This document shows, in pieces, positions 1 through 64,000 of a stretch of 64,000 nt of DNA. A program made the translations under genes and the position numbers. The DNA comes from Thiotrichaceae bacterium. Its GTDB lineage: Bacteria > Pseudomonadota > Gammaproteobacteria > Beggiatoales > Beggiatoaceae. The stretch's first letter is position 1. Each line of letters opens with the position of its first letter. The stretch spans positions 489 to 64,488 of the forward strand of contig JADGDF010000005.1 in NCBI GenBank assembly GCA_016745055.1, given 5' to 3'. The notes under the pieces were generated by a model. That model saw only the letters and a list, made by a program, of their open reading frames with translations. It searched no databases and had not been told where the DNA came from.

Positions 1-221
1 CGACTCCAGTAATTATGAGGTTCATTTGTCATCATGTTATTCAATATTCCCAGCAAGCTAGTAGGTATGTCATGGTTTATATTGAGAGTATTCTGGATTT
101 TTTTGACAATTTCGTCCATATTACTTTATCCAACAATTATTGTGTTTTACGTAGTAAGCAAACAATTTCAAGTGCAATTTTGAGCATTTTTGTGAACTTG
201 AAGGATTTATTGTTCATGCAA

Positions 222-274
222 GAGCAGGTTTGCAACCTTCTTCCAAATGTTATGAACGGAATTACAAATTCCGC
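222..274 (+). repeat. About 55-nt structured intergenic repeat (GCAGGTTTGTAAC family), copy 1
   Basis: gagcaggtttgcaaccttcttccaaatgttatgaacggaattacaaattccgc aligns with 35846-35899. Lies downstream of the 3' end of the cyclase gene at 319. Confidence 0.65.
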
Positions 275-318
275 CCAGCCAAACATCATATAAGTAAAGT
301 GAGAGTAAACGAACGCTA

Positions 319-2490
319 TTACTTAGGCATAATCCGTTTATTTAAAAAGTAAGTCGTCATTTGGCCTTTACCTTTAATATCCACTTCTCCACGTTTTTCC
401 AAAGAAAAATCTTTCTTCAACAAATGATAAGTGGCTTCTGAGACTTGAATTTTACCTGGTATACCTTGAGATTCCATGCGACTTGCAACGTTAACTGCAT
501 CGCCCCATAAATCATAATTAAACTTATTTTTACCAATGACGCCCGCTACGACAGGCCCCGTATGAATACCAATCCGTATTTGTAATTGTGAGGCATTTTG
601 ATGATTAATGCGTTCAATAGCTTTAAACATGGCTATAGCAATATCCGCGACAGCTTCTGCATGATCCGGTCGCTGCGTGGGTACGCCGCCAACTAACATG
701 TAGGCATCACCAATGGTTTTTATTTTTTCCAGCCCATGTACTTCAGTTAAAATATCAAATGCAAAAAAGATTTCGTTTAATTTATCAACTAATGCTCTTG
801 CGGAAATCCCTGCAGACATTTGAGTAAATTTCACTAAATCAGCAAATAATACTGTTACTTCATCAAAATCATCCGCAATGGTTTCTTTGTGGATTTTTAA
901 ACGATCAGCAATGGGTTTGGGTAAAATGTTTAATAATAATTTTTCAGATTTTTCCTGTTCTGCTTTTAAAGTTCTGAGATAGGCTTGTTCTTTATCTCTA
1001 AAGCGTTTTCTTTCTAGGGAAGCATTGATTTTAGCTTTTAAAATAACTTGATTAAAGGGTTTTTGTAGATAATCTTCAGCGCCCATATCAATACATCTGA
1101 CCACGCCATCAATTTCATCTAGTGCAGAAATCATAATGATCGGAATATGGCGTAATTTCGGGTCTTTTTTCATTTGAGCTAGTACTTGGAAACCATCGAC
1201 TTCTGGCATAATAATATCAAGTAATATCAAATCATAGTCGTTTTGGTAAACCATTTCCAAAGCCTGTTTACCGTTTTCTGCGGTATCTACGTTAAAACCT
1301 TGCTTATCCAATCGACGAGATAACAATTCGCGATTACTTTCTTTGTCATCTACCACTAATAAGGATGAAGTTTGAATAGCATTAATGAATTCTTGTTGTT
1401 CTTCTGATATAGGTTCTGGGGTTTTGGTCGTCTGGTTTGGTCCTACTAAAGTTGCAGCTTCTGGCAATTTAGGTAATTGGGGTGCAGTGTCTACCTTTGT
1501 GTTGCTATCTGATTTTGAAAGATGAGATAGGTCACTAATTATACTTAATAAACGACGGGATAAACTGAGAATTTGCTGCAAATGGCCACATGCTTCAGGA
1601 TGCACATCTATTTCTATGTCTTCTAACAACATCTCACTGTAACCAATAAAGGCATTGATAGGTGTGCGTAAATCGTGGCGAATAGTGGAACTGAAAGACT
1701 CTAAATCAACTGTTTGCGCTTCCCTATCGAAAAATAATTTTGTGACTAAGGTGAAAAGCTGATTACCTGAACGTAGCATTTTTTCTAAGTCAGGTGCGAA
1801 ATTTTCCAAATCATCATATTGTTTAGTTTGTGCTAAAATATTTTTAACATAGTCAATAATATTAGTTGTGGGCACCCTCAAGCTTTCGCCAATCGCAATC
1901 AAACTATCATCATTTAATGTAGTCGAATAATTAAATGCTGTTGTTGATTGTTCAACGATTATTGGAGACTGTGATAATAAATTTGAAGTTGTTTCTGTAA
2001 CTTCTTTTAAAGGAGGTTGCTGGTCTTGAGTCAGCCGGGAAAGATCGTCGATGAGGGTTAAAAGGCGTCGTGCTAACTGGATAATATGCTGTAAATTATC
2101 ATAAACTATTGGAAAGTCTGATTGACTCACATCTTCCAAAATCATCTCGCTATAACCGATAAAAGCATTGATCGGTGTTCGCAAATCATGACGTATCGTT
2201 GAACCAAAAGCAGATAGGTCTATCTCACCGTTGGGGAAGTTACATTGCGCAAATACTTTATGGATCAGACTAGACAGTTGTTCCCCAGCAACCAACATTT
2301 TGTCCAAATCACCACTAAAATCTTGCAATTCTTCATCTTGTTCTGAAACAGAAACAATGTATTGTAAATAGTTGATGATGGTTTGTGTAGGCGCATAAAG
2401 CTCTTGCCCTATCTCAATTAGAAGCACATCTTGTGTAGAATTGGTTTCAACTAGTGAAGGCACAATATGACCCATCTCCGCAGCGCTCAT
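319..2490 (-). CDS. Signalling protein: two tandem HisKA/DHp-like phosphoacceptor modules (no HATPase domain) + receiver (REC) domain + class III adenylate/guanylate cyclase domain
   Basis: 723-aa ORF. The H-box STIRHDLRTPINAFIGYSEM occurs twice (His101 and His272 of the translation). REC-like LLVVDDKESNRELL...DLILLDIIMPEVDGF. Cyclase motifs VTVLFADLVKFT, KTIGDAYM, RIGIHTGPVVAGVIG, YDLWGDAVNVASRMES. Confidence 0.85.
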   Translation of the reverse strand: MSAAEMGHIVPSLVETNSTQDVLLIEIGQELYAPTQTIINYLQYIVSVSEQDEELQDFSGDLDKMLVAGEQLSSLIHKVFAQCNFPNGEIDLSAFGSTIRHDLRTPINAFIGYSEMILEDVSQSDFPIVYDNLQHIIQLARRLLTLIDDLSRLTQDQQPPLKEVTETTSNLLSQSPIIVEQSTTAFNYSTTLNDDSLIAIGESLRVPTTNIIDYVKNILAQTKQYDDLENFAPDLEKMLRSGNQLFTLVTKLFFDREAQTVDLESFSSTIRHDLRTPINAFIGYSEMLLEDIEIDVHPEACGHLQQILSLSRRLLSIISDLSHLSKSDSNTKVDTAPQLPKLPEAATLVGPNQTTKTPEPISEEQQEFINAIQTSSLLVVDDKESNRELLSRRLDKQGFNVDTAENGKQALEMVYQNDYDLILLDIIMPEVDGFQVLAQMKKDPKLRHIPIIMISALDEIDGVVRCIDMGAEDYLQKPFNQVILKAKINASLERKRFRDKEQAYLRTLKAEQEKSEKLLLNILPKPIADRLKIHKETIADDFDEVTVLFADLVKFTQMSAGISARALVDKLNEIFFAFDILTEVHGLEKIKTIGDAYMLVGGVPTQRPDHAEAVADIAIAMFKAIERINHQNASQLQIRIGIHTGPVVAGVIGKNKFNYDLWGDAVNVASRMESQGIPGKIQVSEATYHLLKKDFSLEKRGEVDIKGKGQMTTYFLNKRIMPK

Positions 2491-2541
2491 GGTTATTGCC
2501 TGAATACTTAAAATGGGCGAGCAGGAATAATGCTAACATCC

Positions 2542-2907
2542 TCATTTAGAAAGTAAAGCATTAATTTTTTCTAAAAGACGCGGTAATTCAATAGGTTTAG
2601 TATCATAATCATCACACCCTGCAGCCAAGGCTTGCTCTCTATCGCCCGACATAGCATGTGCAGTTAAAGCGATGACAGGAATATTTTTCATTGCATCGTC
2701 AGCTTTAATTTCTTTAGTGGCTGTCCAGCCATCTTTAACCGGTAAACTCATATCCATCAAAATTAAATCTGGATTTTCTGAATGCGCCATGTCGACGCCT
2801 TTGCCACCATCTTCAGCAATAACGACTTCAAATCCCTTGCGAGTTAAGCGTCTTGACAGCATGTCGCGATTCATTTCGTTATCTTCTACTAACAGAATCT
2901 TAGACAT
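2542..2907 (-). CDS. Single-domain response regulator (CheY-like receiver)
   Basis: 121-aa ORF. ILLVEDNEMNRDML...DLILMDMSLPVKDGW...ALTAHAM...KP, the typical REC acidic pocket/T/K pattern. Lies 51 bp upstream of, and co-oriented with, the REC-cyclase gene. Confidence 0.85.
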   Translation of the reverse strand: MSKILLVEDNEMNRDMLSRRLTRKGFEVVIAEDGGKGVDMAHSENPDLILMDMSLPVKDGWTATKEIKADDAMKNIPVIALTAHAMSGDREQALAAGCDDYDTKPIELPRLLEKINALLSK

Positions 2908-3630
2908 TTATGTCTCCTTAAAAATTGTAACATTTTAAATTCGTTGATATTTTATTGTTATTTCACATGATGCCAAGGACACCAATTTGACTATCACATC
3001 CCCTAAAAGGTATGTATTATAAACGCAATTCATTTATTAGAAAAAGCAGACCTGTATTATTTTACTTTTAGTTAAATGAGTTAGATTGACATTTATTCAA
3101 TGTAATATATTATTTTTAAAGAAAAAATCAACTTTCAAATACACAAAATATTAATTTCAGCTAAAATTTTCTTATTTCAATTTACAAGCTTAATTATACC
3201 TTACATTTTAATTGGTTTGTGTAAACGTATTTAAAAAAGCATAGTACCAAGTCACGCTAAAATTGTGGTAAGCCATATTACAATTTTATACTAAAAATAT
3301 CTCAAAATTGTGACTTTTAAGCCTCAAAATAAAGTAGTAAAAAACTACCAGATTATAATGTAAAAATAAATTTACATTACAGCTTACTCAAGTATATAAA
3401 AAAGACAGTCTACAATACTAGATCACTTTCGAAATAAGAAATTGAAAAAGAGAAAAAAGAGTTAAACTCAAGAATAAGAAACGAGCCAAGGGGAACAGAA
3501 ATGAGCAATGAAAGGCTAGAAATTTATCAAATGAAAGGTTTAAACGATACTTAGGGTTGAGTAAGGACATATTTGAAGAGAGGATTAAATGTGCTTGATA
3601 TTCATAAAATCTCGCAGCAGGTGAATTAGA

Positions 3631-3663
3631 TAGGGTGCGTTAGCAATAGCGCAGCACCCTACA
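3631..3663. repeat. Hairpin repeat, family TAGGRTGYGTT...CACMYCTACA, copy 1
   Basis: tagggtgcgttagcaatagcgcagcaccctaca: 7-bp GC-rich stem AGGGTGC/GCACCCT. About 60 nt downstream of the 3' end of the sqdB-like gene. Related copy at 27161-27194. Confidence 0.6.
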
Positions 3664-3724
3664 TGGCTACTTTGTTGCTGTATATACTAAGTTTTTCAAC
3701 AATCTTAGTGAATATATCTAATTT

Positions 3725-4909
3725 TCACGAAGTTTGAGTATATGAATTTTTTCGCCACTTTGCTGTTGCTTCCATCTTATCTGAACTGCAACGATGCTGA
3801 TATTTTTGTGCAATTTCCTGTACTTCTCCAATAAGTCCCTTTTCCAACGTAATGGGATTTAATCCCATTGATAACAAGCATTCATTCGCAATGATAAATT
3901 CATTTTCCTGCGGTTCTACTCGTAAATTAGGTAAATAATTAATACTTGCACCAGTCATGCTGGCAATAGCTTCTGCAAGCAATTTGACCGTGTGAGTTTG
4001 AGTGATTTGATTTAAGATTTGCACAGGTTCGTCTACTTTAGGTGGATTATTTAATGCCAATTCAATACAACGCACAGTATCTTGAATATGAATAAAAGCA
4101 CGCGTTTGACCACCTGTACCATAGACTGTTAAAGGCTGTTTTAATGTTGCTTGGATAATAAAACGATTGAGTACCGTGCCATAAATTCCATCGTAATCAA
4201 AGCGGTTAATTAGCCGTTCATCCAATTTTGTTTCCTGCGTTTGGGTACCCCAAACAATGCCTTGATGCAAATCAGTAATTCTTAGATTATCATTTTTATT
4301 ATAATAATAGAAAAACACCTGATCTTGGGCTTTAGTCATGTGATAAATGCTGTCAGGATGAGGAGGGTAAAGCATTTTTTGGGTAATGGTCCTATTATCT
4401 TCCTGAATGTTGACGCTTAAATACCCTTCTGGGATTCTAATACCCGCCGTATGATAGCCATAAACTCCTATCGAACCTAAGTGCACCAGATAAATATCCA
4501 GCCCAGATTCGACGATACCACATAACACATTGTGTGTGGCGGTTAAATTGTTATTGACCGTATAACGTTTGGTGCGCTCTGACTGCATCGAATAAGGTGC
4601 TGAACGTTGCTCTGCAAAATGAACAATGGCATCAGGACGAAATGTTTCGAGTAAGTCTACAAAAGTATGGTAGTCGTTGGCGACGTCCAGCAGAAAAAAT
4701 TGTATTAGTTGACCTGAAATAGTTTGCCAAACTTGTAGGCGTGTATTGATTGATGTAATCGGTGTCAATGAATCAACCGCCAAGTCAATGTCAATTTTGC
4801 GGCGCGATAAATTATCAATAATGGCCACCTCATGACCAAGTTGAGAAAGGTGCAAAGCGGTTGGCCATCCGCAAAAACCATCTCCCCCTAAAACCATTAC
4901 TTTCATCAC
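3725..4909 (-). CDS. sqdB: UDP-sulfoquinovose synthase-like NAD-dependent epimerase/dehydratase (SqdB/SQD1 family)
   Basis: 394-aa ORF. N-terminus [17 protein letters not shown]...[11 protein letters not shown]...SLTPI, then [11 protein letters not shown] and the catalytic YHMTKAQD (YxxxK). These closely mirror plant/cyanobacterial SQD1/SqdB signature blocks as I remember them. Confidence 0.7.
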
Positions 4910-5047
4910 TTTGCTCCTTATCTCCGTGCAAAAACACGCTTGTACTTTGAAATCAATCAGTTTATTATTGTTGCTATCTTAAGGAAACGCTTCAGTGGAT
5001 TAGCTCAAGCGTTCTTTTTATTTGTGCCATATACAATGTGTTTGCCT

Positions 5048-5677
5048 ATGTTAAAAATTGCATTATCTAAAGGGCGTATTTTTAAGGAAATTCTGCCATT
5101 ACTCGCACAAGCTGAAATTGAGCCATTAGACGATCCTGAAACTTCGCGTAAGCTTATTTTAGACACAAATCTTAAGGATGTAAAATTAGTTATCATCCGC
5201 GCAACAGATGTGCCTACTTATGTCGAATATGGGGCAGCAGACATTGGTATTGCGGGTAAAGATGTCCTTCTGGAATTTGGTAGCCAACGTTTGTACGAAC
5301 CTCTAGACTTGCAAATTGCCCGTTGTCGTCTAATGGTAGCTGGTTTTAAAAATGCACCGACACCTCGTAATCGACTACGTATTGCGACAAAATATATTAA
5401 TGTGGCTAAACAATATTATGCAGAACAAGGAATTCAAGTTGAAGTCATTAAACTATATGGTTCAATGGAATTAGCCCCACTCGTTGGCTTGGCTGATCGC
5501 ATTGTTGATTTGGTAGAAACAGGTAATACCTTACGTGCCAATGGTTTGGAACCATTAGAATTTATCGCTGATATTAGCTCTCGACTGGTGGTTAACAAAG
5601 CCTCTATGAAAATGAAACATAAGCGCATCAAAGATTTAATTCAAAAAATGCAACTAGCTATTGATACTAAAAATTAG
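5048..5677 (+). CDS. hisG: ATP phosphoribosyltransferase, short form (HisG-S)
   Basis: [14 protein letters not shown]..., [14 protein letters not shown]. The track ORF starts at 4940, but the conserved N-terminus begins at the ATG at 5048. A 209-aa product fits the HisZ-dependent short form. Confidence 0.9.
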
Positions 5678-5683
5678 TGCCAC

Positions 5684-6832
5684 ATGAATATCTTACCTTA
5701 TCCTCTGTTAAAAATAGGTATTATTGGTGGTGGGCAATTGGGCAAAATGACTGCCCAGGTCGCAAAGCAAATGGGATTTTATGTGACTGTCCTCGATCCA
5801 ACCCCCAATTGTCCAGCAGCACAAATTGCAGATCACCACATTGTGGGAAGTTTGTACGATGCTGATAAGTTGGCTTACTTGGTTTATGCCAGTGATGTCA
5901 CAACCTATGAAGTTGAACACATTGATGCAACAACCCTAGCGCTACTGGCAAATGCAGAACATGCCATTCATCCAGCGCCTCAATTACTTGCGGTCATTCA
6001 AGATAAATTGTTACAAAAGCAACGACTTCTTGAACATGGCATTCCGACTCCCAAATTTGAAGCCATTGAAGAACTTACACCAAAAACTTTACATCAACTT
6101 GATTTACCCATCGTACAAAAAGCACGTAAGGGCGGTTATGATGGGCGAGGCGTGGCAGTTCTAAAAGCAATTGAAGATGTGGATAAAATTTTGTCTGTTC
6201 CCTCTATGCTGGAAGAATTGGTTGACTTTGAAAAAGAAATTGCCGTCATAGTTGCGCGGAATATCCACGGTGAAATTCAATGTTACCCCGTTGTGGATAT
6301 GTTTTTCGACGATAGAACCAATATTTGCGATATTGTGGCAGCACCAGCAGATTTGCCAACTGATATTGCAGAAAAAGCACAACGCATTGCAATTCAAACA
6401 GTCGAAGTTTTGGAAGGTGTCGGGGTTTTTGGTATTGAAATGTTTTTAACTAAAGATAAACAAATTTTAGTGAATGAAATTGCTCCAAGACCCCATAATT
6501 CAGGCCATTACACCATTGAAGCCTGCGTGACATCACAATTTGAACAACATATTCGGGCAATTTGTGGTTTACCGCTGGGTAGTCCCCAACTATTGACACC
6601 TTCAGTCATGATGAATTTGTTGGGAGAACCAGATTATGAAGGCTCGCCTGTGGTAGAGGGATTGGCAGATATTTTAGCCATTCCAGGCTTATCTTTTCAC
6701 TTGTATGGCAAAGAGGAAACTAAACCTTTTCGCAAAATGGGTCACGTCACCATCGTGGCTGAAATCGTTGCAGACGCCATGAAAAAATTAGAAATTGTAA
6801 AAAGGAAGTTAAAAATAAAGTCCAAAACTTAA
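5684..6832 (+). CDS. purK: N5-carboxyaminoimidazole ribonucleotide synthase (ATP-grasp)
   Basis: 382-aa ORF. IGIIGGGQLGKM N-terminus, ATP-grasp core, NEIAPRPHNSGH, C-terminal KMGHVT. Confidence 0.9.
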   Translation: MNILPYPLLKIGIIGGGQLGKMTAQVAKQMGFYVTVLDPTPNCPAAQIADHHIVGSLYDADKLAYLVYASDVTTYEVEHIDATTLALLANAEHAIHPAPQLLAVIQDKLLQKQRLLEHGIPTPKFEAIEELTPKTLHQLDLPIVQKARKGGYDGRGVAVLKAIEDVDKILSVPSMLEELVDFEKEIAVIVARNIHGEIQCYPVVDMFFDDRTNICDIVAAPADLPTDIAEKAQRIAIQTVEVLEGVGVFGIEMFLTKDKQILVNEIAPRPHNSGHYTIEACVTSQFEQHIRAICGLPLGSPQLLTPSVMMNLLGEPDYEGSPVVEGLADILAIPGLSFHLYGKEETKPFRKMGHVTIVAEIVADAMKKLEIVKRKLKIKSKT

Positions 6833-6838
6833 TCCTTA

Positions 6839-6914
6839 GGAACGAGAACTAAATAAAATTAGAAACAAGACCTGGCAGGTTTTTAAAAACCTACCAGATC
6901 TGATTGAAAACTTA
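6839..6914 (+). repeat. About 75-bp dispersed intergenic element with central palindrome (CCTGGCAGG family), copy 1
   Basis: ggaacgagaactaaataaaattagaaacaagacctggcaggtttttaaaaacctaccagatctgattgaaaactta, starting 7 nt after the purK stop. Near-identical to the reverse complement of 13976-14050. Confidence 0.8.
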
Positions 6915-7146
6915 ACCTACTAACTACAATTTTCAAGTGACCAAATAAAAATGCTTAGAACAGATAAATAATCTGTTCTTGCATAACTGTACAAAGCAGC
7001 AAATATTTCTACCTTTTCTTTAATTTTTTTGTATTTTATCTCTAATAATCCTCATATCCTGCAAATATTCTATTGACATTTATGGAATAATCACAAAATA
7101 TAGAAAAGTTCCTCTACAAAATAACAATCACAAGGTTATTCATCTC

Positions 7147-7869
7147 ATGCAGCAAAATACCATTTTATTTACTGGTGGCAGTGGATTATTAGGGGGGGAA
7201 GTGCAACAACTTTTACCTGATGCGCATTATCCCACTTCTTCTGAATTTAACGTGATAGATTATGAAAAAATGCAGGCATTTATTGCGGATAAGTCAATAA
7301 AATTAATTGTTCATGCTGCTGCATTTACTTCTCCTCCCATGATTGATAAAGACCCCAAAAAAGCAATTGATGCCAATATTATTGGTACGGGCAATGTCGC
7401 TAAACTTTGTATGGAAAATCAATTGCGTTTAATTTATATTTCCACCGATTACGTATTTGATGGGAATAAGGGGTTATACAAAGAAAGCGATCCAGTGTTG
7501 CCCGTGAACAAATATGCTTGGTCAAAACTGGGCGGCGAATGCGCAGTGCAACTGCATGGTAATGCGTTGATTATTCGCACTTCCTTTGGGCCTAACGAAT
7601 TTCCATTTCCCAAAGCTTTTGTTGATCAGTGGACAAGCCGACAATCTGCTAAAGACATGGCAGCAAAAATTGTTAACATAGCCACACAAACAGATGAAAA
7701 TGTCACGGGTATTATGCATGTTGGTGGACCGAGACGGACGGTTTATGAATATGCAAAAAGTTTAGACCCAAATAAAGAAATTGGTGAATTATCCATCCAA
7801 AATATGAATTTCAGTGTCCCTAAAGATACCTCTTTAGACTGTCAACGTTATGAACAACTCATAAAATAG
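7147..7869 (+). CDS. RmlD-like (dTDP-4-dehydrorhamnose reductase family) short-chain sugar-nucleotide reductase
   Basis: 240-aa ORF. TGGSGLLG Rossmann motif, the STDYVFDG block typical of RmlD substrate-binding family, YAWSK (YxxxK). Shorter than canonical RmlD. Confidence 0.65.
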   Translation: MQQNTILFTGGSGLLGGEVQQLLPDAHYPTSSEFNVIDYEKMQAFIADKSIKLIVHAAAFTSPPMIDKDPKKAIDANIIGTGNVAKLCMENQLRLIYISTDYVFDGNKGLYKESDPVLPVNKYAWSKLGGECAVQLHGNALIIRTSFGPNEFPFPKAFVDQWTSRQSAKDMAAKIVNIATQTDENVTGIMHVGGPRRTVYEYAKSLDPNKEIGELSIQNMNFSVPKDTSLDCQRYEQLIK

Positions 7870-7879
7870 GAGCGTGAGT

Positions 7880-8836
7880 ATGAAAATTTTACTGGCTGGT
7901 GGTGCTGGTTTTATCGGTTCAGCACTAATTCCCAAATTGCTTGAACGCGGTTATGAAGTCGCTGTCATTGATTTATTGTGGTTTGGCAACCATTTACCTG
8001 AAGGTGTGAAAATTATTGAAAAAGACCTGTTTCAATGCCAAAAAGAAGATTTTATTGGTTACGATCAAGTCGTTTTTTTAGCTGGTTTATCCAATGATCC
8101 CATGGCGGAATTTAATCCGGCCTTAAATTTTGTATCTAATGGTGCACAGCCTTCTTACTTAGCGTACATTGCAAAATTAGCAGGGGTTAAACGCTATATC
8201 TACGGCTCTTCATGTTCCGTTTACGGATATACTGTCAATGAATTATACGACGAAGAGTCACCTGTCACCTGTGGTTACCCTTACGGTATTTCCAAATTAC
8301 AAGGTGAACGTGGCGTCCTTCAAATGCAAGACGACAATTTTTCTGTCATTGCGTTGCGACAAGGTACCGTTTGTGGTTACAGTCCAAGAATTCGGTTTGA
8401 TCTCATTGTGAACACTATGTATAAAGCCTGTATGACAGAAGGTAAAATCACTGTCAATAATCCTTCAATCTGGCGTCCCATTTTAGATATTCGCGATGCG
8501 ATCAATGCTTATTTACGCGCTATTCAAGCAGATTTGACTATCAGTGGCGTATTTAATGTTGCTTCAGATAATTATACTGTAGGTCAAGTGGGTGACATGG
8601 TCAAAGAACAAGTTGAAGCGTTGACAGACAAGAAAATTCAGCTGAATATTAAACAAATTCAAGATTTTCGTAACTACAAAGTCACTTGGGAAAAAGCAAA
8701 AACTGTGTTGGGTTATGAACCCAAACATAGTGTTTCCAGCATTATTGCTGATGTACACAGCCATCATACCGAATATGGGGATTTTGAAAACGATCAATTT
8801 TACAATATTCGTACGTTTAAAAAGCTTAATCTTTAA
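7880..8836 (+). CDS. NAD-dependent sugar-nucleotide epimerase/dehydratase (extended SDR)
   Basis: GGAGFIGS Rossmann motif, YGISKLQGE catalytic YxxxK. The ATG at 7880 lies 7 nt after AGGAG (7868-7872). The GTG at 7874 used by the track is too close to the SD. Confidence 0.75.
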   Translation: MKILLAGGAGFIGSALIPKLLERGYEVAVIDLLWFGNHLPEGVKIIEKDLFQCQKEDFIGYDQVVFLAGLSNDPMAEFNPALNFVSNGAQPSYLAYIAKLAGVKRYIYGSSCSVYGYTVNELYDEESPVTCGYPYGISKLQGERGVLQMQDDNFSVIALRQGTVCGYSPRIRFDLIVNTMYKACMTEGKITVNNPSIWRPILDIRDAINAYLRAIQADLTISGVFNVASDNYTVGQVGDMVKEQVEALTDKKIQLNIKQIQDFRNYKVTWEKAKTVLGYEPKHSVSSIIADVHSHHTEYGDFENDQFYNIRTFKKLNL

Positions 8837-9232
8837 GTGTTATGATATTTAATGTAGGTTCCACGAAGTAAAAAAAGTTTTTTCTCTTCCACACACTGCA
8901 CATTCTTGCTTTGTGTGGAATGAATTCAAGAGAAATTACCCTTCTTGAAAAATCAGTGCCCAATCCTATCTTTCTTCTGTCATCGTCATCTTTTATATCG
9001 AAAAGCTTAAAATCTAAACTTAATCATTTTGTTCTGTGTGTTGGGTTATACACTTCACTGAGTTTAAAGCTTGGTTTTTATTTCCTAGTGAATATTTTAA
9101 ATTCATCAAGTTAAAAGCTGTTTAGGGGACTTCACCTAAATTAATTATGGGTTTAAAGCACATTTTCCTTGTAACATGCTAAAATAGTCCCTACTTAGTC
9201 TAATTCAGTAATTGGTAACCAAGGAGATAGTT

Positions 9233-9838
9233 ATGGCTGTATTAGTTGGTCGTCCTGCCCCAGACTTTTGTGTACCTGCAGTATTAGGTAGTGGTGAAAT
9301 TGTTGATAAATTCTGCCTTTCAGAAGCAGCTAAAGGTAAGTATGCGGTTATTTTCTTCTATCCACTAGATTTTACCTTTGTTTGTCCAACTGAATTGATT
9401 GCTTTTGATAAGCGCTTGGATGAGTTTAAAAAACGCAATGTTGAAGTCATTGGCGTATCTATTGACTCTCAATTTACCCACAATGCTTGGCGCAATACGC
9501 CTGTAAATCAAGGTGGTATTGGGCCTGTACGTTATACGTTAGCAGCCGATATGGCACATAACATTGCTAAAGCTTATGACGTTGAAACGCCAGACGGTGC
9601 TGTTGCATTTCGAGGTTCTTTCCTGATTGATAAAGAAGGGATTGTCCGTCACCAAGTGGTGAATGATTTACCTTTGGGTAGAAACATTGACGAAATGTTG
9701 CGTATGGTTGATGCTTTAGCTTTCCATGAACAACATGGTGAAGTTTGCCCCGCAGGTTGGAAAGAAGGTGATACAGGTATGAAAGATACCCCTGACGGTG
9801 TCGCTAGCTATTTATCTGGCAACGCAGATAAATTATAA
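9233..9838 (+). CDS. Typical 2-Cys peroxiredoxin (AhpC/Tsa family)
   Basis: FFYPLDFTFVCPTE (peroxidatic Cys) and EVCPAGW (resolving Cys). The ATG at 9233 is preceded by AAGGAG (9221-9226). The track start at 9212 is a TTG lying upstream of that SD, so it is unlikely. Confidence 0.9.
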   Translation: MAVLVGRPAPDFCVPAVLGSGEIVDKFCLSEAAKGKYAVIFFYPLDFTFVCPTELIAFDKRLDEFKKRNVEVIGVSIDSQFTHNAWRNTPVNQGGIGPVRYTLAADMAHNIAKAYDVETPDGAVAFRGSFLIDKEGIVRHQVVNDLPLGRNIDEMLRMVDALAFHEQHGEVCPAGWKEGDTGMKDTPDGVASYLSGNADKL

Positions 9839-9886
9839 TTGCTAACAACACATTGTTAACACTCACCTAAAATTTCCATTTGGTAG

Positions 9887-9997
9887 GTGCGGACTCACTA
9901 TGATTAAGTTTGAGGATACTTTCTATAACCACCTCCAGCTATTTGTGAAGGAGAGATTATAAGGAGGTCTTAACTTAAGTGGCAGTGAAGTCCGCAC
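9887..9997 (+). promoter_or_regulatory. Candidate 5' leader structure enclosing the SD and start codon of the yhdP-like gene
   Basis: GTGCGGACT(CAC) at 9887-9898 is complementary to (GTGA)AGTCCGCAC at 9985-9997. Inside, ACCTCC (9931-9936) is complementary to the SD GGAGGT (9963-9968). The GTG start is at 9979. Confidence 0.3.
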
Positions 9998-12900
9998 TTA
10001 TTTTTCTAAAAATTATAATCCACCGCATGCAGCCTGTGTTATCGCGTCTGAATTTGATAATTGGCCTTTATTCAATCAAGATAATTCTTCTATTCTATAG
10101 TGCGATACTGTTCGCCAATCCACATGAAATCACACTAGCATTTGATATACCCACAGAATTTGGCAGTGGTCGTTTTCAAATTCAAATTGATACCGCGCAA
10201 CAATCAGTAAAAAATTCAACGATTACAGGCCAGTTTACCTTAGAAACCAATCAATGGTTAAAAGTCGCAACGGGAAAATTTCATTTTAACCAACCAAAAA
10301 TTGCTCACTGGCAATTAGATTTAACAGATTTAACTTTAAAAACTGGTCAGCATCATTGGCAGCAGCAAGCATTGACTATTTTAGCGGACTTTTCCAATGA
10401 TATTCCTCAATTCCAGGGAAATATTCCAAATTTATCTTTAGATGGTTGGTTGCCTTGGTTAAAGGAGACTATCAAGAAATTATCTCCTGCCTGGCAGAAA
10501 AAATTAAAAAGTTTAAAAATTCAAGGTAATCTTAAAAATCTGGCCTGGCAATACACTTCTCCCTCTGACTGGCAACTTAAAACAGACTTTCAGCAGCTTA
10601 AAATAGAACAATGGCAAACTGTACCTAAAATACAAAAACTATCAGGCCAACTGGAAATTTCTCCTAAACAGGGAAAAATACAGTTTGATACTTCTAAATT
10701 AACGATAGATCATACAAAGTTTTATACGCATTCTCTCAATTTTACCAAACTACGTGGTAGCCTTCGTTGGCAACGTCATGCGAAAAAATGGCAAATTTCG
10801 ACCTCGCAGTTACAATTTTTTGATCAAAAAATGAAATTTCAGATCAAAGGTAAACTTGATCTGCCTATTAGCGATGGTATACCAACAACAGATATACAAA
10901 TTGTCTTATCTAAAGGGCAGCTATCTCAGTTGAATAGTTATACGCCTGATAAATTACTACGCGGTTATTCAAAATGGTCCAATCAGGCAATAATTGCAGG
11001 TAATTTAGTTAAAGCAGAAGCTATTTTTAAAGGGCCAATTAATCAATTATTTGACAAAAAACATGGTCGTTTCAAGCTGAGTGCGCTTATTAAACAAGTA
11101 AACTTAAATTACGCAAAGGGTTATCCAGGCATTCATCATGCTCACATGAAAGTAGTGATGAAAGGCAAACATTTAACGGTTAAAGTTAGCACAGGCCAAA
11201 TTCTAAAAAGTGAAATTCGTAATGTTGTCATTGATATTGCTGATATATCTCAAGCTACCGTAAAAGTGTTTGGAACAGTCAATGGTAATGCGGAAAGTGG
11301 ATTAGATTTTGTGCAACAAAGTCCTTTACATAAAACAGTAAAATTGAAAGATTTACAACTGGAAGGACCTATGCAAATTTACCTAAATTTACTGATTCCG
11401 CTTAAATCTAGTAAATCAGGTAAAAAACAGGTCAAAGGCAAAATTACTTTCAAAAATAATTTGCTAAGAAACAAGTCATTGAATATTACCATCACCAATG
11501 TTGCAGGCATAGTCCAATTTACAGAAAATGAACTGATGGCAAAATCAATGACTGGAAAGTTATTTACTTATCCCATCAGTTTTAGTATCCAAAGTGCTAA
11601 TCACAAGCCAAAACGTACTCAAGTAAAAATTGAAGGATCAGCAAATCATTTATTTTTAAATCAACAATTGAGCCAATTAAATCCAAAATTTGCAGATTTA
11701 TCCATTTACAAACATTTTAATGGTAATATGGCCTGGCAAGCCTTGATTGAACTCACTGAAATGTCGCATAATACCAAGCAAATAAAGGTTTCAGTGAATA
11801 CGGATTTTTACGGTATGGGTATTAAATTACCAGCCCCTTTTGGCAAAGAAATTCATACCAATGCACCTTTTCAATTAACGGCTGTTCTTAACAATAAACA
11901 ACCTAATATTTTACGTTTTAATTATAATGAAGTCATTAATGGCGTATTTCAAATTAATCAAGCAGGTTTGGAAAAAGGGGCTATCATTCTAGGTGCCACA
12001 GAAGCAACGTTACCCACACGTTCAGGGTTAACTATGCAAGGTTATTTATCTGAATTTTCAGTTGAAGAATGGTTAACGTACTTTTCATCTCAATCCAGCT
12101 CCAACAATTTACAACCACATCGTTCTTCAAAACCCAGATTTTTAAGTACTTTGAATATTCATGTCAATCAATTGAAAATGTTTGGCCAACGCTTTAAAAA
12201 AGTTAATTTACAAGCAAAACATGTTAAAAATCAATGGCAGCTAAGTTTATCAGGAAACGATATTGATGGTTATTTACTCTACGATGATAAAAAAAAGAGT
12301 TTAAATTTTGTTTTTGACCGATTAAAGTTAAAAAAGCCTGAAAGTGTTCAAAAATCACCTAAAGTATTACTTACTTCTTCTAGTATCAATCCAAGAAATT
12401 TACCAAAAATAAATTTTTACTGCCGCGCCTTGCATTACGAAAAATTGGACTTAGGCACAATTAATGTATACACCGCACCTCATGAAAAAGGTTTATTAAT
12501 TGATTTATTAGAAGTTAAAAATCCTGAATTAAGCATTCAAATTCGTGGTAAATGGGAAAACAATCACTTTGGGGATCGCACTACTATTCAAGCTAATTTG
12601 AAAAGTGCTGATATTGCTAAAATGTTGAAACGTTTTGGTCATAAAGAATCGCCTATCATAGATTCCAGTGCAAAAGTGATCTTAGATGCTTCCTGGCAAA
12701 ATACGCCTTATAATTTTTCTTTGAAACAGTTGATGGGGTCTTTGCGCTTATTGATTACTGAAGGCCAGGTTGTGGATGTTGATCCTGGTTTAGGCCGAGT
12801 TTTGGGGCTATTTGATTTGCAAATATTACCGCAGCGACTTGCTTTAGATTTCAGCGATATTTTTAATGTGGGCTTCAAATTTTCAACGATTACAGGTAGT

Positions 12901-13200
12901 TTTGATATTAGAAAAGGTCATGCTTACACTGATAATTTGATTCTTCAAGGTCGGGCAGCCCATATCAAAATCAGTGGACGAACTGGTTTGGTAACTCAAG
13001 ATTACGATCAACTGATCACGGTTATTCCACATGTTTCCAATGCGTTGCCGGTTGCAAGTGCTATTGCTGGTGGTTTAGGAATTGGCGCAATTGCCTTACT
13101 GGTTCAAAAAATGTTGGAAAAAGAAATTGAAGAACTGATTAATTATCAGTACTTACTGACGGGGAGTTGGGAAAAATCTAAAATTGATGCCAAAAATTAG
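9979..13200 (+). CDS. YhdP/AsmA-like large envelope protein (TIGR02099-type)
   Basis: 1073-aa ORF. N-terminal hydrophobic anchor, long beta-rich body, C-terminal block GLGRVLGLFDL...LALDFSDIF..GF.F..I.G.F....G.A.T.NL...G..A.I...G......DYDQ.I.V.P.VS..LPVA typical of YhdP-family C-termini. Start uncertain (GTG 9979 or ATG 10027). Confidence 0.65.
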   Translation: MAVKSALIFLKIIIHRMQPVLSRLNLIIGLYSIKIILLFYSAILFANPHEITLAFDIPTEFGSGRFQIQIDTAQQSVKNSTITGQFTLETNQWLKVATGKFHFNQPKIAHWQLDLTDLTLKTGQHHWQQQALTILADFSNDIPQFQGNIPNLSLDGWLPWLKETIKKLSPAWQKKLKSLKIQGNLKNLAWQYTSPSDWQLKTDFQQLKIEQWQTVPKIQKLSGQLEISPKQGKIQFDTSKLTIDHTKFYTHSLNFTKLRGSLRWQRHAKKWQISTSQLQFFDQKMKFQIKGKLDLPISDGIPTTDIQIVLSKGQLSQLNSYTPDKLLRGYSKWSNQAIIAGNLVKAEAIFKGPINQLFDKKHGRFKLSALIKQVNLNYAKGYPGIHHAHMKVVMKGKHLTVKVSTGQILKSEIRNVVIDIADISQATVKVFGTVNGNAESGLDFVQQSPLHKTVKLKDLQLEGPMQIYLNLLIPLKSSKSGKKQVKGKITFKNNLLRNKSLNITITNVAGIVQFTENELMAKSMTGKLFTYPISFSIQSANHKPKRTQVKIEGSANHLFLNQQLSQLNPKFADLSIYKHFNGNMAWQALIELTEMSHNTKQIKVSVNTDFYGMGIKLPAPFGKEIHTNAPFQLTAVLNNKQPNILRFNYNEVINGVFQINQAGLEKGAIILGATEATLPTRSGLTMQGYLSEFSVEEWLTYFSSQSSSNNLQPHRSSKPRFLSTLNIHVNQLKMFGQRFKKVNLQAKHVKNQWQLSLSGNDIDGYLLYDDKKKSLNFVFDRLKLKKPESVQKSPKVLLTSSSINPRNLPKINFYCRALHYEKLDLGTINVYTAPHEKGLLIDLLEVKNPELSIQIRGKWENNHFGDRTTIQANLKSADIAKMLKRFGHKESPIIDSSAKVILDASWQNTPYNFSLKQLMGSLRLLITEGQVVDVDPGLGRVLGLFDLQILPQRLALDFSDIFNVGFKFSTITGSFDIRKGHAYTDNLILQGRAAHIKISGRTGLVTQDYDQLITVIPHVSNALPVASAIAGGLGIGAIALLVQKMLEKEIEELINYQYLLTGSWEKSKIDAKN

Positions 13201-13317
13201 TGGATAACCTTGTTAATATAGCTAGAATCCTATGTAAGTACAAATAGTTCTGGGCGTATCAATGATTTTAGTATCACAAAAGGAATAGTGTGCATAAATT
13301 GCATAGTATTTTAACCC

Positions 13318-13848
13318 TTATACAATTAAATGCCGTGTTTCAGAGCTTGGTTCTGAATCTTCCCATAGTTGGTTAAATAATTTACTTAATGCTTTGGCAT
13401 TTTTACCATCGCAAAAATTGACAGAAGACTTGAAACTATCTTTAAATTCTCGATGCATAAAACCAATATTATCCGCAATCATGAAACTTTCAGTCAGTGT
13501 GTGATATTGCACAGCTAATTCTCTAAATTCCAATAAGCTACCTAGACGTTTACCTAAATAAATCAGTAAGTGTCTGCTTTGTGACACATTACGAATATTG
13601 GGCAGTAAAACCCGAATTCTTGAGTGACGACTTAGTAATGCTAAGTCTTCAATGGCTTCACAGCAGGCTTCAGTATCATAAATTTCTAAATCAAGTCTGC
13701 GTCCTAAAATATCTAAGTACATTTCTGTTTGCTGTATCATGGATAAGGCCACCGCTTGATTTTCTTCATCCCCAATGCAAGTGAATAATTCGTTAGTTTC
13801 TCCTAAAATAAATTGTTCTTCATTATCTAATGTGTCAATCGTATCCAT
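13318..13848 (-). CDS. Hypothetical protein
   Basis: 176-aa acidic ORF with no motif I recognise. Convergent with the yhdP-like gene. Confidence 0.4.
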   Translation of the reverse strand: MDTIDTLDNEEQFILGETNELFTCIGDEENQAVALSMIQQTEMYLDILGRRLDLEIYDTEACCEAIEDLALLSRHSRIRVLLPNIRNVSQSRHLLIYLGKRLGSLLEFRELAVQYHTLTESFMIADNIGFMHREFKDSFKSSVNFCDGKNAKALSKLFNQLWEDSEPSSETRHLIV

Positions 13849-13975
13849 ATTGCATCATTCCATGATTTTATAGACTTGGCAGGTCTTAACTACCAGGCTT
13901 TTTATGATCACAAACCATTCCTCAGCCAGCACTACTCAATTATGAAACTGAGGAATAGGAATTAAATAACTTCCA

Positions 13976-14050
13976 TAAGTTTTCAATCAGACCTGGCAGG
14001 TTTTTAAAACCTGCCAGGTCTTGTTTCCGATTTTATTTAGTTCCCATTCC
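13976..14050 (-). repeat. About 75-bp dispersed intergenic element (CCTGGCAGG family), copy 2, inverted relative to copy 1
   Basis: Contains the perfect palindrome gacctggcaggttttTaaaacctgccaggtc. Its reverse complement aligns almost base-for-base with 6839-6914. It abuts the gspE stop codon (14050-14052), the same position and orientation relative to the upstream gene as copy 1. Confidence 0.8.
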
Positions 14051-15534
14051 TAAATACTCCGGGTGACACGCAAAATTTCTTCAGGCGTTGTCATACCTGA
14101 TTTTAGCTTTTCTAATGCATTTGAACGTAAAGTTTGCATGCCTTCTTTAACGGCTTCAGCACGAATTGCGTTAGCGTCTCCGCCTGCACTGATCACATGA
14201 CGAAGATTATCAGAAATAAGTAGTAGTTCATATAATCCAACTCGTCCGCGGTAACCTGTGTTAGCACAACGTTCACAGCCTTTGCCACGCATGGTAGTAG
14301 GATAATCACGTAGATTAACACCTAAAGCATCCGCTTCTTCTGGTGTGAGCGGGTGTTCTTGATGACAATGAGAGCATACTTTACGCACTAAACGTTGCGC
14401 CATTGTGGCAATGACACTGGAACTGATTAAGTAAGTATCAATCCCCATATCTTGCAAACGGGTAATTGCCCCTGCAGCATCGTTAGTATGCAAAGTTGAA
14501 AAAACTAAGTGGCCCGTGAGTGCTGATTCAATCGCAATTTCTGCCGTTTCGTGATCACGAATTTCACCAATCATGATAATGTCAGGATCTTGCCGCACGA
14601 TGGAGCGTAAACCTGCAGAAAAAGTTAGTCCTATTTTGGCGTTGACGTGAATTTGGGTGATACCTTCTAGTTGGTATTCAACCGGGTCTTCAACGGTAAT
14701 AATTTTTTGAACACCCGTATTGATTTTTTCCAAAGTCCCATATAAAGTTGTTGTTTTACCACTCCCTGTTGGACCTGTGACGAGTACCATGCCATGGGGC
14801 TGTTGAATCATTTTAGCATAAGGTTTAAGAATTTCTTTTGGCATCCCCAGTTGATCTAAGCTAACACTCACATCACTACGATCTAAAATACGTAATACAA
14901 TGGATTCACCATGCACGCCTGGCAAAGTGGATACCCGCATATCTAAAACACGTTCTCCCATGGTGTATTGAATACGACCATCTTGTGGTAAACGTTTTTC
15001 ACCAATATCTAAACGGGCCATCAATTTAACTCTGGAAGAAATAGAGGGCTGAACAGAAGCAGGTAATTTTTCAATATGAACCATTACACCATCGACACGA
15101 CAGCGTACCATTAAATGTTTTTCTTCTGGTTCAAAGTGAATATCACTAGCACTTAAATCCAATGCCCGCTCCATTAAGTGATTTACCATACGAATCACTG
15201 GAGCATCAGAGGCTAAATCTTTTAAATAATCGCTGTCAGTATCATCACCGAGTGCCTCAGTACCTTCCATTTCAGGAGATAGTTTTGCCCGCCAATGCTT
15301 AATCAAACGTTCAATTTGATCTTCTTTTGCCTTTTCAAAGCGAACGTGCGAACCTAATAAAAATCTTACTTTAGCGCGATCTTCAATCTCAGGTAATTCA
15401 GCAAATAGTAAACGAGGATCGTCGGGGAATTGTTCTACGGGCGCAATATTTTTTTTTGCCAGTAATTGGGTAAATGTCTGTAAGTGAATACTTGCCATCT
15501 TGTATCCATCCCTATCATTAATGAAACTTGTCAA
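14050..15534 (-). CDS. gspE: GspE/PulE-family secretion ATPase (type II secretion / type IV pilus-type)
   Basis: 494-aa ORF. Walker A GPTGSGKTT, Walker B DIIMIGEIRD, His box, tetracysteine CSHC...CERC...GYRGRVGLYE. The track start is a TTG. An ATG at 15498 (MASIHLQ...) is an alternative. Confidence 0.85.
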   Translation of the reverse strand: MTSFINDRDGYKMASIHLQTFTQLLAKKNIAPVEQFPDDPRLLFAELPEIEDRAKVRFLLGSHVRFEKAKEDQIERLIKHWRAKLSPEMEGTEALGDDTDSDYLKDLASDAPVIRMVNHLMERALDLSASDIHFEPEEKHLMVRCRVDGVMVHIEKLPASVQPSISSRVKLMARLDIGEKRLPQDGRIQYTMGERVLDMRVSTLPGVHGESIVLRILDRSDVSVSLDQLGMPKEILKPYAKMIQQPHGMVLVTGPTGSGKTTTLYGTLEKINTGVQKIITVEDPVEYQLEGITQIHVNAKIGLTFSAGLRSIVRQDPDIIMIGEIRDHETAEIAIESALTGHLVFSTLHTNDAAGAITRLQDMGIDTYLISSSVIATMAQRLVRKVCSHCHQEHPLTPEEADALGVNLRDYPTTMRGKGCERCANTGYRGRVGLYELLLISDNLRHVISAGGDANAIRAEAVKEGMQTLRSNALEKLKSGMTTPEEILRVTRSI

Positions 15535-15668
15535 TAATTATGGTTACTTCAACACCGTCCGTCAACTTTTATCCTACTGAGGTTAGATTTCATATAAAAT
15601 TATCTGAAGTATTGAAGAAGCAACATGAAGTGTATAAAATCGTGGGAAACTTTTATAGGTAATTGATT

Positions 15669-16169
15669 ATGAGCAAGGCGCTAATCATCATCGGTGGTTT
15701 ACTGGCTGGTATTATGATGGCTGGTATGATGGGGTTAATGGTGTTTGATATGCATCGAATGACTGGAGCTGTCGTGGATATGAGCAAAAATGTCCATAAA
15801 ATGAGTGGAGATATGTCTATAATGCGAACACAATTTGTCGACATGACTAAACGGGTCACCAGTATGAGTTATGTATTAAAAAACTTGGATACAAACATGG
15901 TTGACATGAATGCAAGTGTTATGGGAATGGATAATAATATGATTGAAATGCAAAGTAATATCAAATTCATTCAGGAAGCAATGGGTAAAGATATGACTAA
16001 TATGAGTGAAGATGTGGGACAGATGTCAAAGAATGTGAATGTTATGGCAAAAAGTGTATTTGGTATGAATGATAAAATGGAACAGATGGTTTATGACATT
16101 CACCGAGGTCAAAGTTCTTTTACTTCTCCTTTTGGTTACATGCGTAATTTTGTAAGAAATCCTGAGTAA
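15669..16169 (+). CDS. Membrane-anchored methionine-rich helical protein, unknown function
   Basis: N-terminal TM segment ALIIIGGLLAGIMMAGMMGLMV, then about 115 residues with Met at i/i+3/i+4/i+7 spacing. I count 29 Met in 166 residues. ATG at 15669 (the track TTG at 15663 is two codons upstream). Confidence 0.6.
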   Translation: MSKALIIIGGLLAGIMMAGMMGLMVFDMHRMTGAVVDMSKNVHKMSGDMSIMRTQFVDMTKRVTSMSYVLKNLDTNMVDMNASVMGMDNNMIEMQSNIKFIQEAMGKDMTNMSEDVGQMSKNVNVMAKSVFGMNDKMEQMVYDIHRGQSSFTSPFGYMRNFVRNPE

Positions 16170-16175
16170 AAAACA

Positions 16176-17132
16176 ATGAAACTATATTTTCATATCATTA
16201 TTTTATTACTCACTTTTGGGTTAACTGCTTGTTATGAATCCCAACAAAGTATGCAATCCAACCATGTCTCTCATGAATCACCCACTATTCAAACTATATC
16301 TTCACCAAAGCTCAAAGAAATTATAGTAGCGGCCCCTTCCGTACCGCTTCCACCTTATTTTTGTCGTAATGAAAAAAAAGGTCTTGAAAAAGATATTATC
16401 AAGGAAGCATTTGAAGCAAGTGGATACTTGCCTCAATTCACGCATAAAAAAGGTAGAGAGCAAAAATTAGTTGAACTTAACTCAAAAATAGCGTGTGTGA
16501 CAACAGTTAATGAAACATCTAAGGAACTTTCTCCTAATGATGGCTATTTTTCTGAAGATATCATTGCTTACCAAGATGTTGCCATTACTTTAAAAATTCG
16601 TCAAGAACATAAGCAATTCAAGATTGAAAACATAGAAAACCTTAGAGGATTGACTGTTGAAACTTTTAATGGTGCATATAGACACTTAGGATTTGGGTCA
16701 GTGCTTGGTAAAAAGGAAAACAACCGTCGTTTTCATGAACATTCGGGTAAAGCAAGCCAAGTGATACTACTTTATCGAGGCCGTTTAGATGTGTTAATTA
16801 TTGACAAACGTGTTTTCGCTTATTTTTTTAGCACATACAAAGAGCATATAAAAGAAAAAAAATACTATAGACGGAAAAAGTTTAAATCTTTCGAACCGAT
16901 CAAAACATTTTACCCTATTGAAGATGCTATCAATGTTCATCCTATTTTCGGAGAAAATAAACCCTACAAAATTTTTTGTAAAGATGAAAAAGTGCTAAAT
17001 GATTTCAATCAAGGATTAGTCACACTTAAAAACTCTGGTAGATACCAACAAATTATTGACGAGTATCCTGAACCTGAAGGCCAACAAAATTATATGACTC
17101 TAAAAGATGATGTCTGTGATACAGAAAATTGA
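16176..17132 (+). CDS. Lipoprotein, possibly a family-3 solute-binding-protein-like fold
   Basis: Lipobox LLTFGLTAC. Weak resemblance to periplasmic substrate-binding proteins (PLPPYF...GLEKDIIKEAF). Starts 6 nt after the Met-rich ORF. Confidence 0.45.
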   Translation: MKLYFHIIILLLTFGLTACYESQQSMQSNHVSHESPTIQTISSPKLKEIIVAAPSVPLPPYFCRNEKKGLEKDIIKEAFEASGYLPQFTHKKGREQKLVELNSKIACVTTVNETSKELSPNDGYFSEDIIAYQDVAITLKIRQEHKQFKIENIENLRGLTVETFNGAYRHLGFGSVLGKKENNRRFHEHSGKASQVILLYRGRLDVLIIDKRVFAYFFSTYKEHIKEKKYYRRKKFKSFEPIKTFYPIEDAINVHPIFGENKPYKIFCKDEKVLNDFNQGLVTLKNSGRYQQIIDEYPEPEGQQNYMTLKDDVCDTEN

Positions 17133-17315
17133 TCATTAAGATAAAGATTCTAGTGATTCAACCCAACTTGAGCCTTATACTTTGTAAAGAAACTTAGATT
17201 CACATCCCATACCTTGTAAGGGTAATTCATTAAACTGCTTGAGTTATTAGTAACATAACTCAGGTAAATATTTCCCGAATACTCTATCTGCTGTTTGTAG
17301 TTCACCGAGTTTGTT

Positions 17316-20300
17316 ATGACGACATCAAATTCATTAAAAGAAAGGAAAAACAACAAGCAGCTTTGTTATGTACCGCTAAAATATACTCTCATGGGGTCAT
17401 TTTTATTGCTGATTATCCCCATTTTGATTGCCATTTCTTATTCCAATTATGTTAATGCCAAAAATGATTTAGAACATGCTTACACTTTTTTACAAAAGCA
17501 AACAGAAAATAATATTCTAAACGCAATTAAATTGGTTAACTCTGGTCATAAAGTGCTATCTAAATTTCTTGATAAAGAGATGGAAGATGCCTTTGTAGTC
17601 TTCACAGCCGCTTATATAGTCGCAAACAACAACCCTGATAAAATGAATTTGCAAGCGCTAAAAAAGCATTTAGGCGGAAAAATGGACTTATATCTGATTA
17701 GTCCAGAAGGTATAGTTAAATATACCACCTATGCCAAAGACTTAGGATTAGATTTAAAAAAGTGGCCCGATGTTTATCAAAGGTTAAATGAAGCTTTACA
17801 GAAGGACGAATACGTTGACGGAGGTTTAGCGACTGAAGCCCGCACAGGTAAAATTAGAAAATTCTCCTATAAATCCGCGCCTGATCATAAATATTTATTA
17901 GAGTTAGGGGTATCTTTCGACCAACTAAGTGATTTGGTTGGTGAACTTGATTTAGTCCAAATTACTCGTCGTTTAAAAGGACTCAATCCTTCCTTAACCA
18001 ATATTAAAATATTCAGTCGACATGGACATGCATTAGGTCTTTTAAATTATAAACCCACTCAAGAAATCCTTCACATTATTAACGAGGTTTACGAAAATCA
18101 AGGCGTTCACCTTATTGAGGATGAGTCTAAACAACGTCAGATTCAATACATTTTTGTAAACCTAAAAGATAACTCAAATAATAGCAGTTCTGACGCGAGC
18201 AAAGTCATTGAACTTACTTACACCACTCGACTGATTGACGATAGTTTAAAGCGCACTGCTGCTTTCCATTTAGTACTCAGTGTTATTGCCATCGTACTCA
18301 GTATTATTTTCACTTTTTTTATTGCTGCCTGGCTCACTACACCCATTATCAAAATTGTCCACAGTGTTAATATTATTGCTCAAGGTGATCTTGAACATCC
18401 CATTGAAGTTGAAACTAACAATGAGTTAAAACTACTCAAACAAAGCATTAGCATCATGGTTGACAGCATGTTGAGTAATATCAAAAAAATTAAACAGAAA
18501 AATATAGAACTCAATGAGTTAGACAAACTCAAAGATGATTTTCTGTCCAACACATCACACGAACTACGGACTCCGCTTAATGGCATTATGGGCATTGCCG
18601 AATCCATGATTGATGGTGCTGCAGGTAAATTGCCCGAAAAAGCCATTGAAAATCTTTCTATGATAGTTTTCAGTGGCAAACGGCTGTCCAATTTAGTCAA
18701 CGATATTCTTGATTTCTCCAAGCTCAAACATAAAAACTTAGACCTGCAAATCAAACCTATCAGCATCAAAGTGCTAGTTGACATTGTTATGATTCTATCT
18801 AAGCCACTGGTGGGTAAAAAAGAAATTACTTTAATAAATTTAATAAAAGATGATCCCTTAGTAGATGCTGATGAAAACCGTTTACAACAAATATTTCACA
18901 ACCTCATTAGCAATGCCATCAAATTCACCGAATTTGGTTCAGTTGAAGTTTACGCAAAAATACATGAACAAGTCCTAGAAATAACGGTTGCAGATACTGG
19001 GGTCGGTATTCCTTCTGACAAACTCCATAATGTATTTCTGCCTTTTGAGCAAGCAGATAGTTCCATTTCAAGAGAATATGGTGGAACAGGTCTTGGCCTA
19101 TCAATTACCAAACAATTGATTGAATTACATGGTGGTCAAATTAACATCCAATCCACCAAAGGTATCGGCACTAAAATTTATTTCAGTTTGCCACTCTCCC
19201 AAGCTGCTGAAGCACAATATACTCAAGATATGAATCAAGTACTTGCGCGTGTTCACGAAACAGCACATACGTTAAAAACTGATACTGAAGAAATGCCGAT
19301 TGAGATGGAAAGAACTTTACTGGTACAAGAATCAGAAGAAGATAATAAGTTACTTGTTGCAACAGATAAAATATTTAGTGAAGATGATTTACACATACTT
19401 ATTGTGGATGATGATCCAATTAACTTACAAGTGCTTGAAAACCAACTCAGCTTAGAAAATTATAAAACTACTCGAGCGGCCAATGGGGATGAGGCACTTG
19501 TGGCAATTCGTAGTGGCACATCCTTTGTTATTGTGTTATTAGATATTATGATGCCTAAGATGTCTGGTTTTGAAGTGTGTCGCATTATTCGTGAAACCCA
19601 TCCGGCTAACCAATTGCCTGTCATTATGCTTACGGCAAAAAACCAAGTCTCAAATTTGGTTGAAGGTTTAAATGCAGGTGCTAATGATTACTTGACTAAA
19701 CCTTTTTCTAAAGGTGAACTAATTACTCGTATTAAAACTCATGTACAACTTGCCAGAGTCAATATTGCTTACAGCAACTTTGTTCCACTTGAATTTCTGC
19801 ATCTGCTCGAAAAAGAAAGTATTATTGACGTTAAACTCGGTGATCACGTTCAAAAATACATGGCTATTTTATTTGTTGACATTCGTTCTTTCACTACATT
19901 GTCAGAAAGTATGACGCCTAAAGAAAATTTTGATTTCATCAATGCTTACTTAGGGCGAGTGAGTCCTGTCATTCGTAAATACTGTGGTTTTATTGATAAA
20001 TATATTGGTGATGCTGTCATGGCTTTATTTCCTAACAGTCCTGATAATGCAGTACAAGCAGCCATTGAAATTCATAAACAACTCCACAAGTTTAATAAAG
20101 AAAGAGTAGAAGGACATTTGCAACCAATCAAAATTGGCATTGGTATACATGTTGGTACGTTGATGTTAGGGACAATTGGTGAAGAAAAGCGGATGGAAGG
20201 CACAGTAATTTCAGATGCTGTCAACTTAGCCTCACGTTTAGAGGGATTGACTAAAATGTATGGTGCTTCTATCCTTATTAGCGGCGAAGTATTAATGGAA

Positions 20301-20627
20301 CTAGAAGACCCATCTCAACACTACTATCGATTTTTAGGTAAAGTACGTGTTAAAGGTAAACAGGAAGCAGTACATGTGTTTGAAATTTTAGACTCAGAAC
20401 CAGAAGACATACTAAATAAAAAGATTGCACTTGAAACAGCTTTTAATCAAGCGCTTGATACTTACTATCAACAACAATTTAAAAAAGCAGCAAAACAATT
20501 TCAAAAAATTTTAGCAGAGCTTCCTCAAGATAAGGCGGCCACTTTTTATTTTGAACGTTGTGACCATTATTTAAAACAAGGCATTTCAGGAAATTGGGAA
20601 GGTGTTGAAGCATTGACTGAGAAGTAA
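17316..20627 (+). CDS. Hybrid sensor: TM-periplasmic (Cache-like) domain-TM-HAMP-HisKA-HATPase-REC-class III adenylate/guanylate cyclase-TPR-like tail
   Basis: 1103-aa ORF. Two TM segments flank a ~270-aa extracytoplasmic region. H-box SNTSHELRTPLNGIMG. N/G boxes HNLISNAIKFT, DTGVGI, GGTGLGLSITK. REC ILIVDDDPINL...LLDIMMPKMSGFE...KP. Cyclase AILFVDIRSFT, KYIGDAVMALF, IGIHVGTLMLGTIG, SDAVNLASRLE. Confidence 0.85.
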   Translation: MTTSNSLKERKNNKQLCYVPLKYTLMGSFLLLIIPILIAISYSNYVNAKNDLEHAYTFLQKQTENNILNAIKLVNSGHKVLSKFLDKEMEDAFVVFTAAYIVANNNPDKMNLQALKKHLGGKMDLYLISPEGIVKYTTYAKDLGLDLKKWPDVYQRLNEALQKDEYVDGGLATEARTGKIRKFSYKSAPDHKYLLELGVSFDQLSDLVGELDLVQITRRLKGLNPSLTNIKIFSRHGHALGLLNYKPTQEILHIINEVYENQGVHLIEDESKQRQIQYIFVNLKDNSNNSSSDASKVIELTYTTRLIDDSLKRTAAFHLVLSVIAIVLSIIFTFFIAAWLTTPIIKIVHSVNIIAQGDLEHPIEVETNNELKLLKQSISIMVDSMLSNIKKIKQKNIELNELDKLKDDFLSNTSHELRTPLNGIMGIAESMIDGAAGKLPEKAIENLSMIVFSGKRLSNLVNDILDFSKLKHKNLDLQIKPISIKVLVDIVMILSKPLVGKKEITLINLIKDDPLVDADENRLQQIFHNLISNAIKFTEFGSVEVYAKIHEQVLEITVADTGVGIPSDKLHNVFLPFEQADSSISREYGGTGLGLSITKQLIELHGGQINIQSTKGIGTKIYFSLPLSQAAEAQYTQDMNQVLARVHETAHTLKTDTEEMPIEMERTLLVQESEEDNKLLVATDKIFSEDDLHILIVDDDPINLQVLENQLSLENYKTTRAANGDEALVAIRSGTSFVIVLLDIMMPKMSGFEVCRIIRETHPANQLPVIMLTAKNQVSNLVEGLNAGANDYLTKPFSKGELITRIKTHVQLARVNIAYSNFVPLEFLHLLEKESIIDVKLGDHVQKYMAILFVDIRSFTTLSESMTPKENFDFINAYLGRVSPVIRKYCGFIDKYIGDAVMALFPNSPDNAVQAAIEIHKQLHKFNKERVEGHLQPIKIGIGIHVGTLMLGTIGEEKRMEGTVISDAVNLASRLEGLTKMYGASILISGEVLMELEDPSQHYYRFLGKVRVKGKQEAVHVFEILDSEPEDILNKKIALETAFNQALDTYYQQQFKKAAKQFQKILAELPQDKAATFYFERCDHYLKQGISGNWEGVEALTEK

Positions 20628-20707
20628 GAAATCAGTTAAATTTATAATAACCACAAACAACTCAACTTTTATTCATTTACATGGTTAAACCTAAATAAGG
20701 AATCATT

Positions 20708-22486
20708 GTGAACCACTCAACAAGATTTATGCTCATTTATTTAAGTAGTTTACCATTTTTACTAGGCAATGCATTTGCCTATACGCCAGGAAGTAGTCCT
20801 TTTCCTCTGGACAGAGGCGAAGAATTAGCCCCAAAAACACCAGAAAGATCGGTACTTCCCTTACCTGAACTACCTTCTTTACCTAAGGAAGTAGATAGTA
20901 TTTCATCGGTAGCTAACATTTATGTTAATCGGTTTGAATTAGAATTTCAAGGCAAAGAAACCAGTCAAACATTTGATATTAATGAACTTCGAGCCGTGAC
21001 TGCGCCTTATGAAAGAAGATTAATTTCTGCAGAAGAATTACAGGAAGTCAAAAACAAAATTACGCTTTTTTACATCAATAATGGTTATATTAACTCAGGT
21101 GCAATTATTCCTGACCAACCTGTTGGTGCTGATAAAGTGGTCAAACTCATTGTGATTGAAGGACAACTTAAAGAAGTCAATGCAATTGTCAAAAATATTG
21201 ATGGTGGAATGGGTTGGTTACGAAATGACTACGTCAAAAGTCGTTTAAAATTGGGAGACAATGCTTTAGATATTAATGCGCTTCAAGAAAAGCTACAACT
21301 TTTACAGCAAAATCCTTTAATCAAACGTATTAATGCGGAATTAGGTCCTGGTATTCGTTTGGGCGAAGGAATATTGAATATAGGCGTTGTAGAAGCTAGG
21401 CCCTGGGAATTTGGTTTTAAGTTTAATAACCATCGATCACCAAGTGTTGGTGCCTATCGCGGGGAAATTGATTTTAGCCATCGTAACATCACGGGTTGGG
21501 GAGACAGTATTTACGCTCGTGTTGGTTTGACTGAAGGTTTGAAGGATTATACCTTTAACTATACGCTCCCACTTAATCGTTATGACACTACCTTATCTTT
21601 ATTGCTGGAAAAAAGTGACTCTGAAGTGGTGTCCGAACCCTTTAAACAACTTGATGTAGAAAGTGAAGCGGATACGTATGCCTTAACCTTGCGACATCCA
21701 CTCATTAAAACACCTAATCAAGAACTAGGTATTTCTCTAAAGGCTGAAAAACGCACCAGTAAAACGTATTTATTGGGTAGACCCTTCTCATTTTCTCCAG
21801 GTGTTGTCGATGGAGAAAGCGATCTTTCAGTACTGCGCTTTATTCAAGATTGGTTGAAACGCGGTTCAAACCAAGTGTTAGCAGCCCGTTCAAGTTTTAA
21901 TTTAGGCATTGATGCTTGGGACTCTACTATTCATGAGGATAATTTTTCTCCTGACAGCCATTTCTATTCTTGGTTAGGCCAGTTTCAATGGGTGAAACGT
22001 TTAGATACTTGGGTAGACTTTCTTGACAGCAAAATGTTAAGAGATACACAAATCATCTTCCGCACAGATATGCAATTTTCCAAAGAAGCGCTGTTACCTT
22101 TGGAAAAATTTTCAATTGGGGGGGCATCAACGGTACGTGGCTATCGTGAAAATTTCTTGACTCGAGACAATGGTTTGATTGCTTCGTTAGAAATGAGAAT
22201 TCCAGTTTATAAATATTCACCTCTGAGTGATGACCCAGAAGATGGCGTATTGGAAATTGCCCCTTTTATTGATTATGGTAATTCATGGAACAGTGATAAG
22301 GCAACCACACCTACTCCAAGAGATATTACGGGTACAGGCATTGGCTTACGTTGGTCAGTGACGAAATACTTGTTTGCAGAAACTTATTGGGCTAAGAATC
22401 TGAGGGATATTCAAGACCCTGAAGACAGTGACTTACAAGATAAAAGTGTACACTTTGAAGTTAGATTGAAATTTCCCTTTGAATAG
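20708..22486 (+). CDS. ShlB/FhaC/HecB-family two-partner-secretion outer-membrane transporter (TpsB)
   Basis: 592-aa ORF. Signal peptide. POTRA region (IYVNRFELEFQG..., IVIEGQLKEV). C-terminal barrel with FSIGGASTVRGY and a terminal aromatic (F-P-F-E). GTG start. Confidence 0.75.
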   Translation: MNHSTRFMLIYLSSLPFLLGNAFAYTPGSSPFPLDRGEELAPKTPERSVLPLPELPSLPKEVDSISSVANIYVNRFELEFQGKETSQTFDINELRAVTAPYERRLISAEELQEVKNKITLFYINNGYINSGAIIPDQPVGADKVVKLIVIEGQLKEVNAIVKNIDGGMGWLRNDYVKSRLKLGDNALDINALQEKLQLLQQNPLIKRINAELGPGIRLGEGILNIGVVEARPWEFGFKFNNHRSPSVGAYRGEIDFSHRNITGWGDSIYARVGLTEGLKDYTFNYTLPLNRYDTTLSLLLEKSDSEVVSEPFKQLDVESEADTYALTLRHPLIKTPNQELGISLKAEKRTSKTYLLGRPFSFSPGVVDGESDLSVLRFIQDWLKRGSNQVLAARSSFNLGIDAWDSTIHEDNFSPDSHFYSWLGQFQWVKRLDTWVDFLDSKMLRDTQIIFRTDMQFSKEALLPLEKFSIGGASTVRGYRENFLTRDNGLIASLEMRIPVYKYSPLSDDPEDGVLEIAPFIDYGNSWNSDKATTPTPRDITGTGIGLRWSVTKYLFAETYWAKNLRDIQDPEDSDLQDKSVHFEVRLKFPFE

Positions 22487-22503
22487 CTAGTATATCAATC
22501 TGA

Positions 22504-22541
22504 AAAGCCCCATCTATGACTACTTTTGGGGCTTTTACTTA
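22504..22541. terminator. Hairpin between convergent tpsB and SCO1 genes (likely bidirectional terminator)
   Basis: aaagcccca(22504-22512)...tggggcttt(22527-22535), followed by a T-rich tract on the + strand. Confidence 0.6.
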
Positions 22542-22542
22542 T

Positions 22543-23271
22543 TTATAGCGCATCACGGCCCTGAATAAATGTTCGTTTGGGAGGACCTGGTAAAATGCAA
22601 CATTCTTCAGCATAAAATTCGCGTATTTTGATAAAATCTTCTGCAATTTCACTGGGTGTGTGGGGAGCTAAAAAATTTGCCCGTAACCGCCCCAAAGGAT
22701 CAATGAGTAGCACAGAGGCACTGTGATCAACCAAATAATCATCTCCATTTGGTACACGGTTATAAGCAATGCCTAAAGGGTGGGAAAGCGTTTTAATTTG
22801 GTCTTTATCGCCTGTTACGCCAATAAATTTACGATTAAAATAACGAAGATACTCGCCTAACTGTGTAATGTCATCTCTTTCTGGATCAACGCTGACAAAG
22901 ACAAATTGCGTATTTGATAATACCTGTTTATCCTCTAATAATTGGTAGACTTGATTTAACATATTTAAGGTGACAGGACAAATATCTGGACAGTAAGTAT
23001 AGCCAAAAAATAAAAATGTCCAATGTCGATTAAAGTTATTAGGCGTAAATTCACCACCATAATGAGTCGTTAAACTGACTTCAGAAACAGGAATAGGCTG
23101 TGATAAAAGCACAGTAAATTGATGTAGAGATAAAGGAGAAGCAGGTAGATGAATATTACTTTTAGGATTGACTAAATAACCAATCTCCAACCCAATTAAT
23201 AAAGCAAAACTACCCACAACGAATAATAATATAATAATATGTGGCTTTGAAAAGGTCTTTGAAGTTTGCAT
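22543..23271 (-). CDS. SCO1/SenC-family copper chaperone / thiol-disulfide oxidoreductase
   Basis: 242-aa ORF. N-terminal TM anchor, FGYTYCPDICP (CxxxC) motif, downstream conserved His (VDHS). Confidence 0.85.
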   Translation of the reverse strand: MQTSKTFSKPHIIILLFVVGSFALLIGLEIGYLVNPKSNIHLPASPLSLHQFTVLLSQPIPVSEVSLTTHYGGEFTPNNFNRHWTFLFFGYTYCPDICPVTLNMLNQVYQLLEDKQVLSNTQFVFVSVDPERDDITQLGEYLRYFNRKFIGVTGDKDQIKTLSHPLGIAYNRVPNGDDYLVDHSASVLLIDPLGRLRANFLAPHTPSEIAEDFIKIREFYAEECCILPGPPKRTFIQGRDAL

Positions 23272-23499
23272 AAATATGCCAATGTAACGCTATAAATTTG
23301 AATAGAAATAAACAGTCTACCAACATTTTAAATTTTTAGCATTAGTCTTGTGGTTTTGTCTGTTACTAGGTAATATATTTTAATTTTCTATTATTCTAAT
23401 TTATCTCGCCCAGCCAAAATATTTAAAAGTAGCTTTTGAGAGAGTGATGTTGTATCTTATATCTAGATTTTCAAATCGCTTTTTTATTACTGTGTACCC

Positions 23500-24189
23500 A
23501 TGAATACTCCCGCTTTTGAATTAAAAGGTAATTTACTTACTTTAATGGTACTCAAAGTACTAGAAGGTAATGAAGAAAAAATTGCAACACAGTTATTACA
23601 AAAAATTCAGCAAGCGCCAGATTTATTCAAACAAGCGCCTTTAGTGATTGATTTACAAGCGATGCCAGTAGAAGCACCACTAGATTTGGTCAATTTAGTC
23701 AAACTTGTGCGTAATCATCAACTTATGCCAGTTGCAATTCGTGGCGGTAACGAACATTATAAACAAATAGCCTTAAGCTTATCTTTAGGTATATTACCTG
23801 AAACGAAACCAAAACCAACACCTGCTAAAGCATCTACACCCCCAACTTTGACTGATAAAATTGTCATTCAACCCGTTCGTTCTGGGCAACAGATGGTGGC
23901 TCCCCAAGGAGATTTGGTCATCTTATCGACGGTTAATCCTGGGGCTGAAGTATTAGCCCATCGTCATATTCATATTTATGGCACCTTAAGAGGAAGAGCT
24001 TTAGCAGGGGCTAATGGCGATGAACAAGCACGTATTTTTTGCCAAAATTTAGATGCAGAATTAGTGTCTGTAGCAGGCCATTACCAAATTAGTGAGGAAA
24101 TAAAAGAAGACGTTCGGAAAAAGCCAGTACAGATTTATATTGACTCAGAAGGGAAACTGAAAATAGAAATATTACCTCATTTCCGCTAA
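23500..24189 (+). CDS. minC: Septum site-determining protein MinC
   Basis: 229-aa ORF directly upstream of minD-minE. C-terminal beta-helix motif RSGQQ...GDLVILS.VN.GAEV.A...IHIYG.LRG.A.AG. Confidence 0.85.
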   Translation: MNTPAFELKGNLLTLMVLKVLEGNEEKIATQLLQKIQQAPDLFKQAPLVIDLQAMPVEAPLDLVNLVKLVRNHQLMPVAIRGGNEHYKQIALSLSLGILPETKPKPTPAKASTPPTLTDKIVIQPVRSGQQMVAPQGDLVILSTVNPGAEVLAHRHIHIYGTLRGRALAGANGDEQARIFCQNLDAELVSVAGHYQISEEIKEDVRKKPVQIYIDSEGKLKIEILPHFR

Positions 24190-24300
24190 AATTCACCAAC
24201 TAAATCAAACAAAAATTTGAGAAATGCATGCATAATGTACTAAACTTCACGTTTTAGTAAGTTTCTCTTGATAAAATTATCTTAAAAACAGGGGATAAGA

Positions 24301-25110
24301 TTGGCAAAAGTGATCGTGGTCACCTCTGGCAAAGGGGGCGTCGGAAAAACAACAACCAGTGCTGCAATTGCAACTGGATTGGCCTTGCGAGGTTTAAAAA
24401 CCGTCGTGGTTGACTTTGATGTCGGTTTACGTAATCTTGATTTAATTATGGGTTGTGAACGACGTGTCGTTTATGATTTTGTAAATGTGATAAATGGTGA
24501 AGGTAATCTCAACCAGGCATTGATTAGAGATAAACGTGTTGAAGATTTATTTATTTTGCCCGCTTCCCAAACGCGTGATAAAGATGCTTTAACTAAAGAA
24601 GGCGTGATTGAAGTGATGGGTAACCTCAAAGAGCGTTTTGACTACGTTATTTGTGATTCTCCCGCAGGTATTGAACATGGTGCAATCATGGCAATGTATT
24701 TTGCGGATGAAGCCATTATCGTTACTAATCCTGAAGTCTCCTCAGTGCGTGATTCAGACCGAATTATTGGCATGTTAGCCAGTAAAACCTATCGTGCTAT
24801 TGAAGGCAAAACGCCCATTAAAGAACATTTATTAATTACGCGCTATGCACCTAAACGCGTCACTATTGGCGATATGTTAAGCGCTGATGATGTACAGGAA
24901 ATTCTTGCTATTCCAATGTTAGGGATTATTCCTGAATCACAAGCCGTTTTACAAGCTTCTAACTCAGGTGTACCCATCACCTTAGATGACAAAAGCGATG
25001 CAGGGCAAGCCTATTTAGATGTGGTAGCCCGATTTTTGGGCGAAGATCGTCCATTACGTTTTATTGATAATAAAAAAGGGTTTTTAACGCGCTTCTTTGG
25101 TGGACATTAG
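24301..25110 (+). CDS. minD: Septum site-determining ATPase MinD
   Basis: [18 protein letters not shown] deviant Walker A. C-terminal amphipathic membrane-targeting helix [13 protein letters not shown] start preceded by AGGGGA. Confidence 0.95.
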
Positions 25111-25111
25111 T

Positions 25112-25396
25112 ATGAGTTTTTTCGATTATTTTCGCTTATCTCGACAACAAAGCTCGGCAAAAGTCGCCAAAGAGCGTTTACAAATTATCGTTGCGCATGA
25201 ACGCGGTGAGCGTCGTGGTGGCTACCCTGATTATTTACCAAAATTACAAAGAGAGTTGTTGGAAGTTGTCAGGAAGTATGTGGCCATTAGCGATGATCAG
25301 ATTAAAGTGCAGGTCGAAAAAGATGGTGACTATGAAATTCTAGAATTAAACATCACACTACCTGAAGTAGAACAACGTACTAAAGACAATCCCTAG
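25112..25396 (+). CDS. minE: Cell division topological specificity factor MinE
   Basis: MSFFDYFR...[18 protein letters not shown] 1 nt after the minD stop. The track start at 25097 overlaps minD and is unlikely. Confidence 0.9.
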
Positions 25397-25449
25397 TCGT
25401 TGGCTCCCGCCTATTTTTCTCCAGTTTATCATCGTAGAAGGAAAATATT

Positions 25450-25974
25450 ATGTTTAATTGGTTTAGAAAGAAATTACCTGAACCAGAGTCCAAAATTGTA
25501 AATCCGCGCATACCTAAAGCCTTGCCGAAAAAAACTTCAAAGTTAGTTGGAAATGTTAAATATAATTCTAAGCTGGTGGGACAACTCACCAGTGACATGA
25601 AAAAAATTATGGAAGGTTACGCAGAAATATTACATATATTAAGCAATAAAGATTTTTCTCAAATACCTCAAAGGCTTAGGCAATTTACAGCTGATTTAAA
25701 AGCCCATATATTTAGAGAAGAAATAGAGCTTTACTCTTACTTAGAAAAAATCTTTGCGTCTGATGAACAAACATTAGAAAATATTAATAAAATTAAACAA
25801 GAAGTTGATGATATTGTCGAACAAATAGTTAATTTTATGAACCATTATGAAGAACTAGACTCAGATAAATCTTATATATTTAAAGCAGAATTTGAAGCAG
25901 TGGGAGAGATTTTAAATACTCGGTTTAGCAGAAAAGAAGAAATTTTATATACAATGTACACTTTATATAAATAA
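25450..25974 (+). CDS. Hypothetical protein (weak hemerythrin-like helix pattern)
   Basis: 174-aa [23 protein letters not shown] loosely recalls hemerythrin/HHE cation-binding helices. Not secure. Confidence 0.35.
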
Positions 25975-26069
25975 AGCTAAGTAGGTATACAATATTTGAT
26001 TGCTCATACAAATTTTACGCTCCAACGCGCATTATTCTTTCATTTTCCATTCATTTTACAAAAATCACT

Positions 26070-27152
26070 ATGTCCCAAACTATTGCAATTTTACCAGGAG
26101 ATGGCATCGGTCCAGAAATTGTCGCCGAAGCAAAAAAAGTATTACATGCTTTAAAATCAGCAGGATTAACCATTGAATTAGATGAAGCTTTGGTCGGTGG
26201 TGCTGCAATTGATGCCACGGGTAAACCTTTACCTGATGATACATTGGCTTTGGCCAAAGCAGCAGATGCAGTTTTACTGGGTGCGGTGGGTGGGCCCAAA
26301 TGGGAGCCTCTTGACATTGCTATTCGCCCAGAAAAAGGTTTACTGGGTTTGCGGGCAGGCTTAAATTTATTTGCAAATTTAAGACCCGCCATATTGTATC
26401 CTGAGCTAGCAAATGCCTCAACATTGAAAGCTGATGTGGTTGCTGATTTAGATATTTTAATTGTGCGTGAACTCACAGGTGGCATTTATTTTGGCCAGCC
26501 CCGAGGTATTCGCACCAATGGGAAGGGTGAACAAGAAGGGTTTAATACCCTTATCTATTCTGAAAGTGAAATTGAGCGTATTGCCAGAGTTGGATTTGAA
26601 AGTGCGCAAAAGCGGCAAAAACGTTTATGTTCCATTGACAAAGCTAATGTATTAGAAGCCACTGAATTTTGGCGCAATGTGGTCACACGCGTTGGTAAGG
26701 ACTATCCAGAGGTTGAACTGTCTCATATGTATGTTGACAATGCAGCCATGCAGTTAGTTCGCAATCCCAAGCAATTTGACGTGATGGTTACCACCAATAT
26801 GTTTGGAGATATCTTGTCAGATTTGGCCTCCATGTTGACAGGGTCCATTGGCATGTTACCTTCTGCCTCATTAGATGCTAATAACAAAGGTATGTATGAA
26901 CCCATTCACGGTTCTGCACCCGATATTGCTGGTCAAAATAAAGCTAATCCTTTAGCCACTATTTTATCCGTTGCCATGATGTTACGTTATAGCTTAAACC
27001 AAGCAAAATTTGCTGATTTAATTGAAGCAGCAGTAAAACAAGTATTAGCCAACGGTTTACGGACCTCTGACATTCAAGAATCAGGCCAGAAAACAGTCAG
27101 TACTGTTGAAATGGGTGATGCAGTGGTAGTTGCCTTACAGGCAAGTTTATAA
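26070..27152 (+). CDS. leuB: 3-isopropylmalate dehydrogenase
   Basis: [54 protein letters not shown]. Confidence 0.95.
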
Positions 27153-27160
27153 TTAGTTAG

Positions 27161-27194
27161 TAGGATGTGTTGAACAATGTGAAACACATCTACA
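27161..27194. repeat. Hairpin repeat, family TAGGRTGYGTT...CACMYCTACA, copy 2 (terminator-like position)
   Basis: taggatgtgttgaacaatgtgaaacacatctaca, stem GATGTGTT/AACACATC, 9 nt after the leuB stop. Aligns with 3631-3663. Confidence 0.6.
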
Positions 27195-27219
27195 ATCAAT
27201 TGACATGTTCAACAAGTTA

Positions 27220-27276
27220 GACTGGGTTTATAATCCTGCTGGCAACGTTTGGAAGCAAGTTACAAACCTGCTTCCG
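27220..27276 (-). repeat. About 55-nt structured intergenic repeat (GCAGGTTTGTAAC family), copy 2, inverted
   Basis: The reverse complement cggaagcaggtttgtaacttgcttccaaacgttgccagcaggattataaaccc aligns with copies at 222-274 and 35846-35899. Contains stem GGAAGCA/TGCTTCC. Confidence 0.7.
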
Positions 27277-27367
27277 CTAACTCCACTTTTGGCGCAGGAA
27301 TAATCATTAAATGTTCTAAATAAAATTCTAAATCATAGATAATGATAGCCAAATTATCTAATTTTGC

Positions 27368-27652
27368 TTGCGCCATGAGCATATAAGTTTGGTCGAACAA
27401 AGTAGCATCTTGCTAGGAAAAGTTGATAAACGTATTGAACCTCAAGGGGATCAGGCTGTGAAAATAACCATTGATAAAGCTAGTTTTACTCAATTGATGA
27501 AATGGTTAAGACAGTTATACAATCAGCAGGAGGTTGATGTACGTCAAATTCATATCGAAAAACAAAAAGAGCCGGGCATTATCAGTGTTCGCCATTTGAC
27601 TATGACAGTCCTAAATACACTCCAAAATCATACTGCATTCTATATTCTCTAA
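27368..27652 (+). pseudogene. GspM-like (type II secretion protein M) C-terminal fragment
   Basis: 94-aa ORF, TTG start immediately after an in-frame TAA. EPQGDQAVKITIDKASFTQLMKWLRQLYNQQEVDVRQIHIEKQKEPGIISVRHL resembles the GspM periplasmic domain pattern (Q/EP.G...V.V.L..V.F..L..WL..L......V..L.I.R....G.V.V..L). The N-terminal TM part is missing. Confidence 0.45.
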
Positions 27653-27716
27653 TACATGAGTGTCATACATAGTTGCTCTTCATAGCTTAGTTTTGGAGGG
27701 TTTCCTTACCTTCTTC

Positions 27717-29072
27717 TTAAATAAGTTGCTTAATCTCATGAGCCAAATCATTATCTCTATCCCTGTAATCAATACTCCCAGCCAAATGTTTTTCTCGTGT
27801 TACCATTTTTCTAATAATGCTCTGCCGACCGTCTAAAATAGCTGGGCTTTTATATTCTTGCCCCTTGTATTTTGGTTGACATTCCTTCCATACAGGGCCA
27901 ATTGTCTCCTCAATTATCTCTATCCTTAATTCTGGGGATAGTTTCTGAATTTTTTCAAATTGATGAGAGCTTTCTTTCTCCACGTCTTTCGGAGATTTAG
28001 GAATTCTTACATTTTCAGCAATATTCAAGTAAATTAGATTTTTTCCTTTGTGAATATTTGTTACCTCTATCCAAAAATCACCTTTCTGAGACTGATATAA
28101 AGGTTTAGTAAATTCTTTTTTAATTTCAATAATAACAGTTAAAACTGCTTGTTCAGTTATATCATAGGGTTTTGAAGTAATAAAAATAGGAAGTAACTTT
28201 TGTTCATTTTCATTTTCTTTACATATAATATAGCTTGAAACTTCGTAACGCTTGTTATCTTTTTTGCCATGATAAGTAGTTACAAAAAAATTCGAGTCTT
28301 TATCAATAGGAATATCTTGATCAACATTACGTATTTCAGCTTCATAACAAATAGTTTTAGCATTTTTATCTAAAGCCCTAACCAAAATTGTTTTTGATGG
28401 TGAAAATTTGTTTGAGATATCTTTACCGAAAATTACGATAAGGACATAATCATCTTTTTGTTTAATGCTTATATCACTTATATCGTTACATATAACATCG
28501 TAATTCTTTTCTTGAAAGTCAAAACTTTTTTGCAATTTCTTATAGAAATCTATAAAGTTAAGGTTAAACTTTCCACCTATCTTCGTATAAAGCTTTGTCC
28601 CTATATCTTCACAAAAAACCTTTATAGCATTAAGATATAAAAGGACTTCCCTGTATAAGTCTGAATTTTTTTGAGTGGTAATAATACTAGTTGCTTCTAT
28701 ATTTTTACCTCCTAAAGCATTATGCGTAAAATTTTGACTCCCTACCCAAATTTCTACTTGGTTATGTTCAAGCTCAAACACGATAAATTTTGAATGCATC
28801 AAAGGAAATCTTCCTGTTCCTTGTCTATAAAGAAACAGATAAATGTTTGCTCCTTTTTCTACAAAACTACTTAATGAATCAATATCTGTTGGTTGGTGTA
28901 TATCAACACAAAAATAAGAATCTTCATGAGCTAACTTTTCTGTCAATTCAGCAAAATAGCTTTTATCTATACTCCAAAATGCAACGGCTCCTTTTACAGA
29001 AATACATTTTGTTATAGATGTTTGCAGTCTATTTTTGATATTTCTATTTTCTTTAGATTGTAAAAATTCCAT
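27717..29072 (-). CDS. Phospholipase D-family (single HKD) nuclease-like protein with an uncharacterised C-terminal region
   Basis: 451-aa ORF. LMHSKFIVFELEHNQVEIWVGSQNFTHNAL = HxK(x)4[D/E]...GSxN within the first ~165 aa. The remainder is K/E/I-rich without recognisable motifs. Markedly AT-richer than its neighbours. Confidence 0.7.
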   Translation of the reverse strand: MEFLQSKENRNIKNRLQTSITKCISVKGAVAFWSIDKSYFAELTEKLAHEDSYFCVDIHQPTDIDSLSSFVEKGANIYLFLYRQGTGRFPLMHSKFIVFELEHNQVEIWVGSQNFTHNALGGKNIEATSIITTQKNSDLYREVLLYLNAIKVFCEDIGTKLYTKIGGKFNLNFIDFYKKLQKSFDFQEKNYDVICNDISDISIKQKDDYVLIVIFGKDISNKFSPSKTILVRALDKNAKTICYEAEIRNVDQDIPIDKDSNFFVTTYHGKKDNKRYEVSSYIICKENENEQKLLPIFITSKPYDITEQAVLTVIIEIKKEFTKPLYQSQKGDFWIEVTNIHKGKNLIYLNIAENVRIPKSPKDVEKESSHQFEKIQKLSPELRIEIIEETIGPVWKECQPKYKGQEYKSPAILDGRQSIIRKMVTREKHLAGSIDYRDRDNDLAHEIKQLI

Positions 29073-29107
29073 ATGTGTACCTAACCCATAAATATCAGTT
29101 TTCCCTC

Positions 29108-29130
29108 GTGACTACGCACTGCGTAGTCAC
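29108..29130. other. Perfect 11-bp-arm palindrome between the cbbO-like stop and the PLD-like start
   Basis: gtgactacgca-c-tgcgtagtcac. No adjacent U-tract on either strand. Confidence 0.6.
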
Positions 29131-29145
29131 ACCAATTTTTAAAAA

Positions 29146-31413
29146 CTATCCCGTCAAACTAATAAACAATTTTGGTAATTGTGCTGGCAACCTCTCAACT
29201 CTGTCAATCACCAAATATTGATTACCAAAAATCTGACTGACATATTCATCTGCTTTAGCATCTAGGTTAATGCAATAAGTGAAAATGCCTTTTTGATCTG
29301 CTTCTTGAACCGCTTTGTGAGCATCTTTAATCAATAATTTTTCATCTTGAACGTCAATATCTGATGGCTCACCATCGGTTAAAACGAGCAATAACTTTTT
29401 ATCGGCTTGACGTGCTGATAAATAGTGGGTGGCATGACGCAATGCTGCACCCATGCGGGTGGAGTAACCCGCTTGCATTGAAGCTAAACGTCCTTTGACA
29501 CTATCATCCCATTTTTCGGTATAGCCTTTAATATGTTGATAACGTACTTCATGGCGAGTATTGGAAGAGAAACCTGCAATGGCAAACTCATCTCCCAAAC
29601 GATCAACCGCCCAACCCAACAAGGCTACTGCTTCTTGACTAAGTTCCAAAATCGTTTGTTCACATCCTTCAGGAATACTAGCTACCGATTCGGATAAATC
29701 CAATAATAACATGACGGCAATATTACGCCCGTCATGACGATGGCTCATATTGATGCGTGGATCAGGATTTGCGCCTCCTTTGAAATCAATCAGGGAACGA
29801 ATTGCCACATCTAAATCCAGTTCACTCCCTTCTTCCTGGTAACGAATACGCACGTAATCTTGTGGCTTGAGCAAATCCAAAATACGTTTTAATCGACGTG
29901 CTGTGGCTTCATGCTTGGATAATAGCAAATCAATTATCATGGCATCACCTGGAGGGTGTAGACTTTCATACAAACTTACCCAATCAGGCCGATAGGTTTT
30001 AGTTTGGTAATCCCATTCTGGATAATGACGTGGCGGAAGTTTGTTGTTATCTTCATCACTGGCAACTTTTTTATTTTCTTGCTCAAAAAAATCTTCATCG
30101 TCACTTTCTTCAATAAATTTCCACATGTGACGATTATCATCGCGGTAAGTGACTTCAGTATCCGCAAAATAGACATTAGCAGCTAAATCTTGCTGACGAC
30201 GAGTACGAGCGATAAAAGAGACAGCTAATTCAGCAACCGCTTTGGTGCTAGCATCACCGGTCTTCATGGTTTTGTGAAAATGTTGCACCGCTTCAAGAAT
30301 ATCCGGATTTTGATAGCCATGATTTTCATTTAATACTGCATAAGACAGCATTGCTAAACGATGTAAAATACAAGATTCTTTTTCTGGATTACATCCATGC
30401 TCATCAGGTGCCGGATGCAAAGCTAACCACAAATGACGTAAGCCGGGGTATTCTTGCATGGCAAGCCATTCAACACGGCTATCTTCAAAAATTTCAATGG
30501 CTACGCGCTGAAAAGGGCTGTAATTATCAGCAATAATGGCTGTTGTCCACCGTTTATGGGCAGCGACATGTGCCAATAAAGCTCGGTATCGATTAATACC
30601 TTTGATCTCTGCGAGATCGTCGTAAACATCAGGTACACGAATACCCAAACTATCGTAATAAGGTACAGGTCGGCGCAATTCGCTAAAGCCTTCAGAATAA
30701 GGCACCAGATGCTCTTTAGATTCCCATAAGGCTCGCAAGTATAAATCTAATTGACGTTCATGGTCTGCGAGTAAAGTGCCATGTCTCTCGCGCTGCAAAA
30801 CTGCCCGACTATCCGCCGATTGCAAACTAAAATAATCTCTTTGCCGATCAGGGTGAGTACTGTAATTACGAATACCATATTCCATCCAATTCTTTAGCCC
30901 TTCTAATGACAATTGATTTAATAAATAAGGACTTTGGTTTAACATTTCTGGTAAACCTGGACTGGGAAAAGTCGCAGATTGATTACCATGAATTGATGTG
31001 CTGGTTTGCTCCATCAAATCAAAAATTAGTTTGATATAATGGAAAAAAGCTTCTGGGGCACCCAATCGCCGTGAGGCTTCAGGTAAACTTTGCATGAACG
31101 GTAAAATCGCTTTACCATTTGGGCTTCGAGACATTTTCCATACAGATTCTGAAACTAAAGACAACGTTATTTCACCCAAACGGTCGGCAATTCCAGGCAT
31201 TTCTTCCAGATAAACTAACACGGGTTCAAAGCCGCGCCCGATTTTACACACAAGTGAAGCGCCGTCCAGATATTCTTCAATGCCTTCGGCCGAAAGCATG
31301 ACTTCAGCTTCTGTCATGCAATCAGCAAACACATCATCAAGTTGTTTGAAGTTGCAGGTCAATTTTTGACGGTAAGTGTCTTCGTTGGAAGGTGTTGTTT
31401 GCGCCAGTGACAT
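29146..31413 (-). CDS. cbbO: CbbO/NorD-family von Willebrand factor A protein (Rubisco-activase CbbQO adaptor-like)
   Basis: 755-aa ORF. The long N-terminal region is typical of CbbO in size. C-terminal VWA domain with MIDAS LLLDLSES and LLLVLTDGEPSD. No MoxR/CbbQ ATPase gene adjacent. Confidence 0.7.
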   Translation of the reverse strand: MSLAQTTPSNEDTYRQKLTCNFKQLDDVFADCMTEAEVMLSAEGIEEYLDGASLVCKIGRGFEPVLVYLEEMPGIADRLGEITLSLVSESVWKMSRSPNGKAILPFMQSLPEASRRLGAPEAFFHYIKLIFDLMEQTSTSIHGNQSATFPSPGLPEMLNQSPYLLNQLSLEGLKNWMEYGIRNYSTHPDRQRDYFSLQSADSRAVLQRERHGTLLADHERQLDLYLRALWESKEHLVPYSEGFSELRRPVPYYDSLGIRVPDVYDDLAEIKGINRYRALLAHVAAHKRWTTAIIADNYSPFQRVAIEIFEDSRVEWLAMQEYPGLRHLWLALHPAPDEHGCNPEKESCILHRLAMLSYAVLNENHGYQNPDILEAVQHFHKTMKTGDASTKAVAELAVSFIARTRRQQDLAANVYFADTEVTYRDDNRHMWKFIEESDDEDFFEQENKKVASDEDNNKLPPRHYPEWDYQTKTYRPDWVSLYESLHPPGDAMIIDLLLSKHEATARRLKRILDLLKPQDYVRIRYQEEGSELDLDVAIRSLIDFKGGANPDPRINMSHRHDGRNIAVMLLLDLSESVASIPEGCEQTILELSQEAVALLGWAVDRLGDEFAIAGFSSNTRHEVRYQHIKGYTEKWDDSVKGRLASMQAGYSTRMGAALRHATHYLSARQADKKLLLVLTDGEPSDIDVQDEKLLIKDAHKAVQEADQKGIFTYCINLDAKADEYVSQIFGNQYLVIDRVERLPAQLPKLFISLTG

Positions 31414-32091
31414 GAGGCATCCTTAGCAGATTAAGTGGTTGTTTATATAGTGTTCTTTTTAATATGTAACTAAATGTTGAGGTGTAATTTAAAATTTTTT
31501 AGCATTTAAATGATTTAATTACCACTCATATAGCCCATGAATCAATTAGTTTTGTAACTGAATATTCAAATTTAATTGCTTGCATAATTATTTCTTAAAC
31601 TAATGAAAAATAAAAATTTTTCTTGTCATTTAGAATAGAATTATTTATTTCTTGTGGTTTTTAGCATTAGGAAAGTAATCTGCACAAATATTATTGTACC
31701 TTCAACTTTCAAGCCTGTCTTGGTAATCTTAATTCAGTATACCTCTTACTTTTATACGAAAGCCATCAATATCATTTGCAGTCATATATAGACATTAAAA
31801 ATTTTATATTTAACATAAGTAACCAGACGGTTTTTATCTAACCCATTGTAAAATAAGTTTAATGAGAAAATAGCTTATTTATGATTATTAATATTTATTA
31901 ATATTATATTAAAATAATAATCAAAGTTACATTGACATTTTAATATCCATGTAACTATATTTTTATGTATGGACATACTTCTTATTAACTGAAATCTATT
32001 TTATATCAACTAGTATGTATTTTAGCTAATTGAAACTAATTAAGATAATTTTTATAAGAAAAAAGGTCTAACACAAATACAGGAAATTATT

Positions 32092-32895
32092 ATGTCGATA
32101 ACAAAATCAAGAGCACTGAGATCCTCAGTGCTAGGAATTACTGCATTAGCAACCAATGCCGTTTGGGGCAAAGGAGGCACTAACATTGAGGATGGTCTAG
32201 GTGTAGGTTTTTTGACATTAGAAGAAATACCAGGACAAAATGTTGCTGTTTGTTTACAACAATCTAATACTGGTAAAAGTAGTAATAATAGCAATAACTA
32301 CAATGATGATAAAGGAGGTGTCCTACCTGATGCATTGTCTATCGTCGTTGATCCCTTTGAAGGCAATACGATCAAGATGCTCTTTACTATCTCAGAAATG
32401 ATTGCTTCAGATGAAAATCGTGTTTTAGTCTTGATTTACAGCACTAAAAGTTCACCCACTCCGCAAATGCGTTCACATCTAAGTAGTCCACCACTAGGTC
32501 TTGATTTGGAAGAGATGCAAATTATGGGATTTTACAATATTCCCGCAATTCAACTGGAACCGCAAGAATCTACTGAATTGGGTATTGCAAATCCACGTCC
32601 TACATCGGTAGTCACAGTGAATTTCAACTTTGATACAAGTAAGTTAGTTGAAAAGATAAATGCAGGCAACAACACTATCTATGTTCAAGCAGCCATGATC
32701 AAAGCGTCGGACTTTGAAAATAATGACTTTGACAATATGATTTTATCTGAAATGGACACGCTACAATTTGTAAAAGAGTGTCCAACTAATGTCCGAGTTT
32801 ATAAAGCTGATAATAATGGCTATGTAACTTCTTCTGGTTCTAAAACTAGCACTGGTGAGCGTCCCCCTTCCTCTAACATTTCTCAAGGGAAGTGA
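32092..32895 (+). CDS. Hypothetical, probably secreted protein with an Asn/Ser-rich low-complexity segment
   Basis: 267-aa ORF. N-terminal basic + hydrophobic stretch SRALRSSVLGITALATNAVWG resembling a signal peptide. AT-rich surroundings. Confidence 0.4.
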   Translation: MSITKSRALRSSVLGITALATNAVWGKGGTNIEDGLGVGFLTLEEIPGQNVAVCLQQSNTGKSSNNSNNYNDDKGGVLPDALSIVVDPFEGNTIKMLFTISEMIASDENRVLVLIYSTKSSPTPQMRSHLSSPPLGLDLEEMQIMGFYNIPAIQLEPQESTELGIANPRPTSVVTVNFNFDTSKLVEKINAGNNTIYVQAAMIKASDFENNDFDNMILSEMDTLQFVKECPTNVRVYKADNNGYVTSSGSKTSTGERPPSSNISQGK

Positions 32896-33025
32896 TTAGT
32901 TAGGTCTTAATTGTTATTATTTTGGTAGTTTTGTATAAGATGGTGATTCGACATCTTATTTCAGAACTACCACGATTTTCAGAGTACAAGTATTTAGTGT
33001 TTTTTAATTTAGGAAAGAACTCAGT

Positions 33026-33721
33026 ATGATCACTTCTAATCATGGACGTACTATTTCAATACGTGAAACAACGCCAGACGATGCTTCAGTATTGCAACAA
33101 GCTTACTCAAATCAAACATTCATTCGTTTGTACCGTTCTAATCACATATTACAGTCAGAAGAAAAACTGCACAAAATATTAGTTGAAAGAGCCAAATACT
33201 CACCTGAAGAACAAAGCTATATTGAGTTTTTGATAGTACATTACCAACACGGCCCCATTGGAATTGCTGCTTTAGCAGATTACTCTGAACTACATCATCG
33301 GGCGGAATATTTAATAGGTATTTTTGATGAAAAACATCGCTGTGGTCAGAATGCTTTAGAAGCAAGTTTACTTACATTTGATTTAGCCTTCAATGTTTAT
33401 AATATTAATAAGCTTTATACTTATGTCTATGAATACAATGATTTTGCTGAAAAAAATACTGTTAACCTTGGTTTTACAAAAGAAGGGATGTTAAAAAATC
33501 ACCATTACCTTATTCATGACAAACGATTTGTTTCTCTAAATATGAATGGTCTTGTGGTTGATGATTTTCGTAAAAGTAAAAGACTCTGTAGGTTATCTCT
33601 AAAAGTTTTGGGTAGAAATATTACCCATCCTTATAAAGAAGTCAAAGCAATTCCCATGAAAAATGAGCTAATGACTAAACAAACAGTTGCAGAATTAACT
33701 AAAAAAATGCGTACTATGTAA
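33026..33721 (+). CDS. GNAT-family N-acetyltransferase (RimL/Acetyltransf_3-like)
   Basis: 231-aa ORF. ISIRETTPDDASVLQ...FLIVH....PIGIAAL.D......RAEYLIGIF....RCGQNALEA, consistent with the GNAT beta4-alpha3 core. Confidence 0.55.
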   Translation: MITSNHGRTISIRETTPDDASVLQQAYSNQTFIRLYRSNHILQSEEKLHKILVERAKYSPEEQSYIEFLIVHYQHGPIGIAALADYSELHHRAEYLIGIFDEKHRCGQNALEASLLTFDLAFNVYNINKLYTYVYEYNDFAEKNTVNLGFTKEGMLKNHHYLIHDKRFVSLNMNGLVVDDFRKSKRLCRLSLKVLGRNITHPYKEVKAIPMKNELMTKQTVAELTKKMRTM

Positions 33722-34163
33722 GGCTTTGTTATATTTCCGCTCAACAACATAGAAAATTTCACGTTATAATAATCAACGAATACATTGTATGTAAAAATAG
33801 TCATCCTTTAAAATTATTGTTTATCTCAACCATTTTTTATCAAAGATGATAGTTTAAGAGCTGCAAGAGGAATAACGTACAGTGGGAGCGGGTCTCATTT
33901 TTTATTTTGATACAAGATAAAACTAAATGTATCTACACAAAATATGTATCAAGTTAAGCCTTAGAATTGTTGAGCATTTGATCAACTGAATTCAATTTAG
34001 CTTTACGCCGATTAACCGAAGGTTGGTATAAAAATTGTTGTGAAATATTTCTCAAATGTCTTTCAAGGTTACAACCAGTTGCTCATAATTACTTATGCCT
34101 TAACTTGTTGTTATAAAATAAATTCGCTATAGTTTATGTTTAACCTTGACATGGCTGTGTGCG

Positions 34164-34718
34164 ATGACTTTCCCTATTAGTGATGTAACTTTACTACTTA
34201 AAGCACTGCAATTTTCTGCAGATAAACACCGTTATCAACGTCGTAAAGATGCTGATGCCATCCCATATATTAACCATCCGATTGAAGTCGCCATGACATT
34301 ATGGGAAATTGGTCAAGTTTACGACATTTCAACGATAGCGGCTGCCTTATTGCATGATACGATTGAAGATACTAACGCAACCTCCGAAGAAATCGCACAA
34401 TTATTTGGCAATGAAGTACATTCTATTGTATTAGAAGTGACAGATGACAAAAATTTGCCTAAATTAGAGCGTAAACGTTTACAAGTTGTGACTGCTCCTC
34501 ATAAAACCATTCAGGCTAAACAACTTAAATTAGCGGATAAGGCTTGTAATATTCGCGATATTATGAATTCTCCACCTCAAAGCTGGTCACGCCAACGTTG
34601 TCAGGAATATGTGCTTTGGAGTGAACAGGTAGTGGCTGGATTACGCGGTGTAAATAAGTTTTTGGAGGATTATTACGATATTTTACTTGTTCAAGCGAAA
34701 CAGGCTTTGGATGATTAG
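34164..34718 (+). CDS. HD-domain small (p)ppGpp hydrolase-like protein (SpoT/Mesh1-type, HD_4)
   Basis: LLKALQFSADKHRYQRRKD....PYINHPIEVAMTLWE and AALLHDTIEDT, the RelA/SpoT hydrolase-domain signatures. ATG at 34164 (the track TTG at 34146 is less likely). Confidence 0.75.
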   Translation: MTFPISDVTLLLKALQFSADKHRYQRRKDADAIPYINHPIEVAMTLWEIGQVYDISTIAAALLHDTIEDTNATSEEIAQLFGNEVHSIVLEVTDDKNLPKLERKRLQVVTAPHKTIQAKQLKLADKACNIRDIMNSPPQSWSRQRCQEYVLWSEQVVAGLRGVNKFLEDYYDILLVQAKQALDD

Positions 34719-34723
34719 AGACT

Positions 34724-34743
34724 GGTGTGCAAAAGGGCACACC
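34724..34743. terminator. Hairpin shared by the convergent HD-hydrolase and hemC genes
   Basis: ggtgtgc-aaaagg-gcacacc in the 33-bp gap between the two stop codons. Confidence 0.5.
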
Positions 34744-34751
34744 CACAAACA

Positions 34752-35684
34752 TCAATGATCAAGTAAAGATTTTAGTAGCTCTTTTGCACCTTGTGCGATT
34801 AAATCATCGGCCAGTTTCCATCCTAAGTGCTTTGCCTCAGAAGAATCACCTTTAACTTCCCCGCGTAAAACTTGCTTACCCTGAAGATCAGCAACTAATC
34901 CACGTAAATATAACTGATTGTCTTGGTTAACAACTGCAAATCCACCAATAGGCACTTGACAACTGCCACCTAAACGACCATTCATTGCTCTTTCTGCAAT
35001 GACACGTTGCTGTGTTATTTCATCATTCAGTGGTGCAATTAATTGTAAGGTTTCATGATCAGCTTTCCGACATTCAATGCCAATCGCGCCTTGGCCAATC
35101 GCAGGTAACATCACTTCTGGAGGAATCACATGTCGAATGCGATCTTCCATACCTAAACGTTGCAATCCAGCTGCCGCTAGAATAATTGCATCAAATTCAC
35201 CACTATCCAACTTACCTAAACGCGTACCTACATTACCGCGTAGAGATTTAATTTGTAAATCAGGACGTGCAATGAGTAATTGGCTTTGACGCCGTAAACT
35301 AGAGGTACCCACCACTGCATTTTGAGGTAAATTTTCTAAATGATCATAGTGTGGCGATACGAAGGCATCATAGGGTTCTTCGCGTTGCATAATCACGGCT
35401 AAGGTTAAACCATCAGGAAATTCCACAGGCACATCTTTCATAGAATGCACAGCAATATCTGCGTGTTTATCAAGTAAACCTTGTTCTAATTCTTTGACAA
35501 ATAAACCCTTTCCGCCAATTTTGGCCAAGGGAGTATCTAAAATTTTATCACCCTTGGTGCTCATTTCAACAAGGTCAACTTGTAAGTCAGGATGCTCCTT
35601 GCAAAGAGCTGATTTAACATGATTGGCTTGCCATAAAGCAAGTGGGCTTTTGCGGGTTGCAATGCGAATAATTTGTTTTGGCAT
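34752..35684 (-). CDS. hemC: Hydroxymethylbilane synthase (porphobilinogen deaminase)
   Basis: [51 protein letters not shown], conserved dipyrromethane Cys (GGSCQVPIG). Confidence 0.95.
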
Positions 35685-35845
35685 AGGTCTTTACTTAATA
35701 AAATTAAATAATATTTGCAGTAATTAACGAATTATAGTTTATTTTCCAATATATTCCACATGCATTTGTTTATACTTGGGACAAATCATGTCAATTGAAT
35801 ATATGAAAGTGAGAGTAAAACTTGGACAGAATAAAAATTTACGCG

Positions 35846-35899
35846 GGAGCAGGTTTGTAACCTGTTCCCAAATGTTGTGAACGGGGTTACAAATTCTTG
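35846..35899 (+). repeat. About 55-nt structured intergenic repeat (GCAGGTTTGTAAC family), copy 3
   Basis: gggagcaggtttgtaacctgttcccaaatgttgtgaacggggttacaaattcttg. Stem GGGAGCAGG/CCTGTTCCC (1 mismatch), and TTTGTAACC is also complementary to GGTTACAAA further 3'. Lies just downstream of the rng 3' end. Confidence 0.7.
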
Positions 35900-35927
35900 A
35901 GTTTTACTGTTTATTTTGAACTGCTGA

Positions 35928-37529
35928 TTAAGTTAATACAATATCAAACTGTTCCTGCGAATAAGAAGATTCTACTTGAAATTTTATCGTTCTACCAATG
36001 AATTCCTCTAACTCTGCTACGCTGGTTGACTGTTCATCCAACAATAAATCCACCACCTCTTGAGAAGCAAGCACCAAAAATTGTTGTGCGTCAAATTGTC
36101 TAAATTCCCTTAATATTTCTCGAAAAATTTCATAGCAAATTGTCTCAGCCGTTTTAATCGAACCACGTCCATGACAAGTAGGACAAACTTCACATAACAC
36201 ATGTTCCAAACTTTCTCGTGTACGCTTACGGGTCATTTGAACTAATCCCAATTGGGAAACATCACTAATGTGACTTTTGGTATGATCTTTTTCCAGTGAT
36301 TTCTCTAAAGTTCTCAACACTTGACGTTTATGCTCAGAATTGACCATATCAATAAAGTCAACAATAATAATGCCACCCAAATTACGTAATCGCAGTTGAC
36401 GAGCAATTGCTTGAGCCGATTCTAAATTGGTTTTAAAAATGGTTTCTTCTAAATTACGCGCACCAACAAATGCACCAGTGTTCACGTCAATAGTTGTCAT
36501 GGCTTCTGTTTGATCGATGACCAAATATCCACCAGATTTTAGATAAACTTTACGCTCTAACGCTTTATTAATTTCATCTTCTATCCCGTAAAGGTCAAAA
36601 ATAGGTCGCTCGCCAGGGTAGTATTCAATGCAAGAAGTCACGTTGGGAATGAATTTATTCGCAAAATCAATCACTTTTTTATAAGCCACACGAGAATCAA
36701 TACGCACTTTTTCAACATTAGTACCCATTAAATCCCTGACAGTGCGTAAGATTAACCACAAATCCTGATAAACCAAAGTACAGGGGGGAATGCCTAATTC
36801 TTTATCCTTTATATCCTTCCACAAACGACACAAAAAATCCATGTCTGCGCACAACATTTTGCTACTAGCACCCTCAGCCACAGTACGAATTATAAATCCA
36901 TAATAACTAGAGTTTTCTACAGATTCAGAAGCCAGTAAATCGGTGGTAAATTCGATATTTGATGCGTAAGCCTTAATAAATAAACCTTTCTCGCTTTGCA
37001 ATTCTGTTTGAGCTGGCGGTTCAATCATGCCCATTTGTTGTAAAACAGTTTGTTTCAGCCGTTTTCGCTCATCTTCATTATCAATGCGGGTCGAAATACC
37101 AATTGTGCCAGGCGAGTAAGGAATAAATACCACATAACGAGAAGGGATAGAGATTTCAGTCGTTAGACGTGCGCCTTTGGTGCCAAGCGGGTCTTTAATC
37201 ACTTGCACTAATAAAGTTTGGCCTTCATGGACCAATTGATTAACAGCGATTTCTTTATGATTACGACTATTTTCCGACAGGGTATGATTGGTTAATAAAC
37301 GGGTATTCATAATATCTGAGGCGTGGAGAAAAGCTGCTCTTTCCAATCCAATATCCACAAAAGCAGCCTGCATGCCAGGTAAAACTCTACAGATTTTACC
37401 TTTATAAATATTACCTACTAAGCCTCGCTTACTGGTTCTTTCAATAACTACTTCTTGTAAAACGCCATTTTCAACCATTGCCACACGGGTTTCGTGGGGC
37501 GTAACGTTGATGAGAATTTCCTCACTCAT
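35928..37529 (-). CDS. rng: Ribonuclease G (RNase E/G family)
   Basis: 533-aa ORF. S1 domain GNIYKGKICRVLPGMQAAFVDIGLERAAFLH, DNase I-like/5' sensor blocks, GGYLVIDQTEAMTTIDVNTG, GGIIIVDFIDM, CPTCHGRG zinc link. Confidence 0.9.
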   Translation of the reverse strand: MSEEILINVTPHETRVAMVENGVLQEVVIERTSKRGLVGNIYKGKICRVLPGMQAAFVDIGLERAAFLHASDIMNTRLLTNHTLSENSRNHKEIAVNQLVHEGQTLLVQVIKDPLGTKGARLTTEISIPSRYVVFIPYSPGTIGISTRIDNEDERKRLKQTVLQQMGMIEPPAQTELQSEKGLFIKAYASNIEFTTDLLASESVENSSYYGFIIRTVAEGASSKMLCADMDFLCRLWKDIKDKELGIPPCTLVYQDLWLILRTVRDLMGTNVEKVRIDSRVAYKKVIDFANKFIPNVTSCIEYYPGERPIFDLYGIEDEINKALERKVYLKSGGYLVIDQTEAMTTIDVNTGAFVGARNLEETIFKTNLESAQAIARQLRLRNLGGIIIVDFIDMVNSEHKRQVLRTLEKSLEKDHTKSHISDVSQLGLVQMTRKRTRESLEHVLCEVCPTCHGRGSIKTAETICYEIFREILREFRQFDAQQFLVLASQEVVDLLLDEQSTSVAELEEFIGRTIKFQVESSYSQEQFDIVLT

Positions 37530-37885
37530 AAAGATTCTAAATTTGCCTTAAGTAAATCATAATTATAATGAAAACAGGTAATTATCTCTACTATTAGTGC
37601 TGATTTTTAATTCGTAATGAGTGACTACTTACTAAAGTAAGTAGTTTTATATAACAGCTACAGTAGAAAACATGGCCTTTAAGACATTCTATTTGGGATT
37701 GTGGGAAAGTAACTTTAAGCAAATTTTTAGTACAACTAATCCTTTTAGCACATTAACTTACATATTGACACAAATAACTTAATGCAATGTTTTCAAAGTA
37801 GATGGCTGAAAAATAAATCTCCGTTTAGCTGGTGTTAAATGCTCATTAAATTCCTTGGGAAAATTTTGGCTTAACTCAACTATAA

Positions 37886-38728
37886 CTAAGCATCAATATG
37901 CTTAATCATATCGTTCAAGACAGTTGAATTACCAGGTTCCATAAATTTTTTCACACCCTTTTGCTTTAAGTAGACAATGGATTCAAACCATTTAACAGGT
38001 GAATTAATATGACTAGAAAGATTAGGGACTATGCCATCTAACTTGTGAGGTTTGGTAGTTACATTAGCGATTACAGGAATTTTTGGCACTTTAAACTCAA
38101 TTTCACTAAGAAATTGTTTAAATTGGCTTGATGCACCATTCATATATGGGCTGTGAAATGCTCCACTAACCTTTAATATTACATATTTTAAAGCATAATT
38201 ATCGTAAAATATCTCTTCTGCATCTTTTAGAGAGGTAATGGGTCCAGAAATAACTTGTTGAATATGAGTATTATAATTGGCTATAAACAAATCCGTTAAA
38301 TTATTATCCTTAATAATTGTTTCCGTTTCTTCTGAAGATAAGCCTAATACAGCAGCCATGCCATAGCTATCTTCTGATGCCATTAATTCGCCTCTTTTTT
38401 TGACGATTTTTAGCCCCGTTTGAAAATCAAAAACCTCTGCAGCTAACAATGCATTGTATTCACCAAGAGAGTGTCCTGCTAAATAATCAGGAAATTGTCC
38501 TGTTTTATCCATTAATTCATGATAAAACATAGTATTTATGGTATACATTACAGGTTGGCTATACTTTGTATTACTTAATTCTTGTTCTGTGCTATTCATG
38601 CAAAAGTCACGAATAGAGTAGCCAAGTAATTCATCAGCTTCAGCAACCATATCAGGAAACGAGTCAAATACATCGGCACCCATGCCCTTATGTTGAGCAC
38701 CTTGTCCAGGAAAAACAATTGCTTTCAT
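37886..38728 (-). CDS. Malonyl-CoA:ACP transacylase-like acyltransferase (FabD/AT-domain family), stand-alone
   Basis: 280-aa ORF. FPGQGAQHKGMG, active-site GHSLGEY, VSGAFHSPYM. AT-rich, flanked by ~350- and ~500-bp AT-rich non-coding DNA. No other fab/pks genes nearby. Confidence 0.7.
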   Translation of the reverse strand: MKAIVFPGQGAQHKGMGADVFDSFPDMVAEADELLGYSIRDFCMNSTEQELSNTKYSQPVMYTINTMFYHELMDKTGQFPDYLAGHSLGEYNALLAAEVFDFQTGLKIVKKRGELMASEDSYGMAAVLGLSSEETETIIKDNNLTDLFIANYNTHIQQVISGPITSLKDAEEIFYDNYALKYVILKVSGAFHSPYMNGASSQFKQFLSEIEFKVPKIPVIANVTTKPHKLDGIVPNLSSHINSPVKWFESIVYLKQKGVKKFMEPGNSTVLNDMIKHIDA

Positions 38729-39237
38729 AACTTTCTGCTTATATCCTTCTATATCAAGTGACTATTTATTTTTACTATGATGTGACAAAACCACAAATTA
38801 TAAATCAATATATTATATATTGAAAGCTTGATTTATTCTCCTGATAGTATATTGCTACTGAATTTTTTCTTGTTTCCTCCAAATATTTCATTGCTATTAA
38901 GCTTAATATCTAAAAATAAATTTATGGCCTAAGCATCTAAAAATAAAGTTGAAACTTTAAAATTTATTATTATTTTTAATAAAATATAACCTTTTACAAT
39001 GCAAATTTTCACTGTACATTGAACACGCCATAATTACATATCGTGACTGTTATAACATGAACACAAGTATTTAATTCAACCTTAAATTCTAGTAGATTTA
39101 AATTTCAGCGTTTCCTAAAATAAGGAAGAAAAATTCCATACGTAAATCTGAAGTATAGCTAACCTCTACTGACACCTGACGACAACATAGTTAGGACGAA
39201 ATGAAACAAAAAGTTCAATTGTATTTTTCTTTGCGAC

Positions 39238-41280
39238 TTAGTGTAAACCTTCCCGTTTTTGATTAAACATTAATAACCAATGTTTTACTTTTTTCTGAAA
39301 CCATTGCCATTCTTGCTCATTCAACTTATAGTCAGAAAAACGAACTTTTTCATGAAAAACAAGCAGTTCTCTTAAATTTTGTTCAAGCAATGGCGATAAA
39401 TTCATTTTTTGTATCCACTGATTGATAGTTTCCCCTGGTAAACGTGTATAACCTACTTTTTCCAGTTGTGTAACAATATGGTAAAAAGGTGAATTGACAG
39501 GTAAAGTTGCTTGCAATTTTCGATTGGCAAAGTGCTGCGGTAAATGAGCTACCCTTTCTTTCAAATATAAACGCCAAGTTAATAATATAATCAGGGGCAA
39601 TACCAGCCACAATAGCCAGCGATTATTACTTTGTTGTAACTGCCACTGTTGAAACGCATATATCAACCACGATCCTAAATTATAAATAGATTGCCACCAC
39701 GGTGCTTGATTTGCTTCCAACTTTATCCATCGGCTAGGCGTGGTATCAACATTTTGCCATCGCCCATCAATATAGGCTAATGTCCAAGCGTGAGCATGTC
39801 TTTTTCGTACTAAATACACGTCTTCCAAAGGACTGAATTCGGCAGCAGCATAACCGACAGCATAACGGGCTGGAATCCCTATTTCACGTAATAGCAACAC
39901 GGTGGCTGTTGCAAAATATTCACAATGCCCTTGACGCTGATGTAGCAAAAAATTTTCCAAAGGTAAAAGCTGCTTATCACTAAGCGTTGGTAATTCAAGC
40001 GAATAGTAAAATTGTTGTTCAAAAAAGTTTGTTAATTGAGTAATCGTTTCTTGAGGTGTTGCTTGCGATAAATTTAGCTGCTGACTAATTTGTTGCAATA
40101 CTGCTTTTAAACGCGGTTCATGCGCCAATGATACGTCCTGCTCCATTGGGGGGGAATCAAGCAAATTAGACTGATTAAAATTAACCTGATAATTTAACCA
40201 CGGGGTACCGTGCTCAATTTTCACAGCCCCGTAGGGATTTGCTTCTAGCTTAACTGCTTGTAAATTTTGAACTTTATTTGCGCCCAATGGTAAAGCCAAC
40301 ATACCTCGTCCTTGTGGCAAATAGCCAGAAATATGTGCAGTTTTAGAGTCTGCTAATGGTGTTTTGGAAGAAAACAGCCAGATTGAGTGAGCAGTAGGTG
40401 TTAAGGGGGAAAATTTTGCTGATTTGGCATACCAAGTTTGCTTAAAATAAGCATTATAGCTGGCTTCTCTGAGTAATAATGGTTTTGCTGTTTTTACTCG
40501 TAAAACAATGCGTTCTGACTGTTTCAAACGACTAATATTGCCTAAAGCCGTATGTTGTTGGTAAGGATCTCTTGGTTGCCAAAGTAAATTTTCAAACCAG
40601 GAAGCAAGCATATCCCCCGCGTAACCATGTAATTGATAAATTGTCTGTTGTAACCAATAGCTTCCCCCAGCAACAAATAATAACAAGCTTATCCACACGC
40701 CAAAGGTATAACGCTGAGGTCGAATTTGCCATAGCATCCAACCTATTAATATTATTGCCCCCATAAAAAACCATTTTTGTTGGGTTACGCTGGCAGCCAC
40801 AAGGCAAATCAGTAAGTAAGGATAGCGAATATCAATATTTTTTTTAAAAGGAAAGTGAGCTTGATCGGTGTGACGCCGTAAAGAAATAAACAAGCTAGTG
40901 AGCGGAATTGAATGATGCAGATTATAGGTTTGAATCAATAATAAGGGGAAAAATAACAGAGGTAACCAACTTAATAGGGTAAATAATCCCAGCACAGATT
41001 GTTGGTTAAATAAATAAAACGCTGAGCCAACCCAACCAACAGCACTAATATCAGCAACACGATGAATTTCTTGGTCAGATAAATCCCATCGCCAGGTTAT
41101 CCAAGGTGCAATTTCCAGTAAAATTGCAATGGATATAGCAAAGTACAAAAAATCGACCTGCCATCCCCAAAATAATAGAATACTGCCTGTTAGAAAAGCA
41201 GGAGGAGCATTTTCAGATTTCAAAGTTTCATTTGTCATGGTTTTTAAGCTTAAGTTGAATAAAGACTTACACTGGTTCAA
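39238..41280 (-). CDS. Transglutaminase-like membrane protein (TgpA-like: polytopic N-terminus + transglutaminase core)
   Basis: Several N-terminal TM helices, then QRQGHCEYFATATVLLLREIGIPARYAVGY (catalytic Cys) and HAWTLAYIDGRWQNVDTTP (His/Asp). The track start is a TTG. An ATG at 41238 is an alternative. Confidence 0.75.
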   Translation of the reverse strand: MNQCKSLFNLSLKTMTNETLKSENAPPAFLTGSILLFWGWQVDFLYFAISIAILLEIAPWITWRWDLSDQEIHRVADISAVGWVGSAFYLFNQQSVLGLFTLLSWLPLLFFPLLLIQTYNLHHSIPLTSLFISLRRHTDQAHFPFKKNIDIRYPYLLICLVAASVTQQKWFFMGAIILIGWMLWQIRPQRYTFGVWISLLLFVAGGSYWLQQTIYQLHGYAGDMLASWFENLLWQPRDPYQQHTALGNISRLKQSERIVLRVKTAKPLLLREASYNAYFKQTWYAKSAKFSPLTPTAHSIWLFSSKTPLADSKTAHISGYLPQGRGMLALPLGANKVQNLQAVKLEANPYGAVKIEHGTPWLNYQVNFNQSNLLDSPPMEQDVSLAHEPRLKAVLQQISQQLNLSQATPQETITQLTNFFEQQFYYSLELPTLSDKQLLPLENFLLHQRQGHCEYFATATVLLLREIGIPARYAVGYAAAEFSPLEDVYLVRKRHAHAWTLAYIDGRWQNVDTTPSRWIKLEANQAPWWQSIYNLGSWLIYAFQQWQLQQSNNRWLLWLVLPLIILLTWRLYLKERVAHLPQHFANRKLQATLPVNSPFYHIVTQLEKVGYTRLPGETINQWIQKMNLSPLLEQNLRELLVFHEKVRFSDYKLNEQEWQWFQKKVKHWLLMFNQKREGLH

Positions 41281-41498
41281 CCTGTTGATAACAAATACGT
41301 AGCATTGAATGTGAATTTATCTTTGCATTATAGTCAGTTATCTTTTTCTTCACCACATGCAGCATTCATCAATCAAGATTCGTTGCTTTGAATTGTATCC
41401 AAATTTCAGGTTAAAATATTATTTTTAAGCAGGTTGCAGTATAATTGGGTAAGTTATCAATACGTATTTTTATTACAACAAACTTTGGGAGACATTGC

Positions 41499-42686
41499 AT
41501 GATCAAACCACATGGGTCAGATGAGTTAAACCCTCTTTATATCTACGATCAAAAGCAACATGCTGAATTAATGGTTGAGGCAGAGGGTTTACCTTCAATT
41601 CTCATTAGTTCAGCCGCAGCAGGCAATGCAGTGATGTTAGGCGGTGGTTACTTTAATCCGCTCACAGGCTACATGAATGTCGCAGATGCAATGAGTGTGG
41701 CTGAAAAAATGCACACCACCAGTGGTTTATTTTGGCCTACCCCAGTAGTTAACTTGGTAGCAGACGTCTCCGCAATTCAAGGGGCTAAACGTATTGCCCT
41801 GCGTGATCCTAATGTAGAAGGTAATCCTGTTTTAGCCATTCAAGATGTTGAGGCAATTGAAGAATTTACTGATGCTCAACTCAACACTATTTCAGAAAAA
41901 GTCTACGGCACAACCGATAAAGAACATGTTGGCGTAAGTGAATTTACTTCTGCGGGTAAGTATGTAATTTCAGGCCCAATTCAAGTACTTAACTTTAGTT
42001 ACTTTACGGTTGAATTCCCTGATACCTTCAGGACTGCTGTTGAAATTCGTAATGAAATCAAGGAACATGGTTGGAATACTGTCGTTGCTTTCCAAACCCG
42101 TAATCCTATGCACCGCGCACATGAAGAACTATGCAAAATGGCCAGAGATGCCGTTAATGCAGATGGTGTTCTCATCCACATGTTGTTAGGTAAATTAAAA
42201 CCAGGAGATATTCCTGCCCCCGTACGTGATGCTTCGATCCGCAAAATGGTTGAATTGTATTTCCCACCGAATACTGTAATGGTGACAGGTTACGGTTTTG
42301 ATATGCTATATGCAGGCCCGCGTGAAGCAGTATTACACGCAGTTTTTCGTCAAAACACAGGGTGTACTCACTTCATCATCGGTCGTGACCACGCGGGTGT
42401 TGGTGATTATTATGGTGCATTTGAAGCCCAAGAAATCTTTGATACACATGTACCTAAAGATGCTTTAGAGATTGAAATTTTCCGGGCTGATCACACTGCT
42501 TACTCCAAAAAATTGAATAAAGTTGTGATGATGAGAGATGTACCCGATCACACCAAAGAAGATTTTATCTTACTTTCTGGCACCAAAGTACGCGAAATGT
42601 TATCTGAAGGCAAAGCGCCACCTCCTGAGTTTTCACGTCCTGAAGTCGCTAAAATTCTAATGGAATACTATCAAAGTAAAGCTTAA
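41499..42686 (+). CDS. sat: Sulfate adenylyltransferase (ATP sulfurylase, Sat type)
   Basis: MIKPHGS..., QTRNPMHRAHEEL, HFIIGRDHAGVG. The ATG at 41499 is preceded by GGGAGA. The track start at 41445 adds 18 non-conserved residues. Confidence 0.9.
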   Translation: MIKPHGSDELNPLYIYDQKQHAELMVEAEGLPSILISSAAAGNAVMLGGGYFNPLTGYMNVADAMSVAEKMHTTSGLFWPTPVVNLVADVSAIQGAKRIALRDPNVEGNPVLAIQDVEAIEEFTDAQLNTISEKVYGTTDKEHVGVSEFTSAGKYVISGPIQVLNFSYFTVEFPDTFRTAVEIRNEIKEHGWNTVVAFQTRNPMHRAHEELCKMARDAVNADGVLIHMLLGKLKPGDIPAPVRDASIRKMVELYFPPNTVMVTGYGFDMLYAGPREAVLHAVFRQNTGCTHFIIGRDHAGVGDYYGAFEAQEIFDTHVPKDALEIEIFRADHTAYSKKLNKVVMMRDVPDHTKEDFILLSGTKVREMLSEGKAPPPEFSRPEVAKILMEYYQSKA

Positions 42687-42746
42687 TTGTAGGATTATGC
42701 TGAGTTACATCTTGTGAACTTGGTGACTTTTATCTTTGTCTAAAAT

Positions 42747-42784
42747 TCCCCTTTTTTCTGTTTAGAATTTAGGGGATTTTTTTC
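42747..42784 (+). terminator. Intrinsic terminator downstream of sat
   Basis: tcccct(42747-42752)...agggga(42771-42776), followed by TTTTTTT. Confidence 0.55.
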
Positions 42785-42866
42785 TTAAATGAAGACTTAC
42801 AACAAACAATTTTTTTAAGCTTAGGAGTGTAGGTTAAAAATTGCTACCAAAGTACCCCAGACTTTC

Positions 42867-43721
42867 TTACTTTTTATCATCCCCAGAATTTTGATGGCCT
42901 AAAGCTTTTTCAAATTCATCTAAGGAAGATTTTTCTGAACTTGTATTTGCGCTATTATTTTGCTCTTCTTCTCTTTCTCTAGCTGCTTTTTTCTCAACGA
43001 CCATTTTGGAGAATAATAAACCGATTTCAAATAATATCCAAATTGGGATAGCAAGAAATGTTTGGGAAATGGCATCAGGAGGCGTCATTAACATACCAAC
43101 AACAAACGCTCCAACAATTATGTAAGGTCGTTTTTCTGCTAATGATTCAGGCGTAGTCATTTCCATGGCAACCAAGATGACAGTAACAACAGGCACTTGA
43201 AAAGCAATGCCAAATGCAAAAAACATTTTCAGCACAAAATCTAAATAGCGGCTAATGTCTGTCATCATGGAGACACCTTCAGGCGTCATAACCACCATGA
43301 AATTGAAAACAAGGGGAAAAACAATATAGTACGCAAACATCATTCCTAGATAAAATAACAAGGTACTGGAAAAAAGGAGAGGTAAAATAAGCTTTTTTTC
43401 GTGTTGATACAAAGCGGGTGCTACAAATCCCCAAAGATGATAAAAAGAGTAGGGAATGGTTAAAAAAGCAGCTAAAATTAAAGTTAACTTAAAAGGTGTA
43501 AAAAAAGGTGCTATGACATCAATCGCAATCATTTGTGCCCCTTCTGGCAAAAAACGCATTAAAGGTTCCGCCAAAAGATGGAATAAATCACTGGCAAAGG
43601 GGCTTAAAGGAAGGAAAACAATAATAATTGCCAGCACAACTTTCAGTAATCGATCGCGCAATTCCAATAAATGTTTCACAAATGGCATTTCTTTGCCACT
43701 GGGATTGGGTGTTGTTGCCAT
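42867..43721 (-). CDS. tatC: Twin-arginine translocase subunit TatC
   Basis: 284-aa polytopic ORF. MPFVKHLLELRDRLLK N-terminus typical of TatC. Follows tatA-tatB. Confidence 0.9.
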   Translation of the reverse strand: MATTPNPSGKEMPFVKHLLELRDRLLKVVLAIIIVFLPLSPFASDLFHLLAEPLMRFLPEGAQMIAIDVIAPFFTPFKLTLILAAFLTIPYSFYHLWGFVAPALYQHEKKLILPLLFSSTLLFYLGMMFAYYIVFPLVFNFMVVMTPEGVSMMTDISRYLDFVLKMFFAFGIAFQVPVVTVILVAMEMTTPESLAEKRPYIIVGAFVVGMLMTPPDAISQTFLAIPIWILFEIGLLFSKMVVEKKAAREREEEQNNSANTSSEKSSLDEFEKALGHQNSGDDKK

Positions 43722-43726
43722 AAATA

Positions 43727-44086
43727 CTATTTAAAAGAAATTTCTGTCGGTGTGGGTGGTGGAGGTATCGTTTCTTTATCCGCCGTAGTTTCGTTTGGTG
43801 GTAAAGTGGTAGAAGAACGTACTGTTTGGTTGATGTCGCTCACACTGCCTTTGGCTTCTTCTACAAATTGATGGATTTCATCTCGCTCGTTTTTTAACAA
43901 AGATTCTTGCAATTCTTGTAAACGCAATTCTTTGTCAATGTCTTGCTTAACAGAAGACACCATTCGTTGGACACGACCAACCCACATTCCTGCTGTGCGA
44001 GCCATTTTAGGTAATTTTTCAGGTCCGACAACTAGTAAAGCAATGACGCCAATTAAGCAAATTTCCCAAAAACCAATGTCAAACAT
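43727..44086 (-). CDS. tatB: Twin-arginine translocase subunit TatB
   Basis: MFDIGFWEICLIGVIALLVVGPEKLPKMARTAG. Confidence 0.85.
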   Translation of the reverse strand: MFDIGFWEICLIGVIALLVVGPEKLPKMARTAGMWVGRVQRMVSSVKQDIDKELRLQELQESLLKNERDEIHQFVEEAKGSVSDINQTVRSSTTLPPNETTADKETIPPPPTPTEISFK

Positions 44087-44092
44087 AGTTAA

Positions 44093-44353
44093 TTAGGCTT
44101 TATTATTAGAAGTAGTGGTTTTCGCAGTCACTTCACCTTCAATGACTTTGTTTTCATTAGGAATTTTACTTTGTTCCGCTGTTTGAGTAGTCTCTTCTTC
44201 TTCTTTTTTAGCCTCACCTTCATCTTTCATAGATTGACGGAAGTTTTTGATGGAAGCGCCCAAGTCTCCTCCAATATTTTTCAATTTTTTGGTGCCGAAC
44301 AATAAAATAACGATGACCAAAACAATTAACAATTGCCACACACTGATGCCCAT
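44093..44353 (-). CDS. tatA: Twin-arginine translocase subunit TatA
   Basis: [32 protein letters not shown]. Confidence 0.9.
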
Positions 44354-44366
44354 ACTAACTCCTTAA

Positions 44367-44702
44367 TTAATTTTTACGATTTGCTTTTTCTTCAAGACCT
44401 GATAATCCAAAACGACGATCCAATTCATTTAAAACATCTTCAGCAGTTAAACCCTGATTAATCAGTAATACTAGTGAATGAAACCATAAATCAGCCGTTT
44501 CATAAATGAGCTGATGTGAATCTCCACCTTTTGCTGCAATAATGGTTTCTGTGGCCTCTTCCCCAACTTTTTTTAAAATTTTATCTAACCCTTTTGCATA
44601 CAAATTTGCCACATAAGATGTTTCAGGATCGGCATTTTTACGCTGTTCTAAAATCTGAGTTAAGCGGTGTAGTATATCATCACTCACAATTGTTTTAACC
44701 AC
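44367..44702 (-). CDS. hisE: Phosphoribosyl-ATP pyrophosphatase (monofunctional HisE)
   Basis: 111-aa ORF. L..L...I..R......SY...L...[19 protein letters not shown]....L..E.ADL.FH..VLL. The hisE-tatABC order is common in gammaproteobacteria. Confidence 0.9.
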
Positions 44703-44953
44703 TTTTATAAAGTTGGGTCTATTTTAACAGTTCATATACAAACTCGCTATGTTCAAAAAAGCAATAAACAATGATATTTTCCCATCTAAAATTAGGAGTT
44801 TTTCCTAATAGTAGACCATATAGGATTTAGTTTAGGCCATTGGTCAATTAGTTGTTGTTTTTTTATACGATATTAGCTAAATTTTAAACATGCATTGAAT
44901 AAATGCTAATATTTTTTAAGCTTATTTCTTACACTTTTAGAGGGTTGTTCAAC

Positions 44954-47314
44954 ATGAAAAAAAGTCTGCTGTCAATGGCTATTAGTTTAGCTTTACTCAG
45001 TAGCAGCGTTATCTCCTCTGGAGAAGCGTTTGCAGCTGATCCTCCCCCACCTCCTAATGGTATGAATCCTCCTGGCGGTATGGAAGGTGGTATGAATCCT
45101 CCTGGTGGTATGGAAGGTGGCATGAATCCTCCTGGTGGTATGGAAGGTGGCATGAATCCTCCTGGCGGTATGGAAGGTGGCATGAATCCTCCTGGCGGTA
45201 TGGAAGGTGGCATGAATCCTCCTGGTGGTATGGAAGGTGGCATGAATCCTCCTGGCGGTATGGAAGGTGGTATGAATCCTCCTGGCGGTATGGAAGGTGG
45301 TATGAATCCTCCTGATGGTATGGAAGGTGGTATGAATCCTCCTGGTGGTATGGAAGGCGGCATGAATCCTCCTGATGGTATGGAAGGCGGCATGAATTCT
45401 CCTGATGGTATGGAAGGCGGCATGAATCCTCCTGATGGCATGGAAGGCGGCATGAATCCTCCTGGTGGCATAGAAGGCGGCATGAATCCTCCTGGTGGCA
45501 TGGAAGGCGGCATGAATCCTCCTGGTGGCATGGAAGGCGGCATGAATCCTCCTGATGGCATGGAAGGCGGCATGAATCCTCCTGATGGCATGGAAGGCGG
45601 CATGAATCCTCCTGATGGCATGGAAGGCGGCATGAATCCTCCTGACGGTATGGAAGGTGGCATGAATCCTCCTAGTGGTATGGAAGGTGGCATGAATCCT
45701 CCTGATGGTATGGAAGGCGGCATGAATCCTCCTAGTGGCATGGAAGGCGAACATGGTGGTCCTAAGCCCAGACCGATGAAACCAGGTAAACGTTTGGAAG
45801 AAGTGGGTATTGATCCGCGTGAAATGAGCGAAAATGATATCAGTAAAATGCCTCCAGAATATGCTGAAAGATTTGATGGTGATGACATTAAGATGATGTC
45901 TCCAGAAGCAGTTAAAGGCTTCAAGGGAGAACACACAAAAAAAATGCCACCTAAAGCCATGCGAGAGTTTGGTCCAGAACATGCACCCCATATGGACAAA
46001 GATGCTATTAAAGGGTTTGGGCAAAATATAGGTGAATTACGTGGTGATTTTCTGCAAAATTTGGATAATGACCAAATTGGTGGATTAGGTGAAATTTCTG
46101 ATGAAGAAGTTAAACAAATGTCAGAAAGAGATAAAGCTAAAATCCTTGCGAATGTTGATCCTGACAAACATCCTGAAATTATTGCTATTTTCGCACCACC
46201 AGGTTGGGAAATTGGCCAAGGTAATAATACAGGTAAACGTCCTCCTTTAACTCCCATGATGTTACCGGGTAAAACAGGCGAAAAAGTGGATGGCTTGAAA
46301 ATGCCTGAAATGCCTGATATGAAAAAAGGGTTTGGTTTAGGCGGTAAACCTGAAGAAGGTTGTAAAGAAGCTTGTGATGCTGAATCAGGTATGAATAAAG
46401 TACTTGGTCCATTTAAAGCTAAACAAAAAGATGATGGTATTTTAGATGTGCAAGGACCTGAAGGCGAACAATTTGGTTTTGTACCCGATCCTGAAAATAT
46501 GCGGCAAGCACCTGATGGTACGCCACCTGGTGTTAACCAAAATGAAGAAGGTCAGTATGTTATTATTACTGAAGATGGCAAAGAAATACCTGTTGATCCC
46601 GCACCAATTGATCCTGAAGGTGTTTTAAATGCAATCAATGACGGCGCTACTGATGAAGGTGGCCGTGTAGAAATGCAAGAACGCGGTTCAATGCGTATGG
46701 AATTGCCTCCTGGGCAAGATAAAAAACGCCGTACTGTGAACTGTGTATTTGATTTTCCTGTCTTTGATGCACCACCAGACATGAAACCTGGTTTGCATAT
46801 TGATGATGGTGAAAATGAAGGCACAATGGTGTATGAAGATGGTAAAGCGCAACGCGTGAAACCCATGATTCAAAAACCAGATACCTTCAAAGACACCGCT
46901 AAGAAATTCCCAGGCGTCAAAGACCCTAAAGTCAGACCCGATGGTAGAATTGAAGTCACTTACCAAGATGAAGGGATGCCAAAACCGTTAATTATTATTT
47001 TAAGACCTGGTTTTGATGTACAACCTCCTCCCGATGATCAAGTGGGTCAACCTTTTGAACCTGGGATTGAACCATCAGAAAATGATGGAGAACTCATCTT
47101 TACAGATGATGAAGGTAATCAACAACCAGTGGTCATTGAAGGCATTGAAGACATTCCACCACCTCCACCTGTAAATGGAAACCCTGGTGAAAATCCTACA
47201 CCACCAGAACCTCCAGCAGGGGAAAATACTTTACCAGACGAAATTCTAGATGAAGGTAATATTGAGGAGCCACCGCCACCACCTCCAGAACCTATTGTAG
47301 ATGATTCTGTTTAA
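44954..47314 (+). CDS. Secreted repeat protein: signal peptide + 23 x MNPP[G/D/S]GMEGG decapeptide repeats + acidic/Pro-rich C-terminal region
   Basis: MKKSLLSMAISLALLSSSVISSGEAFA signal peptide from the ATG at 44954. In-frame 30-bp tandem array. C-terminal PPPPP tracts. The track start at 44903 adds 17 residues before the signal peptide. Confidence 0.75.
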   Translation: MKKSLLSMAISLALLSSSVISSGEAFAADPPPPPNGMNPPGGMEGGMNPPGGMEGGMNPPGGMEGGMNPPGGMEGGMNPPGGMEGGMNPPGGMEGGMNPPGGMEGGMNPPGGMEGGMNPPDGMEGGMNPPGGMEGGMNPPDGMEGGMNSPDGMEGGMNPPDGMEGGMNPPGGIEGGMNPPGGMEGGMNPPGGMEGGMNPPDGMEGGMNPPDGMEGGMNPPDGMEGGMNPPDGMEGGMNPPSGMEGGMNPPDGMEGGMNPPSGMEGEHGGPKPRPMKPGKRLEEVGIDPREMSENDISKMPPEYAERFDGDDIKMMSPEAVKGFKGEHTKKMPPKAMREFGPEHAPHMDKDAIKGFGQNIGELRGDFLQNLDNDQIGGLGEISDEEVKQMSERDKAKILANVDPDKHPEIIAIFAPPGWEIGQGNNTGKRPPLTPMMLPGKTGEKVDGLKMPEMPDMKKGFGLGGKPEEGCKEACDAESGMNKVLGPFKAKQKDDGILDVQGPEGEQFGFVPDPENMRQAPDGTPPGVNQNEEGQYVIITEDGKEIPVDPAPIDPEGVLNAINDGATDEGGRVEMQERGSMRMELPPGQDKKRRTVNCVFDFPVFDAPPDMKPGLHIDDGENEGTMVYEDGKAQRVKPMIQKPDTFKDTAKKFPGVKDPKVRPDGRIEVTYQDEGMPKPLIIILRPGFDVQPPPDDQVGQPFEPGIEPSENDGELIFTDDEGNQQPVVIEGIEDIPPPPPVNGNPGENPTPPEPPAGENTLPDEILDEGNIEEPPPPPPEPIVDDSV
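45062..45751 (+). repeat. Tandem repeat, 30-bp unit x 23, in frame within the CDS
   Basis: Unit atgaatcctcctggYggtatggaaggYggY repeated head-to-tail without spacers. Variants are confined to a few positions (ggc/ggt/gat/gac/agt at codon 5; ggt/ggc wobble; one tct; one ata). Confidence 0.95.
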
Positions 47315-47344
47315 TACTTAAAAGTAACTAAATTTTTGCCAGCA

Positions 47345-47390
47345 AAACCCATTTTCTACATAATAGAAGATGGGTTTTCTATTTCTTCAT
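47345..47390 (+). terminator. Intrinsic terminator downstream of the repeat-protein gene
   Basis: aaacccattttcta(47345-47358)-cataa-tagaagatgggttt(47364-47377), 14-bp stem with 1 mismatch, followed by a T-rich tract. Confidence 0.7.
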
Positions 47391-47442
47391 GTAGGATCTT
47401 GACAAAATATAGATTTCGTGATTAAATTAACGTTTTACATGA

Positions 47443-47515
47443 GGTCGGATAGCTCAGTTGGTAGAGCAAGGGACTGAAAATCCCTGTGTCGGTGGTTCGA
47501 TTCCACCTCCGACCA
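47443..47515 (+). tRNA. tRNA-Phe (anticodon GAA)
   Basis: 73-nt cloverleaf. Acceptor GGTCGGA/TCCGACC, D-arm GCTC-AGTTGGTA-GAGC, anticodon arm AGGGA-CTGAAAA-TCCCT, variable GTGTC, T-arm GGTGG-TTCGATT-CCACC, discriminator A. CCA is not encoded. Confidence 0.95.
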
Positions 47516-47536
47516 AAGACGCTTTAGTTAATATCA

Positions 47537-47812
47537 ATGAAATATTATTCTGTTCATATTTTTTTCTTACTTATTTTTACTTCCCCATTATTCTACTTGT
47601 TTTTTGTATCAAACAATAATTCCCATGCCATTGCAGCAGTTCAAGCACTGATGATTATGTATGGTGCAATATGGTTTTTCTACGCTACAACGACTAGTGT
47701 TATTTTTCATGTTTTTAGTATAAAAACTTCAACTGTTGCAATTATTCATTCAATCACATTAGTTGTTATTAGCAGTACTGCTTTATGGTTTTTATATGGG
47801 ACAACGTCTTAA
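47537..47812 (+). CDS. Small hydrophobic protein (about 3 TM helices), hypothetical
   Basis: 91-aa ORF, very AT-rich, starts 22 nt after the tRNA. No homolog recognised. Confidence 0.35.
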   Translation: MKYYSVHIFFLLIFTSPLFYLFFVSNNNSHAIAAVQALMIMYGAIWFFYATTTSVIFHVFSIKTSTVAIIHSITLVVISSTALWFLYGTTS

Positions 47813-48047
47813 TTTGTAAATTCCAACATCTTTCCAAAAAACGATTATCTTTCATGATTACTCTGCTGTCAGTTACTTTACCTAAGTAGTAGCTTTCTCT
47901 CCTATTTGACTTCTGTTATTCATCTCGCATAATTTATAGACATTAGTGGGAAAAAATTTGGTGGTTCGTACCAAATTAATTGCCTATAAAAATAAAAAGC
48001 GTATCATAATTACACAATTTTCAGCCTAAAATTAAACTATTTTCAAT

Positions 48048-49292
48048 ATGCATATCCAACGTATTCAAGTACCCAATTTCCGTGTTTTACAGAATGTGGA
48101 CATTACTTTTGAAAAAGAGTTTATGCCCCGTATTTTTCCATTGGGTAGTGAGAATGGTGGTGGTAAAAGTACATTATTGCAGTTAGTTTTTATTTTATTG
48201 CATTGTTCTGCCCACGAGAATAGAAAGGAGTATATTCAGAATTTGTTGGAAGATTTTGATGTACCAGAGGGTGAAACGACTAGGGAATTAGCTAAATTTG
48301 AGATTTGGGATGGGGAAAAGACAGTTGAATTGGCATTTTCAGTTTGTAATGATGATTTTCTCAATGATTTATCTAAAGTTTATAATGAAGAATTCTCATT
48401 CGTAGACCTTGCGATAGTTAGTTTATCGAAAAAATTTGAATATATTAAAAATAATCAAGAAATGGTTGATGTAGATCCGTCAATGCGAAAGCGATTTATG
48501 GCTGCAAAAAGAATATTAGAATATTTACAAAATTATGGCTTATTGTTCATTACCTATTATAGTGATAGTCTAAGTGAATATAACATTTTAGTCTGTTCAA
48601 CCAGCAATCACAATAAAAAAGAGGACTCAGACATAGAAAGTATGTTGCTTGAGATTTCTTCCCAAGTTCATTTGGCAGCACCTTCTTCTCATGTTTACTT
48701 GTTTTTCACACAAAAAAATAGGCAAGCTTTATTTGTGCAAAATGCTTGGAATGAGTATATTAATCAGTTGTTGAAGGCAAAAGAGAAATTACCCAATTTT
48801 TTTATTCATAATTTTTTATTAGTTGATGCACTTTTAAAAACTTTTCAATATGCTAGAGACAAAGACTTTAAGCAAGCTATTGAAACAAATAATTATGGAA
48901 ATTATTATATTAATGTACTAAAAGATTTAAGTTATCTTTTAGGTAATAAAAAAATAACACCCAGCCCTGAATTGGACAGAATTATTGTCAAGCAAGAAAC
49001 ACCTCAAGGAGAGATGGAGTTAGGCCCAGAAGATTTGAGTCATGGTGAAATCAAAAAACTCAGTATTTATGTTTGGTTGAAATATATTATCGGTGAAAAT
49101 GCTATTGTACTCGTCGATGAAATAGAAAATACCTTACATCCTGATTGGCAATATCAAATGGTAGATAATTTAAAAGAGTGGGGGCCAAATAATCAATATA
49201 TTTTAGCAACGCATTCCTACGATGTTTGCCAAGCCTTAACACCAGCCCATGTCAAAGAGTTAGAACCAAAATTACTCAAAAATAATCCATAA
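48048..49292 (+). CDS. ABC/SMC-type (AAA_21/AAA_15-like) ATPase, OLD/AriA/AbiLi-like
   Basis: 414-aa ORF. N-terminal IQRIQVPNFRVLQNVDITF strand pair, Walker A GSENGGGKSTLLQ, signature-like LSHGEIKKL, Walker B/D-loop IVLVDEIENTLHPD, H-loop ILATHS. A ~270-aa insert lies between Walker A and the signature. Confidence 0.75.
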   Translation: MHIQRIQVPNFRVLQNVDITFEKEFMPRIFPLGSENGGGKSTLLQLVFILLHCSAHENRKEYIQNLLEDFDVPEGETTRELAKFEIWDGEKTVELAFSVCNDDFLNDLSKVYNEEFSFVDLAIVSLSKKFEYIKNNQEMVDVDPSMRKRFMAAKRILEYLQNYGLLFITYYSDSLSEYNILVCSTSNHNKKEDSDIESMLLEISSQVHLAAPSSHVYLFFTQKNRQALFVQNAWNEYINQLLKAKEKLPNFFIHNFLLVDALLKTFQYARDKDFKQAIETNNYGNYYINVLKDLSYLLGNKKITPSPELDRIIVKQETPQGEMELGPEDLSHGEIKKLSIYVWLKYIIGENAIVLVDEIENTLHPDWQYQMVDNLKEWGPNNQYILATHSYDVCQALTPAHVKELEPKLLKNNP

Positions 49293-49294
49293 AA

Positions 49295-50248
49295 ATGAGT
49301 CTTTCAGAGCAAGAGCTAACAATCCATTGCCAAAGAATTTTAGAGCAATCCCGAATCAGAAATAAGATTGTTTTACTGTGCGAAGGACAAATTCAACACT
49401 TCAAAACGCAACACTTTTCCCCTCACAGTTACAAACAATTAGATCAATTACCTGATTGCAATTTTTATAAAGCCTGTATTCCACGAGAGTATTCTCCCAA
49501 TTTTTTTCAATGTTTCACTTGTGGCAGTAGAAAAACGGTATTACAAGCTTACTCTAAGTTACAAGAACTACATGCCCAGAATCCTCAAAAATCTTGGTTA
49601 AATCCAGATAAATTGTTTGCTCTGGTTGATTTGGATATTCAAATAGAAAAAATTGATAATTACCTATTTTCAAACACTGAAGAAATTTTTTACGACTTAT
49701 ATCAGGAAAATAAATTCAACGTAAGAAACTCATCTAGCCACCGCATTTTCGTGACAGGACTAATTCATAAAGAAGCTTACTTTTTTATTCCAGAACTCCA
49801 GGAAATATTTGATAATTGTGTACACCAGCCAACATTTGAAAATAATCCACTAAATCTCCAAAATATTTACCAAAAAATGGTTGAAACATTAGAAGAAGAT
49901 AAAGATTTAAAAAATAGTTTTCAAAAAATGGCTGAAAGGATAGCCTATTGTGAGTTACTGGATAGCAACTCAATTGAAACACTACAAGAAACCATTTTAG
50001 ATAATTTGGGAAATTCTCAAGTTATTAATGCTTTGTTAACTATCGCAAAATCTAAATTTTACTGGGAAAAACACATCCAGTTTTCAGAGTATGATAACGA
50101 CAGTATCACTAGAGAAATATTTCGTGAACAATTATTATTTAAAGTTGCAGAATTTTACAAAAATCAGTCAGAAGAAAGTACTTTACATATTCCAGCGTTA
50201 ATTCGCACGTTACATCAACTGTCTTTCACAACCCAATCTACCGTTTAA
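49295..50248 (+). CDS. Toprim-like partner protein (DUF4435/RloB-type, AriB/AbiLii-like)
   Basis: 317-aa ORF starting 2 nt after the ATPase stop. Ordered motifs KIVLLCEGQ (Glu30-Gly), CGSRKT, ALVDLDIQ (DxD), HKEAYFF. The assignment rests on motif order only. Confidence 0.5.
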   Translation: MSLSEQELTIHCQRILEQSRIRNKIVLLCEGQIQHFKTQHFSPHSYKQLDQLPDCNFYKACIPREYSPNFFQCFTCGSRKTVLQAYSKLQELHAQNPQKSWLNPDKLFALVDLDIQIEKIDNYLFSNTEEIFYDLYQENKFNVRNSSSHRIFVTGLIHKEAYFFIPELQEIFDNCVHQPTFENNPLNLQNIYQKMVETLEEDKDLKNSFQKMAERIAYCELLDSNSIETLQETILDNLGNSQVINALLTIAKSKFYWEKHIQFSEYDNDSITREIFREQLLFKVAEFYKNQSEESTLHIPALIRTLHQLSFTTQSTV

Positions 50249-50939
50249 ACACCGAGCGATGTGAATGCAATCTCATTCTTTTCAAAGCACTTACCCATAA
50301 TATAATGATGTAAGGAATAAATAATAAAAATAACCATTCATTTTCTGCCATCAAAATGAAATCATATAGGCCATGTAAAATAATAGGGATGCAAAGTGCT
50401 AGAAATAAATATCTGATACGGTGTTTGGGTTCAAATTTGGCTAGTCCCAAATAATACCCCATAGCAACACCAAATAAGGCATGAGCAGGCACTGCCGTTA
50501 TGGCACGTAGCATACCGACGACCATGCCACCATTATTTGAATGGAAAACGTAAAGTACATTTTCGACGGCAGCAAAGCCAAGCGAGATAAAAACAGCGTA
50601 AATTATCCCGTCAAATAATTCATTAAAATGTTTATTCTTCCAAAAATAGAAAAATGCTATATATTTGAAGGTTTCCTCTGTCAATGCTGCCACAATAAAG
50701 GCAACATAGGCAGCACTGGCTAATACTGCCAAGTCTCCAGTAAATAATTTACCAAACTTCATTTCCCAATATTTGCCCAGCCAAATTTCAACATAAATAA
50801 CGGGAATAACGATCAATGCCCCTAATAACAACGCAATGATCAACAGGCCAATGGGTTCTTTTTCGTACTTATCATGCCAATAGACATAAAGGGCAAGAAT
50901 TAAAATAGGCGCAAATGTAATAAAAAGTAGCAATTCCAT
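50238..50939 (-). CDS. PrsW-family intramembrane glutamic/metalloprotease-like protein
   Basis: 233-aa polytopic ORF. YVYWHDKYEKEP, EETFKY, HALFG, HGLYDF, the signature blocks of the PrsW family. Its 3' end overlaps the convergent ORF 49295-50248 by 11 bp. Confidence 0.7.
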   Translation of the reverse strand: MELLLFITFAPILILALYVYWHDKYEKEPIGLLIIALLLGALIVIPVIYVEIWLGKYWEMKFGKLFTGDLAVLASAAYVAFIVAALTEETFKYIAFFYFWKNKHFNELFDGIIYAVFISLGFAAVENVLYVFHSNNGGMVVGMLRAITAVPAHALFGVAMGYYLGLAKFEPKHRIRYLFLALCIPIILHGLYDFILMAENEWLFLLFIPYIIILWVSALKRMRLHSHRSVFKR

Positions 50940-50979
50940 TGTATTTACCGCAAATGATGATAAGTTATTTGCTTGTTAA

Positions 50980-53688
50980 CTAAAGTTTTCTCGCAACAGA
51001 AATTCGTTCGTAAACTTCAATTTGGTCACCCGCTTTTATATCATTGTAATTTTTGACGCCAATACCACACTCTGTTCCAGATTTGACTTCATTCACATCA
51101 TCTTTAAAGCGGCGTAATGAATCCAGTTCCCCTTCAAAAATAACGACATTATCTCTTAGAACACGGATAGGACTACTGCGTTTGATTGTGCCATCGACGA
51201 CTAAACAACCGGCAACTGAACCAAACTTCGGTGAACGGAACACATCTCTGACTTCAGCTAACCCAATGATTTCTTCTCTAATTTCAGGGCTTAACATACC
51301 ACTAATGGCTTTTTTCACCTCATCAATGGCTTCATAAATCACACTGTAATAGTGTAAGTCGACCTCTTCTTCTTTAATAACTCGTTTTGCAGCCAAGTCA
51401 GCCCGCACATTAAAACCAATGATAATTGCGGCTGAGGCAACAGCTAAGTTTACGTCAGATTCGGTAATACCACCAACGCCACTGGCAACAATATTCACCC
51501 GCACTTCATCTGTTGATAATTTAACTAACGAGTCATAGAGGGCTTCAGCAGAGCCATTTACATCTGCTTTTAATACAATATTCAGATTGCTGACTTCTCC
51601 AGTATGCATTTGGGAGAATAAGTTTTCAAGTTTTGCAGCATGTTGTCTTGCGAGTTTGACTTCGCGATATTTACCTTGGCGGAATAAAGCAACTTCTCTG
51701 GCTTTTCTTTCATCAGAGACAACAATCACTTCATCCCCAGCGCTTGGCGTACCAGATAAGCCCAATGCTTCAACAGGAATGGAAGGACCTGCACTCATTG
51801 TTTGCTTGCCATTTTCATCTAACATAGCACGTACGCGACCAAATTCTTGGCCAGCCAGCAAAATATCGCCTTTACGCAAGGTACCACTTTGGACTAATAA
51901 GGTCACCACGGCGCCACGGCCTTTATCAAGCCGAGATTCAATCACAATGCCTCTCGCCATGCCTTCTACCACTGTCTTTAATTCAAGCACTTCTGCTTGT
52001 AATAAAATGGTTTCTAACAGCGCGTCAATACCTTCACCTGTTTTAGCTGAGACACTAGCAAACATGTGTTCTCCACCCCACTCTTCTGGGACAACTTCAT
52101 ATTGTGTTAGCTCTTGTTTAACACGATCAGGATCAGCATCTGGTTTATCAATTTTATTAATTGCAATAATTAATGGTACACCTGCAGCCTTAGCATGTTG
52201 AATAGCCTCAATGGTTTGGGGCATCACACCATCATCAGCAGCAACCACTAAAATAACAATATCAGTGACTTTTGCACCACGCGCCCGCATTGCTGTAAAT
52301 GCAGCATGACCAGGCGTATCTAAGAAGGTAACCATACCTCTGGGCGTTTCTACGTGATAAGCCCCGATATGTTGAGTAATCCCACCCGCTTCTCCAGCCG
52401 CTACTTTGGTAACTCTAATATGATCAAGCAGCGAAGTTTTACCATGATCAACGTGACCCATAATCGTGACAACAGGCGCACGGGAGACTAATTCACCATG
52501 CTGTTGCATGGCTTGCATCACTTCGTCTTCAATAGCATTTTCTTTAAGCAGTTTAGGCACATGGCCCATTTCTTCAACCACAATAGTGGCTGTTTCTTGA
52601 TCAAGAATTTGATTAATTGTGGCCATTGAACCCATTGTCATCATAGCTTTGATAACTTCAGTTGCTTTAATGGACATCTTTTGTGCCAATTCAGCAACTG
52701 TCAAGGTTTCTGGTAACATTACTTCATGAACAATGGGAGCCGTCGGTTTTATAAAGCCATGCTGTGGCTCTGACGCTTTTGTCCGTTTTTTACGTTTACG
52801 TTGTTTAGGCGCATTGTCAGTTTCAGCCGCTTGGAGTTCTTGACGCCCATACTTTTCAGACTTATTTTCTTTAAGTTTTTTAGTCTTACTTTCTTTAACA
52901 GGTGCTTTAGGTGCAACTTTTAGCGCGGGTTTCTTTTTAGGCTTCACATCTTTGGCAGGTGGTTTACCCGCTGCAGTTTTTTCTGAAGTACCAGCCTCTT
53001 TACTCTTTGTTTGAGTTTGAGGAGGCCGGCTACTTCTATTTACCGTTGTTGTGCCAGAAGTTCTTCGCCTATTGTCTTGCGAAGGTTGCCTAGTTGTTGA
53101 ACGAGGTGAACTTTCGCTTTTAGTTGATTTTTGATCTTTTGGTGTATGCGCCGAAGAAGAAGTTGTTGTAGCCGCTGATTCTGTTAACCTGGTAGCTTCA
53201 GCAGGTTGAACAATTTCTGTCGCTTTCTCTGCATTAACTGGTTTCTTTGAAGGATTAGAAGGATTTTTCAAAGCTTCTTCTTGACGTTTAATTTCTGCTT
53301 CAACTTCAAAATGAGCAGCTTCTAGCCTTTCTTTTTCAGCTTTTAGCCTCTGCTGTTCGACTTCATTAATAACTGCCCGCTTAACATAGGTACGTTTTTT
53401 TCTAACTTCAACAGTAACGGTTTTTGCACGTCCTTGAGTGCTTGCGACCTTTATTTCACTATGCGTTTTACGTTTTAAAGTGATTTTCTTGGGTTCGGAG
53501 GAAGTCGAAACTTCTGTATCTTTGCCATGAATATGCCGGAGATGATTTAAGAGTTGTAGTTTCTCTTTATCATTAATATTATCTTCCGCCGCTTTTTTTG
53601 CTAGCCCAGATTCACCCAACTGCGTCAACAAACGTTCTACAGGAATGCCTACTACATCTGCAAATTGCTTTACCGTCACTTCTGCCAT
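50980..53688 (-). CDS. infB: Translation initiation factor IF-2
   Basis: 902-aa ORF. G domain [21 protein letters not shown]. The basic, low-complexity N-terminal region is typical of IF-2. Confidence 0.97.
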
Positions 53689-53842
53689 ATTAACTTCTCA
53701 AATTACCTGTTTAAGCGTTCAACACTTCAGCATGTTGACTCGACCAAATATGTCATAAAATAAATAAAAACAATTTCATTGCACAGTCGTGCAAATTTTT
53801 TTATTTTATCACACCTACAAAATTAGATATAAAAAACTGACA

Positions 53843-55336
53843 TTAAGAAGCTTGTTTTTCCTCTTCAAACCAAGGCGCTCTGGCTGCCATAATTAACTGG
53901 CTGGCTTTTTCATTGTCAATGCCTTCAATTTCCATTAATTCATCTGTTGATTGCTCAGCCAAATCATTCATAGTGACAATGCCCCGTCCTGCCAATATAC
54001 GAGCAAATGCTTCTGTCATGCCTTCCATATTAAGCAAATCTTCAGAAGGTGTTGTATCGTCCAAGAGCTCCTCGTTTGCAATCGCGCGCGTTAATAAAGC
54101 ATCTTTAGCACGCCCACGGAGTTCTTCAACTGTATCTTCATCCAAATCATCAATTTCCAACATCTCATTGAGCGGCACATAGGCAATTTCTTCTAAGGTT
54201 GAAAAACCTTCATCGACTAAAAGTGCTGCAACATCCTCATCAATAGTCAGTTGGGAAATAAATAAGTTTTTGAGCGTTGATTCTTCTGCATTATGTTTTT
54301 CTTCTGCTTGTGATTCAGTCATCACGTTCAAAGTCCAACCTGTCAGCTGGCTAGCAAGACGTACATTTTGTCCACCTCTGCCAATAGCTTGGGACAATTG
54401 GTCTTCTTTAACCGCTACATCCATACTGTGTGCTTCTTCATCTAAAATAATAGAAATCACTTCAGCAGGTGACATTGCATTAATGACATATTGTGCAGGA
54501 TTATCATCCCACTCAATAATATCAACCCGTTCACCAGCAAGTTCATTTGATACGGCTTGAACTCTTGAGCCTCGCATGCCAACACAGGCACCTACTGCAT
54601 CAATTCTTGGGTCTTGCGCGCTCACCGCAATTTTTGCGCGCGATCCTGGATCGCGAGCAGCACTAAGAATTTCAATCAGTCCTTCACCAATTTCGGGCAC
54701 TTCTAATGTAAATAATGATATAAGCAGCTCTGGTGCAGCACGACTTAGAAAAATTTGAGGGCCTCTTGCTTCAGGCCGGACAAGTTTTAAGTAGCCTCTT
54801 AAACGATCTCCTACTCGTACAGGCTCTTTAGGGATCATTTCTTCACGAGAAATAAATGCTTCCGCATTATTGCCTAAATCTAAAGTGATATTACCGCGTT
54901 CCATGCGTTTCACAACACCATTAACAAGCTCACCTTGTCTGTCTAAAAAGGCATCAACAACTTTGGCTCTTTCAGCCTCACGAATTTTTTGAACAATGAC
55001 TTGTTTAGCGGTTTGTGCGCCAATACGATCAAAACCAACGGACTCAATTATTTCTTCAATAAAGCCTTCTAACTCAACGCTTGGCTGTTTTTCTCTGGCT
55101 TCTTCTAAAGTCAACTGCCTTTCAGGGGAAATTACTTTATCAACAACTTCCCAGCGACGAAAAGTGGTATAATCGCCCGTATATTCATCAATGGCAACTC
55201 GCACATCAATATTATTGGCATGTCGTTTTTTAGTTGCACTTGCCAATGCACATTCTAGGGCATCAAAAATAATCCACTTATCAACCCCTTTTTCGTTAGA
55301 CACCATGTCCACGACTAAGAGAATCTCTTTATTCAT
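53843..55336 (-). CDS. nusA: Transcription termination/antitermination factor NusA
   Basis: [19 protein letters not shown]1 and KH domains ([26 protein letters not shown]), C-terminal acidic repeats. ATG at 55336 preferred over the TTG at 55354. Confidence 0.95.
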
Positions 55337-55384
55337 AGCCGTTGCCTTTACCAATCAATGATTCTTATTTTAAAAGGGGTATTT

Positions 55385-55837
55385 TTATTCGTATATAATA
55401 TGTGCTTTTTCGACTTGTTCATAAAGGAAATGGTAGGTTTTGTCTTCAACTACAAGCACTAGGTTATGATCTTCTACAGCTTGTAACAAGCCTTTAAAAT
55501 TGCGTCGATTGTCTTCTAATGGCTGTGACAATCGAACATATATTTTGTGACCAATATAGCGTTGGAAATGTGCTAAGGTAAATAAAGGTCTTTCTACGCC
55601 AGGGGAAGATACTTCTAAAGTATATTGTCCAGTAATAGGGTTTTCAACATCTAATAGGCCATTTATTTGGTGACTCACTTTTTCACAATCATGTATAACA
55701 ATGCCATCGGGGCTATCAATGTAAACACGTATAAGTAACCCACGTTTACCTAGTGATAAGCGCTCCACAGCGACTAACTCATAGCCTAGAACAGAAATAA
55801 TTGGCATAAACAATGATTGTAAATGATTATCTAACAA
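55385..55837 (-). CDS. rimP: Ribosome maturation factor RimP
   Basis: 150-aa ORF immediately upstream of nusA. GYELV..E.......LR.YID...G....DCE.VS......LD.....I...Y.LEVSSPG..RPL. Confidence 0.9.
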   Translation of the reverse strand: MLDNHLQSLFMPIISVLGYELVAVERLSLGKRGLLIRVYIDSPDGIVIHDCEKVSHQINGLLDVENPITGQYTLEVSSPGVERPLFTLAHFQRYIGHKIYVRLSQPLEDNRRNFKGLLQAVEDHNLVLVVEDKTYHFLYEQVEKAHIIYE

Positions 55838-55880
55838 AATAACCTGGTCCTGATGTTTATTAATTCAATACCTTTACCCC

Positions 55881-55906
55881 AAATAAAAAATGGGCTTGAA
55901 GCCCAC
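55881..55906 (-). terminator. Intrinsic-terminator-like hairpin in the rimP-nusA-infB leader region
   Basis: Minus strand reads gTGGGCttcaaGCCCAttttttattt, a GC stem followed by T6. Lies 44-69 nt upstream of the rimP start. No minus-strand ORF lies upstream of it. Confidence 0.5.
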
Positions 55907-56135
55907 TTTATAAAAAGTCATCCAAACTACATTAACAATTAGATTTATGAACAAAGTTCAGAATCAAGTAACTGGATGCCATTTTGCTAACTAAACTAAT
56001 AGCGTAGTATAGAGTAGATTGTAAATATTCGCAATACCGCAATTTATTTTAAGGTGTTGGAAGTTTGGAGCTAACCATCTAAATCCAGTTTTTACTTGTG
56101 AATTATGTTATTGAATTCTACAATACGAGAATCTT

Positions 56136-56849
56136 ATGCTAAATGACATTACATTATTTTCTGCTTTTTTAACCGGATTAATGGGTTCTGTGCATTGTAT
56201 TGGCATGTGTGGTGGTATCGTTACTGCTTTAAGTATGGGGGTAATGCAACAACAAAGTTTCATGCAGCGCTTACCTTACTTACTTGCTTATAACATTGGG
56301 CGCATCAGCAGTTATATCATTGCAGGCGCTATCTTAGGCTTTATTGGTGCTCAAATTACACAATTATCTTCAACACCTGTACTTATTCACTTATGGGTTT
56401 CTGGTATTTTTATGCTGTTACTAGGGTTTTATATTAGTGGTTGGTGGAAACTATTAATTATCTTAGAAAAAGCAGGTGCGCTTTTCTGGCAAAAAATATC
56501 TCCTTTAGGAAAAAAATTACTTCCCATAAAGACTCCCTTGCAAGCTTTAGCTGTAGGTGTACTTTGGGGATGGTTACCCTGTGGCTTAGTTTATACTGCG
56601 CTTGCTTTTGCATTAGTTTCAGGAGGTACATGGCAAGGCGCCGCTATTATGTTTGCTTTTGCTATTGGCACATTACCCATGTTGCTTGCAATGGGCACAA
56701 CTGCACACTGGTTGGTGCAATTTAGTCGTCATAGGCTAGTGCGCCACATTATAGGATTATTACTTATGGGATTTGGCATCTATACTTTATTAAGTTCAAG
56801 TGAACATGTATGCCACGCATTTTATGGTTCGGATATGTGTTATAACTAA
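56136..56849 (+). CDS. DsbD_2/TauE-SafE-like polytopic membrane protein
   Basis: 237-aa ORF. GSVHCIGMCGG in TM1 and WGWLPCGLVY in a later TM, the paired Cys motifs of the DsbD_2 family, which is often annotated as sulfite exporter TauE/SafE. Confidence 0.65.
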   Translation: MLNDITLFSAFLTGLMGSVHCIGMCGGIVTALSMGVMQQQSFMQRLPYLLAYNIGRISSYIIAGAILGFIGAQITQLSSTPVLIHLWVSGIFMLLLGFYISGWWKLLIILEKAGALFWQKISPLGKKLLPIKTPLQALAVGVLWGWLPCGLVYTALAFALVSGGTWQGAAIMFAFAIGTLPMLLAMGTTAHWLVQFSRHRLVRHIIGLLLMGFGIYTLLSSSEHVCHAFYGSDMCYN

Positions 56850-56974
56850 AATTGCCGAAAGGGACGAAGAAATTTTAAATAATACCAACAACATTATAGA
56901 AGGATTGTAGAGACAATTATTTTGGACTAGTATACAGAAAAAATTGGGAATTACTTGTTAAGTTTATAAAAATT

Positions 56975-57487
56975 ATGAATAAATTATTTAAAAATTGTAA
57001 TCGATTAACTCTTGTTTCTGTAACAACTCTACTCTCTATTATTTTAACATTATTGGTCATTATTATTGGTTATAAATTGATGGGCGTAAAAATACGCCAA
57101 GCAGAAATTATCATTGGGATTTGCGCGCCATTATTAGTTGCCCCAATGGTTACTTGGTATCTTTACGGTCTAATAAAAAAACTAGATGCACTTGAGCAAA
57201 GACTAAGGTTGAGAATAACAAGGGAAAAAGAAGATGTGTACTCGGCTACAATTCATGGAACCCAACATGTTGTGAATAACCTACTAAATGGGCTTACGCT
57301 TGTTGATATGGAACTGGAAAATCATCCCAGTTTTAATAAAAAAATATTAGATATGTTTCATGAAATGTTGTCCGAGTCCAAAAAATTAATAGAGGACTTA
57401 TCTTCAGTCAAGCTGATTAATGCTAAAGAGATAAAAGAATCTGTGGCTCCAAAATCTGTAGTTCCAGGAAGAGACGATAGTTCATAA
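56975..57487 (+). CDS. Membrane protein with a DHp/H-box-like helix, no kinase catalytic domain
   Basis: 170-aa ORF. Two TM helices, coiled segment, then ATIHGTQHVVNNLLNGL, which loosely resembles the HisKA_2-type H-box HRVKNNL. Confidence 0.4.
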   Translation: MNKLFKNCNRLTLVSVTTLLSIILTLLVIIIGYKLMGVKIRQAEIIIGICAPLLVAPMVTWYLYGLIKKLDALEQRLRLRITREKEDVYSATIHGTQHVVNNLLNGLTLVDMELENHPSFNKKILDMFHEMLSESKKLIEDLSSVKLINAKEIKESVAPKSVVPGRDDSS

Positions 57488-57867
57488 ACAAATGTCTTTT
57501 ATGAACAACTTGAGTGGGAAACAAGTAGCCATTTCATGTAGTAGATGTCGTTCGTTCAGTTAGTGCAAAAACTAAAAGGTGAATCCTCATTTAGAGTTTT
57601 GCCAAATAAGATAATATGAAAAAAGCTAAGTAATTAGCTAATGCTTAACTTAAATCTTAACTTTGAGAAGGAAGGCGCAAGAATTAAGCCACTACTCAAG
57701 CCACATTAAACTAATTTTTTCCTCATTTTGAGATTTTTATAGATAATGCTTCGTTACTTAAGGTTACTGTACATTTTAACTAGGTTAAGCTAAAAGAAAC
57801 ATGATATATTTTAAAAAGCAAAAGAAGTTTTCAATGTCTTATTACACTTTTTGTCATTAAATTCACA

Positions 57868-59031
57868 ATGCCCCGAATTCTACATATAGGCAAGTATTTT
57901 TCTCCCTTTGCGGGAGGCATTGAAAACTTTTTAGCTGACTTAATTTCAGTACAAAACAACCACCAAATTTCTGCTTTGGTTCATGATCATCAATTTAACA
58001 TTTCCCATACTTTTGCTTCAATATTGGCTGAACCTTGGCAAAATCAAATAATTTACCGTGCACCCAGTTATGGCAGAGTTTTATATGCGCCAATTTCCCC
58101 ACATTTTCCTATTTGGTTAAACCATGTATTAGCTCAATTCAATCCCGATTTACTACATATTCATTTACCTAATACCTCAGCTTTCTGGTGTTTATTTTCA
58201 ACCCAAGCACGTCACATTCCTTGGGTAATTCACTGGCATGCAGATGTTATTTCAACAATGAATAAACGTTTATCTTTGGCTTATCATGTTTATCGTCTAT
58301 TTGAACAGCGTTTACTTGCCCATGCAAAAGCCATTATTGCAACCTCTCCGCCTTATTTGTCATCAAGTCTTGCTCTGGAAACTTGGCAAAATAAATGCCA
58401 TGTCATTCCGCTTGGTATATCGCAAAATCGCCTACCAGAAGCAGATAGCTTGCTCAAAAACTGGGCAAATCAGCAGTGGAGTACTTCTAACACAAGAATA
58501 TTAACCATTGGCCGTCTCACTTATTACAAGGGACATGAAATATTGATTCAAGCAATGACAACCATTAAAAATGCAGAATTAATCATTGTTGGTCAAGGTG
58601 AAGAACAAACTCGGTTAGAAAAATTGATTACAGAATTACAATTAGCCAGTAAAGTTAAACTTTATGGACACTGTACGAATGAGCAATTGGTTGGATTATT
58701 AGACAGTTGCGATTGTTTTTGTTTACCTTCTCTAGAACGCACAGAAGCCTTTGGTGTAGTTTTAATGGAAGCAATGCGTTATCAAAAACCAATTGTAGCA
58801 AGTGCCATTTCAGGTTCAGGGGTTACTTGGGTCGTTAAAGACCAAATTACTGGTTTGCTAACACCACCTGGAGATGTTGATGCGCTTGCACACACTTTGC
58901 GAAAGCTAGTTGATGATAAAATATTATGCCAACAATATGGTCAAGCCGGTTATCAACGATTTAAAAATACTTTTATTATTGAACAAGTAGAAACTAAAGT
59001 TTCAGCACTTTATCAGCACTGCCTAATTTAG
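57868..59031 (+). CDS. Glycosyltransferase family 4 (GT-B, GT1 superfamily)
   Basis: 387-aa ORF. C-terminal EAFGVVLMEAMRYQKPIVASAISG....V (E-x7-E region), N-terminal GGIENF. Confidence 0.8.
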   Translation: MPRILHIGKYFSPFAGGIENFLADLISVQNNHQISALVHDHQFNISHTFASILAEPWQNQIIYRAPSYGRVLYAPISPHFPIWLNHVLAQFNPDLLHIHLPNTSAFWCLFSTQARHIPWVIHWHADVISTMNKRLSLAYHVYRLFEQRLLAHAKAIIATSPPYLSSSLALETWQNKCHVIPLGISQNRLPEADSLLKNWANQQWSTSNTRILTIGRLTYYKGHEILIQAMTTIKNAELIIVGQGEEQTRLEKLITELQLASKVKLYGHCTNEQLVGLLDSCDCFCLPSLERTEAFGVVLMEAMRYQKPIVASAISGSGVTWVVKDQITGLLTPPGDVDALAHTLRKLVDDKILCQQYGQAGYQRFKNTFIIEQVETKVSALYQHCLI

Positions 59032-59146
59032 TATATTGTGTGTAAAATCAGCTTATACCAATTCAATATTTAAAGCAAGGTTAGTACTTAATTAAGATGT
59101 ATAATAAGTAAAATTCCTGAATCAATCTGCATGCTAGGAGCAAACT

Positions 59147-60298
59147 ATGCTGAAATCAGTAATAGGACATAGTGAAGATGTTGATTCTCTTGATGCCATT
59201 CTTGAAGTACTTGAACAATGTCGACAAAAATTAGATGGTTATATTCCACAAGCAGGTATTTTATTTAGCGCGATTGATTATAATTATTCTCTTCTGCTTG
59301 CACAAATTTCCCATGTTTATCCTAATATTGAGTTAGTTGGATGTAGTACTGATGGTGAATTGTCTTCACATTTAGGCTTTACTGAAGATGCAATTTTACT
59401 TATTTTATTTTGCTCTGATGATATTGAAATCAAAGCTGGTATTGGCCATGAATTGCAGCAATCACCTAAAAATTGTGCAATCGCTGCTCTAAATCAAGCC
59501 CAGTCCAAATTAACTGCATCACCTTCCTTTTGCCTTGCTTTTCCTGATGGCCGATTTGGCTCAAAAGATGTGGCCTTAGCTGAATTACAAAAGCAATTAG
59601 GAAACAGTGTCCCCATTTATGGTGGTGCAGCAGCTGAACAAACTGAATGGAAAGATACTTTTCAATTTTATCAAACCCAAAGCTATTGTAATTCATTACC
59701 CATTTTAGTATTTGCAGGTGATATACAATTTTCTCATGGCGTTGCGAGCGGCTGGAAGCCAATTGGCAAAAAAGCTCAAATTACTAAAACTATTGGTAAC
59801 GAAGTCTATGAAATTAATCACAAACCTGCTTTAGATTTTTATCGGCATTATTTAGGTTCTCTGGCAATGCAAACTCAAGAATTTCCACTGGCTATATTTG
59901 AAACTAATGAGGATAAATTCTTTGTTCGAGCTGTTTTTGATATTAATGAAACGCAAAAGTCACTTATTTTTGGTGGAGAAATTCCAGAGGGCGCATTTAT
60001 ACAAATTTCTGAGGCCACACGAGACGAATTGCTTGAGGGCGTAAAAGAATCTGTTACACAAGCATTAACTAATTTTACAGGTCAAACTCCTGAAATTGGA
60101 TTAGTATTTTCCTGTGCCGCACGTAAAGCAATTTTAGGAACGAAAACTAAACAAGAATTTGATTTAGTGCAATCATATACGAATAATAAATTTCCAACGA
60201 TAGGATTTTATGCGTACGCCGAAATTTGTCCTGTCACGCCACCAGCACCAACCCGTCTGCATAATGGTACATTTGTCACATTAATATTAGGAAGCTAA
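59147..60298 (+). CDS. FIST-domain (FIST_N + FIST_C) sensory protein
   Basis: 383-aa ORF. GILFSAIDYN....L....VGCSTDGEL...G (FIST_N-like) and ...PLAIFE......VRAV.......SLIFGGEIPEG..I... (FIST_C-like). The stop overlaps the start of the downstream cyclase (TAATG). Confidence 0.6.
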   Translation: MLKSVIGHSEDVDSLDAILEVLEQCRQKLDGYIPQAGILFSAIDYNYSLLLAQISHVYPNIELVGCSTDGELSSHLGFTEDAILLILFCSDDIEIKAGIGHELQQSPKNCAIAALNQAQSKLTASPSFCLAFPDGRFGSKDVALAELQKQLGNSVPIYGGAAAEQTEWKDTFQFYQTQSYCNSLPILVFAGDIQFSHGVASGWKPIGKKAQITKTIGNEVYEINHKPALDFYRHYLGSLAMQTQEFPLAIFETNEDKFFVRAVFDINETQKSLIFGGEIPEGAFIQISEATRDELLEGVKESVTQALTNFTGQTPEIGLVFSCAARKAILGTKTKQEFDLVQSYTNNKFPTIGFYAYAEICPVTPPAPTRLHNGTFVTLILGS

Positions 60299-61155
60299 TG
60301 AGCGAACAGATACTAGAACAGCTTGTTCATCAACTTAATAAACAGGTATTACTGTATCAGAAAAAACTAAACCGCTCTGAAATTAACCGAGCACGGCTAG
60401 AAGAACTTAAAGAGAAAAGTGATCACCTTTTAAAAACCATCAATATTGAAGTTGAAACAGTACGCCAAGCTATTGAGGATAAAAACCAGCAATTAGAACA
60501 GTTATATCAAGCGTTGCAACAAGAACAACATAAATCAGAAAATTTACTACTCAACGTATTACCAAGCAAAATTGCAACAGAGTTAAAACAAAGTGGAAAA
60601 GTAGATCCTGTTTATTTTGAATCAGTAACAGTTTTATTCACTGATTTTAAAGGTTTTACTAAAATTGCCGCGACTATTTCGCCACAAGAATTGGTACAAG
60701 AGCTGGATTTTTGTTTTTCAAATTTTGACAAAATCCTTGAACAGCATCACCTAGAACGTCTCAAAACCATTGGAGATGCTTATATGGGGGCTGCAGGACT
60801 TTGTGGTCGTAGTTCGCACAGTCTTGATGCAGTGCAGGCAGCGATTGAAATTACGGCATTTATGCGAGAATATATTCAAACTAAACAGCAACAAAATATA
60901 CCTTATTGGGATATTCGGATTGGTTTGCACACAGGCCCTGTCGTGGCAGGTGTGGTTGGCGAAAATAAGTTTGCTTATGATATTTGGGGAGATACAGTCA
61001 ATATTGCCTCACGTATGGAATCTACCAGTGAAGCAGGTAAAATTAATATTTCTAAAGATACCTATAAATTAGTTAAAGCCCATTTTTCATTTGAGTATAG
61101 AGGTAAAGTTGCAATTAAAAATCGGGGTGAAATGGAAATGTTTTTTGTTTGTTAA
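60298..61155 (+). CDS. Coiled-coil + class III adenylate/guanylate cyclase
   Basis: 285-aa ORF. VTVLFTDFKGFT, KTIGDAYMGAAG, IRIGLHTGPVVAGVVG, YDIWGDTVNIASRMES. Confidence 0.85.
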   Translation: MSEQILEQLVHQLNKQVLLYQKKLNRSEINRARLEELKEKSDHLLKTINIEVETVRQAIEDKNQQLEQLYQALQQEQHKSENLLLNVLPSKIATELKQSGKVDPVYFESVTVLFTDFKGFTKIAATISPQELVQELDFCFSNFDKILEQHHLERLKTIGDAYMGAAGLCGRSSHSLDAVQAAIEITAFMREYIQTKQQQNIPYWDIRIGLHTGPVVAGVVGENKFAYDIWGDTVNIASRMESTSEAGKINISKDTYKLVKAHFSFEYRGKVAIKNRGEMEMFFVC

Positions 61156-61264
61156 AACATTAGGCGTTCAAACCTTTAGGTTTTGAAGTATTTATTTACA
61201 TTGGATTACCGCTTACTTAATGATAGTGGACAGCATGAAGTAGCTGCTTTTATATAGGCTCACA

Positions 61265-62755
61265 CTACCAAAAGCTATTAACACTGCCGCCTGAAATCAA
61301 GAGAGTGGCTTGTTCAAACCATTCTGCAAAAAATGGGGGAACAGATAAACCTAACCATAGAACCAAGGCCAAATGGACACCAATTAACCACATTTGTGGA
61401 CGTAGAGTAATGGGCTGAATTTGTACTTGTTGTGGCGCATCACCATAGACGATAGGTTGGATATGTCTGAATAATCCAGCAAACGCGATACTCATGCCTA
61501 AAATAATGATTAATCCTAACCAAGGAGAGGTTTTAATAGCTGCAATGAGCAATAAAAATTCTCCAGTAAAAATACCAAAAGGTGGAATGCCAGCAATCGC
61601 AGCGGTACCAATAAAAAAGCTCCATCCCAATTTTGGATCGGTATGAATCAATCCGCGTATTTTTTCCATCACTTGCGTACCAACGCGGTGGACAATATAA
61701 CCAATGGTCATAAAAATTGCTGATTTGGTTAAAGCATGTGCCAATAAATGCAATAAGGCTGCAAATGTGGCAAGGGGTGTTCCCAAACCAAAGGAGAACG
61801 TCATTAAACCCATATGTTCAATAGATGAATAACTGAACAAGCGCTTAATATCACGTTGCCGGTGAATGAATAAAGCAGCAATAATTAAGGACAGTAAACC
61901 AAACCCCATCATCAACTGACCCGCAAGATTGGTTTGCAGCGAGTGATCGACTAAAATTTTAACTCGTACCAAACCATACAGCGCAACATTCAGTAATAAG
62001 CCGGATAAAACGACAGAAATTGGCGTCGGTCCTTCCGAATGTGTGTCTGGTAGCCAATTATGCAAAGGTGCTAATCCTAGTTTTGTCCCATAACCCACCA
62101 ATAAAAATACAAAGGCAATACTCATGACTGTGGGTTCGAGTTGTGCCGCATTTTCATAGAGTGTATGCCACAACAAGGCAGTTTCATGTTCAGGAATGAC
62201 TTGCGCTGCGGCAAAATAGATCAGTACCGTGCCAAACAAAGCTTGAGCAATGCCAACACCACATAAAATAAAATACTTCCAAGCCGCTTCAATGGCTTCT
62301 GGGGTACGATAAAGGCTAACGAGTAGCACAGTAAACAAAGTCGCCGCTTCCATCGCCACCCAAAGCAATCCCAAGTTATTGCTCATCAACGCAAGTAACA
62401 TAGATAAAATAAAACCTTGATACATCGCGTGATAAATCCGCATGCTAACAGTCGTTACTTTACCTGCAGCCAATTCTTCTCGCATATAATTTTGGGAAAA
62501 AATGGCAGTATTCATACCAATAAAAGCGGTCAGTAGAATAATATAAATATTAAACGCATCAATATAAAATAGTTGGTTAGTTGAAAGGTAATTCCCTTGC
62601 TGCCACACACCAATACTTAAGTTTATTGCGGCAATAAAGGTAAATACTGAAAAAATAATGTTTAACCAACTCGCGCCTCTACGTTGTCCTACAAATGCCA
62701 GACTCAAGGCACCTATCAGTGGAAAAGCAAGTACAAGCTTGATTGAAAGTTCCAT
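61265..62755 (-). CDS. Proton-conducting antiporter-like subunit (NuoL/M/N, MrpD, HyfF family; Proton_antipo_M)
   Basis: 496-aa polytopic ORF. HNWLPDTHSEGPTPISVVLSGLLLN matches the conserved WLP.AH.E.PTP.S block. No other complex I / Mrp / hydrogenase subunits are adjacent. Confidence 0.75.
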   Translation of the reverse strand: MELSIKLVLAFPLIGALSLAFVGQRRGASWLNIIFSVFTFIAAINLSIGVWQQGNYLSTNQLFYIDAFNIYIILLTAFIGMNTAIFSQNYMREELAAGKVTTVSMRIYHAMYQGFILSMLLALMSNNLGLLWVAMEAATLFTVLLVSLYRTPEAIEAAWKYFILCGVGIAQALFGTVLIYFAAAQVIPEHETALLWHTLYENAAQLEPTVMSIAFVFLLVGYGTKLGLAPLHNWLPDTHSEGPTPISVVLSGLLLNVALYGLVRVKILVDHSLQTNLAGQLMMGFGLLSLIIAALFIHRQRDIKRLFSYSSIEHMGLMTFSFGLGTPLATFAALLHLLAHALTKSAIFMTIGYIVHRVGTQVMEKIRGLIHTDPKLGWSFFIGTAAIAGIPPFGIFTGEFLLLIAAIKTSPWLGLIIILGMSIAFAGLFRHIQPIVYGDAPQQVQIQPITLRPQMWLIGVHLALVLWLGLSVPPFFAEWFEQATLLISGGSVNSFW

Positions 62756-62786
62756 TTTATTTTCTATAGCTTATCGTCATGGGGTT

Positions 62787-64000
62787 TTAGTAACTATCCC
62801 CTAAAGTGTAAATTGTATTCACCAATTTGTTTTCTATATTATCAGCACCACGATGCCCACAGCGATTATTATTCAAAAAAATAGCATAAGCATAAACACG
62901 ACCGGTTTGGGTAGAAACATAGCCTGCTAAAGTACTGACACCGTTGAGTGTCCCTGTTTTTGCACGAATTTGGGCTCTGGCAGGCGAATGTAGAAAACGT
63001 TTCTTAGCCGCACCATCAGCACCTAATACAGGTAGAGAGGCTAAAAAATCTGGTCCAATATCAAAACGAATATAAGCATTGGATAAGACATCAACAATTG
63101 CTTGAGTGCTTAGCTGATTTTGACGAGAGAGGCCCGATCCATCAACAATGACCATGCCTCTGGTATCAATGCCATATTTTCTAAGAAAGTTCATGACCAA
63201 ACGCGTACCTTCAGCATGAGAACCTGGTGTACCTGATATTTCGGCTGCCAACGTTTTAATTAATTGTTCTGCAATAAAATTATTGGAGTAAGTATTTAGC
63301 TCTTTTAAAACCATGGCTAATGGCTGAGATGCATGCGTGTATAACAATTTAGCATGAGAGGGTGTTGAACGATTCACTTGCGTTGTTCCATCAATACGCA
63401 CTCCTGCCTGGCGCAAAAAAGTAAAAAAAGTTTCTACCGCGTAACGAGGGGGATCTTCTATGTTACGATAAAATACAGCTTCATTTTTGCTCATGGGTAT
63501 TTTACCCTTGACACTTACTTTCACACTGCCTGATTCACTCTGACGTGTTACAGAAAGGCGGGTTCTACCGCTAGCTGTCGTTTTAGCGCTGACATCCAAA
63601 GTGAGATAATCTGGCCATGGCTCAAGCCAAACAGCAACATCGTCTCCCACGCTAATACCAGGATAGACATGGACTGCAACAGTATTAAAATTGACAGACA
63701 AGGCAGATAAACCTGCGTCATAAGCACGTTGAGTACGTTTACCTTGCCAAGCAGGTGGACGATCTTGCCTATCAAAAAAACTGGTATCAATAATAAGATT
63801 ACCTGTAATATGGTTGATGCCACGTCCCTTAATTTGCATGGAAATTTGCCATAATTTTTCAGGCGTTAACTTGGGATCGCCTTTTCCACGAATATACAAA
63901 TCGCCTAAAATAGTTTCAGATGATCTTTGACCTGTGTATAAAAATTCAGTTTTAAAACGATATTCTGGGCCTAAATAATCCAAGGCCGCCACCGTTGTAA
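62787..64000 (-). CDS. dacB: D-alanyl-D-alanine carboxypeptidase/endopeptidase (PBP4, DacB family), 5' end outside the window
   Basis: The reading frame is open to the window edge (..TTVAALDYLGPEYRFKTE follows the SxxK region in PBP4). SGLSR, KTGTL (KTG box). The track GTG start at 63992 is an artefact of truncation. Confidence 0.8.
   Translation of the reverse strand, partial: TTVAALDYLGPEYRFKTEFLYTGQRSSETILGDLYIRGKGDPKLTPEKLWQISMQIKGRGINHITGNLIIDTSFFDRQDRPPAWQGKRTQRAYDAGLSALSVNFNTVAVHVYPGISVGDDVAVWLEPWPDYLTLDVSAKTTASGRTRLSVTRQSESGSVKVSVKGKIPMSKNEAVFYRNIEDPPRYAVETFFTFLRQAGVRIDGTTQVNRSTPSHAKLLYTHASQPLAMVLKELNTYSNNFIAEQLIKTLAAEISGTPGSHAEGTRLVMNFLRKYGIDTRGMVIVDGSGLSRQNQLSTQAIVDVLSNAYIRFDIGPDFLASLPVLGADGAAKKRFLHSPARAQIRAKTGTLNGVSTLAGYVSTQTGRVYAYAIFLNNNRCGHRGADNIENKLVNTIYTLGDSY

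Follow-up and report, generated by a model that had tools for sequence, protein, structure and literature searches.

What might a PLD (phospholipase D)-type nuclease gene do when it sits alone among housekeeping genes, and what is the role of the large C-terminal region of its product? The question arises from a gene found in a 64,000-nt stretch of contig JADGDF010000005.1 of a Thiotrichaceae bacterium, hereafter called the window. A first-pass annotation had described the gene as a solitary restriction-like nuclease located in an AT-rich insert, and had suggested either a function in defence or the relic of a restriction-modification (R-M) system.

The gene and its locus

The gene is complete and occupies positions 27717..29072 on the minus strand. 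According to the ORF list, it starts with an ATG codon and codes for 451 residues followed by a stop codon. Its alignment with 18 homologs covers the full length of the protein, which retains every residue that is invariant in the family. No transmembrane segment or signal-like stretch was detected along its 451 residues (maximal 19-residue hydropathy of 1.0), and in the reading that best explains the data it is a soluble, cytoplasmic protein. The GC content of the gene is 0.296, as compared with 0.423 for leuB and 0.416 for cbbO, which bears out its description as AT-richer than these two flanking genes. This is the second lowest value among the 44 ORFs of the window, approximately 2.2 standard deviations under the mean, and it represents a genuine tail value, though not an extreme one. 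A consensus scan identified a candidate sigma-70-type promoter (TTGACA, 18-nt spacer, CACAAT; 10 matches out of 12) at 29178..29207 on the minus strand, 106 nt upstream of the ATG and within the 3' end of cbbO. As 13 such sites were seen in the region for 11.3 expected, which is not above chance, it is a promoter candidate only.

The neighbours of the gene in the window are minCDE, an Rsd-like gene, leuB, a VWA/cbbO-like gene, GNAT and HD genes and hemC. No methyltransferase or helicase gene was found within ~10 kb, as had been noted earlier. The 3' side of the PLD gene is flanked by a gspM remnant (27368..27652, plus strand), which matches positions 99-156 of the 160 of the Pfam T2SSM profile and aligns with the last ~75 residues of the intact, 164-residue GspM of Parabeggiatoa. 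The N-terminal part of gspM is absent in any frame. The truncated gspM-like fragment of the first-pass annotation is thus a genuine remnant that encodes the C-terminal ~75 residues, and it marks a rearrangement.

On the other side, a sequence scan located a perfect 23-bp palindrome (11+1+11) at 29108..29130, between the stop codon of cbbO and the start of the PLD gene. It is unique in the window, with 0 occurrences expected by chance. However, the upstream regions of 15 homologs lack it, and we therefore rejected it as an operator or a feature of the family. It is probably a hairpin that belongs to the 3' end of cbbO, outside of the PLD family. The perfect 11-bp arms reported earlier were thus found as described, but the palindrome does not delimit an insert. 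An unrelated hairpin is present at the equivalent place in another locus (L002), after rpoD.

The notion of an insert itself was only partly retained. The AT-rich composition and the rearranged flank are real. However, the flanking 16-nt direct repeat (27231 and 29176, 14 of 16 bases identical) is at chance level for an AT-rich region of 2.3 kb, no tRNA or integrase gene was found around the gene, and no empty site could be defined from 80 cbbO loci, none of which shares another neighbour with the window. On the basis of the chance-level repeats and the lack of tRNA and integrase genes, a discrete mobile element was rejected. The gene is solitary at a site that is rearranged and deviant in composition, with the gspM remnant on one side and an orphaned cbbO on the other.

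Domain organization of the protein

Residues 1-164 (28581..29072, minus strand) are predicted to form a PLD domain with a single HKD motif. Pfam PLDc_2 gives 29.6 bits, above its gathering cut-off of 27, and RE_NgoFVII is a near-miss at 21.9 bits for a cut-off of 23.8; the latter profile matches 44 of 110 family members. In the AlphaFold2 model, the pLDDT values are mostly at or above 90 across this region. A Foldseek search with the full-length model ranked SauUSI first among the structural matches of the PLD domain (E=3.5e-8), together with Nuc (1byr, TM normalized to target of 0.65), NucT, Zucchini and NgoAVII-R, all five with a probability of 1.0. A PDB sequence search found no solved PLD protein with significant similarity.

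The motif LMHSKFIVFELEHNQVEIWVGSQNFTHNAL, whose translation was verified, corresponds to residues 91-120. It is part of the catalytic motif block of residues 91-126 (LMHSK...GSQNFT...GxNxE; 28695..28802, minus strand), in which H93, K95, G111, S112, N114, N124 and E126 are invariant in an alignment of 110 family members. Most of them have the Asp of the HxK(x)4D motif, at which position the window protein has E100. Both the sequence and the family alignments reveal only one HKD motif per chain. In addition, a family-specific motif, CVDIHQPT (residues 55-62; 28887..28910, minus strand), maps to a strand and a loop in the PLD fold, with C55, D57, P61 and T62 at least 90% conserved in the broad family. 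The earlier assignment of one HKD motif to the N-terminal ~165 residues is thus upheld, with the region modelled as a PLD fold.

Sequence and model features place this domain in the nuclease rather than the lipid branch, because it combines a single HKD motif, top fold matches with SauUSI, Nuc, NucT, Zucchini and NgoAVII-R, RE_NgoFVII matches in the family, weak matches with the defence effectors ZacB and DrmC, and no transmembrane or signal stretch. By analogy with Nuc and BfiI, two monomers would pair their HKD halves to form one metal-independent site, with H93, K95 and N114 contributed by each chain, and this composite site would cut phosphodiester bonds through a phospho-histidine intermediate. 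With Zucchini as a fold match, the substrate could be RNA instead of DNA.

The two domains are joined by a linker helix, FYKKLQ (residues 176-181; 28530..28547, minus strand), delineated by conservation and the AlphaFold2 model. Y177 is invariant in 35 diverse sequences of the C-terminal domain (CTD), and in the broad alignments this residue and Q181 reach a conservation of 90% or more. The helix aligns weakly with the segment that follows the PLD domain in a SauUSI-like protein. The CTD-only AlphaFold2 model (pLDDT 76.7, pTM 0.73) predicts a beta-rich domain of ~10 strands for residues 183-360 (27993..28526, minus strand), which includes the near-invariant W334 (28071-28073) and an IPKSP motif. 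It is followed by a helical segment (residues ~361-397) and a low-confidence basic tail (residues 401-451, pI 9.5), which together span 27720..27992 on the minus strand, as delimited by secondary structure, pLDDT, alignment and charge. The tail harbours a conserved short strand, SIIRK in the window protein, aligned with a basic LVxRK-like counterpart in distant members.

The C-terminal region had been called Lys/Glu/Ile-rich and unrecognizable, and both descriptions are accurate. It contains 13% Lys, 14% Ile and 8.5% Glu, and the last ~285 residues have no match in Pfam, NCBIfam, PADLOC, PHROGs or the sequences of the PDB. No Pfam match was found for the CTD of the 110 members either, and a CTD-only Foldseek search of the PDB returned no significant fold match (best E=0.078), with no B3, BfiI, NgoAVII or EcoRII protein among the 50 matches listed. 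The B3-like, SRA, YTH and winged-helix folds proposed as possible readers were not found. Based on Pfam for the 110 members, the CTD-only Foldseek search and PDB sequence profiles, we rejected the B3/pseudobarrel, SRA, YTH, EVE, DUF3427, wHTH and EndoIII assignments. Using hhalign, the CTD profile had a probability of 0.1% with a DUF3427-bearing protein and no support with an EVE protein encoded in the retrieved loci; with single-sequence templates, both are weak tests. The CTD is about neutral (pI 6.4; family median 6.6), with no electrostatic sign of nucleic-acid binding.

On the occurrence of the CTD in other architectures, a word-indexed search with this domain by itself was uninformative, as it retrieved just four already known family members. 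Of 136 family members, 133 share a homologous CTD as a single module. The N-terminal domain has the higher identity in each of the 5,995 pairs of sequences compared (36% versus 17% for the CTD), and the CTD diverges approximately twice as fast as the nuclease domain. The CTD (residues ~183-400) is a family-specific domain, beta-rich with a helical end, and it is always co-inherited with the PLD domain.

Distribution and genetic environments of the family

The window gene is not a one-off. It belongs to a large, unnamed bacterial family with a co-inherited, fast-evolving CTD, which comprises 480 clusters at 50% identity, mostly of 380 to 470 residues. Outside of metagenomes, close relatives are confined to Thiotrichaceae (Parabeggiatoa, Thioploca), and their genes are solitary, low in GC and located at differing housekeeping sites; a search of genome contigs with the close-clade alignment yielded five loci. 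The nearest homolog is 48% identical to the window protein, a divergence at which synonymous sites are saturated. More broadly, the family has a patchy distribution among Gammaproteobacteria, Acidobacteria, Bacteroidota and Cyanobacteria, and its distant homologs include those of Pontibacter (WP_458986166) and Anabaena (WP_168503521). Its genes are lower in GC than their flanks in 11 of 11 loci, and their position differs in every genome examined, with no conserved synteny. No carriage by phages or plasmids was detected in 72,556 plasmids, 50,697 phages, IMG/VR (motif scan) or PHROGs.

We analysed the genetic environments of 16 loci for shared partners and those of ten distant-member loci for defence genes; the latter sample is small, and its values are raw counts. 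No partner gene recurs across the 16 loci, and the best shared neighbour family, an HsdM-like methylase, is found in three of them. The solitary status claimed for the window gene thus agrees with both its own surroundings and those of its relatives. Restriction, defence or mobile-element genes are present in nine of the ten distant-member neighbourhoods, a raw count from a small sample. One of these harbours a type I R-M system with PDDEXK_4 and WYL genes, and in one relative the family gene directly follows hsdR-YgjP. Others contain M78-UvrD-PDDEXK and EVE genes, Mrr_cat and GmrSD genes, hsdMS with TIR/SEFIR and integrase genes, or a toxin-antitoxin (TA) pair with AAA_15 and XisA genes. In a DUF1156/HEPN-DUF499 BREX-related (BR) type-1 system, a gap of 4 nt separates the family gene from the HEPN-DUF499 gene that precedes it, and this operonic relative indicates that some members may need partners. 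In the remaining loci, the family gene precedes an HsdM-like gene or is found with SauUSI-like and HNH_2 genes or with ParB-MTase and GmrSD_N genes. The close Thiotrichaceae-type clade, including the window gene, is found among housekeeping genes, not in defence islands. The defence role proposed earlier is plausible in view of the type I R-M, Mrr/GmrSD, SauUSI-like, TIR and DUF499 systems next to distant members. A lipid-metabolism context was found in only one of the 16 loci, where the homolog is two genes away from cdsA.

Comparison with known systems and candidate functions

The combination of a PLD nuclease and a variable CTD sensor in one gene has established precedents in BfiI, SauUSI and END, and these known single-chain PLD defence enzymes are direct DNA restrictors (PMC12191111). 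[quoted passage not shown] They are also encoded by a single gene with no methylase, are missed by the defence-finder tools and have an N-terminal, single-HKD PLD nuclease that is kin to SauUSI and BfiI at the fold level. Their CTD is proposed to be a substrate sensor, and their genes are found in defence islands, as seen in the small sample of distant members of the window family. However, the C-terminal part of END nucleases is a helical EndoIII/Ogg1 (HhH) domain that has been inactivated, while that of the window protein is beta-rich, and no HhH-GPD, EndoIII or OGG Pfam match was found in the 110 members, nor any such fold match in the PDB. The distinction is made on domain content.

The type IIS-like enzymes BfiI and NgoAVII (NgoFVII) share with the window protein a two-domain design and an N-terminal, single-HKD PLD domain that would need dimerization in the window protein too; their CTD is a specificity domain. 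The analogy with BfiI drawn in the first-pass annotation applies to the nuclease domain but not to the CTD, which has no similarity to their B3-like pseudobarrel, nor to SRA, YTH, EVE or DUF3427 domains. The 152 columns matched between the full-length model and 4rct_A correspond to the PLD domain only. Furthermore, these enzymes have a cognate methyltransferase, while the window gene has none within the ~10 kb inspected and an N6-MTase gene is found near the family gene in only 3 of 16 loci. SauUSI, a type IV, ATP-dependent enzyme that depends on 5mC or 5hmC, has no cognate methylase either, and a SauUSI-like protein is encoded in the same island as one family member. Nevertheless, it also comprises an SF2 helicase motor and, for recognition, a DUF3427 domain, neither of which is detected by Pfam in the window protein, whose size is less than half that of SauUSI.

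Nuc, NucT and Zucchini have the same single-HKD fold (TM 0.5-0.65 normalized to target) with, presumably, the same metal-independent chemistry. However, they are single-domain proteins of ~150-200 residues that are secreted or membrane-anchored, in contrast with the additional ~285 residues and the lack of signal or transmembrane segments of the window protein. The HKD nuclease motif is also shared with the PLD effectors of multi-gene defence systems, Azaca ZacB, DISARM DrmC and MANTIS MtsD. Weak PADLOC/NCBIfam matches were obtained with ZacB for 109 of 110 members and with DrmC for ~24, but they span only ~45 residues around the motif (residues 92-137 for ZacB on the window protein). These effectors need partner ATPases or helicases (ZacA/C; DrmA/B/D or a methylase; MtsA-C), none of which is found by the window gene or recurs in the family. 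Lastly, lipid-acting PLD enzymes and cardiolipin synthases have two HKD motifs per chain and are usually membrane-associated, in contrast with the window protein; the NCBIfam ClsB profile matches one of the 110 members (E=0.0076).

Based on the PLD nuclease fold, the conserved CTD, the lack of partners and the presence of distant members in restriction or defence islands, we favour the view that the gene codes for a self-contained, restriction-like defence nuclease, a homodimeric cutter whose CTD selects the target or gates the activity. We give this reading a probability slightly better than even, of about 0.55. By analogy with BfiI, SauUSI and END, and from the genomic context, the CTD would decide what is cut, or when. 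As a nuclease without a cognate methylase must spare the host, the most plausible mode would be the recognition of a feature absent from host DNA, such as a modified base, in a type IV-like manner; alternatively, the enzyme would be activated by an infection cue. Counting against a defence function are the housekeeping context of the close clade and the CTD, which is about neutral in charge and resembles no known modification reader.

A less probable reading, though the strongest of the alternatives, is that of an infection-triggered, abortive-type effector, in which the CTD would sense a phage protein or another non-DNA cue, or restrain the nuclease, and the released dimer would degrade nucleic acids indiscriminately. 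The lack of a methylase near this solitary gene, a CTD that is neutral in charge and resembles no DNA reader, the fast divergence of the CTD, as in arms-race sensor domains, and the TIR/SEFIR, AAA_15 and TA modules among the neighbours are consistent with it, and the conserved basic strand that follows a disordered linker could dock back onto the protein. Nevertheless, R-M and type IV restriction genes predominate among the co-located genes, a better fit to direct DNA discrimination, and the known single-chain precedents all restrict DNA directly.

It is rather unlikely that the family provides accessory or back-up nucleases to multi-gene systems, DUF499-centred BREX-related or type I R-M, with the window gene as a member that rearrangement has orphaned and that would be barely active, if at all, by itself. 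The relative located 4 nt after the HEPN-DUF499 gene, those next to hsdR-YgjP or HsdM-like genes, and the rearranged window locus with its gspM remnant and orphan cbbO point in this direction, and auxiliary nucleases near BREX-related systems are documented (PMC12839542). However, no neighbour family is common to more than 3 of 16 loci, most members, including all the close ones, have no such system nearby, and the protein remains full length where it is solitary.

Less likely still is a cellular nuclease without a role in defence, which would serve DNA repair or recombination, RNA processing or the scavenging of nutrients and be vertically kept in Thiotrichaceae. It would account for the housekeeping surroundings of the close clade, the presence of gspM within 8 kb of the family gene in both the window genome and that of Parabeggiatoa, and the divergence of the Parabeggiatoa copy (48% identity), which is on a par with that of the T2SS genes that the two have in common (~43%). 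The non-defence nucleases Zucchini and NucT are also among the fold matches. Nevertheless, the lack of synteny, the patchy distribution, the consistently low GC and the defence islands of distant members argue against it. Finally, a decaying R-M remnant, to which the adjoining gene remnant and the missing methylase might point, or a lipid-acting PLD of the phospholipase or cardiolipin-synthase type, as evoked by the cdsA-linked homolog and a weak, motif-limited match with a PDB phospholipase (E=0.024), is very improbable, given an intact ORF with all invariant residues and a two-domain architecture conserved over the 480 clusters, on the one hand, and one HKD motif rather than two, no membrane segment, nuclease fold matches and a lipid context in a single locus, on the other hand.

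To return to the restriction-like defence nuclease, its general design is known, and the sensor part is most likely new. More tentatively, the beta-rich module of ~220 residues might represent a previously unseen fold for sensing infection or DNA modification and, with the PLD domain, form a new, widespread single-protein anti-phage system, missed by the catalogues because its ~480 clusters belong almost wholly to environmental, uncultured lineages; we consider this possible, with the odds against it. If the gene is not involved in defence, it is one more uncharacterized PLD nuclease. If it is a working single-gene restriction system, it would add a new sensor domain to the modular toolkit of PLD nucleases and readers, which has already provided useful enzymes with BfiI, SauUSI and the END detectors of hypermodified DNA. 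The new reader could then recognize a DNA feature beyond the current detection tools, and the catalogues established from well-studied bacteria would overlook whole families circulating among sulfur bacteria, Acidobacteria, Cyanobacteria and Bacteroidota.

The PLD protein and its C-terminal region

The ORF at 27717-29072 (minus strand, 451 aa, ATG start) is real, and the motif quoted in the first-pass annotation corresponds to residues 91-120 of its product. The Pfam check that the annotation had suggested gave PLDc_2 at 29.6 bits (gathering score 27) over residues 67-142, whereas RE_NgoFVII fell slightly below its cut-off (21.9 vs 23.8). NCBIfam, and PDB sequences searched with phmmer, gave no match. 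The sole PADLOC match was to ZacB, over 45 residues around the motif.

An AlphaFold2 model built with 19 homologs had a mean pLDDT of 77 and a pTM of 0.66, with pLDDT values of ~90 or above for most of residues 11-80 and 131-170. Its top Foldseek matches in the PDB, each spanning ~150 columns of the PLD domain, were SauUSI (E=3.5e-8), Nuc (1byr; target-normalised TM 0.65), NucT, Zucchini/PLD6 and the NgoAVII R protein. Thus, the HKD region models as a PLD fold. Solved PLD proteins showed no significant sequence similarity to the 110-member profile of the family. In the corresponding alignment, H93, K95, G111, S112, N114, N124 and E126 are invariant, and C55, D57, P61 and T62 of a CVDIHxPT motif are conserved in at least 90% of members; in the window protein, Glu replaces the Asp of the HKD motif.

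An HMM of residues 165-451, iterated inside the retrieved set, united 133 of 136 C-terminal regions, which argues that this C-terminal domain (CTD) is one module co-inherited with the PLD domain; judged from the sequences, it is not a swappable cassette. In a 35-sequence alignment, the conserved elements of the CTD are, in order, a YKxLQ helix, VIELEG, ItiFG, vyl.v.D, Y.a.i.q.G, F..RRyAf (replaced by a longer insert in the clade of the window protein), P.L, yFvti, a near-invariant Trp (W334), I..P and a basic terminal strand. In every one of the 5,995 pairs compared, identity is higher in the N-terminal PLD domain (residues 1-164) than in the CTD, with means of 36% and 17%, respectively.

A model of residues 165-400 (pLDDT 76.7, pTM 0.73) predicts a mainly beta domain of ~ten strands followed by helices, and the pI of the CTD is about neutral. 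No PDB structure matched this model significantly. A sortase came closest (E=0.078, TM ~0.3); a YTH domain appeared only at rank 41 (E=2), and no B3, SRA or PUA-like fold was among the matches listed. Pfam searches of 110 members found nothing within the CTD, PDB sequence profiles gave no match, and hhalign comparisons with two proteins of the retrieved loci, one carrying DUF3427 and the other an EVE protein, were negative. The CTD therefore remains as unrecognisable as first described, and the BfiI-type B3 analogy proposed for it finds no support in the structure and Pfam searches.

Surroundings of the gene in the window

Within ~10 kb of the PLD gene are found minCDE, an Rsd/hemerythrin-like gene, leuB, a VWA/cbbO-like gene, an unknown ORF, GNAT and HD genes, hemC and the RNase G gene. 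As the first-pass annotation had noted, none of these neighbours codes for a methyltransferase or helicase, and the PLD gene is AT-richer than leuB and the cbbO-like gene on either side (GC 0.296 vs 0.423 and 0.416). Its GC and GC3 (0.208) are each the second lowest among the 44 long ORFs of the window (mean GC 0.375, sd 0.036), and in 11/11 loci the PLD gene lies 3-12 points of GC under its flanks. A second compositional outlier nearby is the 174-aa Rsd/AlgQ-like or hemerythrin-like gene directly after minE (25450-25974, plus strand), whose GC of 0.288 is the lowest of the 44.

The gspM-like ORF (27368-27652) is truncated, as had been proposed. Of the 160 positions in the T2SSM profile, it covers only 99-156, and its alignment with the GspM of Candidatus Parabeggiatoa, which is intact at 164 aa, is confined to the C-terminal ~75 residues; the N-terminal part was absent from all frames. 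The 215 bp between leuB and this remnant (27153-27367) have no detected coding potential and may be the scar of the truncating rearrangement. A gspE-like gene 12 kb off (14050-15534) codes for a protein 43% identical to Parabeggiatoa GspE.

On the other side, none of 80 metagenomic loci that carry a cbbO ortholog (62-83% identity) shares a further neighbour with the window. In 17 of the 26 long ones, cbbO is preceded by a CbbQ-like gene of ~270 aa and a ~460-aa gene, probably RuBisCO, neither of which occurs anywhere in the 64-kb window; the cbbO-like VWA gene (29146-31413, minus strand) is orphaned. Upstream of it, in the usual place of cbbQ, is a 680-bp gap (31414-32091) of 22-27% GC that lacks ORFs of 50 aa or longer. 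With the gspM remnant on one side and the orphan cbbO on the other, the PLD gene lies in a segment rearranged on both sides. The earlier term 'insert' is only partly borne out, as a discrete insertion event was not demonstrated: the gene is flanked by neither a tRNA nor an integrase, and terminal repeats do not exceed chance. The closest named homolog, a hypothetical protein of Candidatus Parabeggiatoa sp. HSG14, is 48% identical to the window protein, comparable to the ~43% of shared T2SS genes, and such values are compatible with a long residence of the gene in the lineage.

The palindrome reported between the two genes (29108-29130, 23 bp) is indeed perfect, and it is unique in the window. 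It lies 16 nt past the cbbO stop and 36 nt ahead of the PLD start codon, with a terminator score on the plus strand only. No counterpart was found upstream of 15 homologs; in one relative (L002), an unrelated hairpin with 17-bp arms occupies the equivalent position behind rpoD. The palindrome is most simply read as a 3'-end hairpin of the upstream gene. A candidate promoter, TTGACA-N18-CACAAT, is present at 29207-29178, such sites being not above chance in the region.

Distribution and distant contexts

A word-indexed search yielded 18 homologs, and an exhaustive profile search yielded 480 representatives of 50% clusters at E<=1e-3 (146 at E<=1e-30). The proteins are mostly 380-470 aa long, and their source names do not go beyond 'hypothetical protein', 'phospholipase D family protein' and 'HKD family nuclease'. 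Among the named hosts are Pontibacter, Anabaena/Dolichospermum, Thioploca and three Acidobacteria MAGs. Searches of IMG/VR, PHROGs, 72,556 plasmids and 50,697 phage genomes revealed no members.

Nine of the ten distant loci place the PLD gene among restriction, defence or mobile-element genes; on the remaining one, a 4-kb contig, its neighbours are small unknown genes. One carries hsdM-hsdS-PDDEXK_3-hsdR-YgjP, PLD, PDDEXK_4 and WYL; others associate PLD with an EVE giant protein and M78-UvrD-PDDEXK_1, with Mrr_cat and GmrSD on either side, with an HsdM-like 794-aa protein, or with a ParB-methyltransferase and a GmrSD fragment. The Pontibacter locus harbours hsdM, hsdS, SEFIR/TIR, PDDEXK_4, PLD, AAA_25, an IS and an integrase. 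In Anabaena sp. UHCC 0187 (L019, 6173-12013), PhdYeFM-PIN, an AAA_15 ATPase, PLD and XisA/XisC are located beside nif genes, and these defence genes may ride on a heterocyst excision element. An Acidobacteria MAG (L015) combines the PLD member with HNH_2 and a 1185-aa protein (2140-5697) with HIT, PLD, ResIII/helicase and DUF3427 domains. The latter looks SauUSI-like; its HIT (nucleotide hydrolase/transferase) domain at the N-terminus is unusual, and HNH_2 and Exo_endo_phos genes adjoin it. The ninth locus, L010 (4665-9176), comprises dynamin, a DUF1156 methylase, HEPN-DUF499 and PLD. In two unrelated loci, PDDEXK_4 genes are found no more than two genes away from the PLD homolog (L008, 10216-11388; L018, 7451-8464). 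They do not cluster together by BLAST, and their proximity may be a coincidence within defence islands.

Proposed role

In Nuc and BfiI, single-HKD chains dimerise into one active site and cut independently of metal through a phospho-histidine. By analogy, we infer that two PLD chains would pair as a homodimer to cut, with the family-specific CTD picking the target or gating the enzyme. The window's solitary copy would then be a stand-alone defence nuclease, a reading to which we assign a probability of about 0.55. As the gene has no methylase, we favour a type IV-like mode, in which the substrate would bear a feature absent from host DNA.

A possible but distinctly less probable reading is that of an infection-triggered effector. 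That the protein is an accessory nuclease orphaned from a multi-gene system is unlikely. In L010, 4 nt separate the PLD member from the HEPN-DUF499 ATPase gene ahead of it; the DUF1156 methylase gene lies upstream, and the contig ends directly past the PLD gene. This locus is a type-1 BREX-related (BR) system by the definition in PMC12839542, and some members may be built-in effectors of such systems. Clustering of the neighbour ORFs of 16 loci gave no family in more than three, the HsdM-like methylase being common to 3/16; the survey of recurrent partners that had been advised thus indicates that the PLD protein has no obligatory one. Beside the closest homolog, that of Candidatus Parabeggiatoa sp. 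HSG14, a ParA/CbiA-like ATPase gene and an overlapping gene for a 148-aa NucS_C-domain protein (L001, 9299-10673) begin 19 nt past the PLD stop, in this genome only, and the three could form a module.

A non-defence cellular role for the nuclease is more doubtful still. In the close clade of Thiotrichaceae-type relatives, the gene is solitary, at a different housekeeping site per genome: between rpoD and nifS, between an ABC-F gene and a GT9 glycosyltransferase gene followed by uppS, cdsA and dxr, between DUF2442 and pRha, and in the window. A decaying remnant or a lipid enzyme is highly improbable, and the protein has no hydrophobic segment (maximum 19-aa hydropathy 1.0).

For the stand-alone defence nuclease that we favour, the design has precedents in BfiI/NgoAVII, SauUSI and END, where a single chain joins an N-terminal PLD nuclease to a C-terminal domain for specificity or sensing. 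BfiI and NgoAVII have a B3 pseudobarrel and a methylase, and the 5mC-dependent SauUSI has a helicase plus DUF3427. ZacB, to which the family gives its only consistent PADLOC match, serves as PLD nuclease in Azaca, a system of three proteins, and MtsD of MANTIS is a PLD-helicase. The recently described END nucleases, single genes overlooked by DefenseFinder and PADLOC, have an inactivated EndoIII domain as sensor and act against phages whose DNA is hypermodified; their authors place them in a wider group of PLD nucleases whose C-terminal sensors vary (PMC12191111). The PLD protein shares the general logic of all these systems but lacks the defining features of each. It is thus a credible candidate for a new single-gene defence family, whose putative sensor has no assigned structure, within an architectural class that is already recognised.

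What the first reader, a model, noticed from the sequence alone, without database searches (positions are those of the whole stretch)
47516..50250. tRNA-Phe-adjacent AT-rich islet with a translationally coupled ABC-type ATPase + Toprim-like pair, a candidate PARIS/AbiL-class or unclassified anti-phage module
Location: directly 3' of tRNA-Phe lies a visibly AT-richer ~2.7-kb segment with three + strand ORFs. It is wedged between housekeeping blocks (hisE-tatABC and the repeat protein on the left, prsW-infB-nusA-rimP on the right).

ATPase: ORF 48048-49292 has Walker A GSENGGGKSTLLQ, signature LSHGEIKKL, Walker B/D-loop IVLVDEIENTLHPD and H-loop ILATHS. A ~270-aa insert separates Walker A from the signature. 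This is the SMC/RecF/OLD-type ABC ATPase layout.

Partner: two nt after its stop, ORF 49295-50248 begins. It shows, in order, KIVLLCEGQ (Glu30-Gly), CGSRKT, ALVDLDIQ (DxD) and HKEAYFF. That is the motif order of Toprim-like DUF4435/RloB proteins.

Precedents: split ATPase + Toprim pairs are the architecture of PARIS (AriA/AriB) and AbiL (AbiLi/AbiLii). Fused versions are OLD nucleases and Gabija GajA. Outside the motifs I see little I recognise, so this may be a divergent or new member.

Extra ORF: a 91-aa three-TM ORF (47537-47812) sits between the tRNA and the ATPase. It could be an accessory or effector component.
Basis: partly seen in the sequence, partly recalled or inferred. Interest (0 to 1): 0.8.

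Follow-up and report, generated by a model that had tools for sequence, protein, structure and literature searches.

The report
Unclassified ATPase plus nuclease-like gene pair
Next to a tRNA gene in a giant-sulfur-bacterium-like genome sits a tightly coupled pair of genes, an ABC-type ATPase and an unannotated protein that looks like a distant cousin of the PARIS anti-phage nuclease; the pair is shared mainly with filamentous cyanobacteria and probably forms a so-far unclassified branch of a known type of defence system.

Summary
**Observation.** It is accurate: tRNA-Phe (47443-47515), a 91-aa ORF, a 414-aa ATPase (48048-49292) and a 317-aa partner starting 2 nt later (49295-50248).

**ATPase.** It is a bona fide AAA_15/AAA_21 ABC ATPase. 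Its catalytic motifs are conserved and its central insert is hypervariable.

**Partner.**
- It matches no model in Pfam, NCBIfam, PADLOC or PHROGs. It belongs to a compact family of about 165 representatives among 1.84 billion proteins, mostly from filamentous cyanobacteria.
- It follows the ATPase directly in 80 of 83 loci.
- Its family-invariant acidic residues are E30, D54, D112, D114 and E160. They align with the Toprim residues of the PARIS nuclease AriB.
- AriB is the only notable PDB fold hit, and calibrated profile comparisons are weakly positive.
- Against this, true AriBs hit PADLOC's AriB model and this family does not. A domain-only fold search also found no Toprim.

- The 91-aa ORF is not part of the cassette.
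- prsW is probably foreign too.
- The locus has no integrase or att repeat.
- The AT-richness is mild.
- In cyanobacteria the pair is often a long-resident, fast-evolving locus next to an aminotransferase gene.

**Verdict.** This is most likely a new family within the ATPase + Toprim-like (PARIS/AbiL/OLD) class. Its function is untested.

The parts
47443..47515 (+). tRNA-Phe (GAA). It marks the left edge of the variable segment. No duplicated 3' end was found downstream.
   Evidence: ARAGORN; Rfam tRNA, 74 bits; no att-like direct repeat.
47537..47812 (+). 91-aa hydrophobic orphan ORF. It is probably not a component of the cassette, and it is uncertain whether it codes for a protein.
   Evidence: ORF list. 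No hit in Pfam, PADLOC, NCBIfam or PHROGs. No equivalent gene is called directly upstream of the ATPase in most other loci inspected; L005 has an unrelated-looking 140-aa gene there. A gene caller did call it in the same strain's ENA contig.
47906..47933 (+). Sigma-70-like site (TTGACT, 16-nt spacer, CATAAT) about 115 nt upstream of the ATPase. It is a candidate promoter only.
   Evidence: Consensus scan. The number of sites in the region is not above the shuffled expectation.
48048..49292 (+). ABC-type ATPase (AAA_15/AAA_21), 414 aa. It is the presumed sensor or scaffold subunit.
   Evidence: Pfam AAA_15, 62.9 bits over residues 1-391, and AAA_21, 40.8 bits. PDB sequence search: PtuA 1.7e-9 (C-terminal residues only); AriA 2.4e-5 over residues 168-395. 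120 close homologues, mostly cyanobacterial.
48144..48182 (+). Walker A / P-loop GSENGGGKSTLLQ (contains K40).
   Evidence: Read from the sequence; at least 95% conserved across 120 homologues.
48315..48587 (+). Hypervariable central insert of the ATPase (residues about 90-180). It is a candidate trigger-sensing region.
   Evidence: The mean top-residue frequency is 0.42-0.49 here against 0.84-0.86 in the catalytic lobes. Family lengths range from 356 to 516 aa. The analogy is with AriA's poorly conserved trigger-facing pore residues (PMC11464382).
49035..49145 (+). ABC signature LSHGEIKKL and Walker B/D-loop IVLVDEIENTLHPD.
   Evidence: Read from the sequence; conserved.
49200..49217 (+). H-loop ILATHS.
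   Evidence: Read from the sequence; conserved.
49290..49297 (+). Gene junction: TAA stop codon, 2 nt, then ATG. It indicates tight, probably translational, coupling.
   Evidence: Sequence. Across 80 loci the spacing is mostly -4 (18 loci), +2 (13), +8 (8) or -11 (6) nt.
49295..50248 (+). Partner protein, 317 aa. It belongs to an unannotated family and is inferred to be a divergent AriB/DUF4435-like Toprim nuclease (the effector).
   Evidence: No HMM hit. Family of 392 clusters at 90% identity, and 165 representatives among 1.84 billion proteins. AlphaFold2 model: pLDDT 88, pTM 0.87. Top PDB fold hit is AriB chain 8ux9_A: E 4.2e-3, probability 0.89, TM 0.29. hhalign against AriB-1, P 0.0012; against an 8-sequence DUF4435 profile, P 0.008 and above every shuffle.
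49382..49387 (+). E30-G31, directly after strand beta1. It is the putative catalytic Toprim glutamate, equivalent to AriB E26.
   Evidence: Invariant in 60 sequences spanning the family. Secondary-structure position from the model. Aligned with AriB's FEG motif. AriB E26A abolishes defence (PMC11464382).
49454..49456 (+). D54, aligned with AriB D30. A family-specific insertion of about 20 residues separates it from E30.
   Evidence: Invariant; hhalign register.
49628..49636 (+). D112-L113-D114, the DxD motif directly after strand beta3. It is equivalent to AriB D88/E90.
   Evidence: Invariant; secondary structure; hhalign register.
49766..49774 (+). H158-K159-E160, after strand beta4. E160 is equivalent to AriB E122.
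   Evidence: E160 is invariant; H158 and K159 are at least 90% conserved. hhalign against B185 AriB aligns GLIHKEAYFF with GHSLENYFF, at a weak P of 0.055.
50238..50939 (-). prsW-family intramembrane protease gene. It converges on the partner gene and overlaps it by 11 nt. It is probably also acquired and part of the same variable junction.
   Evidence: Pfam PrsW-protease, 3e-40. The closest genomic relatives are Bacteroidales, Chlorobiota and Clostridia at 60% identity or less. Relatives carry rbfA-truB-rpsO-pnp after infB instead, and those genes are absent from the window.

Best explanation
The segment carries a two-gene conflict (defence or abortive-infection type) module with the ABC-ATPase + Toprim-like nuclease architecture. 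That class includes PARIS, AbiL/RloAB and the OLD/Gabija nucleases.

Shown:
- Gene 1 is an AAA_15/AAA_21 ABC ATPase with intact Walker A, signature, Walker B and H-loop motifs and a hypervariable central insert.
- Gene 2 is a member of an unannotated 310-320-aa family that almost always follows this ATPase within a few nucleotides and co-varies with it.
- Gene 2 has an alpha/beta N-terminal domain. Its five family-invariant acidic residues (E30, D54, D112, D114, E160) sit at strand ends, in the order and register of AriB's metal-binding Toprim residues.

Inferred, by analogy with PARIS:
- The two proteins are made in coupled fashion and form a complex in which the ATPase holds the nuclease inactive.
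- A trigger from an invading element is sensed through the variable insert of the ATPase.
- The ATPase then uses ATP to release or activate the partner.
- The partner cleaves nucleic acid with Mg2+ (tRNA in the case of PARIS) and arrests the cell or the invader.

Evolutionary inference:
- The module is ancient and locally resident but fast-evolving in filamentous cyanobacteria.
- It reached this Beggiatoaceae-like gammaproteobacterium by horizontal transfer. It landed at a rearranged junction between tRNA-Phe and a truncated rimP-nusA-infB operon.
For: ATPase identity:
- Pfam AAA_15 at 62.9 bits over the full length, and AAA_21.
- The longest alignment to any solved structure is to AriA, residues 168-395.
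- Motifs are at least 95% conserved and the central region is hypervariable.

Linkage:
- An ATPase homologue lies directly upstream in 80 of 83 loci, typically spaced -4, +2 or +8 nt.
- The best ATPase hits and the best partner hits come from the same contigs.
- ATPase and partner identities co-vary (rho 0.76).

Partner as an AriB-like Toprim:
- Invariant E30, G31, D54, D112, D114 and E160.
- beta1-E and beta3-DxD topology in a confident model (pLDDT 88).
- AriB (8ux9_A) is the single outstanding PDB fold hit: E 4.2e-3 and probability 0.89, with the next hit at E 0.16.
- DUF4435 is the only Pfam family hit recurrently by family members (9 of 60, best 1.5e-4).
- hhalign against AriB-1 gives P 0.0012 with EG, D54 and DxD in register.
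- hhalign against an 8-sequence DUF4435 profile scores 26.6, against a shuffled null of 14.2 +/- 2.4 (maximum 20.2, 0 of 30) and 12.8 for the reversed alignment.
- E160 aligns with AriB E122.
- The solved B185 AriB itself fails Pfam DUF4435 by hmmscan, so a Pfam miss is not exclusionary.

Conflict-type evolution:
- Where DapL is at least 95% identical, the partner averages 82% and the ATPase 76%.

Horizontal transfer:
- Homologues are mostly cyanobacterial, while the host's InfB is Beggiatoaceae-like.
- The nearest relative of the pair (79% / 67%) sits in a different neighbourhood.
- Relatives of the host lack the pair at this locus.
- Gene exchange between Beggiatoa and filamentous cyanobacteria is documented (PMC1951784, PMC6390638).
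Against: - No significant HMM-level hit of the window protein, or of the family consensus, to DUF4435, RloB, DUF4276, TOPRIM_OLD or any PADLOC, NCBIfam or PHROG model.
- PADLOC's AriB model detects all three real AriBs and none of the 41 family members scanned.
- An exhaustive HMMER profile search does not bridge to DUF4435. A local DUF4435 HMM gives nothing significant (best E 0.24).
- The fold match to AriB has a TM-score of only 0.29. A search with the N-terminal domain alone found no Toprim protein at all (best E 0.045, generic alpha/beta folds).
- The profile comparison with a 3-sequence AriB alignment gave only E 0.09.
- The family was not found in the phage or plasmid collections or in IMG/VR.
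- In complete cyanobacterial genomes the neighbours are mostly housekeeping genes rather than defence genes, and the upstream gene is often the same.
- No phenotype data exist.
Confidence: 0.58

Rival explanations
1. The pair is a resident cellular module of filamentous cyanobacteria, such as an ATP-regulated RNA or DNA processing or repair nuclease, and not an immune system. The copy in this window is a one-off horizontal acquisition with the same cellular role, or with no role at all.
For: - The pair occupies a fixed locus directly downstream of the same aminotransferase gene in 17 of 42 informative loci. These include Nostocales and Microcoleus genomes.
- Its divergence tracks DapL divergence (rho 0.75), which indicates vertical inheritance.
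- Neighbours are mostly housekeeping genes.
- The family was not found on phages, plasmids or viral contigs.
- No defence HMM recognises the partner.
- Toprim nucleases include housekeeping enzymes such as RNase M5.
Against: - Both genes evolve several-fold faster than the adjacent housekeeping gene: 76-82% identity where DapL is at least 95% identical.
- The ATPase has a hypervariable insert, as defence sensors do.
- More than half of the informative loci have other neighbours.
- The pair occurs in unrelated contexts and in a gammaproteobacterium.
- Characterised AAA_15/AAA_21 + Toprim pairs such as PARIS and AbiL are defence systems (PMC11464382).
Confidence: 0.2
2. The partner is not a Toprim nuclease at all. 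It is a different alpha/beta enzyme or an adaptor whose acidic residues serve another function, paired with a generic AAA_15 ATPase. Such ATPases combine with many effector types.
For: - The domain-only Foldseek search found no Toprim.
- The full-length match to AriB has TM 0.29 and RMSD 13.8 A.
- All HMMER-level tests were negative.
- hhalign probabilities are low, at 5-19%.
- AAA_15/21 ATPases pair with HNH, DUF262, UvrD and RT partners among others (PMC11464382, Fig. 6c legend).
Against: - The five invariant acidic residues lie in the same order, strand-end positions and alignment register as AriB's E26, D30, D88, E90 and E122.
- AriB is the top PDB hit out of 350,542 chains.
- DUF4435 is the only recurrent Pfam hit.
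- The hhalign score exceeds all 30 shuffles.
- The top 12 weak HMM hits all fall in one register.
Confidence: 0.14
3. The pair is a toxin-antitoxin-like addiction module that is maintained selfishly. The partner is the toxin and the ATPase the antitoxin, with no trigger sensing and no benefit to the host.
For: - Tight coupling and strict co-occurrence.
- One group describes PARIS itself as a toxin-antitoxin system in which AriA is the antitoxin (PMC10802264; PDB entry names).
- The AAA_21 description mentions the AbiEii type IV TA system.
Against: - The family was not found on the plasmids or phages searched.
- Long vertical residency at one chromosomal site is not what an addiction module needs.
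- The hypervariable ATPase insert suggests recognition of changing ligands.
- In B185 PARIS, deletion of either gene was non-toxic (PMC9122126).
Confidence: 0.08

Closest known systems
PARIS (AriA/AriB; OLD-family class 4)
   Same: - Two adjacent same-strand genes: an AAA_15/AAA_21 ABC ATPase followed by a protein of about 300 aa.
- The ATPase has conserved catalytic lobes and a variable insert.
- The partner has an E-G motif after beta1, an aspartate a short way downstream, a DxD/E motif after beta3 and a glutamate after beta4, all aligning with AriB's E26, D30, D88, E90 and E122.
- AriB is the best PDB fold hit.
- ATPase and partner co-evolve, as reported for AriA and AriB.
   Different: - The partner fails Pfam DUF4435 and PADLOC's AriB model, and real AriBs pass the PADLOC model.
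- The partner has two family-specific insertions, at about residues 32-52 and 115-148.
- The ATPase is shorter than B185 AriA (414 aa against 464).
- No fused AriAB-like form exists among the best 150 of 165 family representatives, none of which exceeds 347 aa.
- The family was not found on phages, satellites or plasmids.
- In cyanobacteria it is often a fixed chromosomal locus.
- The trigger, the target and the complex architecture are unknown.
AbiL (AbiLi/AbiLii) and Campylobacter RloAB; the 'unnamed two-gene system of Nostoc sp.' (Makarova et al. 2011, as cited in PMC10802264)
   Same: - A split ABC ATPase plus a Toprim/OLD-like second gene.
- All are described as structurally distinct from PARIS, which shows that several families share this architecture.
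- The Nostoc system shares the cyanobacterial host range of this family.
   Different: - No RloB (PF13707) or DUF4276 hit.
- PADLOC's AbiLii model hit only 1 of 41 members, at E 0.03.
- Whether the Nostoc system is this very family could not be checked, because the paper is not held.
OLD nucleases (class 1, e.g. P2 Old) and Gabija GajA (class 2)
   Same: An ABC ATPase coupled to a Toprim-type metal-dependent nuclease with E and DxD motifs.
   Different: - In those proteins both domains are fused in one polypeptide and carry the TOPRIM_OLD domain (PF20469).
- Here the two are separate genes, there is no PF20469 hit, and no OLD or GajA structure appeared in the fold searches.
Septu / retron-associated PtuA ATPases
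   Same: The best PADLOC and PDB sequence scores for the ATPase are to PtuA models (4.8e-22 and 1.7e-9). The two share the AAA_15 C-terminal lobe.
   Different: - The matches cover only about the last 60 residues.
- NCBIfam PtuA scores 68.9 bits against a cut-off of 500.
- The partner is not an HNH PtuB.
- There is no reverse transcriptase or retron ncRNA.

Membership tests
PARIS (operational rule of Rousset et al. 2022, PMC9122126) | ATPase scoring at least 32 bits on AAA_15 or at least 27 bits on AAA_21 | tested here: met
   AAA_15 62.9 bits and AAA_21 40.8 bits.
PARIS (operational rule of Rousset et al. 2022, PMC9122126) | Adjacent protein scoring at least 27 bits on DUF4435 (PF14491) | tested here: not met
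   No PF14491 hit for the window protein or the family consensus, even at E up to 5. Only 9 of 60 family members give sub-threshold hits, the best at E 1.5e-4. Caveat: the solved B185 AriB also fails this test with the current Pfam model, while AriB-1, the P2-hotspot AriB and a C. perfringens AriB pass.
PARIS (PADLOC-DB 2.0 models) | Partner matches an AriB model (PDLC02983) | tested here: not met
   0 of 41 family members and no hit for the consensus. The positive controls, B185 AriB, O42 AriB and the P2-hotspot AriB, hit at 4.7e-9, 1.4e-15 and 4.5e-18.
PARIS | Toprim metal-binding acidic residues (AriB E26, D30, D88, E90, E122) conserved in the partner | tested here: inconclusive
   E30, D54, D112, D114 and E160 are invariant in the family. 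They align in register in hhalign, but the alignments are only weakly significant: P 0.0012, 0.008 and 0.055.
PARIS | Partner shares the AriB fold | tested here: inconclusive
   The full-length model's top PDB hit is AriB 8ux9_A (E 4.2e-3, probability 0.89) but with TM 0.29. The N-terminal domain model finds no AriB or Toprim protein.
PARIS | Two-gene cassette whose ATPase and nuclease co-evolve | tested here: met
   80 of 83 loci are adjacent on the same strand. Identities co-vary, rho 0.76, though phylogeny confounds this.
PARIS | AriA hexamer sequesters AriB; a phage trigger (Ocr) releases an AriB dimer that cleaves tRNA | not testable with these tools
   This needs biochemistry, cryo-EM or multimer modelling, and phage assays.
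OLD family nucleases, class 1/2 (P2 Old, GajA) | Single polypeptide with an N-terminal ABC ATPase and a C-terminal TOPRIM_OLD domain | tested here: not met
   The two functions are on separate genes. There is no PF20469 hit. No family member among the best 150 of 165 representatives exceeds 347 aa.
AbiL / RloAB | Second gene of the RloB (PF13707), DUF4276 or AbiLii type | tested here: not met
   No such Pfam hits. PADLOC's AbiLii model hit 1 of 41 members at E 0.03.
Septu / retron PtuAB | PtuA equivalog ATPase plus an HNH PtuB (with or without RT and ncRNA) | tested here: not met
   NCBIfam PtuA scores 68.9 bits against a cut-off of 500, and the matches are local. The partner has no HNH domain. 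No retron RNA is present.
tRNA-integrated genomic island | Integrase gene and a direct repeat of the tRNA 3' end at the far border | tested here: not met
   No integrase-sized ORF lies between 47516 and 50980. No repeat of the tRNA 3' end was found.

The most novel reading that the evidence does not exclude
This is a distinct, previously unclassified class of ATPase + Toprim-like system. Unlike phage- and satellite-borne PARIS, it has become a long-term, vertically inherited chromosomal locus in filamentous cyanobacteria, next to an aminotransferase gene, while still evolving at arms-race speed. It is exchanged among filamentous mat-forming bacteria, here into a giant-sulfur-bacterium relative. 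Its two lineage-specific insertions in the nuclease and its own ATPase insert could give it a trigger and a nucleic-acid target different from those of PARIS.
Probability: 0.25. Interest if true: 0.6.

Novelty: new variant of a known kind. Interest (0 to 1): 0.45.

Why it matters
If confirmed, this would add a family of about 400 sequence clusters to the ATPase + Toprim defence class. None of Pfam, PADLOC, NCBIfam or PHROGs currently detects it.

The family is concentrated in ecologically important filamentous cyanobacteria (Microcoleus, Nostoc, Coleofasciculus, Rivularia) and also occurs in a relative of the large sulfur bacteria. Few anti-phage systems have been studied experimentally in these groups.

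It would also give a natural test of how far the PARIS mechanism (sequestered nuclease, trigger-induced release, tRNA cleavage) extends across the class. And it would be an example of a fast-evolving conflict module that stays at a fixed chromosomal site.

The practical lesson is that HMM-based defence finders miss such families. The founding B185 AriB itself escapes the current Pfam DUF4435 model.

Tried and rejected
1. **Library scans of the partner.** Pfam, NCBIfam, PADLOC and PHROGs gave nothing. The Cas8b and TadZ hits are short and spurious.
2. **PDB sequence searches.** Neither the partner nor its profile gave a relevant hit.
3. **BFVD viral fold library.** Nothing.
4. **Domain-only AlphaFold2 model and Foldseek.** This was meant to sharpen the Toprim signal. 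It returned only generic alpha/beta folds, so it is counted as evidence against.
5. **Profile comparison with a 3-sequence AriB alignment.** Weak (E 0.09), probably because the AriBs are only 16-25% identical and align poorly.
6. **Harvesting DUF4435 homologues.** Plasmid tblastn gave 2 hits. Viral contigs gave no relatives for the AriB alignment or for B185 AriB, and 8 loci for the other two AriB seeds. Only an 8-sequence profile could be built.
7. **Local DUF4435 HMM against the family.** Not significant.
8. **PrsW as a handle on related genomes.** That result itself suggests prsW is foreign.
9. **Classical tRNA-integrated island.** Rejected: no integrase and no att repeat.
10. **Retron or Septu reading.** Rejected: the PtuA matches are local, and there is no HNH domain, reverse transcriptase or ncRNA.
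11. **The 91-aa ORF as a system component.** Rejected, because it does not co-occur with the pair elsewhere.
12. **Strong compositional anomaly.** Rejected: GC3 lies within the host's range.
13. **Literature.** Makarova et al. 2011 and Krishnan et al. 2020 could not be read.

Full report
**1.

ARAGORN and Rfam place tRNA-Phe(GAA) at 47443-47515 on the + strand.

Three + strand ORFs follow:
- 47537-47812 (91 aa)
- 48048-49292 (414 aa)
- 49295-50248 (317 aa)

The third ORF starts 2 nt after the TAA stop codon of the second.

The segment is AT-richer than the window: GC 0.29-0.33 against a window mean of 0.369. The anomaly is mild, though. The cassette's third-position GC (0.26) lies within the spread of the window's other long ORFs (0.19-0.35), and other genes are equally AT-rich.

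The left flank is HisE, TatA, TatB, TatC and a repeat protein. The right flank is prsW, infB, nusA and rimP.

**2. The ATPase**

ORF 48048-49292 matches Pfam AAA_15 over its full length (62.9 bits, above the 32.1-bit cut-off) and also AAA_21.

PADLOC and NCBIfam give their best scores to PtuA models. Those matches cover only the C-terminal lobe, and the NCBIfam PtuA score (68.9 bits) is far below that model's cut-off of 500.

Among solved structures, the longest alignment is to the PARIS ATPase AriA, over residues 168-395 at E 2.4e-5.

Across 120 close homologues, the Walker A, signature, Walker B and H-loop positions are at least 95% conserved. Residues about 90-180 are hypervariable, and family lengths range from 356 to 516 aa. 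AriA's trigger-facing pore residues are likewise poorly conserved (PMC11464382).

**3. The partner is an orphan by HMM, but it is a real and sharply bounded family**

ORF 49295-50248 has no significant hit in Pfam, NCBIfam, PADLOC, PHROGs or PDB sequences.

It does have 392 homologous clusters at 90% identity. Where these carry a taxon name they are mostly from filamentous cyanobacteria (Microcoleus, Coleofasciculus, Argonema, Nostocales, Rivularia, Richelia), and all are annotated as hypothetical.

An exhaustive HMMER profile search of 1.84 billion representative proteins found only 165 members. About 70 of them are full length, and none of the best 150 listed is longer than 347 aa, so no fused forms were seen.

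Across the whole family, which reaches down to about 28% identity, these residues are invariant: L28, C29, E30, G31, D54, F57, D112, D114, E160, R215, K254 and W257.

**4. Linkage to the ATPase**

- In 80 of 83 loci an ATPase homologue lies directly upstream on the same strand. Two of the three exceptions are truncated by contig ends.
- The spacing is mostly -4, +2, +8 or -11 nt. The tight coupling seen in the window is therefore a family trait.
- ATPase and partner identities co-vary (rho 0.76).

**5. Is the partner a Toprim/AriB-like nuclease?**

Evidence for:
- (a) A confident AlphaFold2 model (pLDDT 88, pTM 0.87) shows an N-terminal alpha/beta domain. E30-G31 comes right after beta1, D112-x-D114 right after beta3, and H158-K159-E160 right after beta4. 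That is the canonical Toprim placement. A helical C-terminal domain follows.
- (b) Foldseek against 350,542 PDB chains returns one notable hit: chain A of 8UX9, which is AriB in the PARIS complex (E 4.2e-3, probability 0.89). The next hit is at E 0.16.
- (c) DUF4435 is the only Pfam family hit recurrently by individual family members: 9 of 60, with the best at E 1.5e-4.
- (d) I took validated AriB sequences from the supplement of Rousset et al. 2022.
  - hhalign of the family profile against AriB-1 gives P 0.0012. It puts LCEG opposite FEG, D54 opposite the aspartate at E+4, G77 opposite G, and VDLD opposite VDQD.
  - hhalign against B185 AriB aligns GLIHKEAYFF with GHSLENYFF, which pairs E160 with catalytic E122. 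This one is weak, at P 0.055.
  - hhalign against an 8-sequence DUF4435 profile scores 26.6. The column-shuffled null is 14.2 +/- 2.4 with a maximum of 20.2, and 0 of 30 shuffles reach the real score. The reversed alignment scores 12.8.
  - The family's five invariant acidic residues thus correspond one-for-one to AriB's E26, D30, D88, E90 and E122 (PMC11464382). The family also carries two insertions of its own, at about residues 32-52 and 115-148.

Evidence against:
- PADLOC's AriB model detects all three genuine AriBs (5e-9 to 5e-18) but none of 41 family members, nor the family consensus.
- A local DUF4435 HMM gives nothing significant against the family. Its top 12 weak hits do all fall in one register.
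- A search with only the N-terminal domain model finds no Toprim protein.
- The TM-score of the full-length AriB match is only 0.29.

One control matters here. The solved B185 AriB itself gets no Pfam DUF4435 hit by hmmscan. A Pfam miss therefore does not exclude an AriB-type protein.

My reading is that the partner is a distant relative of AriB/DUF4435 that forms its own family. It is supported at the profile-profile and motif level but not proven.

**6. Genomic setting in this genome**

InfB is 60-68% identical to the InfB of Thioploca, Beggiatoa, Thiomargarita and related genera. The host is therefore a divergent Beggiatoaceae/Thiotrichales-like gammaproteobacterium known only from metagenome assemblies.

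In Thioploca, Beggiatoa and a related contig, infB is followed by rbfA-truB, and in two of the three by rpsO as well. In the window those genes, and pnp, are absent from all 64 kb, and prsW takes their place.

The nearest relatives of this PrsW among 185,579 species genomes are Bacteroidales, Chlorobiota and Clostridia, at 60% identity or less. The variable junction is therefore about 47516-50979, and it probably holds two separate acquisitions that meet tail to tail with an 11-nt overlap.

The segment contains no integrase, no att-like repeat of the tRNA 3' end and no structured RNA other than the tRNA.

The 91-aa ORF has no homologue and is absent next to the pair in other contexts. I do not count it as a component.

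**7. Setting elsewhere**

The closest relative of the pair (partner 79%, ATPase 67%) sits in a different neighbourhood on an unnamed contig. Rivularia, a marine MAG and Richelia each show different flanks again.

There is also conserved synteny:
- In 17 of 42 loci with enough upstream sequence, the pair lies directly downstream of the same aminotransferase gene. These loci include Nostocales HT-58-2 and Microcoleus vaginatus. From memory, the N-terminus looks like DapL.
- At that locus, divergence of the pair tracks divergence of the aminotransferase (rho 0.75), which points to vertical inheritance.
- Both cassette genes nevertheless evolve several-fold faster. Where the aminotransferase is at least 95% identical, the partner averages 82% identity and the ATPase 76%.
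- Neighbours are mostly housekeeping genes.

The family was not found in the phage or plasmid collections or in IMG/VR.

This profile, a long-resident locus that is fast-evolving, co-varying and occasionally transferred, fits a chromosomally fixed conflict system. It also keeps alive the rival that the pair has a cellular role in cyanobacteria.

Transfer between filamentous cyanobacteria and Beggiatoaceae is documented (PMC1951784, PMC6390638).

**8. Mechanism (inferred)**

By analogy with PARIS (PMC11464382, PMC10802264, PMC12409363):
- The ATPase probably binds and silences the nuclease.
- It senses an invader-derived trigger through its variable insert.
- It then releases or activates the partner in an ATP-dependent way.
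- The partner cuts nucleic acid with Mg2+, using E30, D54, D112, D114 and E160.

The target (tRNA in PARIS), the trigger and the stoichiometry are unknown.

**9. Comparison and novelty**

The system works like PARIS, AbiL or RloAB, and more distantly like OLD and Gabija. It fails the sequence-model definitions of each of them (see the membership table).

Deep et al. note that AbiL, RloAB and an 'unnamed two-gene system in Nostoc sp.' (Makarova et al. 2011) are ATPase + Toprim systems structurally distinct from PARIS (PMC10802264). The present family could be that Nostoc system, but I could not read the 2011 paper.

I therefore rate it a new variant of a known kind. It is of moderate interest, with no experimental evidence of function.

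Noticed in passing
window 44903-47314: An 803-aa protein with a signal-peptide-like N-terminus and about 30 tandem copies of a 'GMNPPGGMEG' decapeptide. The repeat zone has GC of about 0.55 in a genome of 0.37. The protein also has a long C-terminal part and no Pfam hit.
   Followed up: partly
window 50238-55804; compare L075, L076, L077: The conserved rimP-nusA-infB-rbfA-truB(-rpsO-pnp) operon is cut right after infB. The genes rbfA, truB, rpsO and pnp are absent from the entire 64-kb window, and a prsW gene occupies rbfA's place on the same strand.
   Followed up: yes
window 50238-50939: The closest relatives of this PrsW among 185,579 species genomes are Bacteroidales, Chlorobiota and Clostridia MAGs (60% identity or less), and none is gammaproteobacterial. 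This suggests prsW was acquired separately. Its 3' end overlaps the partner gene's 3' end by 11 nt, and the two genes converge.
   Followed up: partly
L082, L167, L168 and 14 other loci (e.g. L167:7148-10948): In many filamentous cyanobacteria the ATPase-partner pair lies directly downstream of the same aminotransferase gene of about 412 aa (DapL-like). This synteny is conserved across Nostocales and Oscillatoriales. The pair evolves several-fold faster than that neighbour.
   Followed up: yes
E. coli B185 AriB sequence (supplement of PMC9122126): The founding, structurally solved AriB gets no hit to Pfam DUF4435 (PF14491.11) by hmmscan at E up to 5. It does hit PADLOC's AriB model at 4.7e-9. 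Detecting PARIS with Pfam alone would miss it.
   Followed up: yes
L166:946-3388 (C. perfringens plasmid NZ_CP148608.1): This is a textbook PARIS pair (AAA_15 56.8 bits, DUF4435 116.5 bits). Its AriA-like ATPase carries an N-terminal IF2_N domain, and the record annotates it as an 'IF-2 N-terminal domain-containing protein'.
   Followed up: partly
window 27717-29072 and 16176-17132: Other long ORFs in the window have GC as low as the cassette (0.296 and 0.330). They may be further acquired genes, or they may simply show that low GC is not diagnostic in this genome.
   Followed up: no
L168:10974-12546 and L169:14047-15463: Near the pair, some cyanobacterial genomes carry small HTH_3 regulators, a Uma2-family endonuclease, an HTH-Peptidase_M78 (ImmA/IrrE-like) pair and a Dam-type methyltransferase. 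These are weak hints of mobile or defence-type neighbours at some loci.
   Followed up: no
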